DNA of 64,000 nucleotides, taken from the NCBI GenBank assembly GCA_965601925.1, contig OZ271854.1, forward strand, positions 3,200,001 through 3,264,000, read 5' to 3'. This DNA is from Alkalispirochaeta sp. (lineage in GTDB: Bacteria; Spirochaetota; Spirochaetia; DSM-27196; Alkalispirochaetaceae). Under the pieces are notes generated by a model that saw nothing but the letters and a program-made list of their open reading frames with translations, had not been told where the DNA came from and did not search any database. How positions within the stretch are numbered: position 1 is the stretch's first letter; each line of letters opens with the position of its first letter. Below, piece after piece: positions 1 to 64,000 of this stretch. The translations under genes were made by a program, and so were the position numbers.

Positions 1-711
1 GAGAAGCGTCGAGGTGAACACAAGTTTCCGACGGAAGAGACCGACGGCCGCCGCGTTTGCCACAACCGACTGCGTCGTGTCCGTCACGATACAGGGAAGG
101 CGTGATACTCCCGCGGCGCTTGAAAGCGAGACGATCGCCCTCTCGAGAAACGCGGGGACGTCGCTGTAGCGCGTTCGACGCCGAGAGAGAAACAGTCGGT
201 GCGACTGCCCGCTGATCGCTACGATAATCGCGACGAGAAGCAGCAGAATCGCCGTCCGCACCACCGGAGATCCGAAGGTGTCGTCGACGAACTCGACACT
301 CCCGTAGAGCAAAACCCACGTGATCACGGTAAGCGCCGATCCGACAAAACTCGCCACGATCGCAGGAAGTCTAAAGTTCGACGTTCCACGCCACCTGTCA
401 TGATACGCGAGGCGGGGAAGGACAAAGGTCGCCGTGTAGAGGAATCCCATGTCGACGACGGTCAACAGGACGCGCGCCCACGCCGCCACGGGACGACCGC
501 GCAGACGTCCGACGGCGTCGACGATGCCGAAGGTCGTCGGAAATGTCACGTACAGGGCAAAGAACACGATGAGAACGCCCAAGCACGCATACGAGAAGAT
601 GCGCATTCTCGCCGTCGGTTCCGTTCGTCTCGACTCGATCATCCGGCCGAGTACCAGACATAGCCCGGCTCCGATCAGATACTTTGTTATGCTCATAACA
701 ACGCCGATCAT
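1..711 (-). CDS. Membrane protein, probable M48 (HtpX/Ste24-like) metallopeptidase; runs off the left edge
   Basis: Not in the ORF track; translated by hand. Open from ATG 711 (or 696) to base 1: several TM helices, then 'VANAAAVGLFRRKLVFTSTLL', resembling the M48 segment before HExxH. HExxH itself is not in the window. Confidence 0.55.
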   Translation of the reverse strand, partial: MIGVVMSITKYLIGAGLCLVLGRMIESRRTEPTARMRIFSYACLGVLIVFFALYVTFPTTFGIVDAVGRLRGRPVAAWARVLLTVVDMGFLYTATFVLPRLAYHDRWRGTSNFRLPAIVASFVGSALTVITWVLLYGSVEFVDDTFGSPVVRTAILLLLVAIIVAISGQSHRLFLSRRRTRYSDVPAFLERAIVSLSSAAGVSRLPCIVTDTTQSVVANAAAVGLFRRKLVFTSTLL

Positions 712-861
712 ATGTCGATTATCACGACGCAACGGCTCCCGTTCAACCGGCGTGGTCGGCACGAGGCTTCCCGTCCCCTCTCCAACGGCGCTGCGCGGTA
801 GCCGAGGAGACGGCGGGCGGTTTTTTCTCGCCGGCGGATCGGTACGTCCGACGCCGTGTCG

Positions 862-1833
862 TTAGTTCAGCACACCGGGATTGATACACGTCTCGGGGCG
901 CTCGCCGGTTATCATCGCCAAGACGTTTCGTGCCGCGAGCCTCGCCATGGCGTCCCGCGTCTCCCTGGTGGCGCTTGCGACGTGCGGAGTGACGACGACG
1001 TTGTCCAACTCGGCGAGACCGTCGGCCATAGCCGGCTCGTTCTCGTACACGTCGAGACCGGCGCCGGCGATCGCGCCGCGGCGCAACGCGTCGACGAGCG
1101 CGACCTCGTCGATTACCGGACCGCGGCTGGTATTGATCACGTAGGCCGTCGACTTCATCCGGGCGAGGGTCTCGCCGTTGATCAGATGGCGCGTTGCATC
1201 CACGAGCGGTACGTGGATCGAGACGAAGTCAGACTCCGCCAGAAGGGTCGCGAGCTCGACTCTCTGCGCACCGAGCCTGGAGTCGAGAACGTCGTTGTCG
1301 CGCTCGTCGGTGTACAACACTCGCATATCGAATCCGCGGCTCTTGAGTGCCGCCGCCGTACCGATGCGGCCGGCACCGACGATACCGATGGTCCTGCCCG
1401 TTACATCGCCCCCGATGAACTGCAACGGACCCCAACCGCTCCACTCACCGCTGCGCATACGGCGGTCAGACTCGACCACGCGACGGGCGACGGCAAAGAG
1501 GAGCGCCCACGCCATGTCCGCCGTCGCGTCGGTGAGCACACCGGGCGTGTTGGACAATGGAATACGCCGCCGTGTCGCCTCATCGACGTCAAGGTTGTCG
1601 AAACCGACGGCGTAGTTGGCAAAGCCGTTGCAACGCGGAGCGTGGTCGAAGACCTCTGCGTCTATACGATCGGTTAGGAGTGAAATTACGCCGTCGGCGG
1701 CCGCGACCTCTTTGAGGAGTTCCTCCCTGGTGAGGGGCCGATCATGGGGATTGACCCGCACCTTCACGCCGGCTTCTTCCAAGACCTCGATACCCGCATC
1801 GGGAATTCTTCGTGTCACGTATACCGTTGCCAT
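862..1833 (-). CDS. D-isomer 2-hydroxyacid dehydrogenase (glyoxylate/hydroxypyruvate reductase type)
   Basis: AVGFDNLD, TPGVLTDATAD, GAGRIG Rossmann motif, INTSRGPVID, GLDVYENEP, TPHVAS. Confidence 0.93.
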   Translation of the reverse strand: MATVYVTRRIPDAGIEVLEEAGVKVRVNPHDRPLTREELLKEVAAADGVISLLTDRIDAEVFDHAPRCNGFANYAVGFDNLDVDEATRRRIPLSNTPGVLTDATADMAWALLFAVARRVVESDRRMRSGEWSGWGPLQFIGGDVTGRTIGIVGAGRIGTAAALKSRGFDMRVLYTDERDNDVLDSRLGAQRVELATLLAESDFVSIHVPLVDATRHLINGETLARMKSTAYVINTSRGPVIDEVALVDALRRGAIAGAGLDVYENEPAMADGLAELDNVVVTPHVASATRETRDAMARLAARNVLAMITGERPETCINPGVLN

Positions 1834-1936
1834 GTGTGTTCCTTTCGTGACGGATCCTCGACATCGCCGCCGATGGGTCTCTCGCCGATTCTATCGCTCC
1901 GTTATGTGCGCCGCCTGCGAGGCGGTGTGTGCCGAC

Positions 1937-2911
1937 CTACCGAGTCCCGCTCTCCTTCTTCGCCGTCACCCGCTTTGCCGCCTCGGCGATGTGTTGCGCC
2001 GACAGACCGTACGTGTCCAGGAGCGTGGCGTATGCGCCGCTTTCGGCAAAGGTGTCCTGCAGCCCCAACGTCGCGGTCGGTACGGGATACTGGGTGAGAG
2101 AGAGGTGCGCGAGCTCGTAGCCGACGCCGTTTTTCGCTTGGTGGTTCTCGGCGACTACCAACGCTCCGGTCTTTTTGATCGACCGTAGTACACCCTCGCG
2201 GTCGTACGGCTTGATCGAGTAGAGATCGATGACATCGGCGGTAACGCCGTCGGCCGCGAGAAGCGTGGACGCCTCGAGGGCTTGAAAGACGATATCGCCG
2301 TAGGAGACGATGGTGACGTCGGACCCTTCGGCCAGTAGCTTGCTGCCGCCGAGTTCGAACCGCTCGCTCTCGTCGTACAGCTCGAACAGCGGGTCGCGCA
2401 TCAGACGTGTGAAGACCGGCCCGGGGGTGTCGAGCGCGATATCGACCATCGCTTCGGCGCTCGTAGGGTCCGCGGGACAGAGCACGTGCATATTGGGAAT
2501 CTGCGACATCGCCGCGATGTCCTCGGTCGCTTGATGCGTCACACCGTCGATTGCCGCGGTCAGTCCGCCGTGGGAGGAGAGCATCTTCACATTCAAGTTG
2601 GGATAGCAGATAAACGAGCGAATCGCCTCGATCGCCCGCATGGTGATGAACACCCCGTAGCTGGCGCATACGACGGTGCGCCCGCCGGCGGCGACGCCGG
2701 CGGCGGTTGCGAACATCCCTACCTCGGCGATCCCCAGATTGAAGTAGCGTTCGGGAAATCGATCGCCGAAGAGGTAGGTATAGGTCGACCGTCCGATGTC
2801 CGCCTCGAACACCCAGAACTGGTCGTCACGCTCTCCGCGGCGCACCAGCGAATCGGAGAATGCGCGCCGTGTCGGGCGTTTCGTCGTATCCAGAGTATGT
2901 GTCGCCGCCAT
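1937..2911 (-). CDS. Transketolase, C-terminal subunit (split form)
   Basis: NLGIAE, DGVTHQATED, LCPADP, VVAENH motifs; 1-nt overlap with the N-terminal subunit gene. Confidence 0.92.
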   Translation of the reverse strand: MAATHTLDTTKRPTRRAFSDSLVRRGERDDQFWVFEADIGRSTYTYLFGDRFPERYFNLGIAEVGMFATAAGVAAGGRTVVCASYGVFITMRAIEAIRSFICYPNLNVKMLSSHGGLTAAIDGVTHQATEDIAAMSQIPNMHVLCPADPTSAEAMVDIALDTPGPVFTRLMRDPLFELYDESERFELGGSKLLAEGSDVTIVSYGDIVFQALEASTLLAADGVTADVIDLYSIKPYDREGVLRSIKKTGALVVAENHQAKNGVGYELAHLSLTQYPVPTATLGLQDTFAESGAYATLLDTYGLSAQHIAEAAKRVTAKKESGTR

Positions 2912-3747
2912 TATGGTCGCGCCTCCTCAAGTTCGGCTCTCGCTTTTTGATACTGCTCCTCCGTGGGAGGCTTCCCGTGCCAGTAATAGTCGTTCTCCAT
3001 GAAGCTCACACCGCGTCCTTTGGTCGTGTAGGCGACGATGCAGTACGGTCCCTTCCGGTGGTCTCGGCCCCGTCGAAGCGCACCGACGACCTGTTGCATG
3101 TCGTGTCCGTTAATCTTTTCGACCGTCCATCCGAAGGACTCGAACTTGGCGTCGATCGGCTCGACGGGCATGATATCGTCGGAGAACCCGTCGTTCTGGA
3201 TACCGTTACGGTCGACGACGGCAACCAGGTTGGACAGCGCGTACTTGTTTGCCGTTCCCGCAGCCTCCCAAATGACGCCCTCGTTCAGCTCGCCGTCGCC
3301 CAGTAGGGTGTACACGTCGTAGCGCTTGCCCGTCACCGCGGCCTCCAACGCCATCCCGATCGCTATCCCGAATCCCATACCCAGGGAGCCGGTGGTCATA
3401 TCGATACCCGGTGTCTTAATGACCGGATGTCCCTGGAGGATGCTCCCGAATTGGCGGAGCGTGGCAAGATTATCGATGTCGAAGAAGCCGCGCATCGCCA
3501 ACACGGCGTACAAAGCGGGACACGCATGCCCTTTGCTCAGGATAAAACGATCGCGATCCGGCCATTTGGGCTCCTCGGGGCGTACTCGTAAGACGTCGTA
3601 GTAGAGAGCCGCAAGTATTTCGGCCTCGGAGAATGATCCTCCGATGTGCCCGGATTGCGCCTTGTACACCATGTCCAGCACATTGAGTCGAATCTCCCGG
3701 GCCCGTTCGACGAGCTCGGCGACGCCGCCCGGTTGCAGCGTGGTCAT
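2911..3747 (-). CDS. Transketolase, N-terminal TPP-binding subunit (split form)
   Basis: GHIGGSFS, DRFILSKGHA, LQGHP, TTGSLG, GDGE...N TPP motif; GGAGG SD. Confidence 0.94.
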   Translation of the reverse strand: MTTLQPGGVAELVERAREIRLNVLDMVYKAQSGHIGGSFSEAEILAALYYDVLRVRPEEPKWPDRDRFILSKGHACPALYAVLAMRGFFDIDNLATLRQFGSILQGHPVIKTPGIDMTTGSLGMGFGIAIGMALEAAVTGKRYDVYTLLGDGELNEGVIWEAAGTANKYALSNLVAVVDRNGIQNDGFSDDIMPVEPIDAKFESFGWTVEKINGHDMQQVVGALRRGRDHRKGPYCIVAYTTKGRGVSFMENDYYWHGKPPTEEQYQKARAELEEARP

Positions 3748-3842
3748 CTGAATAGCCTCCGCGTATTAGAGTTGTACGGGCGCGCACGGGTGTGCCGCTG
3801 CGCGCGGGGAGCGGGCGACGAGCTGTTCGCCGGCACGCTCTT

Positions 3843-3860
3843 AATTTTGTATACAAAATT
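3843..3860. promoter_or_regulatory. Putative GntR/FadR operator 1
   Basis: Perfect 18-bp palindrome AATTTTGTATACAAAATT between the divergent tkt and gntR genes. Confidence 0.8.
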
Positions 3861-3910
3861 TATAACACAGTTTCAATCGTCGGTCAACGATAATGTGCAT
3901 ATCCGGATCG

Positions 3911-3952
3911 TTGACCGTCCGGCGGTGCGGCGACTATATTATTGAATACAAT
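3911..3952 (+). promoter_or_regulatory. Sigma70-type promoter of gntR with an adjacent degenerate operator
   Basis: TTGACC-18 bp-TATATT, then ATTGAATACAAT (3941-3952), one mismatch to the operator core. Confidence 0.55.
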
Positions 3953-4622
3953 GTACAAAGTGACCTACGAAGATCTTGCGCAACAGGTGTATCGTATCGT
4001 TCGAGAGATGATTCTCTCCGGCGAGCTCGCCCCCGGTCAGAAACTCGTGCAGGACGAACTCGCCGAGCGCCTCGGTGTATCGCGTACTCCTCTCCTGGCC
4101 GCCTTCTCCAAATTGGAGAAGGATATGCTTCTTGAAAGCATTCCGCGGCGCGGTATGTTCGTGCGGCGCTACTCGCCCGAAGAGCTGCTGCAAGTCTACG
4201 ACGTACGTCTCAGACTGGAGCCGCTGGGAGCGGGGGAAGCGGCGGACCACGCTACCGACGAGGAGATCGAACGCCTCTGGGAGATGTGTCGACACTTTGA
4301 ACGTCTGGCAGAATCGCACGATCCGTCGACCCGCGCGGAGGACTATCTCTTTCATATGCAGATCATGGAGATGAGCCGCCATCAGCTCCTCTATAACATC
4401 GTCTCGTCGTACAACATTATCGTCGTTGCGAACTTCTACGGCTTTTTCAAAGACCCCACGGTAAGTGCCCGTGAGCATACGGCAATCGTCGAAGCGATCG
4501 CCGGTCGCAACCGTCAACGGGCGATGAAGCGGACCTTCCAGCATATCGCAAGCTCACGGGGCCACCTGGCAACGCATTTGGCCGAGGTAGGGGAGCACAT
4601 AGAACGAACCGTCTCCACGTAG
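3951..4622 (+). CDS. GntR family regulator (FCD domain)
   Basis: wHTH LAERLGVSRTP; FCD-type C-terminus (FH...H); ATG 3951 preferred over TTG 3942. Confidence 0.93.
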   Translation: MYKVTYEDLAQQVYRIVREMILSGELAPGQKLVQDELAERLGVSRTPLLAAFSKLEKDMLLESIPRRGMFVRRYSPEELLQVYDVRLRLEPLGAGEAADHATDEEIERLWEMCRHFERLAESHDPSTRAEDYLFHMQIMEMSRHQLLYNIVSSYNIIVVANFYGFFKDPTVSAREHTAIVEAIAGRNRQRAMKRTFQHIASSRGHLATHLAEVGEHIERTVST

Positions 4623-4870
4623 TGTGCGAGCCGTCTATCTCTCCGGGTTGAGGGTGTACCGTGTCGGATGCGGCGCGCTCAACGCGACCACACCGACGAA
4701 CGGGCGGCGACGAAGATGTACCGACAAGCGGTCGACGACCGGGAACGGAACGGCGCGGGTACGTGTAGTTACGCGATTCGCGATGCCCGCCGACGCCGGG
4801 CAATGAACGAGTACCCGCCGAGTTCTCCCGCCCCGATCGGGAGCATGATTAACAAGCGATCCGTCGAGCG

Positions 4871-6409
4871 TCATCGTGTCCTCTTGAACAACCGTGCTGC
4901 AACACGAGTTCGAATGCGTTGCATGACCCGTCGATACGCCGGAAGCTGACTGACGACGGTAAGACAGATCACCAAAAACAGTATCAGCGCCACCGGTCGC
5001 GTGAAGATCGGCAAGAAGCTTCCTCCCGAGACCATGAGGGCTCTCCGAAGATTCTGATCCGCCATGGGGCCGAGAATGACGCCGATCACCAGGGGCGCGA
5101 TCGGGTACCCCATCTCGGTAAGAAGGTACGCGACGATGCCGATCGGAACCATCAGATACAAGTTGAACACATTCGTTCCGAGGGCGTAGCTCCCGATGAC
5201 GCAGAGCACCGCGATAATCGGCATGAAGATCGCCGGCGGAATCCGCAGCACTTTGACCACCTGCTTGGCCAACAGCATGCCCGAGATCCACATCGCGATC
5301 GAGGCCAACAGAAGAATCGCGCTGACCTCCTCAATAAAGCCGGGGTTGTCGATTCGGAGCATCGGCCCCGGGGCGATTCCGTGGAGCATGAGAGCGCCCA
5401 AAAGCATCGCCGCCGGCGGACTGCCGGGAACGCCGAGGCTAAGGAGTGGAATCATCGCGCCGCCGATACAGGCGTTGTTGGCCGTCTCGGTACTCACGAC
5501 CGCCTCGTAGGCGCCTTTACCGAACTGTTCGGGGTGTTTCGATGAGTTTTTGGCCGCGCCGTAGCTGACCCACCCGGCGATATCCTCCCCGATACCCGGC
5601 ACCGCACCGATCCCGACGCCGATCAGGGACGAGCGTACGATGTGTTTGACGTTTTTTCCGATCGTGCGAAACTCCGGCATGATTCGATCGAACCGCACGG
5701 CGTCTTTCGGTTTGAATCGCTCCCGCAGCACCGAGATGATTTGGGGAATGCCGAACGCGCCGATCAGCACCGGTACTACTTCGAGTCCGCCTTCCAACCG
5801 GCTGATACCGAAGGTAAAGCGCGGATAGAACTGCAGCGCGTCGCGACCGACGGTAGCCAGAAAAAGTCCGATGAAGCCGGCGATCCACCCCTTGAGGACC
5901 AGATCCGGACTCGTGAGCGTACCGCTGATGATGATGCCGAAGAAGGCGAGGAGAAAGAACTCGAAGGAGGTGAACTGCAGCGCCAGTTCGCTGATCACCG
6001 GCGAGAAGCTCACGACGAAGAACATACCGATGATCGTACCGATCGCCGAGGCGGTGGTCGTAAGACCGAGCGCTTGCCCCCCTTCGCCCCGAAGGGCCAA
6101 GGGATAGCCGTCCAAAGCCGTAGCCGCCGCCGCCGCCGTCCCGGGGATGTTCACCAGGATCGAGGCGTATGAGCCGCCGTACACGCCGCCGACGTAAATC
6201 GCGAGGAGAGCGACCAACGCGGTGCTCGAATTCATCCCGTAAGTGAGAGTCGTCAACAGCGCCACGCCGAGTGTCGCAGTCAGTCCCGGCGTCGCTCCGA
6301 AGACGATCCCGAGAATGACCGAGCCGAAGAGAATGAGGAGGATCACCGGGTCGGTGGCGAAACCGGCGAGGTTGTCGAAAAAGATGCCGAGGGAATGGAG
6401 CGCTGCCAT
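4871..6409 (-). CDS. tctA: Tripartite tricarboxylate transporter large permease (TctA family)
   Basis: GATPGL, YGGSYASILVNIPGTAAA, ETANNA, LGVPGSPPAA motifs. Confidence 0.93.
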   Translation of the reverse strand: MAALHSLGIFFDNLAGFATDPVILLILFGSVILGIVFGATPGLTATLGVALLTTLTYGMNSSTALVALLAIYVGGVYGGSYASILVNIPGTAAAAATALDGYPLALRGEGGQALGLTTTASAIGTIIGMFFVVSFSPVISELALQFTSFEFFLLAFFGIIISGTLTSPDLVLKGWIAGFIGLFLATVGRDALQFYPRFTFGISRLEGGLEVVPVLIGAFGIPQIISVLRERFKPKDAVRFDRIMPEFRTIGKNVKHIVRSSLIGVGIGAVPGIGEDIAGWVSYGAAKNSSKHPEQFGKGAYEAVVSTETANNACIGGAMIPLLSLGVPGSPPAAMLLGALMLHGIAPGPMLRIDNPGFIEEVSAILLLASIAMWISGMLLAKQVVKVLRIPPAIFMPIIAVLCVIGSYALGTNVFNLYLMVPIGIVAYLLTEMGYPIAPLVIGVILGPMADQNLRRALMVSGGSFLPIFTRPVALILFLVICLTVVSQLPAYRRVMQRIRTRVAARLFKRTR

Positions 6410-6412
6410 GGA

Positions 6413-7153
6413 CTACCTCAATGAATAATAGACCAGCTGCATCAGCTGAACGATACCACCCTCGTGGGGGAGGGGGACGAAGAGCAAGAAACGGAATACC
6501 GGCGCCAAAAAGAGGGGCGTCACCGTCAATACGATGAGCCCGATGCGAAACCGCGACACCAGATCGGGCCTGCCGTGCGCCTTTTTCCGAAACCACGTGT
6601 TGATGCCGATTACGGCGAGTAGGGCGACCACGTCGACGGTGAAGTATGCACTCGTCGCCTCGGCAAACCCGGTCCAGAAGAGGATGAGAATCGCAAGACA
6701 GACGACGCTGTAGATAACCAGGGATACTTTGAGCACCGCATAGTCCTCAAAGGAGAAGGCGTGCACGAAGAAACTCAAAAAGAGCGCGATCGACAGAACG
6801 AAGTCGACTCGCGGTATCAGCACGTACACAAAGGTGGATATCGCAACCAAGACGGCGATAAAACGAACGCCCGCCTCGGTGAGCTTGGGCGCAAAGGTTC
6901 GAATGCCGTGGAGTGCATCCACGGCGCCGCCGGTGCGAATCGAGTGGACCAGAAGCGCCGTCGACAGAATCGATATACCGATTCCCACTACCAGCGGAAA
7001 GAGCGCCGGCGAGACGTACCAGACGTTTCGGACGCCGCCGTAGGTATCGCGCATCGGCATGCGAAAGGCTTGAAACAGCACCCACACGCCGAAGGCGAAT
7101 AGAACGATGCTGGTAACGAAGTCCGCCTTGCGGAGCTTTTTTTCTTGCAACAT
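6413..7153 (-). CDS. TctB-like small membrane subunit (longer than usual)
   Basis: Multi-TM protein with SPALFP and 'LFVPLP' ends, between tctC and tctA; start ATG 7153. Confidence 0.7.
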   Translation of the reverse strand: MLQEKKLRKADFVTSIVLFAFGVWVLFQAFRMPMRDTYGGVRNVWYVSPALFPLVVGIGISILSTALLVHSIRTGGAVDALHGIRTFAPKLTEAGVRFIAVLVAISTFVYVLIPRVDFVLSIALFLSFFVHAFSFEDYAVLKVSLVIYSVVCLAILILFWTGFAEATSAYFTVDVVALLAVIGINTWFRKKAHGRPDLVSRFRIGLIVLTVTPLFLAPVFRFLLFVPLPHEGGIVQLMQLVYYSLR

Positions 7154-7183
7154 AGCGAATGAATACTCCAGGGATGATGGTGA

Positions 7184-7216
7184 CGGCGGACACTCTACCC
7201 GTAAGAGTGTCCGCCG
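7184..7216. other. Intercistronic stem-loop after the binding-protein gene
   Basis: 13-bp perfect inverted repeat CGGCGGACACTCT-7 nt-AGAGTGTCCGCCG. Confidence 0.65.
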
Positions 7217-7253
7217 CCGGTATGACAAGTCTCGCCGATGTTCGCGATACGTT

Positions 7254-8261
7254 CTACGGTCGCGGGATACCGAGTGACGCCGGATCGTCGACGCCGATAC
7301 CCTGTTCCCATACCGCCCAGGAGAGCGACGACTGGAGAGCGCTCATGATCTCGGCCGCCTCGTCGCCCCATGCGCCGGACAGGACGTAGAAGCGATCGCG
7401 ACCGAACTCCTGTACCGCCTCGCTTCGCATTGCCGCCTCAAAGGCCGTTCCGATCCGGCTCTTGACCTCTCCGGGCGCATCGGTGCGAATCGCAAACCCG
7501 ATCGCCTGGGGGATGGGGAGTACCTCGGCGAGCTCGGGATAGTAGTCGAAGGCCGACGGTATCATCTCGCCGTCGATTTCAAAGGCTTCGGGAGTCAATA
7601 CCGCGAGGGGGCGAAGGCGTCCGGCGCGAATAAGCTCGGCCTGTTCCGCCACGGAGGTGACGACAAACTGAACCTCGCCGGTCATAGCCGCATTTTGCGA
7701 GGGCGCCGATCCGTCGTAGGGGATGAACTCGAAATCGGCGCCGGTACCGGCCTCGATCGCCAGCAGGTTGACGTGGTGGATCGATCCTGAGCCCGACGCG
7801 CCGGCCAATATCGATCCCGGGTCGACGCGTGCCGCTTCGATAAGCTCCTCGAACGTCTCGTAGGGGAGATCGGGCGTCACGCTTAAGACCTCCGGTGATC
7901 CGCCGACGATAAACCAATCCCACACGTCTACCAAGTTGTCCCAATCGGAAACCATGACCGCTGTGGTCGTGTTGGATTCCGACGCGCCGACCAGCGTATA
8001 GCCGTCGGCTTCTCGCGCAAATCCGTCGGCCATGCCGACCGATCCCGCGCTTCCGCCGGTGACGTTGATGACATTGATCGGAACACCGAGCTCGTTTGCC
8101 ATCTCGGCCATGATGACGCGATTGGTCGTGTCGGTGCCGCCGCCGGCACCCCAAACCACTACCGTAGTGATGTCGCGGGACGGATACTCTTGCTCTCCCG
8201 CCGCAAATGCCGCTACGGCCACTAACGTCAACAGCAGTGCGATAACAGAAAGACGTCGCAT
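7254..8261 (-). CDS. tctC: TTT substrate-binding protein (TctC/Bug family)
   Basis: Signal peptide, YPSRDIT, GAGGGTD, ADGYTL, IPYDG motifs. Confidence 0.92.
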   Translation of the reverse strand: MRRLSVIALLLTLVAVAAFAAGEQEYPSRDITTVVVWGAGGGTDTTNRVIMAEMANELGVPINVINVTGGSAGSVGMADGFAREADGYTLVGASESNTTTAVMVSDWDNLVDVWDWFIVGGSPEVLSVTPDLPYETFEELIEAARVDPGSILAGASGSGSIHHVNLLAIEAGTGADFEFIPYDGSAPSQNAAMTGEVQFVVTSVAEQAELIRAGRLRPLAVLTPEAFEIDGEMIPSAFDYYPELAEVLPIPQAIGFAIRTDAPGEVKSRIGTAFEAAMRSEAVQEFGRDRFYVLSGAWGDEAAEIMSALQSSLSWAVWEQGIGVDDPASLGIPRP

Positions 8262-8285
8262 AATAACCTCCTGTTCGGATACATG

Positions 8286-8301
8286 ATTTTGTATACAAAA
8301 T
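8286..8301. promoter_or_regulatory. Putative GntR/FadR operator 2
   Basis: Perfect 16-bp palindrome ATTTTGTATACAAAAT, 25 nt upstream of tctC. Confidence 0.8.
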
Positions 8302-8411
8302 TAGAATAGCATGAACGCCGGTGCTGTCAACGTTTTTTTATCGGAATCGGCCATACGCTTCGGTGACGACTCCTCAGGAGGCGATACCGGGGCACCGTTG
8401 CGGTCGGCCGC

Positions 8412-9047
8412 CTAAAGACAGGTTCGAATCAACTGGTCTCGCGAGCGCAGGATGTGAATCGAAACCGCCTTTTGCGCCTCCTCGCCGTCGCGGCTTTCCA
8501 ATGCGGCGACGATTCGACGGTGCTCGTCGAGCGTCTCGTCGGCACTGCGCACCAATCCCTGCAGGTTAGACTTGAGGATGAGCCCGTAGCGTTCGTAGGT
8601 CGAGTAGAGCATCGCGCTCCCCGACAGTTCGACCATCCGGCGGTGAAAGACGTTGTCGTTGTGCAGGTATTCGCGCGCGCCCTCTTCGGATACCGGTGGG
8701 GCAAACGACGCAAAGAGCTCAGCCAACTCCCGAACCTCGTCGTCGGTGATACGGTCGCACGCCAGACGCGCTGCGATCGACTCGACACCGGCACGTAGAC
8801 CGAACAGGTCGATCAACTCGTGACAATCGAAGGTCCGTACGACAAAACCGCGCCGTCGTTCCGATGCGATGATCTGTTCACCGACGAGGCGGCTCAGTGC
8901 ATCGTTAATCGGCGTTTGACTGACGCCGAGAACCTCTTCGATCTCGCGTTTGTTTATGCGCACGCCGGGGCGGAGGTCGCCGTTTTCGATCATGAGGCGA
9001 ATTTGGTCGTACACTTGGTTGGAGAGGGTATCGTGCTCAGTAATCAT
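8412..9047 (-). CDS. GntR family regulator (FCD domain)
   Basis: LGVSQTPI wHTH; NVFH...EH...H FCD motifs. Confidence 0.92.
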   Translation of the reverse strand: MITEHDTLSNQVYDQIRLMIENGDLRPGVRINKREIEEVLGVSQTPINDALSRLVGEQIIASERRRGFVVRTFDCHELIDLFGLRAGVESIAARLACDRITDDEVRELAELFASFAPPVSEEGAREYLHNDNVFHRRMVELSGSAMLYSTYERYGLILKSNLQGLVRSADETLDEHRRIVAALESRDGEEAQKAVSIHILRSRDQLIRTCL

Positions 9048-9113
9048 CGTACGGTTGCGCTCCAGCGTCTCATTGTACTATAGGTTGCACACCTGTTCAC
9101 CCGTTGCGTGCCA

Positions 9114-9941
9114 TTACACCGTTTCCTCAATCCAATGACGCCACAGAAGAAGCTCGCGCGCCTCGCCGACCGTCGCGATGCGATAGCCGGCGTGCGTAAG
9201 TCGCGCGCGCACCGCTTCGACCAGCTCCGCATTGGTTGCGGCGATCGCTCCGTTATAACGGTGCGAATCTTCGAACCCGACGCGCACGACGCGGAAACCC
9301 AGATCGCATACGGCGACGTGGGCGTCAAAGCTCGCGCTTCCGACAAGGATTGCACCTGCGAGAGAGCCCGCCGGAATACGCGTCCGCAGGTAGCGAGCGA
9401 GACGGTCGTCGAAGGGCATGCCCCACTGCACGCCGAAGATGAAGCTGAAGTTGTACGGTACCCGGAGCAGTCCCTCGTCGATGAGATGGAGTGCCGTTTC
9501 CACGTGTCCGGTATCGAATACCTCAATCGACGGGTGCACCTCCGCTCGGCGCATGACGTCGATCCAATACCGCACGTTGGGCACGCTGTTACGATATACG
9601 TGGTCCCCGAAGTTCAGGGAGCCGACGTTGAGCGAGGCGAGTTCGGCGTCGCACCGACCGACGGGGAGTGTACGCTCCCGAGCATTCATCGGCGATAGGC
9701 CGCCCGTCGATACTTCGACGATGATGTCGGTACGATTCCGAATCGCCCGTATCGTTTCGTTCAGGGGCGATAGGTCGGTCGTAAGGTGTCCCGCGGCGTC
9801 GCGGGCGTGGAGATGGACGACCGAGGCGCCGACGCGCGCACAGTCCACGACATCCCGGGTAACGGCCTCGGGAGTCGTGGGATTATCGTCTCCTACGCCC
9901 CATGCTCCGGTCGGCGCGACGGCGATAACGATCGGTTGCAC
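9114..9941 (-). CDS. Beta-keto acid cleavage enzyme family (BKACE/DUF849, Kce-like)
   Basis: AVAPTG, VVHLHARD Zn motif, STGG, ASLNVGSLNF, RVGFED; GTG 9941 after GGAGG. Confidence 0.9.
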   Translation of the reverse strand: MQPIVIAVAPTGAWGVGDDNPTTPEAVTRDVVDCARVGASVVHLHARDAAGHLTTDLSPLNETIRAIRNRTDIIVEVSTGGLSPMNARERTLPVGRCDAELASLNVGSLNFGDHVYRNSVPNVRYWIDVMRRAEVHPSIEVFDTGHVETALHLIDEGLLRVPYNFSFIFGVQWGMPFDDRLARYLRTRIPAGSLAGAILVGSASFDAHVAVCDLGFRVVRVGFEDSHRYNGAIAATNAELVEAVRARLTHAGYRIATVGEARELLLWRHWIEETV

Positions 9942-10123
9942 GAGCACCCCCCTCCTTCCGCACGAAATGCCGAACGCGGAGCTCCGCCATGCAGCGGGTA
10001 CTCGCACGCTCATCGTCGCCGCTACGGCGAGCGGCGCTGCATGACATTCGACGATACGTCGGAGCGAGTGGCGCGACCCCGCATCACAGTACCCATTGAC
10101 GTCGAGTATAAACCGTGTTAGAT

Positions 10124-10139
10124 ATTTTGTATACAGAAT
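10124..10139. promoter_or_regulatory. Putative GntR/FadR operator 3
   Basis: ATTTTGTATACAGAAT (one mismatch to operator 2), directly after TTGACG-17 bp-TAGATA. Confidence 0.7.
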
Positions 10140-10189
10140 TGATCGTCGCTTCAGTCACTGGGACCGGCGGCGATGCACGGAGGAGCGCG

Positions 10190-11158
10190 ATGTTCAAGTA
10201 CGCCATCATTACCGGGTTTCTCGGAGAGACCAAAGATCGATTCCATACCTACAACGGCCCCATATCCTTGGAAGAGAAGTTTCGGCAGGTGGCGTCGATA
10301 CCGCACTACAGCGGTGTGGAGGTCGTCTATCCCTACGAGGTGGGACCCGCCGAGGAGGTGGTCGCAACCGCCGACGGGACCGGCGTTTCGTTCGCCGCGG
10401 TTAACGTCAATATTAAGGGCGAGCCGGAGTTCGTCTCCGGGAGCGTAACCTCCCCCGACCCCGCGATTCGTGCCAAGGCGGTTCGGTTCATTCGAGAGGC
10501 AAAGGACTACGCCCACCAAGTCGGTGCGCCCCGCGTCACCTGCTGTCCTCTGGGGGACGGGTTCGAGTTCATATTCCAGGAAGACTATCGCTCGGCGTGG
10601 ACGCGCCTCGTCGATTGCTTCGGCGAAGCGGCCGAATATCGGCCGGAGATACCGCTTTTGATCGAGTATAAGCCGAAGGAGACGCGACGGCACTGTTATC
10701 TCAATCGTGCCGCAGACACGCTCGTATTGGTGAAGGATATCCGCAACGGGGCGTTGGGTATCACGATGGACTACGGCCATTCGATCTACGCCGGCGAACA
10801 CCCGGCCGAGACGCTGAGTATGCTCCACTACTCGGGCCATCCGTACTATGTGCACATCAACGACAACGACAAGACGTGGGATTGGGACTTCTTCACCGGC
10901 AGCCACACCTTTTTGGAGTACGTCGAGTTCGTGTACTACCTGAAGAGGTACGGCTACGAGGACTTCCTTACTTCGGACACGCACCCCACGCGCTGGTCGA
11001 CGGCTCATATGTTTGCGATTAATGCGCGTGTTACCGAGAAGGTCAGCCGCCTGCTCGATACGATCGGCCTGAAGGAGATCCAAACCCACATCGAGGGGCG
11101 CGACTATATGGAGACGTGGCGTTTTATCGAGACGCGGATTCTGCGTCTCGTCGACTGA
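10190..11158 (+). CDS. Xylose isomerase-like TIM-barrel sugar isomerase/epimerase
   Basis: IEYKPKE, MDYGH, HINDN..WDWD metal motifs; GGAGGAG SD before ATG 10190. Confidence 0.88.
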   Translation: MFKYAIITGFLGETKDRFHTYNGPISLEEKFRQVASIPHYSGVEVVYPYEVGPAEEVVATADGTGVSFAAVNVNIKGEPEFVSGSVTSPDPAIRAKAVRFIREAKDYAHQVGAPRVTCCPLGDGFEFIFQEDYRSAWTRLVDCFGEAAEYRPEIPLLIEYKPKETRRHCYLNRAADTLVLVKDIRNGALGITMDYGHSIYAGEHPAETLSMLHYSGHPYYVHINDNDKTWDWDFFTGSHTFLEYVEFVYYLKRYGYEDFLTSDTHPTRWSTAHMFAINARVTEKVSRLLDTIGLKEIQTHIEGRDYMETWRFIETRILRLVD

Positions 11159-11301
11159 TTTCGCTATCCACGTGCGACCGTCCGAGATATCGCGACGGTC
11201 GCCTCTTTTACTAAATCGACCCTTCACAAAGATATGCGTCTCACCTTTCCTCCGTGTCCCGCGATCGATATAATCGATGATGCGGGACAACGGACATTGT
11301 C

Positions 11302-11709
11302 ATGAAACTGATCGTTTTTGTGCTTAATCGTGAAGAATTGCTCGAACGCGTGCTCGAGGCGTATGTTGAGGCGGGCGTCGTCGGCGCGACGATTCTCGAC
11401 TCCGAAGGGATGGGACGATTTCTGACCTACGAGGTGCCGCTCTTTGCGGACTTCAAGGAGTTCATGAAGGGCAACAAGCCGTACAACAAGACGATTCTTT
11501 CCGTCGTCGAGGACGAGGAGTGCATTCCGCGCTTACGCTCGATTCTGGACGAGGTGTGCGGCGGGCTGAGCTCGCCGGGTACGGGAATACTCTTCACGGT
11601 GCCGGTCGACTTCGCGGTAGGGCTCGTCGGACAGAGCGACGGCGACGAGCGTTCGGCCGCAACCGAGATAGATGCAACACCGACACCCCATGGAGGTTCT
11701 CATGGCTGA
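11302..11709 (+). CDS. PII-like (GlnB-fold) protein
   Basis: MKLIVFV, GATILDSEGMG, GTGILFTVPV pattern of non-canonical PII proteins. Confidence 0.72.
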   Translation: MKLIVFVLNREELLERVLEAYVEAGVVGATILDSEGMGRFLTYEVPLFADFKEFMKGNKPYNKTILSVVEDEECIPRLRSILDEVCGGLSSPGTGILFTVPVDFAVGLVGQSDGDERSAATEIDATPTPHGGSHG

Positions 11710-12166
11710 TATGCTCTCTACAATTCTCGATGTGAATGCGATTTCCCTCGACCTCAAGGCGAAGAAGAAGCCCGATATCATTCGCGAGCTGGTGGAGATT
11801 CTCGGTGCGTCCGGCGCAGTGCGCGACGTCGATTCGGTCACGGCGGAGGTGATCGCCAGAGAGGAGCTCGCTACCACCGGCGTCGGGAACGGGATCGCCA
11901 TTCCCCATTGCCTCTCCACCGAGGTGAGCGGCACGGCACTCGCCTTCGGGCGACGTGTTCCCGGCGCGAAGTTCGACGCCGTCGACCGACAACCGGTACA
12001 GCTGTTCTTCTTGATGGTGGGACTACCGGGATCGCACAACGAGCATCTCCGTCTTTTGAGTAAACTCTCGCGTTATTTATACGATCCCGACACCAAAGCG
12101 AGGCTCCTCGCCGCGCCGACACCCGAGGAGGTGGTGGCGATCTTTGCCGGCCGGGAAGGGGCGTAA
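11702..12166 (+). CDS. PTS IIA component (fructose/Ntr type, PtsN-like)
   Basis: REELATTGVGNGIAIPH phospho-His motif; HLRLLSKL. Confidence 0.9.
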   Translation: MADMLSTILDVNAISLDLKAKKKPDIIRELVEILGASGAVRDVDSVTAEVIAREELATTGVGNGIAIPHCLSTEVSGTALAFGRRVPGAKFDAVDRQPVQLFFLMVGLPGSHNEHLRLLSKLSRYLYDPDTKARLLAAPTPEEVVAIFAGREGA

Positions 12167-12678
12167 TGCAGCGCGCTTTCCGATGGAACGCCGTACGGCT
12201 CATACTCACGACGTTGTATCTTTGGCTCGGATGGGTGTTATTCACCTGGTCGGTAGCGATCGACACCCTGGCATTGGGGCTGATCCAGAGCGCAATCGTG
12301 GCGATGCTTATGTGGCCGGTGTTCATCGAGGAGGACGAGGCCGCCAGACGGTCGCTGGTCCCGCACATCCATTTTCTGTTGGTGTATCTGGTGTTGCTCA
12401 TCTTCCAGATGTACGTGGCGAGCTTTCGTGTGCTGTGGCAGATTATTCGCGGGCGGATCGATCCGGGAGTGGTCCACTTTCGCACGCGTCTGCGAACCGA
12501 CATTGCGCGAGTGGCCCTCGCCAACTCGATCACCCTCACTCCCGGCACGATCACCCTCTTTCTCGACGACGATCACCTGATCGTGCATTGGCTCGACGCG
12601 CGTACGACGCATTCACGATACGCCAGTACCCTCGTGGCTGAGCCGTTCGAGCGAGTCCTGCGGCGGATCTGGGCATAA
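12166..12678 (+). CDS. mrpE: Mrp/Mnh Na+/H+ antiporter subunit E
   Basis: IDPGVV, LANSITLTPGT, LIVHWL. Confidence 0.92.
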   Translation: MQRAFRWNAVRLILTTLYLWLGWVLFTWSVAIDTLALGLIQSAIVAMLMWPVFIEEDEAARRSLVPHIHFLLVYLVLLIFQMYVASFRVLWQIIRGRIDPGVVHFRTRLRTDIARVALANSITLTPGTITLFLDDDHLIVHWLDARTTHSRYASTLVAEPFERVLRRIWA

Positions 12679-12693
12679 AGGGATTAACGTTTC

Positions 12694-12954
12694 GTGGATC
12701 AGATGCTGCAGTACGCCGTGTGGTTCTTTCTGGGATCGATTCTGGTGAGCATGATTCGCGTCCTCATCGGCCCGACGACCGCGGATCGGATGATCGGTCT
12801 CAATATGGTCTCCGCGCAGATCCTCGCCGTCTTGGTCCTTCAGGCGGTGCGCGAGGGACGCAGCAGCTTTTTGGACGTTGCGTTGGTGTACGATATCTTC
12901 GGCTTCATCGGAATTCTGGCGATGGTTCGATACTTCGGAAGGAGGCGGACGTGA
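12694..12954 (+). CDS. mrpF: Mrp/Mnh subunit F
   Basis: RVLIGPTTADR, LDVALV. Confidence 0.9.
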   Translation: MDQMLQYAVWFFLGSILVSMIRVLIGPTTADRMIGLNMVSAQILAVLVLQAVREGRSSFLDVALVYDIFGFIGILAMVRYFGRRRT

Positions 12955-13283
12955 ACTGGGGAGTGGTGTTCTTTCTCGGTCTGGGAGTGATCTTCGGCAT
13001 TATGGGCAATCTGGGTGTGTTGATCTTTCCCGACACCTACACGCGACTCCACGCATCGTCCACCGCGAGTACCTCGTCGGTCTTTTCGGTGTTCGTCGCC
13101 TGTATGTTCGCCGCCGGCTGGAGTCCCATGACCGGTAAGATTCTCGTCATCGCCCTCTTTTTTTTCATAACCAACCCTATTTCGTCCCACCTCATTGCAC
13201 GCTACGCGTGGGAGCGCGGCGTCGTACCGTGGCGACGCAGTTTCGCCGAGCGCCGGATGCTTCATGAGGAGAACGATGACTGA
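12951..13283 (+). CDS. mrpG: Mrp/Mnh subunit G
   Basis: FPDTYTRLHA, TNPISSH; GTG 12951 overlaps the mrpF stop. Confidence 0.9.
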   Translation: MNWGVVFFLGLGVIFGIMGNLGVLIFPDTYTRLHASSTASTSSVFSVFVACMFAAGWSPMTGKILVIALFFFITNPISSHLIARYAWERGVVPWRRSFAERRMLHEENDD

Positions 13284-13521
13284 GGCGTTGTTGATCGTGC
13301 TTATCGTCCTTGCCGGCTTGTCCCTTGCGACGCGTGACCTCCTGACGTCTGTGATTTTGGTCAGCGTCTTCAGTCTGGTGAGCTGTCTCTTTTTCTTTAT
13401 CCTCGGCGCTCCCGATGTGGCGCTTACCGAGGCGGCGGTCGGGACGGGAATCGGAAGCGTCGTCTTCATCTGGATCGTACGTAAAACCGAGCGCGGGAGG
13501 CGGCGTGATACGAGTCGTTGA
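13276..13521 (+). CDS. Mrp subunit, DUF4040/MbhD-like
   Basis: APDVALTEAAVGTG motif. Confidence 0.88.
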   Translation: MTEALLIVLIVLAGLSLATRDLLTSVILVSVFSLVSCLFFFILGAPDVALTEAAVGTGIGSVVFIWIVRKTERGRRRDTSR

Positions 13522-13756
13522 GATCGTAGCGATCCTGGTGGTCGTCCTCTTTCTCGCGTTGTTGCTCGGCGGACCCTTTCCGACCGAGACGCCGTTACGC
13601 TCCTACGTCGTGGAGCGAGGTGTTGAGGAGACCGGTGCGGTCAATCTGGTTACGGCGATCTATCTGGGATACCGCGCCTTCGACACCCTCGGCGAGACGG
13701 TCGTGCTGATGTTGGCGGTCTCCGGCGTAATATTTTTCGTGGAGCGCTCAAAATGA
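13505..13756 (+). CDS. Mrp subunit, MbhE-like
   Basis: TGAVNLVTAIYLGYRAFDTLGE motif; start GTG 13505. Confidence 0.86.
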   Translation: MIRVVEIVAILVVVLFLALLLGGPFPTETPLRSYVVERGVEETGAVNLVTAIYLGYRAFDTLGETVVLMLAVSGVIFFVERSK

Positions 13757-14175
13757 TGCGGAAAACCGACATCGTAGACGTCACCGCACGTAAGCTCGCC
13801 CCGTATATGTTTCTCTTCGGTCTGTATTTGGTGAGCTACGGCGACACCTCTCCGGGCGGCGGCTTTCAAGGCGGCGTCGTTATCGCCTCCGGTGTGATTC
13901 TGCTGGCTATGGCGCGTGACGTGACCGCTACCGAGCGCCTCTTTCCGACCCACCGTCTCACGGCGGCGGAGACGGTCGCGTTCGGGGTTTTTTTGGTCGC
14001 CGGTGTCGTCGGAATGGCCGTCGGAGTCGGCTTTTTGGGCGATTTCGCCGGGCGCGGTGAGCTCACCGACGTGGTTCCGGCGGCGCGATTCATCTTTCTG
14101 CTCAACTTGGCGATCGGCATTAAGGTCGCTGCCGGGGCGAGTCTCATCTGCATGCACCTGTTCAGGGAACGCTGA
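13753..14175 (+). CDS. mrpB: Mrp/Mnh subunit B
   Basis: SPGGGFQGG motif. Confidence 0.9.
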   Translation: MMRKTDIVDVTARKLAPYMFLFGLYLVSYGDTSPGGGFQGGVVIASGVILLAMARDVTATERLFPTHRLTAAETVAFGVFLVAGVVGMAVGVGFLGDFAGRGELTDVVPAARFIFLLNLAIGIKVAAGASLICMHLFRER

Positions 14176-14176
14176 C

Positions 14177-14515
14177 ATGGCGTGGTATCTCATCGGGGCG
14201 ATCTTCGTCATCGGGCTGTGGGGCGTCATCGCGCAGAACAACCTCGTAAAAAAGGTCGTCGCCCTCAGTATCGCCAACAGTGCGATCATCATGCTCTTCG
14301 TCTACTACGCCTCCCTCTCGGGGCCGGATGCGCCGATTATGGACGCCGCCGGTGTACCTGCGGATCCCATCCCCCACGCCCTGATGCTTACCGCAATCGT
14401 TGTGGGGATTTGCATCGTGGCCCTCGCGTTGGCATTGGTGTACGTGCTCTACCAACGGTACGGTACCTTGGACATGGACGAGATCGAGGATCTCGTGTGG
14501 GGGAACGATGACTGA
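14177..14515 (+). CDS. mrpC: Mrp/Mnh subunit C
   Basis: NLVKKVVAL, DPIPHALMLTAIVVG, YGTLD. Confidence 0.92.
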   Translation: MAWYLIGAIFVIGLWGVIAQNNLVKKVVALSIANSAIIMLFVYYASLSGPDAPIMDAAGVPADPIPHALMLTAIVVGICIVALALALVYVLYQRYGTLDMDEIEDLVWGNDD

Positions 14516-16211
14516 GCCGGTTCTCCTAATCCTCCTCCCCCTAGTAGGGTCACTCGCGGCCCTCGCCGGTAAACTTCTGCCGGCGCGTCGTACCTTCACC
14601 GTTCTGGCGCTGCTTCCGTTGGGGGTAATGGGGATCGTCCTCGTTCGACAGCTTCCGGCGGTCACCGCCGGCGAGGTGTTGCGCTACGCCCTCGGCGGAT
14701 ACGCCGAAGGGCCCGGTATCACCCTCGTCCTCGACGGCCCGGCCTGGCTCGCATCGATGCTCATCGTCATTATCTCGTCATTGGTGGCGATCTACTCCCT
14801 CGAGCGCGATGAGTTCGACTTGCGCTATTTATTCTTCCTCCTGATGCTCATCGCCGGTATGGAGACGGTCGTGCTTACCGGCGACATCTTTACCATGTTC
14901 GTCGGCTTTGAGGTCGTGGCGCTCTCCGCGTACGTATTGATCGCCTGGGAACGAAGTAGCGAGGGGCTTCTCGCGAGCCTCAAGTATCTCTTTCTCAGCT
15001 CCGTGGGCATTCTCTTCTTTCTTCTCGGTGTGTTCGTTGTGTACCGAGACATGGGAACCCTCTCCCTCGCCGGCATTACCGAGTATGTGAATGGACTGCA
15101 CGGATTCGGCGGTATCGAGCGTGGAATCGGACCGGATGCCGTGTTCGGCGGTTTCGCCGGCGGCTCGATTCCCTTTGCCCTGGCGGCGCTGTGCGTCGGC
15201 ATCGGCGTCAGAACGGCGTTTATTCCCTTCCACACGTGGCTACCTGAGGCGCACGCGTGGGCTCCCCATCCCGTCTCCGCGTTGTTGTCCGGTGTGTTGA
15301 TAAAGATATCCTTCTTCGTCATGTTTCGGATTCTCGCGGTGTTCGGCGCATTTCACCTCTATCCGATGTTGATGTGGCTCGGCTCAATCACCGCCTTGGT
15401 CGCGGTGGGGTGGGCGCTGGCGCAGAGCGACGCCAAGCGGCTTCTGGCGTATCACTCCATCTCTCAAATGGGCTACATTCTTGCTGCGGCGGGAGCCCTG
15501 TCGACCTTCTCCGTTCCCGCCGCCTATACGCACGCGATTAACCACGCGGTGTTCAAGAGTTTGCTCTTTTTGGCGGCGGGACACGCGATTCATCTGACCG
15601 GGGAGCGCAATTTGTTCCGCATCGGCCCGTTGGGGCGCCGCTCTCCCCTGGTCGCCGCGGCCCTGGTCGTCGGTGCGTTATCGATTTCGGGCATACCGCC
15701 GTTCAACGGATTCGTGAGCAAGCAACTCATCTCCGAGGCGCTGTACGGGTCGCCGGCGTATATCCTCTTGCGCATTACCGCGGTGGGGACGACGGCGTCG
15801 TTCATCAAGTTGTCGCGTATTGCCCTTCCCGGTCCGTATCTCGCCGCGGGCGAGCCCCTACATAACGACCACCGCTCGGCGGCGACCGCAGTTCCCCTCG
15901 TGGTCTTGAGCGCTCTGGCCCTCGTTACCGGGGTGGCGGGATCGGCGTACACACGGTTTGTATGGCGCGTCGTCGGAGGGGAGGCGATACGCGGCGGTGC
16001 GACGCCGGCTATGCCCTCCTTTTTTGCGTGGGACAAGCTGGCCGACAGCGTCCTCATACTGATCCTCGGCGTCGCTACGTATCTCTTTGTGATGACTCCG
16101 ACCGGCAAGCGTATCTCCCACTCCGTGCGACGGATCGCGCCGCACCTGAGAGCGGTCCTCATCTTCTTCGTCTTCGGTCTGGCGCTCTTTTCGGTCGCGG
16201 CGCTGTTGTAA
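14508..16211 (+). CDS. mrpD: Mrp/Mnh subunit D (antiporter-like)
   Basis: TGDIFTMFVGFE, PFHTWLPEAH, KRLLAYHSISQMG, HAINHAVFK, GIPPFNGFVSK; start ATG 14508. Confidence 0.92.
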   Translation: MTEPVLLILLPLVGSLAALAGKLLPARRTFTVLALLPLGVMGIVLVRQLPAVTAGEVLRYALGGYAEGPGITLVLDGPAWLASMLIVIISSLVAIYSLERDEFDLRYLFFLLMLIAGMETVVLTGDIFTMFVGFEVVALSAYVLIAWERSSEGLLASLKYLFLSSVGILFFLLGVFVVYRDMGTLSLAGITEYVNGLHGFGGIERGIGPDAVFGGFAGGSIPFALAALCVGIGVRTAFIPFHTWLPEAHAWAPHPVSALLSGVLIKISFFVMFRILAVFGAFHLYPMLMWLGSITALVAVGWALAQSDAKRLLAYHSISQMGYILAAAGALSTFSVPAAYTHAINHAVFKSLLFLAAGHAIHLTGERNLFRIGPLGRRSPLVAAALVVGALSISGIPPFNGFVSKQLISEALYGSPAYILLRITAVGTTASFIKLSRIALPGPYLAAGEPLHNDHRSAATAVPLVVLSALALVTGVAGSAYTRFVWRVVGGEAIRGGATPAMPSFFAWDKLADSVLILILGVATYLFVMTPTGKRISHSVRRIAPHLRAVLIFFVFGLALFSVAALL

Positions 16212-16346
16212 GCCGACGCGCGGCGCGCCGATATCGACCGCACACTCGTCTCAACGATGCACCTCGCGACCCTCCGCCCGCCTTCGGTGCGCCCCATTTT
16301 TGCAGTCGAGGGTCCGTTTTACTAAGCTTTGGGTGGGAGGCTACGA

Positions 16347-16760
16347 ATGCCGGGCACAAAGAGCACGCCACGTACCGATCGGATTCCGATACTGGATATG
16401 TCCGATACGATCTCGTTGATTCCGATGGTAGGGATCATAGACTCCACCCGATCTCAGTTCCTCATGGAGAGTACGCTCGACTCGATCCAAAAAAAGAGCA
16501 AGCAGGTCGTGATCGTCGATATTCTCGGCATCGCGACGGTCGACAGCGCCGTGGCCGCGCACCTGATCAAGCTCTCGAATGCGACGCGCCTTATGGGGTG
16601 CGAGACGATCATATCGGGTATCTCTCCGGAAATAGCGCAAACGATGGTCAATTTGGGTATCTCCCTCAAAGATATGCAAACGACGAACAGCTTGAAGAAT
16701 GCGATTCTCGCAGCCTACCGGAAGGTCGGTCTGCGTCTCGCGCCGGTCGATGACAATTAA
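16347..16760 (+). CDS. RsbR-like STAS protein lacking an N-terminal sensor domain
   Basis: PMVGIIDSTR, VDILGIATVDSAVA, ISGISPEIAQTMVNLG. Confidence 0.88.
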   Translation: MPGTKSTPRTDRIPILDMSDTISLIPMVGIIDSTRSQFLMESTLDSIQKKSKQVVIVDILGIATVDSAVAAHLIKLSNATRLMGCETIISGISPEIAQTMVNLGISLKDMQTTNSLKNAILAAYRKVGLRLAPVDDN

Positions 16761-17088
16761 CGGCGGGTATTGGATCGACAACGTCTTTGTGGTGCGTCTC
16801 AGACCGGAGGATTTTGCCGAACCCGATATGCCCGTGTCACTCCTGCGCGCCGTGCAACGTCGCGAAGCCACCCGATTGGTGATCGATGTGGCCGAGATCG
16901 ATCTGCTTCACTCGTTGGACGTGAAAGTGCTGGAGGACACCTCGACGTTGTGTCGCATCAGCGGAATCCGAGCCGTCGTGGCGTGCGTCTCCCCGCATCA
17001 CGCGGCGATACTCGTCAACTTTGTAGAGACGTTCGGATTTGAGTGTACCTCGTCGATCGATAGAGCCGTGTATGCCCTACAACGTTAG
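16750..17088 (+). CDS. RsbS-like STAS protein
   Basis: LVIDVAEIDLLHS STAS pattern; lies between RsbR and RsbT homologues. Confidence 0.72.
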   Translation: MTINGGYWIDNVFVVRLRPEDFAEPDMPVSLLRAVQRREATRLVIDVAEIDLLHSLDVKVLEDTSTLCRISGIRAVVACVSPHHAAILVNFVETFGFECTSSIDRAVYALQR

Positions 17089-17446
17089 AACGCTCGAAGA
17101 CGTTGCGGCGGGGCTCGCCCAAATCGAGGCGACGTTGGCGGAGTGGAGTTTCCCGAAAAGGACGCGCGTCGACGTGCTTACGATCTGTTCGGAGTTAATG
17201 TACAACGCCGTCGCCCACGCAGAGGACGGGGCGATCGAGGTCGAACGGGCGGAGGGAGCCGTCGAGATCGTCGCATCGGACCGCGGTGCCGGGCTGCCTC
17301 CGATCTCTAAGGTGTTTGCCGACGGCTGGAGTACGGGATCGTCGTTGGGCATCGGGCTCCCGGGCGTTTTGCGAATATGCGATGAGTTGTTCGTCAGCAC
17401 GTCGGGCACGGGGACTCACATCCGTGCTCTGGTGAGGACCGAATGA
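17072..17446 (+). CDS. rsbT: RsbT-like Ser/Thr kinase
   Basis: SELMYNAVAHA, DRGAG, GWSTGSSLGIGLPGV. Confidence 0.87.
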   Translation: MPYNVRTLEDVAAGLAQIEATLAEWSFPKRTRVDVLTICSELMYNAVAHAEDGAIEVERAEGAVEIVASDRGAGLPPISKVFADGWSTGSSLGIGLPGVLRICDELFVSTSGTGTHIRALVRTE

Positions 17447-19482
17447 TCGGCGTTGCCGCGGCGGTGGTGCCGTACCGGTCTCCGGAGACGTGCGGCGACT
17501 TTTTTTTTCATAAGGGCGGTAGCTCCCACGATCTCATCGTCGTCGGGGACGTCGGGGGACACGGGTCGCCCGACCTTCCGCGGATCGCAGAGGAGTGCAA
17601 AGAGACGATACTTCACCACCGCGAGGAGGACCTGCGGCGCATCGTGCCGGAGGTCGACCGCCTCACGAGTCTGAAAAAGACGGGGCTCGTCCTGTGCGTC
17701 GCGCGATTCCACCACCGATTGGCACTCTTTGAGTACGTCGCCGTCGGCAACCTCAAGCTCTATCTGGTGCGCGACGGCACGGCACGACAACAGCCGATTC
17801 AAGAGGGAATCGTCGGTTACACACTTCCTTCGAGTCTCGGCGTCAACGCCATAAAGACGGCCCGCGACGATACCCTGTTGGTGATCTCCGACGGAATATC
17901 GGTACGGGAACGGTGGCTCAACTCGTTGCCGTGGTCCGGCGCATCGTTCGACGAGCTGTTGTCCGAGTTAACCAAGCCGGAGCACGCGAACGACGACGAT
18001 CGCATTGCGCTGCTCATACGGCCGCGCGTCGACGAGGGTGCAGCCGTACCTCGCGTCCTTGCCGATGAGCCTCTGCGCCCGAAGAGCGACGGGTACGACG
18101 AGGGGGATGCTTCGACGCCGTCCGACCTCCTCGACGAGTACCCCTCGACGCCCGACGACCCCACCGACCGCCGAGTGTCGGCGGAGGGCGCGGCGATCAC
18201 CGATCCCCCCGACGATACCGCCTCGGCACCGACCCGCCGCGAAGTCCCGTCCGTGAGCGCCCGCCGGCCGCACCGGGAGTTGAGTCCGTCGGCGACGCAC
18301 GGCGCGGGGGTGGACGCGTTCATCGAGCGTGTTAACAACGAGAGCCGTATCGACGAGTCGCGCTTGGACTGGGAGTGGCTGGTGTTGACACCCGCTCACT
18401 ACCACCGACGGCTCTCATCCAACGTTCGCCGATTCGTCGATGAGCTGGGCGTGGAGCCCCGTAGGGCGCGCAAATGTACGGCGGTCGTCTTGGAGCTGTT
18501 GTCAACCGCCCATACGATTCGATTGTTCCTGTCGTCTACGATGGTGACGATCCTGATAGATTTGTCTCCTGCGGATATCGGGAAGTTCGTTCCCCTCGCC
18601 GACACTGCGCTGCTCATTCGCGGTGCCGACGACCTTCGGGTGTGTCTGGGGTATTTCCTGTCCAATCCGATCGACGTCGACGACGCGACGTGGACCACCT
18701 ATCGAGAACTCCTTCAAAAGGATATCGACTACGACAGCTTCATAAAGATCAAAAAAAACGAGGTCGAAGTTACCAAGTTGCAACAGCAGGCCAAGATGGC
18801 CTCCATCGGCGAGATGATCGGGAACATCGCTCACCAGTGGCGCCAGCCCATCAATGCTCTCGGTTTGTACAACGCGGCGTTGCTTCGCAAACACGCCGTC
18901 AGCGGCCTGGACGACCAGACGATGCAGACCTTTGCGGAAAAGTCCGACGCGCTGATCCAGAGCATGAATCGTACGATCGAAGCGTTCCGCGATTTTTTTC
19001 GCCCCGATAAGAGAAAGGGCGAGTTCGACGTGAGTGATGCGGTCTCCAAGGCGGTCTCCTTTGTCGAGGCCGCGTACGTCGCGCACGGCATCGTCGCTAC
19101 ATTCGAGCCCGATCCGATGCTCGATATGCGCATCTCGGGATTCGAAAACGAGTTGTTACAAGTGTTGGTAAACATCCTCAACAACGCGAAAGACGCCATC
19201 GTGCATAACCACGTCGTCGAGGGACGCGTCGGAGTCACCCTCGGATTCGCCGGCGGCGATGTGCGGATTGCGATTTGCGATAACGGCGGCGGAATCCCGG
19301 ATGAGGTATTGGACAAGATATACGAGCCGTACTTCACGACGAAGTTCCAGAGCGAAGGCACCGGACTGGGACTCTACATGAGCAAGATGCTCATGGAGCG
19401 GTCGATGCGGGGGAGTATTCGCATCCAAAATCGCGGCGACGGGGCGTGCTGCGAGTTGTCCATGCCGACGGGGAGGTCATAG
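17443..19482 (+). CDS. Fusion of an RsbX-like PP2C phosphatase and a histidine kinase
   Basis: N-terminus CGD, DVGGHG, SDG, DD; C-terminus IAHQWRQP H-box, NILNNAKDA, DNGGG, GTGLGL. Confidence 0.87.
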   Translation: MIGVAAAVVPYRSPETCGDFFFHKGGSSHDLIVVGDVGGHGSPDLPRIAEECKETILHHREEDLRRIVPEVDRLTSLKKTGLVLCVARFHHRLALFEYVAVGNLKLYLVRDGTARQQPIQEGIVGYTLPSSLGVNAIKTARDDTLLVISDGISVRERWLNSLPWSGASFDELLSELTKPEHANDDDRIALLIRPRVDEGAAVPRVLADEPLRPKSDGYDEGDASTPSDLLDEYPSTPDDPTDRRVSAEGAAITDPPDDTASAPTRREVPSVSARRPHRELSPSATHGAGVDAFIERVNNESRIDESRLDWEWLVLTPAHYHRRLSSNVRRFVDELGVEPRRARKCTAVVLELLSTAHTIRLFLSSTMVTILIDLSPADIGKFVPLADTALLIRGADDLRVCLGYFLSNPIDVDDATWTTYRELLQKDIDYDSFIKIKKNEVEVTKLQQQAKMASIGEMIGNIAHQWRQPINALGLYNAALLRKHAVSGLDDQTMQTFAEKSDALIQSMNRTIEAFRDFFRPDKRKGEFDVSDAVSKAVSFVEAAYVAHGIVATFEPDPMLDMRISGFENELLQVLVNILNNAKDAIVHNHVVEGRVGVTLGFAGGDVRIAICDNGGGIPDEVLDKIYEPYFTTKFQSEGTGLGLYMSKMLMERSMRGSIRIQNRGDGACCELSMPTGRS

Positions 19483-21599
19483 TGAGTTTGGAACACGTAA
19501 CGCTCCTGTGCGTTGAGGACGATTCCGCGACGTTAGACGCGATGAAGACGCTCCTGGAAGGCGAGGTCAAGGCGCTCTATCTCGCGTCCGACGGCAGGGA
19601 GGGACTGGAGGCGTTCAAGGAGCATGAACCGGACATCGTGGTAACCGATATCGCCATGCCGCGTATGAGCGGTATCGAGATGGCACGGCAGATTAAGGAG
19701 ATCGATCCGCACCGCCCCGTCGCGATGGTGACGGCGTACGACGACAAGAGTCACCTCGAAAAAGCGGTCAATATCGGTATCAACAAATACATCTACAAGC
19801 CGATCGTTGCTGATTCACTCTTGGACACATTGGAGCAACTCGCCGATGTCGTACAAAAGACCGACCGGATGAGGAGCTCACTGTCCGGTGACGACGGGAA
19901 TCGTCCCGCTACGGTGAATCCGCTGGAGATTGCACTGGACGGCGCGGATAGCGGGTTTTTCGACTGGAACATCGCGACCGATCGCCTCGTGTGCGGGCCG
20001 GTCTTCGATCGGACGTTTCAAACCGGCGACAAAGACTCGCCGACGACATTCGAACAGTGGGTTAAAACGTGGCATCCCGACGACGCAGCGATGATGACGT
20101 CGGAGTTGACGGAGTACATTCAATCGCAACGATCGACGCCCTTCAATCGTCGGGTCCGGATGAGCAACGCCGCCGGGGAGTGGCTATCCATCTCGTTCCG
20201 GGGAAAGTCGTACACCGATGACGACGGAGAGCCGCACTTCGCCGGCATCGTCGAGGACATCACCGAGCAGTCGAAGCGCGAGCAGGTGATACTCGATCGC
20301 TCGAAGTTTGATACGGTCACCGGAGTACTTGCGCACGCCGCCTTCTCGGATCGCTTGACCCGGAAGATGGCCGATGCACATTTCCTCCTGTGCTTCATCT
20401 CCGTGGACAAGCTCGACGCGATACGCTCCTCCTTGGGTCCGACGAGAACGGATCGCATCCTCAAAACGACCGCGCAGCGGATAGAGACTTTTCGTAACGA
20501 CGGCGATCTTCTGGGGCGCATACGGCAGGATTCATTCGGACTGACCGTTACTGTCGGTGATAGGTCGGCCGAGCCGTCGACGCTCCTCGCCGCATTGGTC
20601 GAAAAGCTCAAAGAGCCGATCGACTGTTACGGCCGCCGGGTGACGATCACGACGAACATCGGAGTCGTACCCCATTCACCGGAAGCCGGTTTCACGGTCG
20701 ACGGGGTCATCCACCACGCCATGCTGGCGATGTACGAGAACACGACGCGCGATACGGACTATTTTCTCGACGATATCGCCGGCGGCCGGCTCGAGGAGGC
20801 GGATAGGTTGATCCATCGCTTCGATGCGGCGATCGAGCGCGATGAGCTGCGACTCGTGTATCAGCCGAAAGTCAATATGTCGACGGGCGAACTTGCAGGG
20901 CTGGAGGCGTTGGTTCGCTGGGAGCATCCGGAGCGCGGCCTTTTGACACCCGGCTCGTTTCTACCTTTTATCGAAAACGACCACCGCATCATGAAGAAAC
21001 TCGGAGAGTGGGTATTCACGAGCGCCTTCGGCCAATTGATGGCGTGGAAACACGAGGGATTCGATACGTCGATCAGTCTGAACGTGAGCGCCGGAGAGTT
21101 TGAAGACGATGGAGTACTGATACGGTTACAGTCGATGTTTCACGCACATCCGACGATTGATCCCGAGGCCGTTGAGATCGAGGTGCTCGAGACGCAGGCG
21201 GTCAAAAACATGGGGGAGTTTTCGACGCAGTTGCAGTCGTGCCGAGCGTTGGGAGTACGCGTTGCGATCGACGATTTCGGAACCGGATACGCATCGCTGA
21301 ACTATCTGAAAAACTTCCCGTGGGACACCCTTAAAATCGATCAGTCTTTTGTCAGAGATATCGTTACCAACTCTCGAAGCTCGTCGATCGTTGAGCTGTC
21401 GGTGAAACTTGCCGGCGCCTTCGATAGCGGGATTGTGGCTGAGGGGGTAGAGGACGAGGCGTGCGGTGTGACATTGCGGCGCTTCGGCTGCGACGTAGCG
21501 CAAGGGTACGCGATCTGTCGGCCTATTCCTCCGGAGGCCGTCGTCGAGTGGTACGAACACTGGGAACCGTTTCCGAGTTGGCAATCCGTGCCGGAGTAA
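19482..21599 (+). CDS. REC-PAS-degenerate GGDEF-EAL protein (probable c-di-GMP phosphodiesterase)
   Basis: VEDD/TDIAMP/YKP receiver; PAS (WHPDD); RQDSF in place of GGDEF; YQPK, EALVRW, DDFGTGY, KID, AEGVE; GTG 19482. Confidence 0.9.
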   Translation: MSLEHVTLLCVEDDSATLDAMKTLLEGEVKALYLASDGREGLEAFKEHEPDIVVTDIAMPRMSGIEMARQIKEIDPHRPVAMVTAYDDKSHLEKAVNIGINKYIYKPIVADSLLDTLEQLADVVQKTDRMRSSLSGDDGNRPATVNPLEIALDGADSGFFDWNIATDRLVCGPVFDRTFQTGDKDSPTTFEQWVKTWHPDDAAMMTSELTEYIQSQRSTPFNRRVRMSNAAGEWLSISFRGKSYTDDDGEPHFAGIVEDITEQSKREQVILDRSKFDTVTGVLAHAAFSDRLTRKMADAHFLLCFISVDKLDAIRSSLGPTRTDRILKTTAQRIETFRNDGDLLGRIRQDSFGLTVTVGDRSAEPSTLLAALVEKLKEPIDCYGRRVTITTNIGVVPHSPEAGFTVDGVIHHAMLAMYENTTRDTDYFLDDIAGGRLEEADRLIHRFDAAIERDELRLVYQPKVNMSTGELAGLEALVRWEHPERGLLTPGSFLPFIENDHRIMKKLGEWVFTSAFGQLMAWKHEGFDTSISLNVSAGEFEDDGVLIRLQSMFHAHPTIDPEAVEIEVLETQAVKNMGEFSTQLQSCRALGVRVAIDDFGTGYASLNYLKNFPWDTLKIDQSFVRDIVTNSRSSSIVELSVKLAGAFDSGIVAEGVEDEACGVTLRRFGCDVAQGYAICRPIPPEAVVEWYEHWEPFPSWQSVPE

Positions 21600-21680
21600 T
21601 CGCGTGCCGCGTGCCGCCGTCCGACGCCTCTCCAACGCCCCCAAGACCGACCGCACACGATCTGCTAAGGTACGATACGA

Positions 21681-22436
21681 ATGGCCGTTTCGCTCTTCGA
21701 TACCGTCGCCGTGCTTCCGCATCTTCCTCGGTTCCTTGGCGACGAGGAGGAGTTTGCCGCGTTGACCTCCCTTGCGCCGCCGGTGGTCGCCGCCGTCTGT
21801 CGGCACGGATACATGCCCATGGCCTTCGGAGACGACGGGCCGCCGATACTCTTGATCAAATGCCACCACAGACGCGCAGTCCTGGAGTTTGAGAACCTCC
21901 ACGTCCCGCGCAATACGGCGCGTTACGCCCGAGACTTGCTCATCGGCATCGATGTCGACTTCGTCGGTGCATTGGACGACGTGTTGGCACACCACCGCGA
22001 GTCGTGGATCTCCTCGGATCTTGCAAGGACCCTCGTTACGATCCATGAGACGCCGATCGAAGGGGTGCACGTTCATTCGGTGGAACTCTACGAAGAAGAC
22101 CGCCGCATCGCCGGGGAGATCGGGTACGCGTGCGGCGGCGTCTATACGAGCCTCTCGGGGTTCCACACCAGAAACGGGAGCGGAACGGCGCAGATGGTAG
22201 CGCTCGCGGTTGTTCTCAAGGAGGCGGGATGCGCCTTCTGGGATCTGGGCATGGAGATGGACTACAAGGACCGACTGGGCGCAACGTATATGGTGCGCGA
22301 CGCGTTTCTGCAACGCTATCGGACACTCGGCGAACTCTCGCCTCCCGGTGCGCCCGGAACGCAGTGCACGCTCCCGCGCGGTATGATCTCCGAGACCGTC
22401 GCCGAGATCGTGCAGCGGGCACGCGGACGGACATAG
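21681..22436 (+). CDS. aat: Leucyl/phenylalanyl-tRNA--protein transferase
   Basis: GYMPM, ESWIS, HSVEL, GEIGY, SLSGF, DLGM. Confidence 0.82.
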   Translation: MAVSLFDTVAVLPHLPRFLGDEEEFAALTSLAPPVVAAVCRHGYMPMAFGDDGPPILLIKCHHRRAVLEFENLHVPRNTARYARDLLIGIDVDFVGALDDVLAHHRESWISSDLARTLVTIHETPIEGVHVHSVELYEEDRRIAGEIGYACGGVYTSLSGFHTRNGSGTAQMVALAVVLKEAGCAFWDLGMEMDYKDRLGATYMVRDAFLQRYRTLGELSPPGAPGTQCTLPRGMISETVAEIVQRARGRT

Positions 22437-22471
22437 CATCCACGGCGACGCACGGCGAGTGAACACAACGC

Positions 22472-22514
22472 TTGACCGCGACAACCCGTTTTTGTATTTT
22501 GTTCAATGTTGAAC
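22472..22514 (+). promoter_or_regulatory. Promoter with a palindromic operator
   Basis: TTGACC-17 bp-TATTTT, then GTTCAA-TG-TTGAAC (22501-22514). Confidence 0.55.
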
Positions 22515-22535
22515 GATAAAGAAAGGAGTGTCGCT

Positions 22536-23489
22536 ATGGATACGACATTACAGTTGGGCGGACTACACCACGTGACCGCCATAACCGGTTCGGCGGGCGA
22601 GAACGTGCGATTCTATACGCGCGTTTTGGGTCTCAGACTGGTAAAAAAGACGGTGAACCAGGACGACACCTCGGCCTACCATCTCTATTATGCCGACGCA
22701 GTAGGAAGTCCCGGAACGGACATGACATTTTTCGACTGGCCTGCGCTGCCGGAGGCGCGCCCCGGGAACGATAGCATCTCCCGAACGTGGTTTCGCGTCG
22801 CAAGCGAGGCGAGTCTCGATTTCTGGAGCGACAGACTACGCACCGCGGAGGCGCGTGATATCGAGCGCGCGACGGTCGCGGGACACTCGGTGCTCACATT
22901 TACCGATTTCGAGGGACAGCGCCTCGGGCTGGTCGATGACGAAGACTCACCGGTTGAGGGGACCCCTCATGCGGTCGAGGATATTCCGGCCGAGCACCGT
23001 ATTCGCGGTTTTTTTGCGGTGGAGCTCACCGTAGCCGACCGTAACGAGGTCGATCCGATTTTGACCTCTCTACTCGCGATGGAGTACGCCGGCGGCGAGG
23101 GGCGCGCGACGAACCCGCACATTTATCGGATGGCCGGCGGCGGTGCGGGACGTGAGGTGTGGATTCGGGAGGCGCCCGATATGGGTCGCGCTCGCCAGGG
23201 GCGAGGGGCGGTCCACCACGTCGCCTTTCGCGTCGCCGACGAGGCGGAGCAGGGCCGGTGGGAGGAACGTCTAAACGGCGTGGGAATGCCCCATTCGGGG
23301 CAGATCGAGCGGTTCTATTTCAAATCGGTCTACTTCCGCATCTCCGACGGCATCCTCTTTGAGCTGGCGACCGACGGGCCCGGCTTTGCGACGGACGAGG
23401 AGATGGAGCACTTGGGCGAGACGCTCTCGCTCCCGCCCTTTTTGGAGCCGCAGCGCGACCGGATCGAGGCGGGCCTTACCCCGATTTGA
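22536..23489 (+). CDS. Ring-cleaving dioxygenase/glyoxalase (MhqO-like VOC)
   Basis: [50 protein letters not shown]. Confidence 0.92.
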
Positions 23490-24984
23490 GGCCGCCGTAC
23501 GACTCGGCGAGGCGGAGCTCGCGACGAAATGCGCTAAGACGGGTCGCCCGGTCGATCAAGACCATCTCGACCCCCGCGATCTCCGCGTAATCCTCCATCA
23601 TTTCCGTGGTGACGGCCTGACTGAAACCGGTGTGGTGGGCGCCTCCGGCGTAGATCCACGCCGTGGCGGCCGTCTCCAACTCGGGCCTGGGAATCCAGAC
23701 GGTACGGGCGACGGGGAGGTGCGGGAGGCGTTCGTCGGGCGCAACGGCATCGACCTCATTGACGATCAGCCTGAAGCGGTCGCCGAGGTCTATCATGGAC
23801 GCGTTGAGCGCCTCGCCGGGCGGCGAGTCGAACACCATACGTACGGGATCGGCTTTGCCGCCGATCCCCAATGGGTGAATTTCCACCGTCGGTCTTCCCG
23901 CGGCGATGGAGGGACAGATTTCAAGCATATGTGCACCGAGGACGCGCTCCCGCCCCGGCTCAAAGTGGTACGTATAGTCCTCCATGAACGAGGTGCCGCC
24001 CGGCAGTCCGGACGCCATCACCTTCATCGCCCGCAGCAGCGCCGCGGTCTTCCAGTCCCCCTCGGCCCCGAATCCGTACCCATCGGCCATGAGGCGCTGA
24101 ACGGGCAGGCCCGGCAACTGATCGAGGCCGTGAAGGTTCTCGAAGGTGTCGGTAAAGGCGACGAACTTCCCGTCCTCCAGAAAGACGCGTAGTGCCGCCT
24201 CGATCCGCGCCGCGTAGCGGAGTGCGTCGTGCCGTTCTCCGCCGGGCATGAGTGCGGCGGCCACGGTGTATCGGTCCGTATATTCGGCAACCAGACGATC
24301 GACTTCGCCGTCGGGTACCTCGAGGAGACGGGCCGACAGATCGCCCATGCCGTACCCGTTCACCGAGTAACCGAACGTGATCTCCGCCGCCACTTTGTCA
24401 CCCTCGGTTACCGCAACGTCGCGCATGTTGTCGCCGAAGCGCGCGATACGCGCCCCCTGGAGGTCGGCCCACGCCGCTGCGGCGCGCGTCCACGCTCCGA
24501 TACGTCTCCGTGGAGTTGTGCTTTCCCAATGACCGGTGACCACTTTGCGTCGCAGCCCCATGCGAGTGGCGATGAAGCCGAACTCGCGGCCGCCGTGTGC
24601 CGTCTGGTGCAGATTCATGAAGTCCATATCGATGGTGCGCCACGGAATATCTCTACCGTACTGCGTATGAAAATGAAGGAGCGGTTTCGCCAAGCGACGG
24701 AGGCCGGCGATCCACATCTTCGCCGGAGAGAACGTGTGCATCCACAGCACGACGCCGATGCACCGCCCTTCGTCGTTCGCCTCGGCCACGGCATGGGAAA
24801 TCTCCTCGGCTCTCGTCAGTACGCCTTTGTACCGTACCGGTACCGGTATCTCCGCGCTCTCGTCCAAGGCGGCGGCGATCCGGGAGGCGTCCCCGGCGAC
24901 CTCTTTTAAGGGGCCGGGACCGTATAGATGTTGGCTTCCCGCATAGAACCACACCTCGAGTTCATCGAACCGGATTTCCGCCAT
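23476..24984 (-). CDS. araA: L-arabinose isomerase
   Basis: [45 protein letters not shown]. Confidence 0.97.
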
Positions 24985-26104
24985 AGTGTCCGTCTCCTTG
25001 GGTGAACATGTCTCCGGCCGATGCAGCCGAGTGGTGAAACCGAAGCGTCTCTTGGGAGACGAGATCGACCGGTATTCTGTGTTGCGGTTCTATCGTCTCT
25101 CCCAATACTGCGTGACGATAGAGGGCGTACACCGCCTGATAGCCCTGATTTCCCGGCTGTTGGTTAATGAGGAACGAAAGCTCTCCGTCGCGCAGGCACG
25201 TGATGTTTTCCGAAATGAGGTCGTATCCCACTATCGGAGGAATGTGCATGGGGCGCAGCGCCGCTACAACGGCGTGCGCCGCCGCGTTGGTGACGAAGAT
25301 TCCCGCTAACGGCGGCGCATCGGCCGCACCGCGGCGACGTACCACCTCGTACAGATGGCGCTCGTCGTGCGCCTCTATGCGTTCGACGTCAATCGCGCGT
25401 CTCTCGTTCCCGGCGACCGCCGTCTTTTCGAGACTGCCTGCAAAATACGCCTCGAACCCGGCGCGACGGCGATTGAGATGGTAATCGCCTTGTCCGACCG
25501 TAACCGACGCGACGCGCCCGGTACGCGCCAACAAGTGGAGCATCTTGGCCGCCAGGAGTCCGCTCTCAAAGCTCTCCTGGGAGATTGAGCAGAGCACCGT
25601 TCCGTCGGGAAGCTCGCCGTCCAATACCACCGTAGGAATCTCACCGTGGTCGGCGAGCAGGCGTGAAACCTCCCGTTGCAGCGTCGGTGCCAGTACCATC
25701 CCGCGCACTCGTCGTTCCCGCGCCGCACCTGCGCCGGACTCGACAAACACCTCCTCCACCGCGCGGTCGAACGAGGGTGGGTCGAATCGGTCGTAGTGCG
25801 CAAACCGTACGTTGACATAGTGGTGCGCCAACTCTTTCACCGCACGAGTGATTCCGGCAACGACGAGCTTCCAAAATCCACCGTCCTGGTCGGGGTGGGG
25901 TAGCAACGCGAGAAACGTGTGATGCTCGGCGCGGGAGAGATTGCTCGCGACGCGGTTGGGCTGAAAGCGAAGGCTCTTCGCCGCTTCCCACACGCGTTCG
26001 GCGGTGTTCTTGGAGAATCGTCCCCGGTTGTGAAACACGCGATCGACCGTGCCGATTGAAACCCCGGCGAGAAGGGCTACGTCCTTCATCGTAGCGGTCT
26101 TCAG
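24962..26104 (-). CDS. LacI family regulator (probable arabinose repressor)
   Basis: [21 protein letters not shown] plus sugar-binding domain; start CTG 26104 or ATG 26089. Confidence 0.9.
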
Positions 26105-26152
26105 TCCGGCCTCCGGTTGCGCGCCGTCTTCATATTTCAATGGTATCCTCTG

Positions 26153-26236
26153 TGCGTTACCGTTAACGCGATTGTACGACCGCCCTCTGAGCCTGTCAAG
26201 ATTGAACTTTACAAGCGCGAACGAGTGCGGTATCGT
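26153..26236. promoter_or_regulatory. Divergent ara promoters with a LacI-type operator
   Basis: Minus strand TTGACA(26199)-17 bp-TACAAT, followed by TGCGTTACCGTTAACGCG (26153-26170); plus strand TTTACA(26208)-17 bp-TATCGT. Confidence 0.72.
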
Positions 26237-26273
26237 CGACGCCGACACCACCATTATATACAGGGAGCTCATC

Positions 26274-27956
26274 ATGGCGTATACGATCGGATTAGACTAC
26301 GGTACCAACTCGGCGCGCGCGGTAGTAGTGCGCCTATCCGACGGGGCGGAAGTTGCGACCGAGATTGCCACATACTCCCACGGGGAAGAGGGCATTCTTC
26401 TCGACCGGCGGGACCCCAATGTGGCGCGACAACACCCGGCGGACTATCTGGAGGCGGCGCGTCGGACGGTTCGTGCCGCGGTGCAGCGTGCGACGGAGAT
26501 GGGGGTAAAGGCCGACGAGGTGATCGCCCTCGGTGTCGATACCACCGGCAGCACCCCGCTTCCGATTATGCGTGACCTCACCCCTTTGGCGATGACCGAT
26601 GAGTTTGCCGACAACATGACCGCCATGGCGTGGCTCTGGAAGGACCACAGCTCGACCGCCGAGGCCGAGGCGATTACCACCGCGGCTCGCAAAGATCGAC
26701 CTCGTTATCTCGCCAAGACCGGTGGCGTGTACTCGTCGGAGTGGCTGTGGGCCAAGGTGTGGCGGGCGTGGCGCGACGACCCCACGGTGGTGGAGGCGGC
26801 CGATACGTGGATGGAGATCGCCGACTGGATTCCGGCGACGCTGTGCGGCATCCGCGACGCCGCCTCGGTGCGGCGGAGTGTATGCGCCGCGGGACACAAG
26901 GGGATGTTTCACTCCTCGTGGGGCGGCTACCCGGACGAGGAGTTTTTGGCTTCCTTGGAGCCCGCTCTTGCCGCGGTGCGGCGGACCCTTCCCGATGAGG
27001 CGTGGGGCGTCGAGCACGCCGTCGGCACGCTCGACGATTCGTGGGCCGACGCGTTCGGCCTCCGTGCCGGGATTCCCGTGGCGGTGGGCGCCTTCGATGC
27101 GCACCTCGGTGCCGTGGGGTCCGGTATCAAGGCGGGGAGATTGGTAAAGATCGTCGGTACGTCTACCTGCGATATCATGGTCGCCTCAGACGACGGTTCG
27201 ATACCCGATATTCCCGGTATCTCGGGCATCGTTCCCGGTTCGGTTCTTCCCGGGTACCTCGGCATCGAGGCGGGACAGAGTGCCGTCGGCGATATTTTTA
27301 ACTGGTTCGTCAACGTGATCAGCCCCGGTGGGCGTGAGGCGGGAAGCCACGAAGCGCTCACCGCCGCCGCCGAGACGCTCCGGCCCGGCGAAAGCGGACT
27401 TTTGGCCCTCGACTGGCACAACGGTAATCGCACCGTTTTGGTGGATCAGCGGCTTACGGGTACCATTGTCGGGCTGACGCTCCACAGTACTCCCGGCGAG
27501 ATCTATCGGGCGCTGGTGGAGGCGACCGCCTTCGGCGCGCGACGCATTATCGAGCAGATCGAGTCATACGGGCAGAAGATCGACGAGGTCGTCAACTGCG
27601 GCGGTATCTCGATCAAGAACACCTTGGTCATGCAGACCTACGCCGACGTACTCAATCGTCCCATGAAGATATCGCGCAGTACCCAGACGCCGGCGCTCGG
27701 GAGCGCTATCGCCGCGGCGGTCGTCGCGGGAGGAGAACGGGGAGGATACGATGATTTCGATGCCGCTATGGACGCCATGACGGGAACGATGGAACGCGTG
27801 TTCGAGCCGATACCGGCGCATGTCGCGGTTTACGAACGACTGTATCGACTCTACCGGGCGATCCATGACGCCTTCGGTGTAGAGGGAGAAGCGGTGTCGC
27901 TTTTTCACGTCATGAAGGAGCTGTTGGATATTCGTAACGAGGAGCGACGGTCGTGA
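26274..27956 (+). CDS. araB: L-ribulokinase
   Basis: IGLDYGTNS, DTTGST, LWKDH, CAAGHK, LDWHNGNRT, ATAFGAR. Confidence 0.96.
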   Translation: MAYTIGLDYGTNSARAVVVRLSDGAEVATEIATYSHGEEGILLDRRDPNVARQHPADYLEAARRTVRAAVQRATEMGVKADEVIALGVDTTGSTPLPIMRDLTPLAMTDEFADNMTAMAWLWKDHSSTAEAEAITTAARKDRPRYLAKTGGVYSSEWLWAKVWRAWRDDPTVVEAADTWMEIADWIPATLCGIRDAASVRRSVCAAGHKGMFHSSWGGYPDEEFLASLEPALAAVRRTLPDEAWGVEHAVGTLDDSWADAFGLRAGIPVAVGAFDAHLGAVGSGIKAGRLVKIVGTSTCDIMVASDDGSIPDIPGISGIVPGSVLPGYLGIEAGQSAVGDIFNWFVNVISPGGREAGSHEALTAAAETLRPGESGLLALDWHNGNRTVLVDQRLTGTIVGLTLHSTPGEIYRALVEATAFGARRIIEQIESYGQKIDEVVNCGGISIKNTLVMQTYADVLNRPMKISRSTQTPALGSAIAAAVVAGGERGGYDDFDAAMDAMTGTMERVFEPIPAHVAVYERLYRLYRAIHDAFGVEGEAVSLFHVMKELLDIRNEERRS

Positions 27957-28660
27957 GTTGGAACGAGCTGCGCGCACAGACTCTGGAGGCGAACCGAGCG
28001 GTCGTGGAGGCGGGGTTGGTCCTCCTCACGTGGGGCAACGTGAGCGTGCGCCACGCTACCGAGCCGGTTATGGCGATCAAACCGAGCGGCGTCGCCTACG
28101 ATGAACTCACACCCGAGTCGATGGTAATCGTCTCGATCGAAACCGGGGAAACGGTCGACGGCGCGCTTCGTCCCTCCTCCGATACCGCGACCCATCTTGA
28201 ACTCTACCGATCGTTCCCCGCCGCCGGCGCGGTCGTTCACACGCACAGCACCTACGCCGTCGCATTTGCTCAGGCGCATCGCGACGTACCGATCCTCGGT
28301 ACGACCCACGCCGACCACTTTCGCGACGCCGTACCGGTGACCCGCGAGATGACTCCCACGGAGGTCGCCGAGGACTACGAGGGCAATACCGGCAGAGTAA
28401 TCGTCGAGACCTTCAAGACGCGCGGCATCGATGCCGCCGATGTTCCCGGCGTGCTGGTTGCAAGCCACGGCCCTTTTGCGTGGGGTAAGAGCGCCGTCGG
28501 GGCGGTCGAGAATGCGATCGTGTTGGAGGAGTGTGCGCGTATGGCACTTACGACGTCGGCGATCAATCCGTCGGTGTCACGCGCACCGCAATATCTGACG
28601 GAAAAGCACTTCCTCCGCAAACACGGCTCCGGCGCGTACTACGGGCAAGGGGCGCGGTAG
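27953..28660 (+). CDS. araD: L-ribulose-5-phosphate 4-epimerase
   Basis: TWGNVS, IKPSG, PSSDT, HTHS, GTTHAD, HGPF, AYYGQ. Confidence 0.96.
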   Translation: MSWNELRAQTLEANRAVVEAGLVLLTWGNVSVRHATEPVMAIKPSGVAYDELTPESMVIVSIETGETVDGALRPSSDTATHLELYRSFPAAGAVVHTHSTYAVAFAQAHRDVPILGTTHADHFRDAVPVTREMTPTEVAEDYEGNTGRVIVETFKTRGIDAADVPGVLVASHGPFAWGKSAVGAVENAIVLEECARMALTTSAINPSVSRAPQYLTEKHFLRKHGSGAYYGQGAR

Positions 28661-28897
28661 TACCGCCGTACCCGGCTCTTCCGCTTCGCTCGATATCGAT
28701 CCGTCCTATGTGACGTCGCGTCTCAGTCGGTCGCGGTACAACGGCGTCACGCATCCTTCGGTTGTCCCGCCCCGATGAGTGCGCCGCCGGCTGCAGTCCC
28801 CGCGCAGCCGATGCGACTTCGCACCGCCGCCGACGGGTGAGGATTGCGTTATGCGACGACGACTGCACTGATTTATCCGGTACATATGTAGTTTTCC

Positions 28898-28928
28898 TTG
28901 ACCTGGAGTGCGGACCAGCTTGTATGGT
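28898..28928 (+). promoter_or_regulatory. MerR-type promoter with a 19-bp spacer
   Basis: TTGACC-19 bp-TATGGT containing the dyad CTGG-AGTGCGGA-CCAG. Confidence 0.7.
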
Positions 28929-28934
28929 TGTCTC

Positions 28935-29366
28935 GTGAGCACGGCTAAATCGATTAGCGAAGTCGCCATTGAAACGGGTCTGACCATAGATGCACTCAGG
29001 TATTACGAGAAGATCGGACTGATCCCGGAGTTAACGCGTTCTCCGAGTGGGCATCGTATCTACTCCGAGGCGGATGTCACGTGGATTTCGTTCCTTATTC
29101 GACTGAAAGCGACCGGCATGTCGATTGTTCACATGAAGAGGTTCGCGGCTCTCCGTCGTCACGGTGACGTTTCGGTTCCCGAGCGAATCGAAATGCTCAA
29201 AGAGCATCGGCGCGAAATCGAACGGAGGATCGACGAGCTTGGGTCGTTCCTCCATATGATCGATGCAAAAATCGAGCGACATGAAACGTTTTTAAAACGA
29301 AGGGGAGGGGGGCGAGGCAGTGGACACAAAGCGAACATGGCTCGCGGATATCATCCAAGCGAATAG
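28935..29366 (+). CDS. MerR family regulator (AdhR/NmlR-like)
   Basis: ISEVA, LRYYEKIGL, GHRIYS, LKATGMSI. Confidence 0.92.
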   Translation: MSTAKSISEVAIETGLTIDALRYYEKIGLIPELTRSPSGHRIYSEADVTWISFLIRLKATGMSIVHMKRFAALRRHGDVSVPERIEMLKEHRREIERRIDELGSFLHMIDAKIERHETFLKRRGGGRGSGHKANMARGYHPSE

Positions 29367-29907
29367 TGATTTTCGGAGTCGGATCGATCGCGAAATCCTT
29401 CCGGTGTCGCGTCGGCCGGGGAATGTCGTGATCACGTGCATGGATCCGCGCATCAATCTCGCCGCCATCGGTATCCGACCGTTTTCCGACGTCGGCGAAG
29501 GGTACTCACCCACGCGAATCATACGCACGATCGGTGGCGTCGCCGATGATCGTTCGTTGATCGTAGGACTGCATCTTGCCGGAATAACGGAAGTTGTCGT
29601 ACTGATGCATACCGATTGCGGATGTTCGTCGGCGTTTCATAACGTTGATAAAATCGAAGCGCACATGATCAAAAGTCTCGATGAGCATTCGATGGACCGC
29701 ATTCGCCGATCCGTCGGAGAACCATTTATCGAGAAGCTTCGCGACCACTTGCACGCGTTTAACGATCCGTATCGAGCGTGCAAAGATGAGGTGGCTCGCA
29801 TTCGGCGCCTTCCCTTCGTTCCCGAGTACACCGTGATTCATGGATTGGTTTATGATATCGAAACCGGTGCGGTCGACGTCGTCGCAAACGGATACGTAAG
29901 CCCTTAG
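29320..29907 (+). CDS. Beta-class carbonic anhydrase-like protein
   Basis: CMDPR and HTDCG Zn motifs; GLVYDIETG. Confidence 0.88.
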   Translation: MDTKRTWLADIIQANSDFRSRIDREILPVSRRPGNVVITCMDPRINLAAIGIRPFSDVGEGYSPTRIIRTIGGVADDRSLIVGLHLAGITEVVVLMHTDCGCSSAFHNVDKIEAHMIKSLDEHSMDRIRRSVGEPFIEKLRDHLHAFNDPYRACKDEVARIRRLPFVPEYTVIHGLVYDIETGAVDVVANGYVSP

Positions 29908-30338
29908 ATTCTCGTTCATTGTACTATTATCTCTCCGTACTTCGAACGTTCGGTGGAGTGCGACGAGAGCCGCGCTGTCTGTCATCCGCCGTTACGCCGG
30001 CGCAGCCAAGCTCCCTCGTCACGACTTTTGCGCGCACAAAGCCGGCGCCGATCCCGCCGCTGCACGCCGAGGCGCGCATTGACCGCATCATTGGAGTTGA
30101 CGGCTGTTTTCGGGTAGTCGAGATTCATCTCCGGACTTCGGTGCGGCACACGAAAATTCTGAAACAGCGGCAAAACTCAGAAGAAAAGATGGCGCCGGTA
30201 GGAGTATACTCGTCATTGATGATTCAAATGGTCGTGTTTGATTGTGACCACGGCTGACGGCAACGGCGGCTGAATGGCAGGTTCAGCGGTGACCGTTGCG
30301 ATGGCCTGTGTTTATCGAGATCGGGGTCCGATCAGTGA

Positions 30339-30407
30339 CTGATCGATGTCTTCCGCGAAACGCTCGGTATGACGCCGGGGCGATATCGAAAGGAGGGGCG
30401 GAGATGA
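30339..30407 (+). pseudogene. 3' remnant of an AraC-family gene
   Basis: Reads LIDVFRETLGMTPGRYRKEGRR*, similar to the downstream AraC end (DVFRQKLGVTPGRYR); in-frame TGA at 30336. Confidence 0.7.
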
Positions 30408-31297
30408 CCACGCACGCAACGTCATTGGCGGATCACTACCATACTCACGAGGGCTATCGTAGGTTCACCCAAGAGCACAGGGACGGTGGGGCCAACGGTA
30501 TTCACTTCATCTTGGCCGATCAGCACGCTCATAACTTTACCGACCCGGCTACTGAAGAGTTGGTTTTGAATCTGTCTTTGAAATCGGACATGTCGTTTCG
30601 GTGGAATATCGGGGATGGTTGGACCGCGGAGCACAGAGTTCGGTCCGGAAGCCTGACTGTTTGCCCCATCGCAACTCAGATTGAGTACGATTGCGGCGGA
30701 GACCATCGAATTCTTATGGTCGCTTGTCCAAAGCGTTATCTGCAGTCTCTCTTGGATGAGTATGGGTTCCGGTCTTTTGATGTCCTGAGCCCGCTCAATA
30801 GTCAGACGATCGTCAATGACGGGTACATCGCGAGAGTCTTGCGGGATATGTGGCATTTCAGTGTTCGCCAAGACTCGGCCGCGCCGATGATGATCGATGG
30901 GATGTGGCAAGCGGTGGTTTCCCAACTGTTGCATCGGGTGCACATCACCACGCAGCGCAAAACAACGGCCCTCGGAGCCCAAGAGATCGACAAGCTGGAC
31001 GCGTTTCTCTTCGATCGCCTCGATACATCGCTTGGAGTCGACGACCTCGCAGCGGTCCTGGCGATGCAGCCCGTGCCCTTCTCGCGCAGTCTCAAGCAGC
31101 GAACCGGTCAGACGCCCTACCAATACGTCCTATCGCGCCGCATCGCCCGCGCGCAGGAACTGCTCGCCGAAGGCGACCTGCCGCTTGCCGAGATCGCCTA
31201 TGCCTGCGGCTTTGCCTCCCAGAGCCACATGACCGACGTGTTCCGCCAAAAGCTGGGCGTCACTCCGGGGCGCTATCGGACCGAGGTGTGTGCGTGA
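30404..31297 (+). CDS. AraC family regulator
   Basis: C-terminal GQTPYQY...LAEIAYACGFASQSHMTDVF; ATG 30404 after AGGAGG. Confidence 0.93.
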   Translation: MTTHATSLADHYHTHEGYRRFTQEHRDGGANGIHFILADQHAHNFTDPATEELVLNLSLKSDMSFRWNIGDGWTAEHRVRSGSLTVCPIATQIEYDCGGDHRILMVACPKRYLQSLLDEYGFRSFDVLSPLNSQTIVNDGYIARVLRDMWHFSVRQDSAAPMMIDGMWQAVVSQLLHRVHITTQRKTTALGAQEIDKLDAFLFDRLDTSLGVDDLAAVLAMQPVPFSRSLKQRTGQTPYQYVLSRRIARAQELLAEGDLPLAEIAYACGFASQSHMTDVFRQKLGVTPGRYRTEVCA

Positions 31298-31738
31298 GGC
31301 TCGTTCCGCTTTACTAAAGGTGTCGTCGTCCCGGCGTACCGACGCGTTGAGGCTACTGCGGCGATCGGGGTGACGGTCGGCCCGCGTGACCCGGCAACGT
31401 GGCATACGGCTTGTCTCCGTCACCCGGCGGATGCCGCACTCCCGATTCATCGAAAACGACACGATGAGGGCCGCAACGGAATTCAGAACTCCGCCGGTAA
31501 ATCCGGAATACGGCCCACCTGGATCGCTCTACACTCCCTCATAACATCAAACCCGGTCGTCGAGGACGCGCGATCGACAATCCGGAAAGGAGACGAGATG
31601 GATGTACGAAACGGTGTGTAGCGTCGTGTTTGACGACGAATCTTCGGCCTACAGCCGGTTGAACGACCGCCCGATGCGGGATGGGCCGCGGGTTTCATTC
31701 TCAGAGCAATCGGCAACAGAGAAACAGGAGGAAAAGAG

Positions 31739-32236
31739 ATGACGGACAGCACAGGCGTACCGCCGGAACCGGTGTTTGATCGCGTGCATCACGTCGGCAT
31801 AAACGTATCTGATCTCGATCAATCGGTCGGCTTTTACCGCGACCTCTTGGGTGTCGAGCCACTGTTCGTGAACGACATGCGCGGCGGTGGACTCGCACGC
31901 GGCGCCGGTGTCGACGACCCGGATCTGCGCTTTTGCCTGATGAAAATTTCGAACGTCGTTTTGGAGCTCATCGAGTGGCGCTCGCCGCGCAGCGAACCGC
32001 CTCAGGCCGGCGCGCCGTTTGTCGGCGGGTTTCACATCGCGTTCGAAGTGGACGACATCGAAGCGGTTCACAAGAGGCTCAAGGAGCGAGGCGTCGAGAC
32101 GGTCGCGCCGCCCCACCGCTTCGACGTGGACGATGAGTCGCCCGCCATGATTGGGGCGCAGTTTGCGTACTTCTCCGATCCCGACGGCATTGGGCTTGAG
32201 ATTTTCCAGAAGCGTTCGCGCTTCAACGACTACTAA
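31739..32236 (+). CDS. VOC/glyoxalase family protein
   Basis: HHVGINVSD, LELIE, HIAFEV, DPDGIGLE. Confidence 0.9.
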   Translation: MTDSTGVPPEPVFDRVHHVGINVSDLDQSVGFYRDLLGVEPLFVNDMRGGGLARGAGVDDPDLRFCLMKISNVVLELIEWRSPRSEPPQAGAPFVGGFHIAFEVDDIEAVHKRLKERGVETVAPPHRFDVDDESPAMIGAQFAYFSDPDGIGLEIFQKRSRFNDY

Positions 32237-32259
32237 TGTGATATGCAAGGAGCAAAGCA

Positions 32260-32799
32260 ATGAGCAATGAACTAAAGGGACGTAACGTGGCCATCCTGTC
32301 TGCCATCGGTGTCGAGCGGGTAGAGTTGGAACGGCCGAAGGATTCGTTAAAGGATGCGGGAGCAAACGTGACGGTCATCTCCCTGGACGGCAGTCCCATC
32401 CGCATGTTCGATTTTCCCGAATGGTCGGGCGAAACGGCGGCCGACGCCGCTTTGGAGGACGTCACGCCGGCGGAGTTCGACGCGCTCTACATTCCCGGCG
32501 GTATTGTCAATCCCGACATCCTGCGCGCCAACCTCGACGCCGTCGCCTTTGTCCGGTCGTTCTTCGACGCCGGCAAGCCGGTGGCCTCAATGTGTCACGG
32601 CCCATCGGTGCTGGTGACCGCCGGGGTCGTGAACGGTCGGCGCGTCGCTTCATGGCCGTCGATCAAAGCCGATCTCGTTGCCGCCGGTGCGATCTGGACC
32701 GACGAACCGGTGGTCGTAGACGGTCAACTCGCGACGGCGCGCAACCCCGGCGATATCCCGAAGCTCAACGAACGCCTCAAGACCCACTTTGCCGCTTGA
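32260..32799 (+). CDS. PfpI/DJ-1 family protein
   Basis: GVERVEL, FDALYIPGG, MCHG nucleophile, ARNPGD. Confidence 0.93.
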   Translation: MSNELKGRNVAILSAIGVERVELERPKDSLKDAGANVTVISLDGSPIRMFDFPEWSGETAADAALEDVTPAEFDALYIPGGIVNPDILRANLDAVAFVRSFFDAGKPVASMCHGPSVLVTAGVVNGRRVASWPSIKADLVAAGAIWTDEPVVVDGQLATARNPGDIPKLNERLKTHFAA

Positions 32800-33133
32800 C
32801 GTCGGTGGAGACCGTGGGAGTACGAGGCGTAGCCGCGGCCCGTTTCGGGTCGCGGTGCTCTTGTGGAGCGATGGTTCACCGCGAGCGCACGTGCCCGGGC
32901 GGCAACTCGGGCGCGAGCGCCCAACGCTGCGTCGGTGGACGGCGACGATCCAGCGGGCCTTTCCGCCACACAAGTGTGAAACCGGGTGTAAGGAGCTCCG
33001 CGACACCGGTGACATTGAGTGGGGGTTCGCCGGCTCGGTGTAGTTGATCGTACGGATCCCAGAGCTTCGTAGTATACTCATTGCGCGCGTCGGAGGCGGC
33101 GCGCGTATCGAACTCGACTCGTAGGGGGCGTCA

Positions 33134-33484
33134 ATGACACAACATCGAATATTCTCGATGCCGTTCGCTACGGTCTATCCGATGTATGTTCAGAAAGCGG
33201 AGCGCAAGAACCGCACGAAAGAGGAGGTCGACCGGATCATTTGCTGGCTAACGGGCTATGATCGGACCGGGCTGAAACAGCAGATCGAGCGGCGTAATGA
33301 TTTTGAGACGTTCTTCGCCGAAGCCCCGGCACTTCATCCAAACAGCTCACTGATCACGGGCGTCGTGTGCGGTGTGCGGGTCGAAGATGTAGAAGAGCCT
33401 CTTTTGCGAAAGATACGCTATCTGGACAAGCTCATTGACGAGCTCGCGAAGGGAAAGGCGATGGAAAAGATCCTGCGAACGTAG
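33134..33484 (+). CDS. DUF2200 family protein
   Basis: [36 protein letters not shown]. Confidence 0.88.
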
Positions 33485-33717
33485 TCGCAAAAGGAAAACG
33501 ACCCCGGTAAGGCAACGTCGAGGGAGTCTCCGGCGCGAGCCGGGCTTGTCGACGAGCACACGTTGTTCCTTCAGCCGTTTGTAACGGGAGCCGGCAGGCC
33601 GCTTTTTGTGCGGGGACGAAAATACCCTGGAGCGGGCCGAGGTCAAGGAGCCGGATCGGGCGTGCTGCTGCTCCACATCGGGTTGAGGCATGACGCTTCG
33701 GCGATTGCCTTCAACTG

Positions 33718-34323
33718 CTATATCGACTTCGCCATCCTGAACAGGACTTTGGGAACCGCCGACAATCGCGGCCATCCGGAGACGACGCTGAACCCGAAGC
33801 GTTCGTACACGCCGATGGCGTTCTTGTTCTTGGCGGCGACATCGAGGGCAAATCGGTTTGATCCGCTTGCCCGTGCCCGATCTTCCATGGCGGTAAGTAA
33901 CGCAGAGCCGATCCCGCAGCCTCGATACTCCTTATCGACCCCGATGTAGTGCAGGTAGAAATCTCCCGCATCGTGGGTCCTGAGCGTCCGAAACAGAGCA
34001 GCAAAGAGAAATAGCGAGGCCGCCGTGCGGAGCGCTCTCCGACCGGCCGCCCGCTTCAGCGCCCGATCGGAGAAGCGGTGATACGCCTCCGCGGTGTATC
34101 CCGAGGCGATCCCGACGACGACGCCGTCAAGTTCCGCAACGATGGTATTGCGGTGGGAGAGGTCGTTGTCCGGTTGCAGGTAGGTGGCGGCGATAATCTC
34201 TTCGGGCCGTCGGCCGAGCATGTAGCGGAAGAGGCCTTCCGTGATTTCCATGACGAAGCGGGCGAACAGCCGCCCCTCTTCAATCTTCGGTTCTGCGGCG
34301 CGAATGACCAACCCTTGTTTCAT
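33718..34323 (-). CDS. GNAT acetyltransferase
   Basis: VDKEYRGCGIG, NKNAIGVYERFGF. Confidence 0.9.
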   Translation of the reverse strand: MKQGLVIRAAEPKIEEGRLFARFVMEITEGLFRYMLGRRPEEIIAATYLQPDNDLSHRNTIVAELDGVVVGIASGYTAEAYHRFSDRALKRAAGRRALRTAASLFLFAALFRTLRTHDAGDFYLHYIGVDKEYRGCGIGSALLTAMEDRARASGSNRFALDVAAKNKNAIGVYERFGFSVVSGWPRLSAVPKVLFRMAKSI

Positions 34324-34418
34324 GACACCCTCCGTCGACTTCGTCGGCACCACGAAATGATCGGGCCCGATCGTCTCATCCCGGAAGATCGCCGACGGAC
34401 CGACCCGCAGCGACGATT

Positions 34419-35003
34419 CTACGTCAACGATCGGCGCATCATCGGTTTGCCGGGGGCGCGGCGTTGCACTTCCACGAAACCGAGGCGTCTGAACGTCGAT
34501 GCAATTCCCGTGTACACGACCGACGGCGACTTGCGTTCTTCCGTGTCGGTGGGATACACCTCCAACGTCTCGGCCCCGTTCTCACGGGCGAACTCCATAG
34601 CCGCTTTTGTCAAAACCGCCGTGAGGCCCCGCCCTCGATATTTCGTTCGGACGACAAAGCACGACAATGACCATACTCCGGCCGTGTCCAACTCCGTCTT
34701 GAAATGGCGCGAGTTTGCCAGGCCCGGCAGCCTCGATCGAACGGTGACGCGACACCAGCCGATCGGCGAGCCGGCGTCATAGACCAATAGCCCCGGTGGC
34801 GGACCGCCTCGGACGATATTCATGAAGAGAGCTTTGTTTTGCGCTGCACGCCCTCCGGCGCATCCGTCGCCCCACGCTTTGCTGGATGGATGAATCCAGT
34901 ACGTGCACCAACAGCCGCCGATTCCGCTCGCGCCCAAAACGGTCTCAAAATCGCCCCAACGATCCGTCGTCAGAGGCTGGACGTCGAATCCATCGATACG
35001 CAC
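34419..35003 (-). CDS. GNAT acetyltransferase (Cys-containing N-terminus)
   Basis: GCWCTYW, WSLSCFVV, YRGRGL, LEVYP, YTG..F..LGF; start approximate. Confidence 0.85.
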   Translation of the reverse strand: MRIDGFDVQPLTTDRWGDFETVLGASGIGGCWCTYWIHPSSKAWGDGCAGGRAAQNKALFMNIVRGGPPPGLLVYDAGSPIGWCRVTVRSRLPGLANSRHFKTELDTAGVWSLSCFVVRTKYRGRGLTAVLTKAAMEFARENGAETLEVYPTDTEERKSPSVVYTGIASTFRRLGFVEVQRRAPGKPMMRRSLT

Positions 35004-35197
35004 GATGCACTCTCCCGGCGCCACCGCGGTACATTCGCTCCGTGAAACGGTCGCTGATAATCGTGCGGTGAGTCGGCCCATTATACCACGTTCCCCGACG
35101 CGGCTCACCATAATCCGGCATGTGCTGCGAGTCGTGGTTGACCCGGTGCCGGACGGCGTCGCGTGATCGAGTTGCGGTTTTCTGATAGGCTGACCGG

Positions 35198-35965
35198 ATG
35201 ATCATTCCGCGCTGGCGTGTCCGCCGCCTCGGTTCGATTGCGGGGGTCCTGCTGCTTCTATCCGGAGTGTCCGGCAACGGTTATGGGAACGACACCTATT
35301 TCTATCTTGCCGGCGGAACGCTCCACCCCTCGGTCGATCGGTCGGTGCCGGTGGAAATGCGATCCGAGTCTATTCACCTCACCCTCTATGAGGATTTCTA
35401 CGACGTTACCGTAGATTTCGAGTTTTTCAATCGAAGTGATCGCAGCCATCGGCTCCTTGTCGGCTTCCCCATCATGACCGCCGGCACCCATGGACAGGGG
35501 GAGATATCACGGTTTCAAGCGTGGACCAACGGCGTTCAGGTCGATGCGGAGCGGACCCCCGTCGCCCGCCGGTGGGGCTTAGAGAACAACATATCAAGTG
35601 CGTGGACACGATCCGTCGAATTTGGGGAATCGACTGTAACCACCACGAGCGTTGTGTACCGATCGACGTACGGGAGAGCCGCACCGTCTGACTTCGTGGC
35701 CGTCTATCTGTTCGGTACCGGCTCGGTGTGGGCCGACTCGATCGGTCACATGGAGCTGCGAGTCACGAATTACAGCGATCGATGGCTGTACGACGTCCGG
35801 TGGGGACGAGAAGGGGCCTTTCTCGAACCGGTCGAGTGGGTCGATGAGACGACCTTTCGCATCGTTCTCGACGATCATGAGCCCCATTTCACGGACACGT
35901 TTCGCTTTCATTTCGGCCCCGCTCTCTTCGATCGCATTATAGCGGAGGAGCACCGTCGGCGTTAG
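35198..35965 (+). CDS. Secreted protein, DUF4424-like
   Basis: Signal peptide, then ND...GG...VEMRSE, F.N...VGFP, Y...TG..W...IG pattern. Confidence 0.55.
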   Translation: MIIPRWRVRRLGSIAGVLLLLSGVSGNGYGNDTYFYLAGGTLHPSVDRSVPVEMRSESIHLTLYEDFYDVTVDFEFFNRSDRSHRLLVGFPIMTAGTHGQGEISRFQAWTNGVQVDAERTPVARRWGLENNISSAWTRSVEFGESTVTTTSVVYRSTYGRAAPSDFVAVYLFGTGSVWADSIGHMELRVTNYSDRWLYDVRWGREGAFLEPVEWVDETTFRIVLDDHEPHFTDTFRFHFGPALFDRIIAEEHRRR

Positions 35966-36094
35966 GTGAATATCGATTCGCGCGGACGCGTGTTCCGGCC
36001 TGGTGCACGTGGGGATCGCGGGTCGAAGGGCCACCGCCCGTTCCGTTTTTTCGTTCTCTCTCCACAGGGACATCCCGAGCTTGGATGGCCGGGG

Positions 36095-36196
36095 TTGGAA
36101 AAGATGGTATCGAATCTCGCTGAACGATACCCCGTTGATCCATCGAGGATCTATGCGGCCGGGATCAGTTTCTGCGCAAGTGCGTATGGGACATGA
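36095..36196 (+). pseudogene. Fragment of a PHB-depolymerase/esterase-like hydrolase
   Basis: 'LAERYPVDPSRIYAAGIS' resembles the pre-nucleophile segment, but similarity ends before GxSxG is complete. Confidence 0.45.
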
Positions 36197-36526
36197 TCGG
36201 AATGTCCGGGAATGACGCGCCGGTGGCGGCGGCACTTCGATCGCCGGATATCTACCGGACGAGCGCTTTGAGCGTTATGTCGATGAGTGGGGACACGGAT
36301 TCGGCGCCGTCCCCTTCCGGGCGTTCCACGGATCTCCACACAAGAACGGAGCCCGACTTCACTCCGTTGCGGGAGTCGATTTATCACCGGATGCTGCAGT
36401 ACCGCCGGGTACCGTCCGACCCTCGGTGGAACGGGTATCGACGTCGGTTCTGCATTACGCTCGCGCCGTTCCTTGGTCAATCCGCGAATTGTTTGCTACC
36501 ATACGACCAATAGGCAAGGGGGTCGT

Positions 36527-37285
36527 ATGGCTGCGCACTACGACGCTATCGGCACTACGTATTCGATAACGCGTGGTACCGACCCATACATAGCGAGCCG
36601 TCTCTACGCCGAACTACGCGGGGCGACCCGGATCGTCAACATAGGCGCCGGAACCGGATCATATGAACCGGATAACGTGGAGTTAGTGGCGGTAGAACCG
36701 TCTTCGAGAATGATCGCGCAAAGGAAACGCGATTCTCACAAAGTCGTGCAAGCGTCTGCGGAGGCGCTACCGTTCGAGGCGGGTACTTTTTCCCACGCCA
36801 TGACGGTGCTTTCCATCCATCACTGGGAGGACAGACCGCTGGCGTTTCGTGAAATACGTCGCGTGACCACGGAAAAGTTCGTCGCTGTTACGTGGGATCC
36901 TCAATCCGATCCGTTTTGGCTCACCAGGGACTACTTTCCGGAAATCCACGAAACGGACAAGCTGATATTCCCCACATTGGAGGAGTTTAAGCGCCATTTT
37001 GACGACGTCATCGTGCACCGATTGCCAATACCGAGCGATTGCAAAGACGGGTTTCTCGCCGCCTTTTGGAAGAGGCCGGAGGCGTATCTGAGTAGTACGG
37101 TACGGCAGTCGATGTCTCCATTTTCCTCCGTCGAGAAGCTGTCGGTCGGCCTGCAAAAGCTGAGAGAAGATCTCGCGAGCGGCGTCTGGGCACAAACAAA
37201 TCGCGCCATCCTGGGCGTACCGTCCTTGGACGTCGGGTACCGAATAATCTCCGCCACGGTGAGAAGGGGTAGCGACGCGCGGTGA
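36527..37285 (+). CDS. Class I SAM-dependent methyltransferase
   Basis: VNIGAGTG, AVEPS, AEALPF, IHHW. Confidence 0.9.
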   Translation: MAAHYDAIGTTYSITRGTDPYIASRLYAELRGATRIVNIGAGTGSYEPDNVELVAVEPSSRMIAQRKRDSHKVVQASAEALPFEAGTFSHAMTVLSIHHWEDRPLAFREIRRVTTEKFVAVTWDPQSDPFWLTRDYFPEIHETDKLIFPTLEEFKRHFDDVIVHRLPIPSDCKDGFLAAFWKRPEAYLSSTVRQSMSPFSSVEKLSVGLQKLREDLASGVWAQTNRAILGVPSLDVGYRIISATVRRGSDAR

Positions 37286-37299
37286 TCGATTTCCGACGA

Positions 37300-37547
37300 T
37301 TGACTACCTTGGACGGTTCCAATACCATACGATAACTACACGCATAGACAGGGAGTTGCCGATCCGGAGTAGCCGCGTTATGAACGGCGAGGCCGGAACC
37401 GATGAGAATCGCATTCAAACCTACTCGTTCGTTACTACGGAAGGTAGGCGTTGTATACGTGGTTCTTTTCGGCATGCTCAATCTCTGATCGTCTTATTTC
37501 ACGTCGACAACGCCGCCTCTTCTCTTTGATTTCTACAGGAGGCACAT
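37300..37547 (+). promoter_or_regulatory. Promoter and structured leader (candidate translational attenuator)
   Basis: TTGACT-17 bp-TACCAT; uORF 37402-37488; alternative pairings involving the SD at 37537-37543. Confidence 0.55.
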
Positions 37548-38345
37548 ATGGTGATCACCGATGATCACAAGGCGTCCCTCGATTCATTGTTTCATCTCAT
37601 ACGGGTGCGTAATATCAATCCGGGGTCGGGGGGACGAGAAAAGGTCGAACAGATAACTGCGTATCTCGGCATAATCAACAGCTTCGTGCGAAAGCTATCG
37701 ACGAAGCGCACGCTTTTCTTTGTCGACAGCGCCGCCGGGAACTGCTACTTGAGTTTTCTGGCCTATCACTACTTCCGCAATCTCCAGGGGCGCACAGTCG
37801 CGATTCACTGCATCGACTCAAACGGTCGGCTCATGGCGAGAAACGCAGATCTTGCGGAGCGACTCGGCTTCACCGACATGACGTTTCAAACCGGCGACAT
37901 ATTGGAGTACTCACCGGCCGGGGAGGTCGACGTTTCCTACTCGCTCCACGCGTGTGATACCGCCACGGACAAGGCGCTGTGGCTCGGAGTGCGTTCGAAT
38001 GCAAAATGCATCCTCTCCGTATCGTGTTGTCAGCACTCAGTGAACCGGCGATTTCGAAATAGAGCGGTGAAGGGCGTGACGCGGTACCGAGCGCTGAAGG
38101 ATCGACTCTTGTACCTGGTCGCCGATGCCATGCGGGCACACTTGGTGGAGATGCAGGGATACACGACCGATATTTTCGAGTTTACGTCCTCGCGGAATAC
38201 GGACAAGAACGTCATGATCCGCGCCGTCAGGACCGGAAATGCGGCGGCGCCGAGGCGTCTGGAGATCGAGTATGATGAGCTGCGCAGAGGATTCAATATT
38301 GAACCGGCGCTGTCGAACTTGCTTCACACGTACGGGCGCCGATGA
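37548..38345 (+). CDS. SAM-dependent methyltransferase (Methyltransf_32-like)
   Basis: VDSAAGNCYLSF, SLHACDTATD, SCCQH, TDKNVMI. Confidence 0.85.
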   Translation: MVITDDHKASLDSLFHLIRVRNINPGSGGREKVEQITAYLGIINSFVRKLSTKRTLFFVDSAAGNCYLSFLAYHYFRNLQGRTVAIHCIDSNGRLMARNADLAERLGFTDMTFQTGDILEYSPAGEVDVSYSLHACDTATDKALWLGVRSNAKCILSVSCCQHSVNRRFRNRAVKGVTRYRALKDRLLYLVADAMRAHLVEMQGYTTDIFEFTSSRNTDKNVMIRAVRTGNAAAPRRLEIEYDELRRGFNIEPALSNLLHTYGRR

Positions 38346-38474
38346 CGAGCGGAGTCGGCGTTAATGGTCCCGGCTGTACCGACGCGCGAGTACCCCGCCT
38401 CCGGAGAGTCGGCAATCTCTCCGATGACACGTGGAGACGCGATCGGGTATATATATCGTAGGAAGGAGACGACG

Positions 38475-38903
38475 ATGCGACCAGCGACAGCGGTTATCCG
38501 GGTAGTGGTATTCTCAGCGATCGCTCTATGCGCGGTCTCGTACGTCGGTGCACAGACCGACACAGCGGCCGAATCCCACGGTCCGCGCACCGACGGTATC
38601 TACTTCTTCCCCGCCCCCGGCGTAGGCGGCGACTACCTGCGTTTTTTTCAAGACGGTTCGGTCATTGCCGCGACTATCTTCGAACCGCCGGACGCCGTTG
38701 CGACCAACTTCGGGCCGGATGCGGCCGAGTTGGTCGGCGCGTATGTGATAACGTCGCCGTCGACGGTCGAGTTCGTGACCGCGTCGGAGGAGTTCACCGT
38801 GGAGTCGGAGGCCGAAGTGCTCGCCGACGGGCTCGTCGTACGTAGCCACAGCCTCACCAACGGCTTTCGTGCCGAGCGTGAGTACACCTTCGTACCTTTT
38901 TAG
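38475..38903 (+). CDS. Secreted hypothetical protein
   Basis: AGGAG SD, signal peptide, YLRFFQDGSV beta-rich body. Confidence 0.65.
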   Translation: MRPATAVIRVVVFSAIALCAVSYVGAQTDTAAESHGPRTDGIYFFPAPGVGGDYLRFFQDGSVIAATIFEPPDAVATNFGPDAAELVGAYVITSPSTVEFVTASEEFTVESEAEVLADGLVVRSHSLTNGFRAEREYTFVPF

Positions 38904-38950
38904 GGGAGCGAAGGTGTGAGCGATCTCGACGAGCCTGCCGATAACCGACC

Positions 38951-39907
38951 GTGAGGATTGACCGGCTCTTTTCCCTGGTAGTGCTCCTGCTCGATAAGAG
39001 TATCGTGAGTTCTCGGGAACTGGCACGCCGATTTGAGATTTCATCCCGCACCATTCAGCGGGACATGGATTCTCTCAGTCGCGCCGGTATCCCCATCTAT
39101 TCGCTTCCCGGCCCGGCCGGCGGCTACGGCATCATGGACAGCTTCAAACTCGATCACAGACTCATGACGCAAGCAGACTTTCTCACGATCCTCACGGCGC
39201 TCAAGGGCGTTGAAAGCTCCTTCGGCGACCGGCGATTTCAAGGCACGTTCGAAAAGATCCAAAGCGTCATACCGACTTCCTCGAAGGCTCTGTTTGCCCA
39301 ACGCGAAGAGAAGATGGTGCTCGATTTCAGTCTAATAGGTGGAAATGAAGAGGCGCGGAAAAAGCTTCGTACGATCGAAGAGTGCATCGACTCCACCCGA
39401 AAGGTCCGCTTTTTCTATACAAACCATACATACGAGTCGGTGTACCGGACGGTCGAACCGATGACGCTCGTGTTCCAATGGCGCTCTTGGTACCTCTTCG
39501 GGTTCTGCTGTCTCAAACTGGATTATCGACTGTTCAGACTTGGGCGTATGCGCGATATCGAGTCTACGGACGAACACTTTGCGCGGAGGAGCAAGAGCTT
39601 TCGCGCCTTCTCTTTGGAGAATCCTACGTTTAACCATCCAAACCTCGTCGAGGTGACGCTCCGTTTTCACCCCTCCGTCAAACCGATGCTTGAGGAGTTC
39701 TACGCTCCCCACGAACGGCAGGAAGATGCGGAGGGCTACACGACCGTCCGTTTTACGCAGCCGGAAGAGCAGCGACTATACGGATACATTCTGAGCTTCG
39801 GTGAACACGTAGAGGTTCTGTCACCGCACCGTCTGCGTGAGATCATACGACTAAGGGCACAAAAAATCGCCGGAATTTATACCGCATCGCATAATGACGA
39901 CACATAG
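38951..39907 (+). CDS. YafY-like HTH-WYL-WCX regulator
   Basis: ELARRFEISSRTIQRD, GGYG, RTVEP, WYL, RLFRLGRM, VLSP. Confidence 0.94.
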   Translation: MRIDRLFSLVVLLLDKSIVSSRELARRFEISSRTIQRDMDSLSRAGIPIYSLPGPAGGYGIMDSFKLDHRLMTQADFLTILTALKGVESSFGDRRFQGTFEKIQSVIPTSSKALFAQREEKMVLDFSLIGGNEEARKKLRTIEECIDSTRKVRFFYTNHTYESVYRTVEPMTLVFQWRSWYLFGFCCLKLDYRLFRLGRMRDIESTDEHFARRSKSFRAFSLENPTFNHPNLVEVTLRFHPSVKPMLEEFYAPHERQEDAEGYTTVRFTQPEEQRLYGYILSFGEHVEVLSPHRLREIIRLRAQKIAGIYTASHNDDT

Positions 39908-39917
39908 CTGTCGTCAT
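39894..39917. promoter_or_regulatory. Putative WYL-regulator binding site
   Basis: Perfect 9-bp inverted repeat ATGACGACA-6 nt-TGTCGTCAT upstream of the hydrolase. Confidence 0.65.
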
Positions 39918-39962
39918 CGTCGTTGTACCATCGAGCCATATGCAACTCCAGGAGGATGTAAT

Positions 39963-40736
39963 ATGAGCGGACGCGGACATCATCTGCGCGTCGATGGTGC
40001 GGATATCTATTACGAAGTGTCGGGTAACCTCACGGGTAAGCCGCTCGTGATGCTGCACGGCGGGTTGGGGTGTATGTACGACTTGGACGGCATGCTCGAG
40101 TACATTCCGCCACACTACATGATCGTATCCGTCGACTTTCGCGGCCACGGCAAATCGGCGCTCGGTACCGAGCCTCTGAGTTACGCCCGATACCAAGAAG
40201 ACATCGAACACCTGTTGGCGCATCTAAATATCGATGCCTACTCGCTCTTCGGCTTCAGCGACGGAGGCATCGTGGCGTACCGGATTGCGGCGGCCGACGC
40301 AGGACCGGTGGAGCGACTCATTACCGTAGGGGCTCAATGGCGCTTGGAACCGGGCGATCCTTCCTTCGACGTGTTACGGAGCGTGACGGCCGATTTTTGG
40401 GCGGAGCAATTTCCGGACGACGTCTCGCGGTACAACGAATCAAACCCGCATCCGGACTTCTCCCTGCTGGTGGAGAGGGTCAAAGACGTTTGGCTGGATA
40501 CGTCAGCCTCCGGGTATCCGAACACATCGGTCGAAGCCATTGCGTGTCCGACGTTGGTCATACGCGGCGACAACGACTTTTTACTCTCCCGTCGCGAGGC
40601 CGGACGGCTGGTTGAGAGACTCGCCGATTCGAGCTTCATGAATGTTCCGTTTACGGAACACGAGGCCCACAAGGAGTACCCCGAGGTCGTCGGTGCGGTC
40701 GTGAACAGATTCCTGTCCGCCGGCACACGCGGATGA
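39963..40736 (+). CDS. Alpha/beta hydrolase
   Basis: LHGG, DFRGHGKS, GFSDGG nucleophile, GDND, late His. Confidence 0.92.
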   Translation: MSGRGHHLRVDGADIYYEVSGNLTGKPLVMLHGGLGCMYDLDGMLEYIPPHYMIVSVDFRGHGKSALGTEPLSYARYQEDIEHLLAHLNIDAYSLFGFSDGGIVAYRIAAADAGPVERLITVGAQWRLEPGDPSFDVLRSVTADFWAEQFPDDVSRYNESNPHPDFSLLVERVKDVWLDTSASGYPNTSVEAIACPTLVIRGDNDFLLSRREAGRLVERLADSSFMNVPFTEHEAHKEYPEVVGAVVNRFLSAGTRG

Positions 40737-40870
40737 ACCGTCGTGACCCGCTCCGGTAAAGCGAGCGCGTCGAACGGGAGCGTCGCAATGAGACGGTCGG
40801 GAGGACGAGGGAAGGGGTATGCTTCTCATGCAGGACCTCATATGATGGTCGCGATGAAAGGAGCGCGCTG

Positions 40871-41533
40871 ATGTTCAAATCGAGAAATCGTGACGTCGTG
40901 ACGCCCCAATCGGAGCATAGCCGCCTGACGGGAATGCTGGCGTACCATTGGGGCAACGAGGAGTTCGACAAGCCTCCCCACTTTGATTCGTTCGTCTTAG
41001 GTGTGACGCTGCACGATCGGGGCTACGGTGAATATGACGACGATCCCATCGGCGGCGTCCCCATTGAACGGTGGATAGCGCTTCAAAAACGAGGGGTGGA
41101 GAGGTCGTATTCCGATCCCGTAGCAGACATTGTGGCCGTCCGACACATCAGACGCTTATTGGGCTACGACGGTACGCCGGAACGCCGCGCTCTGATGACC
41201 ACAGCCGATCGGCGAATAGAGTCTCGACTGCGGGAAACCGATATAACGCGCGACGACGTTGAGTGGATGGATCGAATCACGAATCTGCTCGACAGTATCA
41301 CGTTTGATTTCGGGTTTGAGACCCCCGCGCAATCCACCCGGCCGATTTGCCCGCGCTACGGCTCCGACGAAACGATATCGGTGAGCTACGCACTTGAGAC
41401 CGGCGGGATCGTTACCGTCGATCCTTGGCCGTTTCGTGTCGATCGCATTGAGGGCTATGTCCTCGGGTACGAGGCGCGGGGCTATCCACAACGCCTTGCA
41501 CCTATACTGATTGAGTTTCTCGTAAGGAAGTGA
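40871..41533 (+). CDS. DUF3891-like protein
   Basis: QSEHSRL.G.LA.HWG, HD.G, VDPWPF. Confidence 0.68.
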   Translation: MFKSRNRDVVTPQSEHSRLTGMLAYHWGNEEFDKPPHFDSFVLGVTLHDRGYGEYDDDPIGGVPIERWIALQKRGVERSYSDPVADIVAVRHIRRLLGYDGTPERRALMTTADRRIESRLRETDITRDDVEWMDRITNLLDSITFDFGFETPAQSTRPICPRYGSDETISVSYALETGGIVTVDPWPFRVDRIEGYVLGYEARGYPQRLAPILIEFLVRK

Positions 41534-41685
41534 CGGATACGTTCGACGCGGTGCGATCTCACGGTAGCGTCTGTACGACGGAGCCCGACGCGGTCCAAAA
41601 AAGGATCTCGGGACGCACGCCGCTTGCCGTCGCCGGACGCCCGGTACGGGTCGCCCGGGCACGTATCGGCAATGGAGAGCGGTGT

Positions 41686-43515
41686 TCAGTGCGTAATGGC
41701 TCTCACCGCCCTCCGGGCCGCACGGGCGGCGTCGTGGACGTTGCCCCAATCGTTACCGGACGTATAGGCGTCCCCCGCAAAATATATCCTGTTCGCGACC
41801 GGCTCGGATAACGTCCGCACCCGTTTCCAGTCCTCATAATCGTTGAGATACGCGCCTTGTATGTACGGCTCGTCCGACCAGTTCTGAACGATATGGTTTA
41901 GGTAGCTCGGCGTCGCTTTGTTTGAAAAAATCGAGTCCAACTCTCGCAAGATGTATCGCTTCAGATCTCCGTCGGATAGCGACATATAGCGTTGCGCCGC
42001 GTTCCCGACGGCGAACAATCCCAATATGTTTCTATCGGTCTGTTGACCGTATGCCGCATCAAAATAGGTTACGTGACCGGATCGCTTGGGAGTGACGCTC
42101 AAGTCAGTATATGCGGGGTAAAACTTTTCGGAGAACTCCAGGAATACTTTCATGCCGTCCCATACAACGGCCCTCTTTACGGCCTGTAGTTTGTGTCTCG
42201 GCAGCGGTGGAACGAACTCGATGAGGCCGGTCCGGATCACCGGGAGCGGTGCGGTCACGATAACCGCGTCGGCGGTGTACTCAGCGTCCTGTGTTCGTAC
42301 GATCACGGTGTCGTCCGTGTAGTCGATGGTGCGTACCGCGGCGTTATAGACGATATGGCGCGCTACCGACGGAACGACATACCGTTCAAAGAAATCGAAC
42401 CACGTCCCGTGGACGAACTTTCTGTCACGAAAGGAATCTAACGCGTGCATTGATAAGGTATTGTTCTTCCAAAGACCGATACGCTCGGCCTCCGTGTATC
42501 CCGTCGTACGGACGGCAACGGCGACCGAGTCGTCATTGACGATGGTGTCGAAGATGTCGGCGTCGGCGGTAAGCCACTCGGCCCCTAAGGGAATGGGGAA
42601 GTCGGCGAAGGAGTCGGTCTTCTTCATACGTCCCCCGTAGCGCGAGGTCGCCTCGAGAACTTGAAACGATACCTGCTGTTGACTCAAAAAATGCCCGGCC
42701 GTCAGCCCCGCGGCCCCGGCGCCGACGATAAGCACGTTCCCGGAAAAGCCCGAGACGGCTCCCCTCCCATGACGAGACGTGTTGGGAGTCCGTGGGTGCG
42801 CATCGTTGTCGGCGGCGCGGAGCTCCAAGAGATCCCAGAGGTCGCTCTCTTCGTCCTCTTCCTCCGGGAGGTAGTGCGTTATCGCCCGGCGGATTAACAC
42901 AATCGCGATCGCCAGTCCGAGAAACCCCGGTATGCTGAGGGCGATTCGGGTGACGGCATTGACCTGGGCCACCTGCTGATTGAACAGCGTCGTCCCGAAA
43001 TCGGCCGTTACGATCCGCAGATTGAGGAGGAAGTTCGCGATCACCGCCGCCACATTGATACCGAGTATGAGTATCGTCCCATTGCGTATGGCGCGAGATA
43101 CCGTGGGCTCTTCGAATAACCCCTTGAGCAGCGCCACCTGTCTCGGCGAGGTCGCATACAACGCCTGCGCAAAGAAATAGTGCATCATCGGTCTACCGAC
43201 GATGAGTGAGCCGCCGAACACCATAACCGTAAGGATGGAACCGAAGCTGTCCTTTACGGCAAACCGAATACCATCGACGAACCAGAACGTCAGGAGGCCG
43301 CTCATGATCGCGGACGCTCCGATGTAGCTCGTGATGAAGTTGAATCGCTTCGTGATGAAGAATAGATCGATGAGGACCCACGCCGCCGGCACGAGGGCGG
43401 CGGCGACGTAGGCGCCTACCGTTCCGAGGTGTTCATTCAGGTTATTTAGGATAAGAATGGGAACGACCGTTCCCATGACGATGTCAAGAACGAGTTTCAC
43501 TCTGGTCGTATTCAC
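41686..43515 (-). CDS. Fusion of a VC0807/IspA-like membrane domain and a flavin amine oxidase
   Basis: About 6 TM helices, acidic linker, then GAGAAG, EA..RYGGR, LGAEW, W..EPY..GAY, YFAGD. Confidence 0.82.
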   Translation of the reverse strand: MNTTRVKLVLDIVMGTVVPILILNNLNEHLGTVGAYVAAALVPAAWVLIDLFFITKRFNFITSYIGASAIMSGLLTFWFVDGIRFAVKDSFGSILTVMVFGGSLIVGRPMMHYFFAQALYATSPRQVALLKGLFEEPTVSRAIRNGTILILGINVAAVIANFLLNLRIVTADFGTTLFNQQVAQVNAVTRIALSIPGFLGLAIAIVLIRRAITHYLPEEEDEESDLWDLLELRAADNDAHPRTPNTSRHGRGAVSGFSGNVLIVGAGAAGLTAGHFLSQQQVSFQVLEATSRYGGRMKKTDSFADFPIPLGAEWLTADADIFDTIVNDDSVAVAVRTTGYTEAERIGLWKNNTLSMHALDSFRDRKFVHGTWFDFFERYVVPSVARHIVYNAAVRTIDYTDDTVIVRTQDAEYTADAVIVTAPLPVIRTGLIEFVPPLPRHKLQAVKRAVVWDGMKVFLEFSEKFYPAYTDLSVTPKRSGHVTYFDAAYGQQTDRNILGLFAVGNAAQRYMSLSDGDLKRYILRELDSIFSNKATPSYLNHIVQNWSDEPYIQGAYLNDYEDWKRVRTLSEPVANRIYFAGDAYTSGNDWGNVHDAARAARRAVRAITH

Positions 43516-43564
43516 GCTTCATGCTCCTTACTCGCCGGCCGTCCCGCCGGGACGATACACCTGT

Positions 43565-43608
43565 TTATTATACGTTGTACAATATATTATTATACGGCGT
43601 ATAATAAT
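43565..43608. promoter_or_regulatory. Tandem palindromic operator candidates
   Basis: ATTATTATACG-G-CGTATAATAAT (43586-43608, perfect) plus a degenerate copy from 43565. Confidence 0.6.
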
Positions 43609-43700
43609 TCAAGGGCGATGCACGACACCCGTAGCGTCGCCGAACCCAAAAACAAAACGTTTCATTGATTCCCGGCTCCTCGATGCGTAGAATCGTCGCC

Positions 43701-44126
43701 ATGAAGCGACCGACCATATGTTTAATCATCACCCTCCTCGTGCCCCCCTTGCTGACCGGTTCGGAGGCTGGGTACGTCGTGGCCGGAGAGATCACGTTTC
43801 CCGAGGGCGGATTCGTCTACGTCGAACTGGTTACCGAGGAGACCTTCGGCCGTAACGGCGTGTCTCCCTACCGTACCGTTCTCGAACCTGAGGAGGGTGT
43901 GCATACGCTTCCGTTTCGCTTCGATGCCATTCCGCCGGGCCGGTACGTGCTGCGCGCTTTCCAAGACGAGAACGGTGACGGGAGACTCAACCTGGGGCCG
44001 TTCGGGCCGCGAGAGCCGGTGGGCATGTACCGTTGGCCGGAACGTATGCGTATACCACCGCGGTTCGAGGCGAGCGCGTTTGCCGTCGACGACGACATGA
44101 TCGACATCAACATCGAGCTGGACTGA
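43701..44126 (+). CDS. DUF2141 family secreted protein
   Basis: Signal peptide, PPGRY...FQDENGDGRL..GP.EP.G, PRF. Confidence 0.82.
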   Translation: MKRPTICLIITLLVPPLLTGSEAGYVVAGEITFPEGGFVYVELVTEETFGRNGVSPYRTVLEPEEGVHTLPFRFDAIPPGRYVLRAFQDENGDGRLNLGPFGPREPVGMYRWPERMRIPPRFEASAFAVDDDMIDINIELD

Positions 44127-44462
44127 TCCCCGCACGGCGAAGGCGATCATCGGCGGCGCGTCTCGCAGCATTGGTGTGCGGAGCGCCGTCTCTCCTATCG
44201 TGTCCCCCATCTCCCTACCGCATCGCAAAAAGCACAGGGCACCTCCTTCCATCATGCCGCAAAGGTGGGGTGGGCTACCGGTCGCGCCTCGCCGTTGTGC
44301 GTATGTCGGACACGCTTGCGACATCGTAGCCGCTCTGCGGACGCATTCCGGGGCGAATGCGACACCGGAGAGGCGGGCCTCGCCTATCCTCGCGGAGACG
44401 GCCGCGTATTTCGTGGAGGCGTGCCTCGATGTGAACGACGCCTCGAAGCGACGATTATTTTG

Positions 44463-44523
44463 TTGACCCCCGGCAAAAGGGGTGCTACGATCAACGCGAG
44501 CGGTTTGCGTTAACGTACACGCA
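44463..44523 (+). promoter_or_regulatory. Promoter and LacI-type operator of the sugar ABC operon
   Basis: TTGACC-17 bp-(TG)n-TACGAT; TGCGTTAACGTACACGCA at 44506-44523. Confidence 0.72.
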
Positions 44524-44568
44524 CCCGATTAAACGCGGTCCGTTCAATCTCAAAGAAGGAGGACTCAC

Positions 44569-45648
44569 ATGCGAAGGTGGAGTCTCATACCCGTTGTGTT
44601 CCTAACGAGCCTGGTGATCGTCGCATCGTTGTTTGCCGCGGGAGGGCAAGAGAGCGACGCGCCGTTGGTCGGCATTGCGATGCCGACGCAGTCTTCGCAG
44701 CGATGGATTGAAGACGGCGGCAACATGCGCACGATTCTCGAGGAGCGAGGATACCGCGTGGATCTACAGTACGCCGAGGACAGCATCGACGCCCAAGTCA
44801 ATCAGATCGAGAATATGATCACCAAGGGTGCCGATGTGTTGGTTATTGCGTCCATCGACGGCGAGTCGCTGACCAACGTGTTGGAGGTCGCCGCGGAGAA
44901 CGACATCCCCGTCATCGCCTACGATCGGTTGATTCGAAACACCCCGCACGTGAGTTACTACGCGACGTTCGACAACTACTTAGTCGGCGTGCAACAGGGG
45001 AACTACATCGTCGAAGCACTTGAGCTTGCCTCGGGTTCCGGGCCGTTTAATGTGGAGATCTTCGCCGGGAGTCCCGACGATAACAACGCGTATTTCTTCT
45101 TTAACGGCGCGATGGACCAGCTGCAACCCTATATCGACGGCGGGCAACTCGTGGTTCGAAGCGGCCAGACCGACTTTGACGAGGTGGCAACCCTACGGTG
45201 GGACGGCGCGACGGCGCAGCAACGGATGGATAACGTCATCACGGCCCATTATACCGATGCGCGTATCGACGCGGTACTCTCGCCGTATGACGGTATCTCG
45301 ATCGGCGTTCTCTCCTCGCTCAAGAGCGCCGGATATGGACAGAGCGACCTCGTCCTACCGATCGTTACCGGACAAGACGCCGAGCTCCCATCGGTGAAAT
45401 CGATACTCGCCGGCGAGCAGACCCAGACGGTCTTCAAAGATACGCGAGTATTGGCCGAGCGCGCCGTGAGCATGGTCGAGGCGGTGCTCGAGGGTGGCGC
45501 GGCGGAGGTGAACGACACGACGACCTACGACAACGGCGTCGTTGTGGTGCCGTCGTTCTTGGAGCAACCCGTGTCGGTCGACATCACCAACTGGGAAGAG
45601 GTGCTTGTCGGTTCCGGATACTACACGCGCGAGCAAGTGACGGAGTGA
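44569..45648 (+). CDS. chvE: Multiple-monosaccharide ABC binding protein
   Basis: [49 protein letters not shown]. Confidence 0.94.
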
Positions 45649-45669
45649 TACCTATTCGCGCCGTACCGA

Positions 45670-45699
45670 CGGGATCGAACGCCGATGCGTTTGATCCCG
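45670..45699. other. Intercistronic stem-loop after chvE
   Basis: CGGGATCGAACGC-CGAT-GCGTTTGATCCCG (one G-U pair). Confidence 0.6.
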
Positions 45700-45737
45700 C
45701 TTCCACCCTCGCGATAGCGGGCTGAAAGGATCGCATC

Positions 45738-47291
45738 GTGGCGGACTATCTCCTGGAGATGCGAAACATCACCAAGGCGTTCGGAAGCGTGAACGCCTTG
45801 ACCGGGGTCGATCTTGAACTTCCCGGCGATGAGATTCGCGCACTGGTCGGTGAAAACGGCGCCGGCAAATCGACGCTGATGAACGTCCTGAGCGGAGTCT
45901 ATCCTCACGGAACCTACACCGGCGATATCATCTTTCGGGGGACGCCGTGCAGATTTCGAGATATTCGCGACAGCGAACGGCTCGGTATTGCGATTATCCA
46001 CCAGGAGTTGGCCCTGATCCCCGAACTCTCGATTGCGGAGAACGTCTTTCTCGGCAACGAGCGTCAGCGACGCGGGGTGATCGATTGGAATCTTACGTTC
46101 GCCCAAAGTAAGAAGCTTCTGAATAAGGTGGGTCTCGATGAGAGTCCCGGTACCTTGGTGGGAGATATCGGCGTGGGCAAGCAACAGCTCGTCGAGATCG
46201 CCAAGGCGCTGGCCAAGGAGGTGCGTCTCCTGATCCTCGACGAGCCGACCGCCGCTCTCAACGACGCCGAGAGTCGCAAGCTCCTACAACTCTTACGGGA
46301 TCTCAAGGCGCACGGTGTCACCTCGATATTGATCTCTCACAAACTGAACGAGGTCTCCGAGATAGCCGACGCGGTAACGATTCTCCGCGACGGTGAGGTG
46401 ATCGAGACACTTACGCGCGCCTCCGACGGGTTCGACGAGGATCGAATCATCAAGAGTATGGTCGGACGCGCGCTGGTCGATCGTTTCCCACGGCGCGAGG
46501 CGGTCGTCGGCGACGAGATATTCCGCGTGCGGAACTGGACCGTGTACCATCCCGAGCACGAGGATCGACGAGTAGTGCGCGACGTCACCTTCGGCCTTCG
46601 CCGCGGCGAGGTGGTGGGACTCGCCGGGTTGATGGGCGCGGGGCGGACGGAGCTCGCCATGAGTCTCTTCGGTCGTTCTTACGGCATAAAACACTCCGGT
46701 ACGGTCTTCGTTCACGGACGGGAGGTCGCGTTGCGTACCGTCGAGGATGCGATCGACAACCGGATCGCCTACGTCACCGAGGATCGCAAGAATCTCGGGT
46801 TGGTGTTGATCGACGACATAAAGCGCAATATCTCGTTGCCCAACCTCTCCGCAATCAGTCGGCGGGGTGTCATCGACGAGAACCAAGAGATCGCACGAGC
46901 CGATGGATATCGAACGCAGCTGTCGATCCGCAGTTCCGGCATCGACCAGACGGTAGAGAGCCTCTCGGGCGGTAACCAGCAGAAGGTGGTGCTCGGGAAG
47001 TGGCTCATGTCCGATCCGGAGATTCTGTTCCTCGACGAGCCGACGAGGGGCATCGACGTGGGTGCCAAGTACGAGATCTACACGATCATCAATGAGTTGG
47101 CGGCTCAGGGAAAGTGTTTGTTAATGATCTCCTCGGAGCTTCCCGAGCTTCTCGGCATGTGCGACCGCATCTATGTCGTGAACGCCGGCGAAATCGCCGG
47201 AGAGCTCGCCCGCGGCGAGGCGACGCAAGAATCGATCATGAAGATCATCATGACTCACCAGAGGAGCGTCAAGGAGAGGCATAATCGATGA
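45738..47291 (+). CDS. gguA: Sugar ABC ATP-binding protein (GguA/MmsA)
   Basis: GENGAGKST, two NBDs, [18 protein letters not shown]. Confidence 0.94.
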
Positions 47292-48460
47292 GCTCACTCA
47301 TTCAATTCTTCAGAAGTAACATTCGGCAGAACGGCATGGTCATGGCTCTGGTCTTCATCATGGTGCTGTTTCAGATACTGACCCGAGGAATTCTCTTCCG
47401 TCCGATGAACATTACCAACCTCGTGCTCCAGAACAGCTACATCTTGATTCTTGCAATCGGCATGCTTCTGTGTATTCTCACCGGTAACATCGACCTTTCG
47501 GTCGGATCGGTCGTCGCCTTCGTCGGCGCGGTCGCGGCGGTGATGATGGTCAACATGGATATCGGTGTCGCTCCGACGATAGTCGTATCACTTGCGATCG
47601 GCATCGTCGTCGGGATGTTTCACGGCGCGTTTATCGCGTTTGCCCGCATTCCGGCCTTCATCGTCACGCTTGCGGGAATGTTGATTTTTCGCGGCCTCAC
47701 CCTCGTGATTCTCAAGGGCCAAACGATCGGTCCCTTTGAGCGATCCTTCCAAAGCATCGCCGCCGGCTACCTTCCGGGGCGCGAGATCGAGATCGCGGGA
47801 TACAACGTAGTAGCTCTCGTCGTCGGAGTTGTGCTGTCGGTGTATTTCGTCATTGCGCTCCTCATGAGTCGCGCCGGTAAGGCGCGCTACGGATTCGATG
47901 TTCCGCCGGTCGGTATCGAGATCGCCCGTATCGTCTTCATCGTCGCTGCGATAAACGTGTTGACGCTGAGTTTGGCGGCGCATAACGGCATTCCGATCAT
48001 CTTGGTCCTGCTCTCGGCACTCATTCTGCTCTATACCTTCATCACCCGTAAGACTGTGTTCGGGCGTCATATCTATGCGTTGGGTGGAAATGAGAAGGCG
48101 GCGCGGCTCTCGGGCGTCAAAACGCAGAGGGTCATGTTTCTGGTCTACACCAATATGGGACTCTTGGCCGCGTTGGCGGGATTAGTCGTCGCGGGACGAC
48201 TCAACGCAGCCACGCCCAAGGCGGGCACGATGTTCGAGCTCGACGCGATCGCCGCCGCGTTCATCGGTGGTGCGTCCGCCTCGGGCGGTATCGGAACGGT
48301 CGTCGGCGCCGTCGTCGGCGGCCTGGTCATGGGTGTGCTCAACAACGGGATGTCCATCATGGGCGTAAGCGTCGATTGGCAGCAGGCGATAAAAGGGCTC
48401 GTACTCCTTGCCGCCGTCAGCTTCGATGTCTACACGAAAAACAAGGCCCACACCTCCTAA
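47288..48460 (+). CDS. gguB: Sugar ABC permease (GguB/MmsB)
   Basis: [36 protein letters not shown]. Confidence 0.94.
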
Positions 48461-48527
48461 CCGACGACGTAGGCGTTCGACCGGAAATCGGTGGTCCTTC
48501 GAGCACCGAATGTAGTACCCTTGTCGC

Positions 48528-48704
48528 ATGAAGACGAATATGCTCGATACGAGCCGGCGTCGTACGGATCGGCGGCCGGTGCCCATCGGCGTGCGCACAG
48601 TTCAAGCCGCGTCGCGCATTCCCGATGGTCGTCAAACCCGTGCACGTACCCTTTCCCGTATCCTTCCCGTCTCCTCTCCCTGTCTTTGCCTCTGCTGTTG
48701 TTGA
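48528..48704 (+). CDS. Putative polycysteine leader peptide (58 aa, ends PCLCLCCC*)
   Basis: Hand translation; 5 Cys in the last 7 codons, 90 nt upstream of cysE; too short for the ORF track. Confidence 0.7.
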   Translation: MKTNMLDTSRRRTDRRPVPIGVRTVQAASRIPDGRQTRARTLSRILPVSSPCLCLCCC

Positions 48705-48794
48705 ACCTGCTCGCCAACTCCTAATTGTGGGCCTCGAAAACGGTACGCATCGTTCTCGGGGCAACGAGTCTCATAGTACGAAGGATGTACCGTC

Positions 48795-49640
48795 ATGAAG
48801 AACATCACAACACTTATCGACGATTTGCAGGAGAGTCATCGCAATCCGAGCCGCGGCCTCCCGTCTCGACGGGGCACTGCACAGTTTTTGGACGAATTGT
48901 TGGCGCTCCTCTTTCCACATTTCGCCTACGACGAACGCTACGGCTCATCCGAGGAGATTGCCGCCGCATTCATTCGTATCGAGCGACGCCTGCACCACCT
49001 CCTCGCTCCGCTGGAGGACCGCATGGAGCTGACATCGGAGGAGGGCGCGAGGGCGTTTTTGGACCATCTGCCGGCGGTGTATACGCTCCTGCAGGAAGAT
49101 GCGGCGGCGATCTACAACGGTGATCCCGCCGCCGAGTCGGTCGACGAGGTCGTTGCCGCCTATCCCGGCTTTTTCGCTATTGCGGCGTACCGCGTCGCGC
49201 ACTGCTTTTATCGCTCCGGCGTACCGGTCTTTCCGCGCATCATCACCGAGTACGCGCATCTGCGTACCGGGGTCGACATTCATCCCGGCGCCGAAATCGG
49301 GCGCGCCTTTTTCATCGACCACGCCACGGGCATCGTCATCGGCGAGACGACCAGGATCGGCAACCACGTGAAGATCTACCAAGGCGTCACGCTGGGGGCG
49401 TTGAGTGTCTCCAAAGAGATGCACAGCACCAAGCGCCACCCCACCATTGAGGATCGCGTTATCGTCTACTCGAACGCGACGATTCTCGGCGGCGACACGG
49501 TCGTGGGGCACGACAGTGTCATCGGCGGCAACTCGTGGGTCACCTCCAGCATCGAGCCGTACTCGGTTGTGTACAACCGCGCGGAGGTGCGTGTGCGCAA
49601 TACGCGCTCCTCGGACCATGAAATAATGTTTCACATCTAA
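48795..49640 (+). CDS. cysE: Serine O-acetyltransferase
   Basis: [36 protein letters not shown]. Confidence 0.95.
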
Positions 49641-49663
49641 GGGGAAGGCAAAAGGAGAACATC

Positions 49664-50578
49664 ATGAAGATCGATACCATGTTAGAGGCGATCGGAAATA
49701 CGCCGCACCTCAGACTTAATCACCTCTACGACGAGCGGCACGAGGTATGGATGAAACTCGAACGTTCCAACCCCGGTGGGAGTATCAAGGATCGTATCGC
49801 CCTCTCGATGGTCGAGGCGGCCGAGCGCGACGGGCTCCTCTCGCCGGGTGGAACGATTATAGAGCCCACCTCGGGCAATACCGGCGTCGGCCTCGCGCTC
49901 GTTGGAGCGGTAAAGGGGTATCGGGTAATCCTGGTAATGCCCGAGTCGATGTCGATGGAGCGTCGACGGCTCATGGCGGTCTACGGCGCCGATTTCGAAC
50001 TCACACCCCGGGGCGAGGGCATGAAAGGGGCGATTCGTCGAGCCGAGGAGCTGACCGTCGAGCTCGACGGAGCGTGGATGCCCATGCAGTTCGCCAACCC
50101 CGCCAATCCCGCGATACACGAGGAGCGTACCGCCGCCGAAATCGCGGAGGATTTTCCCGACGGGCTGGACTACCTCATAACCGGCGTCGGAACCGGCGGG
50201 CACATCACCGGCGTCGCACGGCGGTTGAAAACGCTCTGGCCCGATGTGCGCGTTATCGCCGTGGAGCCGGCCGACTCGCCGGTGCTCAGCGGCGGTGAGC
50301 CGGCGAGCCACGCCATTCAGGGTATCGGCGCCGGCTTCATCCCCGAGGTCATGGATCAATCGCTTCTCGACGGAGTGGCGACGGTTACCAAAGCTGAGGC
50401 GTTCGAGTACGCCCGTCGCGCCGCCCGCGAAGAGGGAGCGCTCGTCGGCATTAGTTCCGGTGCGTCCCTGGCCGCAGTCGCCAAGAGGCTGGCGAACGAG
50501 ACCGAGCCGCGGCGCGTGCTGACCTTTTGCTACGATACCGGAGAGCGTTATCTCTCGATGGAAGACTTTTACATGTAG
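49664..50578 (+). CDS. cysK: Cysteine synthase A
   Basis: [12 protein letters not shown] lysine, [27 protein letters not shown]. Confidence 0.96.
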
Positions 50579-50598
50579 CGCGCGTCCTCGTTGCGTTA

Positions 50599-50637
50599 CC
50601 GCCCGCGCCCGGCGTCGACGTCGGGCGCGCGGGCGGC
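50599..50637. terminator. GC-rich hairpin between convergent genes
   Basis: CCGCCCGCGCCCGGCG...CGTCGGGCGCGCGGGCGG inverted repeat. Confidence 0.45.
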
Positions 50638-50638
50638 G

Positions 50639-52447
50639 TCAAAAGGTAAGCGTGACGCGCGTTCCGTTGTCGTTTTCGATTTCCAAGGTACCGGCGAGTT
50701 GCTCCGTCTCCGCCCGGACGAGGCGTAATCCGAATCCGGCCGTGTCGTCGCGTATCGCGCGTGCGGGAATCCCGATACCGTCGTCCTCGACTCGTACGCG
50801 TACGCGACCGTCGTCGGTCTCCGCGACCGATACGCGTATCTTGCCGCGCTCGTCGTCGGGAAAGGCGTACTTCAACGCGTTGGTCACCAGCTCGTTTACG
50901 ATAATACCGACGACCGTGGCGCGCTCGGGAGTGAGGATGATTGCGCTCGACGCGGTATCTACGACGAGATCGACCGGATCGCTCTCGTACGTATCTGCGA
51001 GGGCGTCGACCAACTCCGGAAGAAGCGCGTTCAGATTCACCGAGCCGTAGTCGCCGGATTGAAACAGTTGGCGATACATATGCTCGATTCCCGCGATACG
51101 GTTGCGCGCATCCAGCAGCGCTGCGGCGACCTCCTCCTGGTGAGTGGAGCCCGCTTGCAACATCAAAAGGCCGGTAATCATCGCGAGGTTGTTCTTTATG
51201 CGGTGGTGAACCTCCTTGAGTAGTCGATTCTTCTGTTCCACCAACGCCTCTATTTCCCGTTTGGCGCGACGATGTTCCGAGATATCCTGCGTAATACCCA
51301 CCAGACGTTTGACGCCCGAGCCCGGTGTCTCGTACACCACCGCGCCCACGTCGCGAAACCAACGATACATTCCGTGCGCGTTACGCATGCGAAACTCAAT
51401 CTCATACCGCTCCGATCGGTGTTCGATGTAGTCGGCGAGCGCCTGCCTTACGGAGTCTCGATCGTCGGGATGAACCAGTTCCGCAAAATCCTCATAGCGC
51501 GGAAACCGATCGGGGTCGAAGCCGAGCATCGTCGCCTTTGCGGGGCTGAACGACACGGTACCGTCCGGGAGCGTCATCTCCCACCACGCCAGCTCGCCGC
51601 CTTCAAGGGCGATGTTGAGGCGGCGGGTCTGTGCCTCCAGCATCTCATTCGCCACCCGGCACGGCGTAACGTCGAGAAAAACCGTCGCAAAGAGCTTCGG
51701 CCCCGGCGAGAAGACCGAGATATGGAAGTGCTTATTTAGTCGTCCGTAGTACGTTTCGAACGTATGCGGCTCCCCGGTCTCCGCCACCCGCGCGTACACC
51801 GAGAGGTAGGGCGGCTCGTCGTCGCGGTATACATCGGTTGCCAGCTTACCGACGACTTCGTCCCGGGAAAGACCGATAATCGCTTCAAACTGCGGATTCA
51901 CGTCGAGGAGGCGATAGTTGATCGCCGTACCCTCCGCGTCATAGACCACCTCGTGGAGCGCCCCTCCCTCGTTCATCATGCGAAAGAGGTCTTGAAAGCG
52001 CTCGTCGGCCACGTGGACCTCCTTGCGCGCCGCCTCCCGTTCGTCCGACACGCGCCGTTGGTGGGCGTCAAAGAGGTGGAAGGCCATCTCGATGGAGGAG
52101 AACAACACGAAGTCGTCGGCGCTTTTAAGTACGTATCCGTATCCGGTCAGATCCTGCACTTCATCGAGCTTATCCCCCTCTTCGTAGGAGGCGACGAATA
52201 TGATCGGTAGATCGCGTATGGCAAGAATGCGTTGCGCCGCCTCTCCACCGTCGATCCCGGGGCCAAGGTCGATATCCATCAACACGAGATCGATGTCGGC
52301 GTCGTTCCCGACGGCGACTATCGCGTCCTCTCCTGTGTCGACGACCGTCACCCGATAGCCGTGACGGACGAGGCGCATCGTCTGCTCCGCGGCGATACCC
52401 GGCTGGTCCTCGACATAGAGAAGCTTTTTTCGTATCACCTGCGACAT
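50639..52447 (-). CDS. REC-PAS-PAS-HisKA_2 hybrid histidine kinase
   Basis: VED/LMDIDL receiver, two PAS domains, EVHHRIKNNL, NELVTNALKYA, DDGIG. Confidence 0.92.
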   Translation of the reverse strand: MSQVIRKKLLYVEDQPGIAAEQTMRLVRHGYRVTVVDTGEDAIVAVGNDADIDLVLMDIDLGPGIDGGEAAQRILAIRDLPIIFVASYEEGDKLDEVQDLTGYGYVLKSADDFVLFSSIEMAFHLFDAHQRRVSDEREAARKEVHVADERFQDLFRMMNEGGALHEVVYDAEGTAINYRLLDVNPQFEAIIGLSRDEVVGKLATDVYRDDEPPYLSVYARVAETGEPHTFETYYGRLNKHFHISVFSPGPKLFATVFLDVTPCRVANEMLEAQTRRLNIALEGGELAWWEMTLPDGTVSFSPAKATMLGFDPDRFPRYEDFAELVHPDDRDSVRQALADYIEHRSERYEIEFRMRNAHGMYRWFRDVGAVVYETPGSGVKRLVGITQDISEHRRAKREIEALVEQKNRLLKEVHHRIKNNLAMITGLLMLQAGSTHQEEVAAALLDARNRIAGIEHMYRQLFQSGDYGSVNLNALLPELVDALADTYESDPVDLVVDTASSAIILTPERATVVGIIVNELVTNALKYAFPDDERGKIRVSVAETDDGRVRVRVEDDGIGIPARAIRDDTAGFGLRLVRAETEQLAGTLEIENDNGTRVTLTF

Positions 52448-52547
52448 GCGCAGTCCCCCAATATCGATGCTCAAGCGATCGTTGCACGCTACATATAGCG
52501 TAGCATATACGGCGGAACCACGCTACCAATGTGGGGTGCGGAGCCGC

Positions 52548-53639
52548 TCAGTTCGACGTCTTCCGCTCGTCCGGGTACGGAAATGTAATGCGGGCGATAG
52601 TACCCCCATCCTCCGATATTTCGATAGTTCCGCCGATGTGGGCCGTTAATCTCCTGAGCAGACGCATGCCGAATCCGCCGCGCCGGCCTTCGTCGACGAT
52701 GTCCCGCGTGCCGACGCCGTCGTCTCGTACGATCAGTTCGCAGCACCGACGCGGCGAGTTCACCGAGAGCGTGACGAACAACGCCCCTCCTGTACGCCCT
52801 ACGAAGGCGTGTTTCATCGCATTGGTCACGAGCTCGTTGATGATCATCCCCAATGACGATAGGAGTTCGGCCGGCAGTACGCTGTCGTCGACCTCGGTCA
52901 CGACCGTTACCGGGGGCTGATGCGGGAAGACTTTGACCAGCTCGGCGACCAACGGCACTAAATACGTGGCGGCGGAGGCGGAGTGCGTCTCACGCGAAGT
53001 GTACAGCGTGTTGTAGAGCACTTGCATGCTCTTGAGGCGCGTGTGGGCGTCGCGGAGCGCGGTCGCCGCGTCGGCGTTCGGGGCGTTCGAGGCCTGCACC
53101 GAGAGGAGACTTGCCACGGTATTCATATTGTTTTTGATCCGGTGGTGCGCCTCCTCAAGGAGAAGCTGCGTCTCCTCCAGACGGAGCCGGTCGTGTGCCC
53201 TTTCACGCTCGCGTCGGGTGATGTCGGTGCACAGGAGCGCTATGTGGCTGCGATCGGTCGGAAACGCCCACCCGAAGAAGTGGCGGTCGTCTTCCTCATC
53301 GAGGTGTTCGACGGAGGCCGCGCGCCCGGATTCGATGACTTGTCGGTACAACGCCAGCCACGGGGTGCAAAACGTCGGTAGTGCTTCGCGGAACGTGCGC
53401 CCTACGAGCGCACGAGACGGTGCATCGACCAGACGCTCAAAGGCGCGATTGACCGACACGAAGCGATAGGCGATAGGCCGCTTTGCGGCGTCATAGACGA
53501 TTCGGTGCACGGCAAACGGTGCCGCCATATCGTCAAAGAGGCGTCGGTAGTACCGTTCGCCGTTGCAAGGCGCGCTCCCGTCGTCCATCGACGGCCCCTC
53601 GGCGATCCGCTTTCTCCATCGCTCGGCTAAAGGCGTCAT
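52548..53639 (-). CDS. PAS-HisKA_2 histidine kinase
   Basis: PAS (VNRAFE), EAHHRIKNNM, NELVTNAMKHA, DDGVG. Confidence 0.9.
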   Translation of the reverse strand: MTPLAERWRKRIAEGPSMDDGSAPCNGERYYRRLFDDMAAPFAVHRIVYDAAKRPIAYRFVSVNRAFERLVDAPSRALVGRTFREALPTFCTPWLALYRQVIESGRAASVEHLDEEDDRHFFGWAFPTDRSHIALLCTDITRRERERAHDRLRLEETQLLLEEAHHRIKNNMNTVASLLSVQASNAPNADAATALRDAHTRLKSMQVLYNTLYTSRETHSASAATYLVPLVAELVKVFPHQPPVTVVTEVDDSVLPAELLSSLGMIINELVTNAMKHAFVGRTGGALFVTLSVNSPRRCCELIVRDDGVGTRDIVDEGRRGGFGMRLLRRLTAHIGGTIEISEDGGTIARITFPYPDERKTSN

Positions 53640-53882
53640 CTACACTCCTCACACACCGTTCATGACGCGCACTCGTTCGCGCCGTTCCGCGTTTCGAGAT
53701 GACATTCTCTTATAGTTTCTAATCTTGGTTTCCAATAATTCAAATTGAAACGGAGTATGCCGAAACATACCTCACTACGCGCGCCGATTCGGGTCATTTT
53801 ACCACGCATATTCGCCTTGGGCAACGGCGGATATTCCTTGTGGGCATGTTGTCAATCCTTTCCCCAGAGCGAAGGATTACTT

Positions 53883-54233
53883 GTGCCAACGGAGAAGCGC
53901 AGACCAGAGATTCAGTACACCCTCTCGCGCAACATCAAGGCTGCCCGTGAAAAACTCGGCTATAGTCAACAAGCGTTGGCCGAGCGCGCCGATCTCTCCG
54001 CCGGACACATGAACGACCTCGAACAGGGCCGAAAATGGGTCTCGGCGGACACGCTCGAGCGACTCGCCGGCGCGCTCCTGATGGAGCCGTGGATGCTGCT
54101 TATCCCCGAGAATACGCCGGGTCGACCGGCGGATTACGATTTGCTCACGCACTTCGCCTCCCGGATGAGAGATCAGCTGAACACCGCCGTTGCAGAGACG
54201 CTGCAGGAACTACTCAAGAGTTCCGACCGGTAG
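53883..54233 (+). CDS. XRE family HTH regulator
   Basis: NIKAAREKLGYSQQALAERA...LEQG; GTG 53883 after AAGGA. Confidence 0.88.
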   Translation: MPTEKRRPEIQYTLSRNIKAAREKLGYSQQALAERADLSAGHMNDLEQGRKWVSADTLERLAGALLMEPWMLLIPENTPGRPADYDLLTHFASRMRDQLNTAVAETLQELLKSSDR

Positions 54234-55283
54234 AGAGGGTTTTTTTGAGCGCCCGAGCGCGCTGTGAGACGCCTTGTATATCCCAAAATCGAATTTTTCG
54301 ATATTTGTGACAATCGGAATCATAAGATGCATCTCTTGGCGCGTCATGACCGGAAGGTTCAGGAGGTCATTGCGATACTCGAGCGCTCGGCCGTTGTGGG
54401 CGGCTGCGAAGGTTTCATGGTCGTTGATCCGCTGAATTTGGCGCCGGTTGAGATCCCCAATCGGAGACGCGATCGTCCCTTCGATAACCGGAAGGAGCTT
54501 CCGTTCGATCTCCACGCCGTGCGAGTTACGCCCCGCGGCGAGTGCCGCCGCACTTGTCGTGCCCGTTCCGAGAAAGGGGTCCAGGACGAAATCCTCCTGC
54601 ATGCTGTACATGTTGATAAGGCGAAAAACGACCTCGAACGGAAACGCCGCGCTTCTGTGTCGGGAGCCGTTCCGCCGCAGAGCTTGGCGCGTTCCTTTGA
54701 GATCCCACACATCGGAGAACCACGCGTTGCGCTCTTCCCAGAAAAAGGCGCTGCGTTGCCTGCGCTCTTTCTCGTGGTCGGAGAAGACGCGCCTGCCGCC
54801 TTTGCGAAATATCAAGATGTGCTCGTGCTCCAACGTGACGTACGCTCCCGACGGGAGCATCCCCGATCCCATGAACTTGTTCGGTGCGTTGGTCTGCTTG
54901 CGCCACAGCACCGTGGGAAGCGACTCGAATCCCAAGGATTCGAAGGCCACCGTGATGCGGGCGTGGTTGGTGTAGAGGCGAAAGCCGTCGCCGACGGTGC
55001 GCGTCGCGTCGCCGATGTTGATGCAGGCAAATCCCCCGGGACGAAGCACGCGATAGCACTCCCGCCATACCGCGTCGAGAAGACGGTGCATCAGCTCGTG
55101 GGCCTCGACGCCGTTTCCCGCCTCCAGAGCCTTGGTGACAGCAGGATTTTGCGCCCCAAATGCGGAGTCCCAGATACCGATCATAGGATAAGGTGGAGAG
55201 GTCACCACGAGGTCGATCGAATCGGATGCAAGATATGAGATGTCGGCGGCGGACTGAAACCTGACGGTATGATGCGTTTCCAT
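54210..55283 (-). CDS. Site-specific DNA methyltransferase, beta class (probably N4-cytosine)
   Basis: VTSPPY (motif IV) precedes LDPFLGTGTT (motif I); start near ATG 55283. Confidence 0.92.
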   Translation of the reverse strand: METHHTVRFQSAADISYLASDSIDLVVTSPPYPMIGIWDSAFGAQNPAVTKALEAGNGVEAHELMHRLLDAVWRECYRVLRPGGFACINIGDATRTVGDGFRLYTNHARITVAFESLGFESLPTVLWRKQTNAPNKFMGSGMLPSGAYVTLEHEHILIFRKGGRRVFSDHEKERRQRSAFFWEERNAWFSDVWDLKGTRQALRRNGSRHRSAAFPFEVVFRLINMYSMQEDFVLDPFLGTGTTSAAALAAGRNSHGVEIERKLLPVIEGTIASPIGDLNRRQIQRINDHETFAAAHNGRALEYRNDLLNLPVMTRQEMHLMIPIVTNIEKFDFGIYKASHSALGRSKKPSLPVGTLE

Positions 55284-55430
55284 CGCCTGTACCATATCAG
55301 TGAATCGATAGAGGGTGTACAAGTCGTGTTGCTTGCGTCGACCGACGCCGTTGAGTATCTTGGGCACCGGTACTACGTTGGAGAGATACAACGCACCGCT
55401 TTCGTTCAATCGATACATCCGGAGTAGCGT

Positions 55431-56429
55431 ATGAGCGCCATCGAAGTGCACAACCTGAGTCGAACCTATTTCTCAACCGTCGGCATCGTTCGTCGGCGTC
55501 GAAAAGAGATCGAAGCGGTGAAGCCGCTCTCATTTTCGGTGGAGGAGGGAGAACTCTTCGGGCTTCTCGGTCCCAACGGCGCCGGTAAAACTACCACCGT
55601 GAAAATGCTCACGACGCTGCTCATCCCCACCGGCGGAAGTGCTCGGGTGGCGGGATTCGATGTAGAGGGCGAGGCGCGGGAGGTCCAGCGGCGTATCGGC
55701 TTCATATTCGGCGGCGAGCGGGGGCTGTACTGGCGACTCTCGGGCGAAGACAACCTGAAGTATTTTGCGACGCTTTACCACGTCGATCCCGAGGTGACCT
55801 CGCGACGCATTCCCTATCTGTTGGAACTGGTCGGATTGAAGGGGCGGGGAAATGAGAAGGTAGAAGGGTACTCTCGTGGGATGAAGCAACGCCTCCACGT
55901 CGCGCGTACGCTTCTCCACGATCCACCCATTCTCTTTTTGGACGAGCCCACCATCGGTCTCGATCCGGTGGGGGCGCGTGATTTTCGCCGGGTAATCGGC
56001 GATTTACGCGACGAGGGAAAGACGATACTCCTCACGACTCACTACATGTACGAGGCGGATTTGTTGTGCAAACGAATCGCGGTAATCGATCGCGGAACGA
56101 TCGTGGCCCTCGATTCCCCGGGTAACCTCAAGCGGGTCGTGGACGATCTGTCGGTGATCGAGGTGGAGCTCTTCGGTGCGCCGGATGCGGTAACCGACTC
56201 CGTCGCGTCCATCCCCGGCGTGGAGGCGGTCTCGCTCGAGGAGCGCGAACAGCGTCAGGCACTTATGATTCAAACCCCACGCGGCGCGGAAATCGTCTCG
56301 ACGGTCATGGAGCGGCTTCAGGCCCATCGCGTGGGGCGAGTGACGGTACGGGAGCCGACGTTGGAGGACGCCTATGTTCGCCTGGTCGACGGAACGACGG
56401 GACGGGACACGGGGAACGATCGCGCATGA
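55431..56429 (+). CDS. ABC exporter ATP-binding protein (DrrA-like)
   Basis: GPNGAGKTT, YSRGM, LDEP, TTH, EPTLEDAY. Confidence 0.93.
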   Translation: MSAIEVHNLSRTYFSTVGIVRRRRKEIEAVKPLSFSVEEGELFGLLGPNGAGKTTTVKMLTTLLIPTGGSARVAGFDVEGEAREVQRRIGFIFGGERGLYWRLSGEDNLKYFATLYHVDPEVTSRRIPYLLELVGLKGRGNEKVEGYSRGMKQRLHVARTLLHDPPILFLDEPTIGLDPVGARDFRRVIGDLRDEGKTILLTTHYMYEADLLCKRIAVIDRGTIVALDSPGNLKRVVDDLSVIEVELFGAPDAVTDSVASIPGVEAVSLEEREQRQALMIQTPRGAEIVSTVMERLQAHRVGRVTVREPTLEDAYVRLVDGTTGRDTGNDRA

Positions 56430-57217
56430 GGAGGCTTCGATCGAATCTCCGTGTCGTCGGTACGACGATGCTCATGACCTACAAACACACTATGGTCGAC
56501 GGGTTCGTCATTTTCACGGTTTTGATTCAGCCGCTTTTGGTGGCGCTCCTGAGCCTATGGATGCTCCGGGGGCGCGGTGAGGAGTACGCGATCTACGTTG
56601 TGGTGGGCAGCGGCATGACCGGACTGTGGTCGAGTCTGCTTTTTGTCAGCGGCAACGCGGTCAATGTAGAGCGCTGGTTCGGAACACTGGAGACTCTGAC
56701 CGGCGTCCCGTCGCGTCTGGAGGTGATTATCCTCGGCAAGACGTTGGCAAACGTGATCCAATCGGTACTCTCCATGGTCGGCACCTATCTTGTGGTCTCC
56801 TCAGTCCTTGGATACCCTCTGACCGTCGCCATGCCGGGTGCGTTTTCACTCTCGGTGGCGTTCGTGCTCGTAGCGTTCATCTCCTTCGGATTGATCATTT
56901 CGCCCCTGTTCATCCTCAATCCGCAGATCCAGCAGTTTCAAAACGGAATCGAGTTTCCCGTGTACGTTCTGAGCGGCTTCCTCTTTCCCATTCTCATGCT
57001 TCCGCAGTGGACCCGACCCATAAGCTACGCCCTTCCGACCTACTGGGCGGCGAAGGCGCTTCACGCCACTTCTCGCGCAACCGAAAGCGCGGCGGAGATT
57101 CGCTTTTCGTGGTTCATGCTGATCGCGCTCTCGGGCGGCTTTTTTCTCGTAGCATCGTTTCTGTTTCGCGCGACCGTGAGACGGGCAAAGACCAACGGCA
57201 CCTTGGATGCACGGTAG
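56426..57217 (+). CDS. ABC-2 type permease
   Basis: ER..GTLE, LSGFLFP...LP.W, LPTYW. Confidence 0.9.
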   Translation: MRRLRSNLRVVGTTMLMTYKHTMVDGFVIFTVLIQPLLVALLSLWMLRGRGEEYAIYVVVGSGMTGLWSSLLFVSGNAVNVERWFGTLETLTGVPSRLEVIILGKTLANVIQSVLSMVGTYLVVSSVLGYPLTVAMPGAFSLSVAFVLVAFISFGLIISPLFILNPQIQQFQNGIEFPVYVLSGFLFPILMLPQWTRPISYALPTYWAAKALHATSRATESAAEIRFSWFMLIALSGGFFLVASFLFRATVRRAKTNGTLDAR

Positions 57218-57225
57218 GAGGACGC

Positions 57226-58020
57226 ATGATACGCCGGCGTGATCTGCAAGTGTTCTGGGAGGGGGCGGTACTCTCCTACAAGGCACTCTTTCGGTGGTTT
57301 CGCCCTGCGACCTATCTCGCCTCAAAGATCGTCATGCCCGTGGCGCAGATGGTCTTCTTTACGCTGATCGGAACGTTCGGAGGCGGCGACCCGCTCTTTT
57401 TCGTCGTCGGGAACGCCATGCAGATTGCCGCGGTAAGCGGTATTTACGGTATCACGATGAGTATCGGCGGCGACCGCTGGGACGGTACGCTCGCGTACCT
57501 CTTCGGCAGTCCGGCCGACCGGCTCATGCTCTTTTTCGGACGGTCGGCGATTCACATCGTGGATGGAGTCATAGGGGTCGCCGTCGCCTTTCTGTGGGGT
57601 GGTCTGTTGTTCGGCTTACGCCCATCGGCGGCCGAGGTCCTACCGCTTGCAGCGGCCGTTTCGGCGGCCGTTATCGGCACGTCGGGAATGGGACTGCTTA
57701 TGGGATGCATCGGGCTCATATCTCGGAACGTCATGTTCGTGAACAATACGGTATACTTTTTGCTGTTATTCCTCTCCGGCGCCAACATTCCCGTCGCGTC
57801 GTTGCCGTCGTGGCTTCGGGCGATATCCTCCTGGGTGCCCCTCACACACGCCATTGCAGCGGCGCGCGAAATCATAGCCGGCGCCGGCATCACACGACCG
57901 GTCGCCGTGCTTTTGGTCCGCGAGGTAGGAATCGGTTGCTTGTATCTCGGGGTGGGATATGCACTCTTTCGCATCTTCGAACGGCGGGCCAAGACCACCG
58001 GTTCGCTCGAGACGATGTGA
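57226..58020 (+). CDS. ABC-2 type permease
   Basis: DRWDGTL, LSGANIP..LP.W, PLTH; ATG 57226 after AGGAGG. Confidence 0.9.
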   Translation: MIRRRDLQVFWEGAVLSYKALFRWFRPATYLASKIVMPVAQMVFFTLIGTFGGGDPLFFVVGNAMQIAAVSGIYGITMSIGGDRWDGTLAYLFGSPADRLMLFFGRSAIHIVDGVIGVAVAFLWGGLLFGLRPSAAEVLPLAAAVSAAVIGTSGMGLLMGCIGLISRNVMFVNNTVYFLLLFLSGANIPVASLPSWLRAISSWVPLTHAIAAAREIIAGAGITRPVAVLLVREVGIGCLYLGVGYALFRIFERRAKTTGSLETM

Positions 58021-58113
58021 ACGGTTTCTCGAGGCCGGTGAGCCCCGGAACCGCCCCTTTTGTGCAACGGCCGTCGGTTGACCGATGTGGTCGTAGTACC
58101 ACATCATTATCGC

Positions 58114-59229
58114 GTGCACAGTTCCCGTGACGCCGCCGGAGCGTACAAAAAAGTGCAAGGGCTCCTCAAAAGCGTCGATCTCGGCGAGAAGGCCGATGCC
58201 GCCTCTCCCGGTGTAGCGAACGCCGAGACTCGGTCGTCCCCAAGTTCGGTGGTGGTACGGGTCGCCCAACTCCTCGCACTGATCGGCCGTCGTGAAGCGG
58301 CCTCGATTCTCAAGCGTATGCCCAAAGAGCAGGCGGACCGCGTTCTCGATGCGATGGCGCACCTCGGACCCATTCCCGTCGAGGAGGCGCGGCGCGTACT
58401 CGGCGAGTTCGGCGCCGCGGGTAGAGAGGCCGTTCGTGCGTCGGTCGCGGGACCTGAGACGGCGCGGGAGATTTTGGTACGCGCCTTTGGGCAGGAGGAC
58501 GGAGACCGTCGCTTTTATCAGATACTGCCCGAGGAACGACCCCGACGATTTGCCTTTCTGGAGGACGCCGACGGACGTCAGTTGGCGGTGCTTCTCCGCG
58601 ACGAGTCGGCGGCGACCCTTACGATCGTCTGCGCGCATATGCCCGAGGCGGCGGCGGCGCGCCTGTTGGACGCCCTTCCGCGAGAGCTCAAATCCGATAT
58701 CGTGCGACGCATGGCGCGCTTGGATGAGGTGGACGGCGCCGTGCTCGATGCGGTGGCGCAGACGCTACGGCGTCGTATGGAGGATATCGAGCGCCCGGAC
58801 GGCGAAGAGATTGACGGGCGGGGGCGCCTTGCCGAGATTCTACGTCATATGGATCTCACCAGTAGCGAACACATCATCGGCGGGTTGGAGCGGGACGATC
58901 ACGACTTGGCGGAGCATATTCGGCGTCAGTTGACCGGTCCCGACGACATATGTTACATCGACGATCGCGATCTGCAGCGTGTTCTCCAAAAAGTTGACGA
59001 TGTGGATATCGCCGTATTTCTCAAGGGAAAATCGGACGATGTGACCCGAAAAATCGGCCGAAATTTGAGCGATCGGAGGCGCCAGCTCATCGACATGCAC
59101 CGCGAATCACTGGGACCCATGCATCGACGCGACGTCGACCGCGTGACGGGAGATTTCATGGAGTTGCTGCGGACGATGGCGCGCGACGGCGAGATCGTGC
59201 TTCGTCTCCCCGGCGAGGAGTATATATAA
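58114..59229 (+). CDS. fliG: Flagellar motor switch FliG paralogue
   Basis: RVAQLL..IG, F.FL, E....T....H, GRGRLAEIL, IDDRDLQRVL, NLSDRR; start uncertain (58060-58114). Confidence 0.8.
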   Translation: MHSSRDAAGAYKKVQGLLKSVDLGEKADAASPGVANAETRSSPSSVVVRVAQLLALIGRREAASILKRMPKEQADRVLDAMAHLGPIPVEEARRVLGEFGAAGREAVRASVAGPETAREILVRAFGQEDGDRRFYQILPEERPRRFAFLEDADGRQLAVLLRDESAATLTIVCAHMPEAAAARLLDALPRELKSDIVRRMARLDEVDGAVLDAVAQTLRRRMEDIERPDGEEIDGRGRLAEILRHMDLTSSEHIIGGLERDDHDLAEHIRRQLTGPDDICYIDDRDLQRVLQKVDDVDIAVFLKGKSDDVTRKIGRNLSDRRRQLIDMHRESLGPMHRRDVDRVTGDFMELLRTMARDGEIVLRLPGEEYI

Positions 59230-59753
59230 TGGCCGAGCCGAATCTACGCCTTGCCTATCTCTTTTGGATCCCATCGTTCTTCGGATGCGCGGGACTCCAC
59301 CGATTTTACCTCGGTAAGCCCGTTTCGGGACTCTTCTTTTTTTTCACGTTCGGCTTCTTCGGGCTGGGTACGTTGTACGACGGCCTCACCATGCCCCACC
59401 ACGTTCGTCAGGCGCGACTCTCGCGGCGCCTCGATCGCATCCTGGAAAATCAGACCGCCGGCGGAGCCGAACGCGTCGTCTCGCCGGATCCGGCGGCGCG
59501 GCCCAAACGCCGGCGACCCGAGTCGGTCGATCACGTCATTTTGAAGCTGGCCAACGAGCGCCACGGCGTCGTTACCCCCTCGCGCGTCGCCCTTGCGGCC
59601 CGGATCTCGCCCGAAAAGGCGCGCGATCAACTCGATACGCTGGTCGGGCGCGGGTTCGCCGATCTCCAGGTCACCCGCGACGGGCTGATCGTGTACGTGT
59701 TCCCCGAGTTTCTCGACGATGAGGGTAGAGGCGAACTGGAACGCTTGAGTTGA
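59229..59753 (+). CDS. TM2-domain membrane protein with a C-terminal winged-helix-like domain
   Basis: AYLFW...GLHRFYLGK...T.GFFG.G.LYD. Confidence 0.83.
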   Translation: MAEPNLRLAYLFWIPSFFGCAGLHRFYLGKPVSGLFFFFTFGFFGLGTLYDGLTMPHHVRQARLSRRLDRILENQTAGGAERVVSPDPAARPKRRRPESVDHVILKLANERHGVVTPSRVALAARISPEKARDQLDTLVGRGFADLQVTRDGLIVYVFPEFLDDEGRGELERLS

Positions 59754-59827
59754 CCGTATAGTGCTCGGACCGGAGCGCGTCCTCCTTCGTTGACCCGTAA
59801 GGCCCGTTTTTCTATCATAGACGGTCT

Positions 59828-61618
59828 ATGACAGCTAAAGAACTACGCCGGAAGTACATCGATTTTTTTTCGCAGCACGGCCACGCGGAGATTTCGGGGA
59901 AATCGCTGATCCCCGAGAACGATCCGACCGTCCTGTTTACGACCGCCGGCATGCATCCCCTCGTTCCCTTCATTCTGGGAGAACCCCATCCCGCCGGAGC
60001 GCGCCTTACCGACGTGCAAAAGTGTATTCGAACCGGTGATATCGATGAGGTGGGCGACGAGAGCCACCTGACCTTCTTCGAGATGCTCGGAAACTGGTCG
60101 CTGGGCGACTACTTCAAGGAAGAGGCGATTCGCATGAGCTGGGAGTTTCTCACAAGCTCCCGGTGGTTGGGCATCGACCCGAATCTCATTTCGGTGACCG
60201 TCTTTGCCGGAGACGACGACGCGCCGCGGGACGAGGAGAGCGCCCGCGTGTGGGAGGAGGTCGGCGTTCCGAGGGAGCGGATCTACTTTCTCGGCAAAAA
60301 GGACAACTGGTGGGGACCTGCGGGGCAGACCGGACCGTGCGGCCCCGATACCGAGATGTTCATCGACACCGGTATTCCCGGAACGAGCGAGAGTCGGCCC
60401 GGCGTATCGGACGGAAAGTATCTCGAGATCTGGAACGACGTGTTCATGCAATACAACAAAAACGCCGACGGGACCTTTGCGCCGATGGAGCGCAGGTGCG
60501 TGGACACCGGTATGGGTGTGGAGCGCACCATCGCCGTTCTCCAGGGAAAGCGATCGGTGTACGATACCGAGGTCTTCCGACCCATTATCGCCGAGATCGA
60601 GGCGTTGACGGGTCGGACGTACGGACGGGATACCGACGACGATCGGTCGATTCGGATTATAGCCGACCACGTACGCACCGCGACGTTCATTTTGGGTGAC
60701 GAGAATCCCACCGTACCGTCCAACATGGCGCAGGGATACGTCCTGCGCCGCCTCATTCGCCGCGCCATGCGTCACGGGCGAAAGCTCGGTCTGGAAGGCG
60801 AGTTCCTCGTAAAACCGGCGCGGGTCGTTATCGAGACGTATCGCGACCCCTATACGCTCCTCAAGCGACAGGCCGAGACGATCATCGCCGAGATCGCCGC
60901 CGAGGAGGAGCGGTTCCTCAAGACGCTCCAGAACGGCGAACGAGAGTTCGAGAAGATGCTCCCCAACCTTCGGAAGGGAAATCGGGGCGAAATACCGGGA
61001 CGGTTGGCCTTCAAGCTCTATGATACCTACGGATTTCCCGTCGAGATCACCGAGGAACTTGCCGCTGAACACGGACTCACGGTCGACCACGACGGGTTTG
61101 AGAAGGCCTTTGAGAAGCACCGCGAAAAGTCGAAGCTCGACGCGAACCAGACCTTCAAGGGCGGACTCGCCGACCATTCGGAGAAGACGACGGCCCTCCA
61201 CACCGCCACGCATCTCATGCACCAAGCGCTTCGCGATGTGTTGGGCGACCACGTATCGCAAAAGGGGAGTAACATCACCGTCGAGCGCCTACGCTTCGAT
61301 TTTTCGCACCCCGAGAAGATGTCGTCGGAGGAGATCGAGCGCGTCGAGGCGATTGTCAACGACAAGATCAAAGACGACCTCTCCGTCACGATGAAGACCG
61401 AGACTCTCGAGGAGGCCAAGGCCGAAGGAGCACTCGCCTTTTTTGGAGATCGCTACGACGAAGTGGTGAAGGTGTACTCCATCGGTGACTATTCCAAGGA
61501 GGTATGCGGCGGCCCGCACGTGGAACACACCGGTGTATTGGGGCGATTCCGAATCCTCAAAGAGCAGTCGTCCTCTCAAGGAGTGCGCCGGATCAAGGCG
61601 GTACTCGAGGACGCGTAG
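59828..61618 (+). CDS. alaS: Alanine--tRNA ligase (short form, no C-Ala domain)
   Basis: LFTTAGM, QKCIR, FFEMLGNWS, EIWNDVF, DTGMGVER, HTATH, CGGPH; promoter TTGACC-17 bp-TATCAT at 59790-59818. Confidence 0.97.
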   Translation: MTAKELRRKYIDFFSQHGHAEISGKSLIPENDPTVLFTTAGMHPLVPFILGEPHPAGARLTDVQKCIRTGDIDEVGDESHLTFFEMLGNWSLGDYFKEEAIRMSWEFLTSSRWLGIDPNLISVTVFAGDDDAPRDEESARVWEEVGVPRERIYFLGKKDNWWGPAGQTGPCGPDTEMFIDTGIPGTSESRPGVSDGKYLEIWNDVFMQYNKNADGTFAPMERRCVDTGMGVERTIAVLQGKRSVYDTEVFRPIIAEIEALTGRTYGRDTDDDRSIRIIADHVRTATFILGDENPTVPSNMAQGYVLRRLIRRAMRHGRKLGLEGEFLVKPARVVIETYRDPYTLLKRQAETIIAEIAAEEERFLKTLQNGEREFEKMLPNLRKGNRGEIPGRLAFKLYDTYGFPVEITEELAAEHGLTVDHDGFEKAFEKHREKSKLDANQTFKGGLADHSEKTTALHTATHLMHQALRDVLGDHVSQKGSNITVERLRFDFSHPEKMSSEEIERVEAIVNDKIKDDLSVTMKTETLEEAKAEGALAFFGDRYDEVVKVYSIGDYSKEVCGGPHVEHTGVLGRFRILKEQSSSQGVRRIKAVLEDA

Positions 61619-61621
61619 CGT

Positions 61622-62035
61622 CTAATCGTCCGACGGAGCGCGGCGTTGTTGTTTGCGCTGAGCGCGCGCGCGCTTCTGTCGGAGGCGACGCTCGTGAGCC
61701 GCCTTTCCCGCTCGGGTGGGGCGGCGTTTCCGTATCGGGCGTCGAGCGCTCTCGATGAGTGTCACGGCTCGCTCCACGGCGCGTTCGCGGTTGCGATGCT
61801 GGCTCCGCGTTTCGGTGGCGCGCACCACCAGCTCGCCCTCACGATTAATCCGCCCCGCCAGCCGCGTGCGAACGCGCTCGGTCTCCTCCTCCGACAGACG
61901 CAGGTCGCGGATGAGAACGTGGAGCGTCACTCCGGTGTTCACTTTATTGACGTTCTGTCCCCCCGGCCCCGCCGAGCGAGAGAAGCGTTCGGTCGCAATG
62001 ATGCGAATCGTGCGGGCGAGTTCTGCGCTGGTCAT
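61622..62035 (-). CDS. arfB: Alternative ribosome rescue factor B
   Basis: GPGGQNVNKV, RSQ.RN, basic tail RRPTR. Confidence 0.94.
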   Translation of the reverse strand: MTSAELARTIRIIATERFSRSAGPGGQNVNKVNTGVTLHVLIRDLRLSEEETERVRTRLAGRINREGELVVRATETRSQHRNRERAVERAVTLIESARRPIRKRRPTRAGKAAHERRLRQKRARAQRKQQRRAPSDD

Positions 62036-62170
62036 GTCGTAAGGTTATCACGTTGTTCCCGCGTCTCGGGACGGGCGCTACTTTCGGCCCAAAAGGGCCT
62101 GCCGAGCGGGGATGCGTGGACGTCCGGTCCCTCCATTGATAGCACGCACAGGGGAGACGCGCCCGAAGTG

Positions 62171-63265
62171 CTACAACAGCTCTCTGAGTTCCGCGATTTT
62201 GCGTTGGACGATCCGCCCGGGGGTGCGCGCGCCCTGCACGTATCGCGAGAGGACCGCAAGCGCCTCGGGGATACGTTTTTGATCCTCGTAACAGCTCGCC
62301 AACTCGATAAAGACGCGCGTGTTCTCGGGGTCGGACTGCGCAAGATCCTCCAACGCCGCGATCGCTTCGTCGTAACGGCCTTGGAGGCGGTGAATGATCG
62401 CAAGGCCCAGAATCGCGTACAGATCGTATTGCAGATTGAGCGCTTCGCGATAGTGCGTTTCCGCCTCGTCGAAGCACTGCATTGCACGATACGCATCGCC
62501 GATGCGCGTCAGAATCACCTTGTTCTTGGGATCGAGCTCGAGAATCTGCTTCCAATAGACGAGCGACTCTTCGGGACGCTGGAGGCCGCGATAGCAATCG
62601 GCGAGGCCGAAGAGAGCGTAGAAGTTGCGCGGTTCTCGTTTGAGGGCCGACTCGAAGTAAGGGATACCCTTATCGAACGATTTCAGTTTGCGGCAGCAGT
62701 TCCCGAGGGAGGTCAGTACTCTGATGTCTACCTTGTCCCCCGAGATTTCGTGCATGCGCTCCCAGTAGTAGCGTGCCGAGTGGTAGTCTTTGAAGTCGTA
62801 GTGCAGGTGGCCGAGCCCGATCAACGCGTATGCGTTGTCCGATTCGATCTCCAGAACGTGATGGTACAGACTGCGAGAGCGCTCAAAGTTACGCGCCTTG
62901 CGGTACACGTCGGCGACGCGGGTGAGAACCGTCACGTTTTGATCGTCGTGTTTGAGATATTGCTCCCATACTTCGATCGCGCGATTGTATCTTCTCAAGG
63001 CTCGATAGCTCTCCGCTAAGCCGAACAGGGCGTAGTTATTGTCGGGATGGTGCTCGAGACAGTGCTCGTAGTACACGACCGCCTTCTCGAAGTTGTGCTC
63101 CTTGCGTTCCAAGTCACCCAAGCCGACCAGGGCGTAGTTGTTGTTCGGGTCTTCCTGGAGGATCTCCTGAAACTTATCACGCGCCGCTTTTATCATATTC
63201 TCTCTCAGCAGCTGGTAGCCTTGCTGCGAAAGCAAGGAAAGCCGCTCTTTCTGTTGTTCCGTCAT
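62171..63265 (-). CDS. Tetratricopeptide repeat protein
   Basis: About 10 repeats of the PxNxYALxGL type. Confidence 0.9.
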   Translation of the reverse strand: MTEQQKERLSLLSQQGYQLLRENMIKAARDKFQEILQEDPNNNYALVGLGDLERKEHNFEKAVVYYEHCLEHHPDNNYALFGLAESYRALRRYNRAIEVWEQYLKHDDQNVTVLTRVADVYRKARNFERSRSLYHHVLEIESDNAYALIGLGHLHYDFKDYHSARYYWERMHEISGDKVDIRVLTSLGNCCRKLKSFDKGIPYFESALKREPRNFYALFGLADCYRGLQRPEESLVYWKQILELDPKNKVILTRIGDAYRAMQCFDEAETHYREALNLQYDLYAILGLAIIHRLQGRYDEAIAALEDLAQSDPENTRVFIELASCYEDQKRIPEALAVLSRYVQGARTPGRIVQRKIAELRELL

Positions 63266-63282
63266 AGCTTTGCCGATTGCCG

Positions 63283-63615
63283 TCACCGGTCTTCTTGAAG
63301 CCATCGACGAATGACTCCGGCCATCTTCTCGGCCATTTGGGCAACTCTCCGCGAGTCGCCGGCGACCCAGAACATTCTAAAGGCCTCCAACGGTTCGCCC
63401 GCGCCCAAATAGTGGTCTCCGAGCCGAATGAGTCCGTCGGAGTACCGGACGGTCAGAAATATTCGTTTGGCATTGACTAGATCCCGGCTGTTGAAAAACT
63501 CGTTTCCTTTCCTGATCAGCGCCGCCCGCTGAGGCTTGGTGATGTTATTGCCGTCGGCTGTGCTTACTTTGAGAAAACCGGTGGAGGATGTTCCGACGTC
63601 GTGAGTCTTAGCCAC
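63283..63615 (-). CDS. Hypothetical protein (TPR-like)
   Basis: 110-aa ORF in operon context; LIRKGNEFFN...DGLIRLGD. Confidence 0.7.
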   Translation of the reverse strand: MAKTHDVGTSSTGFLKVSTADGNNITKPQRAALIRKGNEFFNSRDLVNAKRIFLTVRYSDGLIRLGDHYLGAGEPLEAFRMFWVAGDSRRVAQMAEKMAGVIRRWLQEDR

Positions 63616-63632
63616 CGAATCTCTCCCGTCTG

Positions 63633-64000
63633 CTACAATACCGACGCCAACCGGTGAACGAACGCATCAACTATCTGGTAATGATACTTGTAGAATGCGG
63701 GATTGGCAACGAGACGTACCTCCGTTTCTCCCAGCGTCTCTTTGACTTCCAAGTTGTGGGCGCGGAGTGTGCTCCCGGTCTCCACTAAGTCCACAATATA
63801 CGGTGCGAGGCCCAACACCGGCGCCAGCTCCACCGAACCGTCCAGACGGATTACCTCGACGGGAATGCCTCGCGTATGGAAGTAGTCGCGAGAGAATCGC
63901 GTGAACTTACTGGCAACCGTCAGCGAGGTGGCCTCGCGGTGATCCGCCTCATCGTCCTTGCGCCCGGCCAGGCAGATGCGCGTCTTACCGAACGGAAGCT
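63633..64000 (-). CDS. hisG: ATP phosphoribosyltransferase, short form (5' end outside the window)
   Basis: VASKF, GSVELAP..GLA..IVDLVETGSTL..HNL; no C-terminal regulatory domain. Confidence 0.92.
   Translation of the reverse strand, partial: LPFGKTRICLAGRKDDEADHREATSLTVASKFTRFSRDYFHTRGIPVEVIRLDGSVELAPVLGLAPYIVDLVETGSTLRAHNLEVKETLGETEVRLVANPAFYKYHYQIVDAFVHRLASVL

Follow-up and report, generated by a model that had tools for sequence, protein, structure and literature searches.

A candidate cysteine-sensing leader ORF ahead of cysE-cysK in a spirochaete, and its possible control of Rho-dependent termination

The window, a stretch of 64,000 nucleotides from a 5.05-Mb genome of 60% G+C (G000), carries a two-gene unit for cysteine synthesis. 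The first gene, cysE (48795..49640, +), was assigned by profile matches and a tree to a serine O-acetyltransferase of an EpsC-type clade common to Calditrichota and Bacteroidota; its product scored above the cut-off of NF041874 (EpsC-type) and below that of TIGR01172. It is followed by cysK (49664..50578, +), the last gene of the unit, whose product exceeded the TIGR01139 cut-off and which is read as cysteine synthase A; the next gene is convergent. On the other side the neighbour is gguB, the permease gene of a sugar ABC operon, which ends at 48460. FlaA gave three matches in G000 and none in 14 control genomes, and the closest named relatives of the cysE carry the labels Spirochaetales and Alkalispirochaeta sp.

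Between gguB and cysE lies an ORF of 58 codons (48528..48704, +) that runs from ATG 48528 to TGA 48702-48704 and ends in CLCLCCC-stop. All five of its Cys codons (52, 54, 56, 57 and 58; 48681..48701, +) fall within the final seven; by analogy with mycobacteria, as described in the accessible text of 10.1101/834739, they are predicted to be the site at which a ribosome stalls when Cys-tRNA is scarce. These five codons and the 90-nt distance to cysE were first pointed out in an earlier note on this DNA and were confirmed when the sequence was re-read, as were its statements that no SD-like word precedes the ATG, that TACCCT stands 6 nt upstream (48516-48521), that the 3' part of the ORF is C/T-rich and that a hairpin-polyU terminator is lacking, the search for the latter having returned none. 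The untranslated 90-nt spacer (48705..48794, +) likewise holds no intrinsic terminator, and none was found between the end of gguB and the ORF. The cysE gene has an SD of its own, GAAGGAT at 48780-48786, before its ATG at 48795, and local folding encloses this SD in a predicted hairpin (48740-48793) that could serve as a polymerase pause.

Among 4,240 intergenic upstream-ORF candidates of the genome (ATG-started, 5-80 codons, ending near a gene on the same strand, nested starts kept separate, with our own calls of 4,104 genes as the gene set), this was the sole ORF with at least four Cys in seven codons. When the 334-nt intergenic region was shuffled with dinucleotides preserved, five Cys in seven codons appeared in none of 20,000 shuffles and an ATG ORF with four Cys in seven codons in nine. 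The leader ORF showed no sequence difference across contigs of three public runs, which come from one sample that is possibly the window's own source. Neither a protein homologue of the peptide nor an NCBIfam family match up to E 10 was found, short ORFs being poor queries; an Rfam search gave two matches, both far under their gathering scores, and the whole leader folded no better than its shuffles (z +0.93). A second ORF of 57 codons without SD (48625-48798, +) starts within the leader in another frame, and its stop overlaps the cysE ATG; it is probably a chance ORF.

The TACCCT hexamer with its GTAG extension (48512..48521, +) is a predicted -10 element, based on motif counts and on conservation in congeners. 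Of the 2,241 ATG genes with an upstream gap of at least 40 nt, 137 have the pattern TAnnnT at a distance of exactly 6 nt from the ATG, compared with 24-39 genes at spacers of 12-29. SD-like words precede 9 of these 137 genes versus 786 of all 2,241, and a TTG-like -35 is seen in the group. The excess at this one spacing and the depletion of SD words indicate that leaderless genes are a real class in G000. The -35 region of the leader ORF itself is poor and its promoter matrix score weak, with 20% of 629 random TAnnnT-N6-ATG sites scoring as high. The extended form GTAGTACYCT-N6-ATG has a single occurrence in the genome, at the leader ATG, and in six congeners (L002-L007), which have neither the leader nor an adjacent cysK, the same motif sits at the same spacing directly on the cysE ATG; it is missing in four other congeners with a stand-alone cysE. 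One conserved promoter with its start site at the ATG would be the simplest reading of this pattern. Such conservation across congeners is stronger evidence for a leaderless start than the site's own score and, together with the geometry, supports leaderless initiation of the leader ORF.

An Ile-rich leaderless candidate at C1:2204676-2204759 was rejected as an artefact, being the miscalled start of a longer ORF. Leaderless geometry was also observed for a 9-codon ORF (G000:C1:753448-753477, -) that has four Lys codons at its end and lies 96 nt upstream of a gene of 216 aa, and for a second cysK/cysM paralogue (L240; G000:C1:3985927-3986805, -) of 39-44% identity. In this paralogue type a 45-nt upstream sequence, possibly a repressor site, is conserved in nine congener loci (L240, L235-L239, L244, L246 and L248).

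Within the order, this cysE clade was present in 13 of 99 genomes, all in one family (f1), and no other family among 401 genomes of the class contained it. Adjacent cysE and cysK were found in three of the 13, and two of these three have the poly-Cys leader: G000 and a congener, G002. The earlier note had made its proposal depend on conservation of the Cys run upstream of cysE in relatives; the run does recur in G002, but it is missing from G019, where cysE-cysK shows a 61-nt gap and no leader, and from congeners with this cysE and no cysK (ten genomes, with no leader in the nine that have enough upstream sequence). The G002 leader (L012) is an ORF of 43 codons with the run CCCCPCQCC, TAnnnT 6 nt before the ATG and no SD, and it overlaps the cysE start by 26 nt. 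Its architecture is that of the G000 leader and the two have no alignable sequence; a three-way DNA alignment that included L137 gave a mean column identity of 56% and was uninformative. Among 27 cysK/cysM loci of the family only G000 and G002 showed a leader, and 30 further spirochaete cysK loci outside the family (L033-L061; L062-L063 counted apart) held no convincing Cys-run leader; L035 has a four-Cys frame, but it lies 393 nt away. In a quick cysE tree, L002-L007 group with G000 and G002 (SH-aLRT 93). These congeners may have lost the leader and cysK together, or both may have been gained in G000 and G002. Another type of cysK, 54-56% identical, is carried by many congeners (L222-L234, L242) and was not found in G000, in G019 or in G002, a genome that is 80% complete; the cysE-cysK unit may have taken its place.

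Poly-Cys leaders before this operon were also found in Calditrichota, Bacteroidota and Kryptoniota. After de-duplication, 94 cysE-cysK loci had 200 nt or more of upstream sequence; an sORF with at least four Cys in eight codons was present in 8 of 94 on the sense strand, G000 and G002 included, versus 0 of 94 on the antisense strand; for loci with cysE alone the count was 1 of 39 versus none. In the phylum of the Calditrichota genome G771, 25 of 86 genomes have this cysE clade, and the poly-Cys leader was seen in 7 of the 25 in sense versus 0 of 25 in antisense. At least three Cys were present in 10 of the 25, four loci having less than 230 nt upstream.

Tabulation of 21 leaders (L137 counted once, as L249, and eight three-Cys frames, L019, L116, L126, L132, L174, L197, L211 and L219, left out as scattered) revealed two designs that are nearly exclusive of each other. 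In ten leaders (L064, L066, L067, L071, L086, L093, L149, L150, L157 and L267) a terminator search located a hairpin with U-tract before cysE(-cysK); they come from Bacteroidota, Kryptoniota and metagenome contigs, with a single one from the G771 phylum, and the 45 nt ahead of their Cys runs contain 17-25 pyrimidines, 4-11 of them C. In another ten, namely those of G000 and G002 plus eight from the G771 phylum that are SD-led, the terminator is absent and the same interval, which for short leaders takes in 5' untranslated sequence, contains 27-37 pyrimidines, C numbering 14-23 and G 2-9. L263 alone fits neither design. Since the ten tract-type leaders are related, forming about three clades, nominal p values overstate the case; all fall into one group of 23 rows in the quick cysE tree, with weak support (SH-aLRT 84), which suggests a shared origin. 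The rho gene was found in all four Calditrichota tested and not in G002 at its 80% completeness. Four Calditrichota genomes (G771, G778, G781 and G786) each have a second, shorter rho-like match under the curated cut-off.

The G000 tract (48636..48680, +) is internal to the ORF and immediately precedes the first Cys codon; its composition of C23 T13 G5 A4 makes it a predicted Rho loading (rut) site. About 1 in 10,000 of the 45-nt windows of this genome are equally pyrimidine-rich, and when 4,103 upstream regions were ranked by their best 60-nt window, this one came first in pyrimidine content and within the top 14 for C minus G. The bias extends to synonymous sites. At four-fold degenerate third positions of the G000 tract, 13 of 14 bases are pyrimidines and none is G, which makes up 36% of such positions genome-wide. 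For the 15 codons before the Cys run in all ten tract-type leaders, pyrimidines occupy 82 of 95 such positions and G five, whereas the 5' parts of these ORFs have pyrimidines at 50 of 100 and the cysE genes that follow at 684 of 1,233. The amino acids meanwhile vary across the ten, the Cys run alone recurring. We therefore attribute the constraint on the tract to the RNA and not to the peptide. Pyrimidine tracts as such are weak predictors of Rho action.

Uniqueness in the genome, position, recurrence in a congener and in three other phyla, and promoter conservation together make a cysteine-sensing leader well supported, as the earlier note had proposed; we regard cysteine sensing by this ORF as very likely. 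That note left the output as either Rho-dependent or translational attenuation. Here the comparative data favour Rho, owing to the C/U tract with its synonymous bias and its near-exclusion of intrinsic terminators, and the SD pairing of the translational alternative is not supported in G000. Rho as the output is put forward with clearly less assurance than the sensing, as probable. The explanation we prefer, with moderate confidence, is thus a leaderless cysteine sensor ORF that heads cysE-cysK and would control Rho-dependent termination through its internal C/U tract. Transcription would start at the leader ATG, and the ribosome would begin reading at the very first base of the mRNA. Given ample Cys-tRNA, it would complete the ORF and come off at TGA 48702; the tract would then lie free, and Rho would load on it to catch the polymerase in the 90-nt spacer or in early cysE. 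If Cys-tRNA ran short, the ribosome would halt at codons 52-58, over the 3' end of the tract and between tract and polymerase, thereby blocking Rho so that cysE-cysK would be transcribed. The peptide itself is probably irrelevant. Points against this explanation are the occurrence of the leader in just two spirochaete genomes, whose leaders do not align convincingly, the G019 operon without one, the poor -35 and weak promoter score, the failure to find rho in G002, the drop in the cost of opening the cysE ribosome-binding site on stalling in G002 and three Calditrichota leaders (given below), and the translational mode of the tested mycobacterial case.

The sensor could instead act on translation, as in Ms5788A, an experimentally tested precedent in mycobacteria (10.1101/834739, accessible text): the leader would pair with the cysE SD unless a stalled ribosome covered it, and any effect of Rho would be secondary polarity. 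The earlier note had matched ATCCTTC at 48660-48666 to the cysE SD, and the complementarity is there, with leader-SD pairing appearing in the minimum-energy fold, but a functional pairing is not supported in this genome, the match being at chance level. The G000 tract-SD duplex of -15.3 kcal/mol was equalled or bettered by 68% of 1,401 other SD-bearing start regions, 8% of shuffled tracts reached it as well, and shuffled versions of the Cys codons pair better with the SD region than the codons themselves. The predicted cost of opening the cysE ribosome-binding site is 7.5 kcal/mol in the free leader and 7.4 kcal/mol with a ribosome at the stop, while placing the ribosome on the first Cys gives 6.5, on the middle one 6.2 and on the last 7.8 kcal/mol, Cys masking shifting the cost by about 1 kcal/mol; it barely changes on stalling because the local hairpin can replace the long-range helix. 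G002 is the exception, and lends some support to SD control: pairing of its Cys codons with the SD region is predicted (p about 0.03), and the opening cost falls by about 5 kcal/mol on stalling (12.2 to 6.5-7.5 kcal/mol). For the eight Calditrichota leaders the duplex p values ranged from 0.16 to 0.997, and while the opening cost dropped by 3-7 kcal/mol on stalling in L249, L253 and L254, it changed little or rose in the other five. We consider translational control unlikely, though it deserves to be taken seriously.

Three further accounts were considered. The output might be mRNA decay that depends on whether ribosomes cover the C/U tract, or hand-over of ribosomes to cysE, which would suit the want of both a terminator and a good anti-SD; single-stranded pyrimidine tracts can be nuclease entry sites. 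Spacers of 90-233 nt argue against coupling, however, and enrichment of C with depletion of G even at 40-46% G+C would point more to a rut site than to a cleavage site rich in A/U, which leaves this output improbable in our estimate. Still less credence is given to the ORF being an untranslated relic or a chance frame, with the operon constitutive or read through from the sugar ABC operon. The lack of a terminator after gguB (ending at 48460), the weak promoter score, and the congeners that keep cysE with neither cysK nor leader all speak for it; the genome-wide uniqueness and the shuffle test, an intact ATG at the conserved promoter spacing and an intact synonymous-site bias speak against it. 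That the peptide acts in trans, as a metal-binding peptide or a RiPP precursor, would suit a Cys-rich C-terminus, and the Kryptoniota leader L064 does match a TOMM precursor model, below its cut-off (19.1 of 35 bits). Against this stand the absence of any homologue or family match for the leader ORF, the variation of everything but the Cys run, and a neighbourhood with a sugar ABC transporter on one side and cysE-cysK on the other, in which none of the genes examined encodes a modifying enzyme; we hold a role in trans to be very improbable.

A run of cognate codons before a biosynthetic operon is familiar from hisL, trpL and thrL, the classical leader-peptide attenuators. The present leader shares this feature with them and with the Bacteroidota terminator-type Cys leaders, which precede the same cysE-cysK operon. 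Unlike classical attenuators it has no terminator hairpin with U-tract, whereas the same search found such a terminator in each of ten other leaders. A survey by Lopatovskaya et al. from 2010, said to be a comparative study of attenuation, may hold predictions of this kind.

The nearest functional parallels come from mycobacteria, where polycysteine leaderless sORFs include Ms5788A, and Rv2334A before cysK1-cysE (Canestrari et al., 10.1101/834739, accessible text). As in those sORFs, leaderless geometry goes with an unannotated ORF that has two or more Cys codons in a row towards its C-terminal end and is the first ORF ahead of cysteine-related genes, here heading a cysteine-synthesis operon. 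The differences are the phylum, the order cysE-cysK, and a single locus in place of a multi-locus ribulon. According to the same source Ms5788A works by pairing of the Cys tract with the downstream SD, translationally and without termination. In G000 such pairing is at chance level with no predicted switch, and the C/U tract within the ORF points to Rho. Since SD pairing and detectable homology are both lacking, we do not file the leader as a member of the mycobacterial group.

Closer in output are actinobacterial leader peptides predicted for cys operons by Seliverstov et al. (PMC1262725, accessible text), who proposed Rho from polypyrimidine motifs between ORF and gene and called these motifs not conserved and the prediction weak. 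A Cys run near the stop, no terminator and polypyrimidine sequence are common to both; in our case the ORF itself contains the tract, upstream of its Cys run, and ten leaders show it, with synonymous bias. In tnaC, speFL and Bordetella cruR the rut site is located in or next to the leader ORF (within it for cruR) and is covered by a stalled ribosome, and the stall is brought about by an arrest peptide with its ligand, Trp, ornithine or copper (PMC12360218, accessible text). By composition G000 has such a C-rich, G-poor rut-like tract, and a rho gene is present with no intrinsic terminator in the leader, as for Rho-gated uORFs. Unlike in those systems, the stall here would come from hungry codons, and no conserved arrest-peptide motif was found among the ten tract-type leaders.

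The word cysteine does not occur in the main text of the review PMC12360218, and the accessible text of PMC13236596, 10.1101/2022.06.01.494293 and PMC10319736 contains no case linking cysteine to Rho. Nor was a report of cysteine leader ORFs in spirochaetes, Calditrichota or Bacteroidota found in the literature searched, in which subscription journals are thinly covered; the earlier note's remark that it knew of none in spirochaetes agrees with this. Going by sequence, the leader would very likely work as a sensor in the manner of the mycobacterial poly-Cys leaders, probably with a Rho-type design of which that literature yielded no other example among them.

More broadly, these leaders may form a class of amino-acid attenuators of their own: hungry Cys codons would gate Rho directly, and the rut site would be written into synonymous positions of the leader. 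Such a class would be common to Calditrichota and Alkalispirochaeta-like spirochaetes and would have travelled between phyla with one cysE-cysK clade, being rewired from SD-led in the former to leaderless in the latter, and it would be interchangeable with the terminator version of Bacteroidota. Taken jointly, these points are advanced tentatively, as a possibility that falls somewhat short of an even chance.

Within the searchable literature, cysteine-sensing leader ORFs have been tested in mycobacteria only, and the worked-out case is translational (10.1101/834739, accessible text). A link to Rho was suggested for Cys leaders in 2005, as a weak prediction (PMC1262725, accessible text). In this locus and its Calditrichota counterparts a defined and mutable candidate rut site inside the leader, together with the contrast to terminator-type leaders on the same operon, now makes this old idea directly testable. 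If the leader works as proposed, spirochaetes would possess a ribosome-read amino-acid sensor built on leaderless initiation, and one sensor, the Cys run, would have been plugged into different outputs in different lineages.
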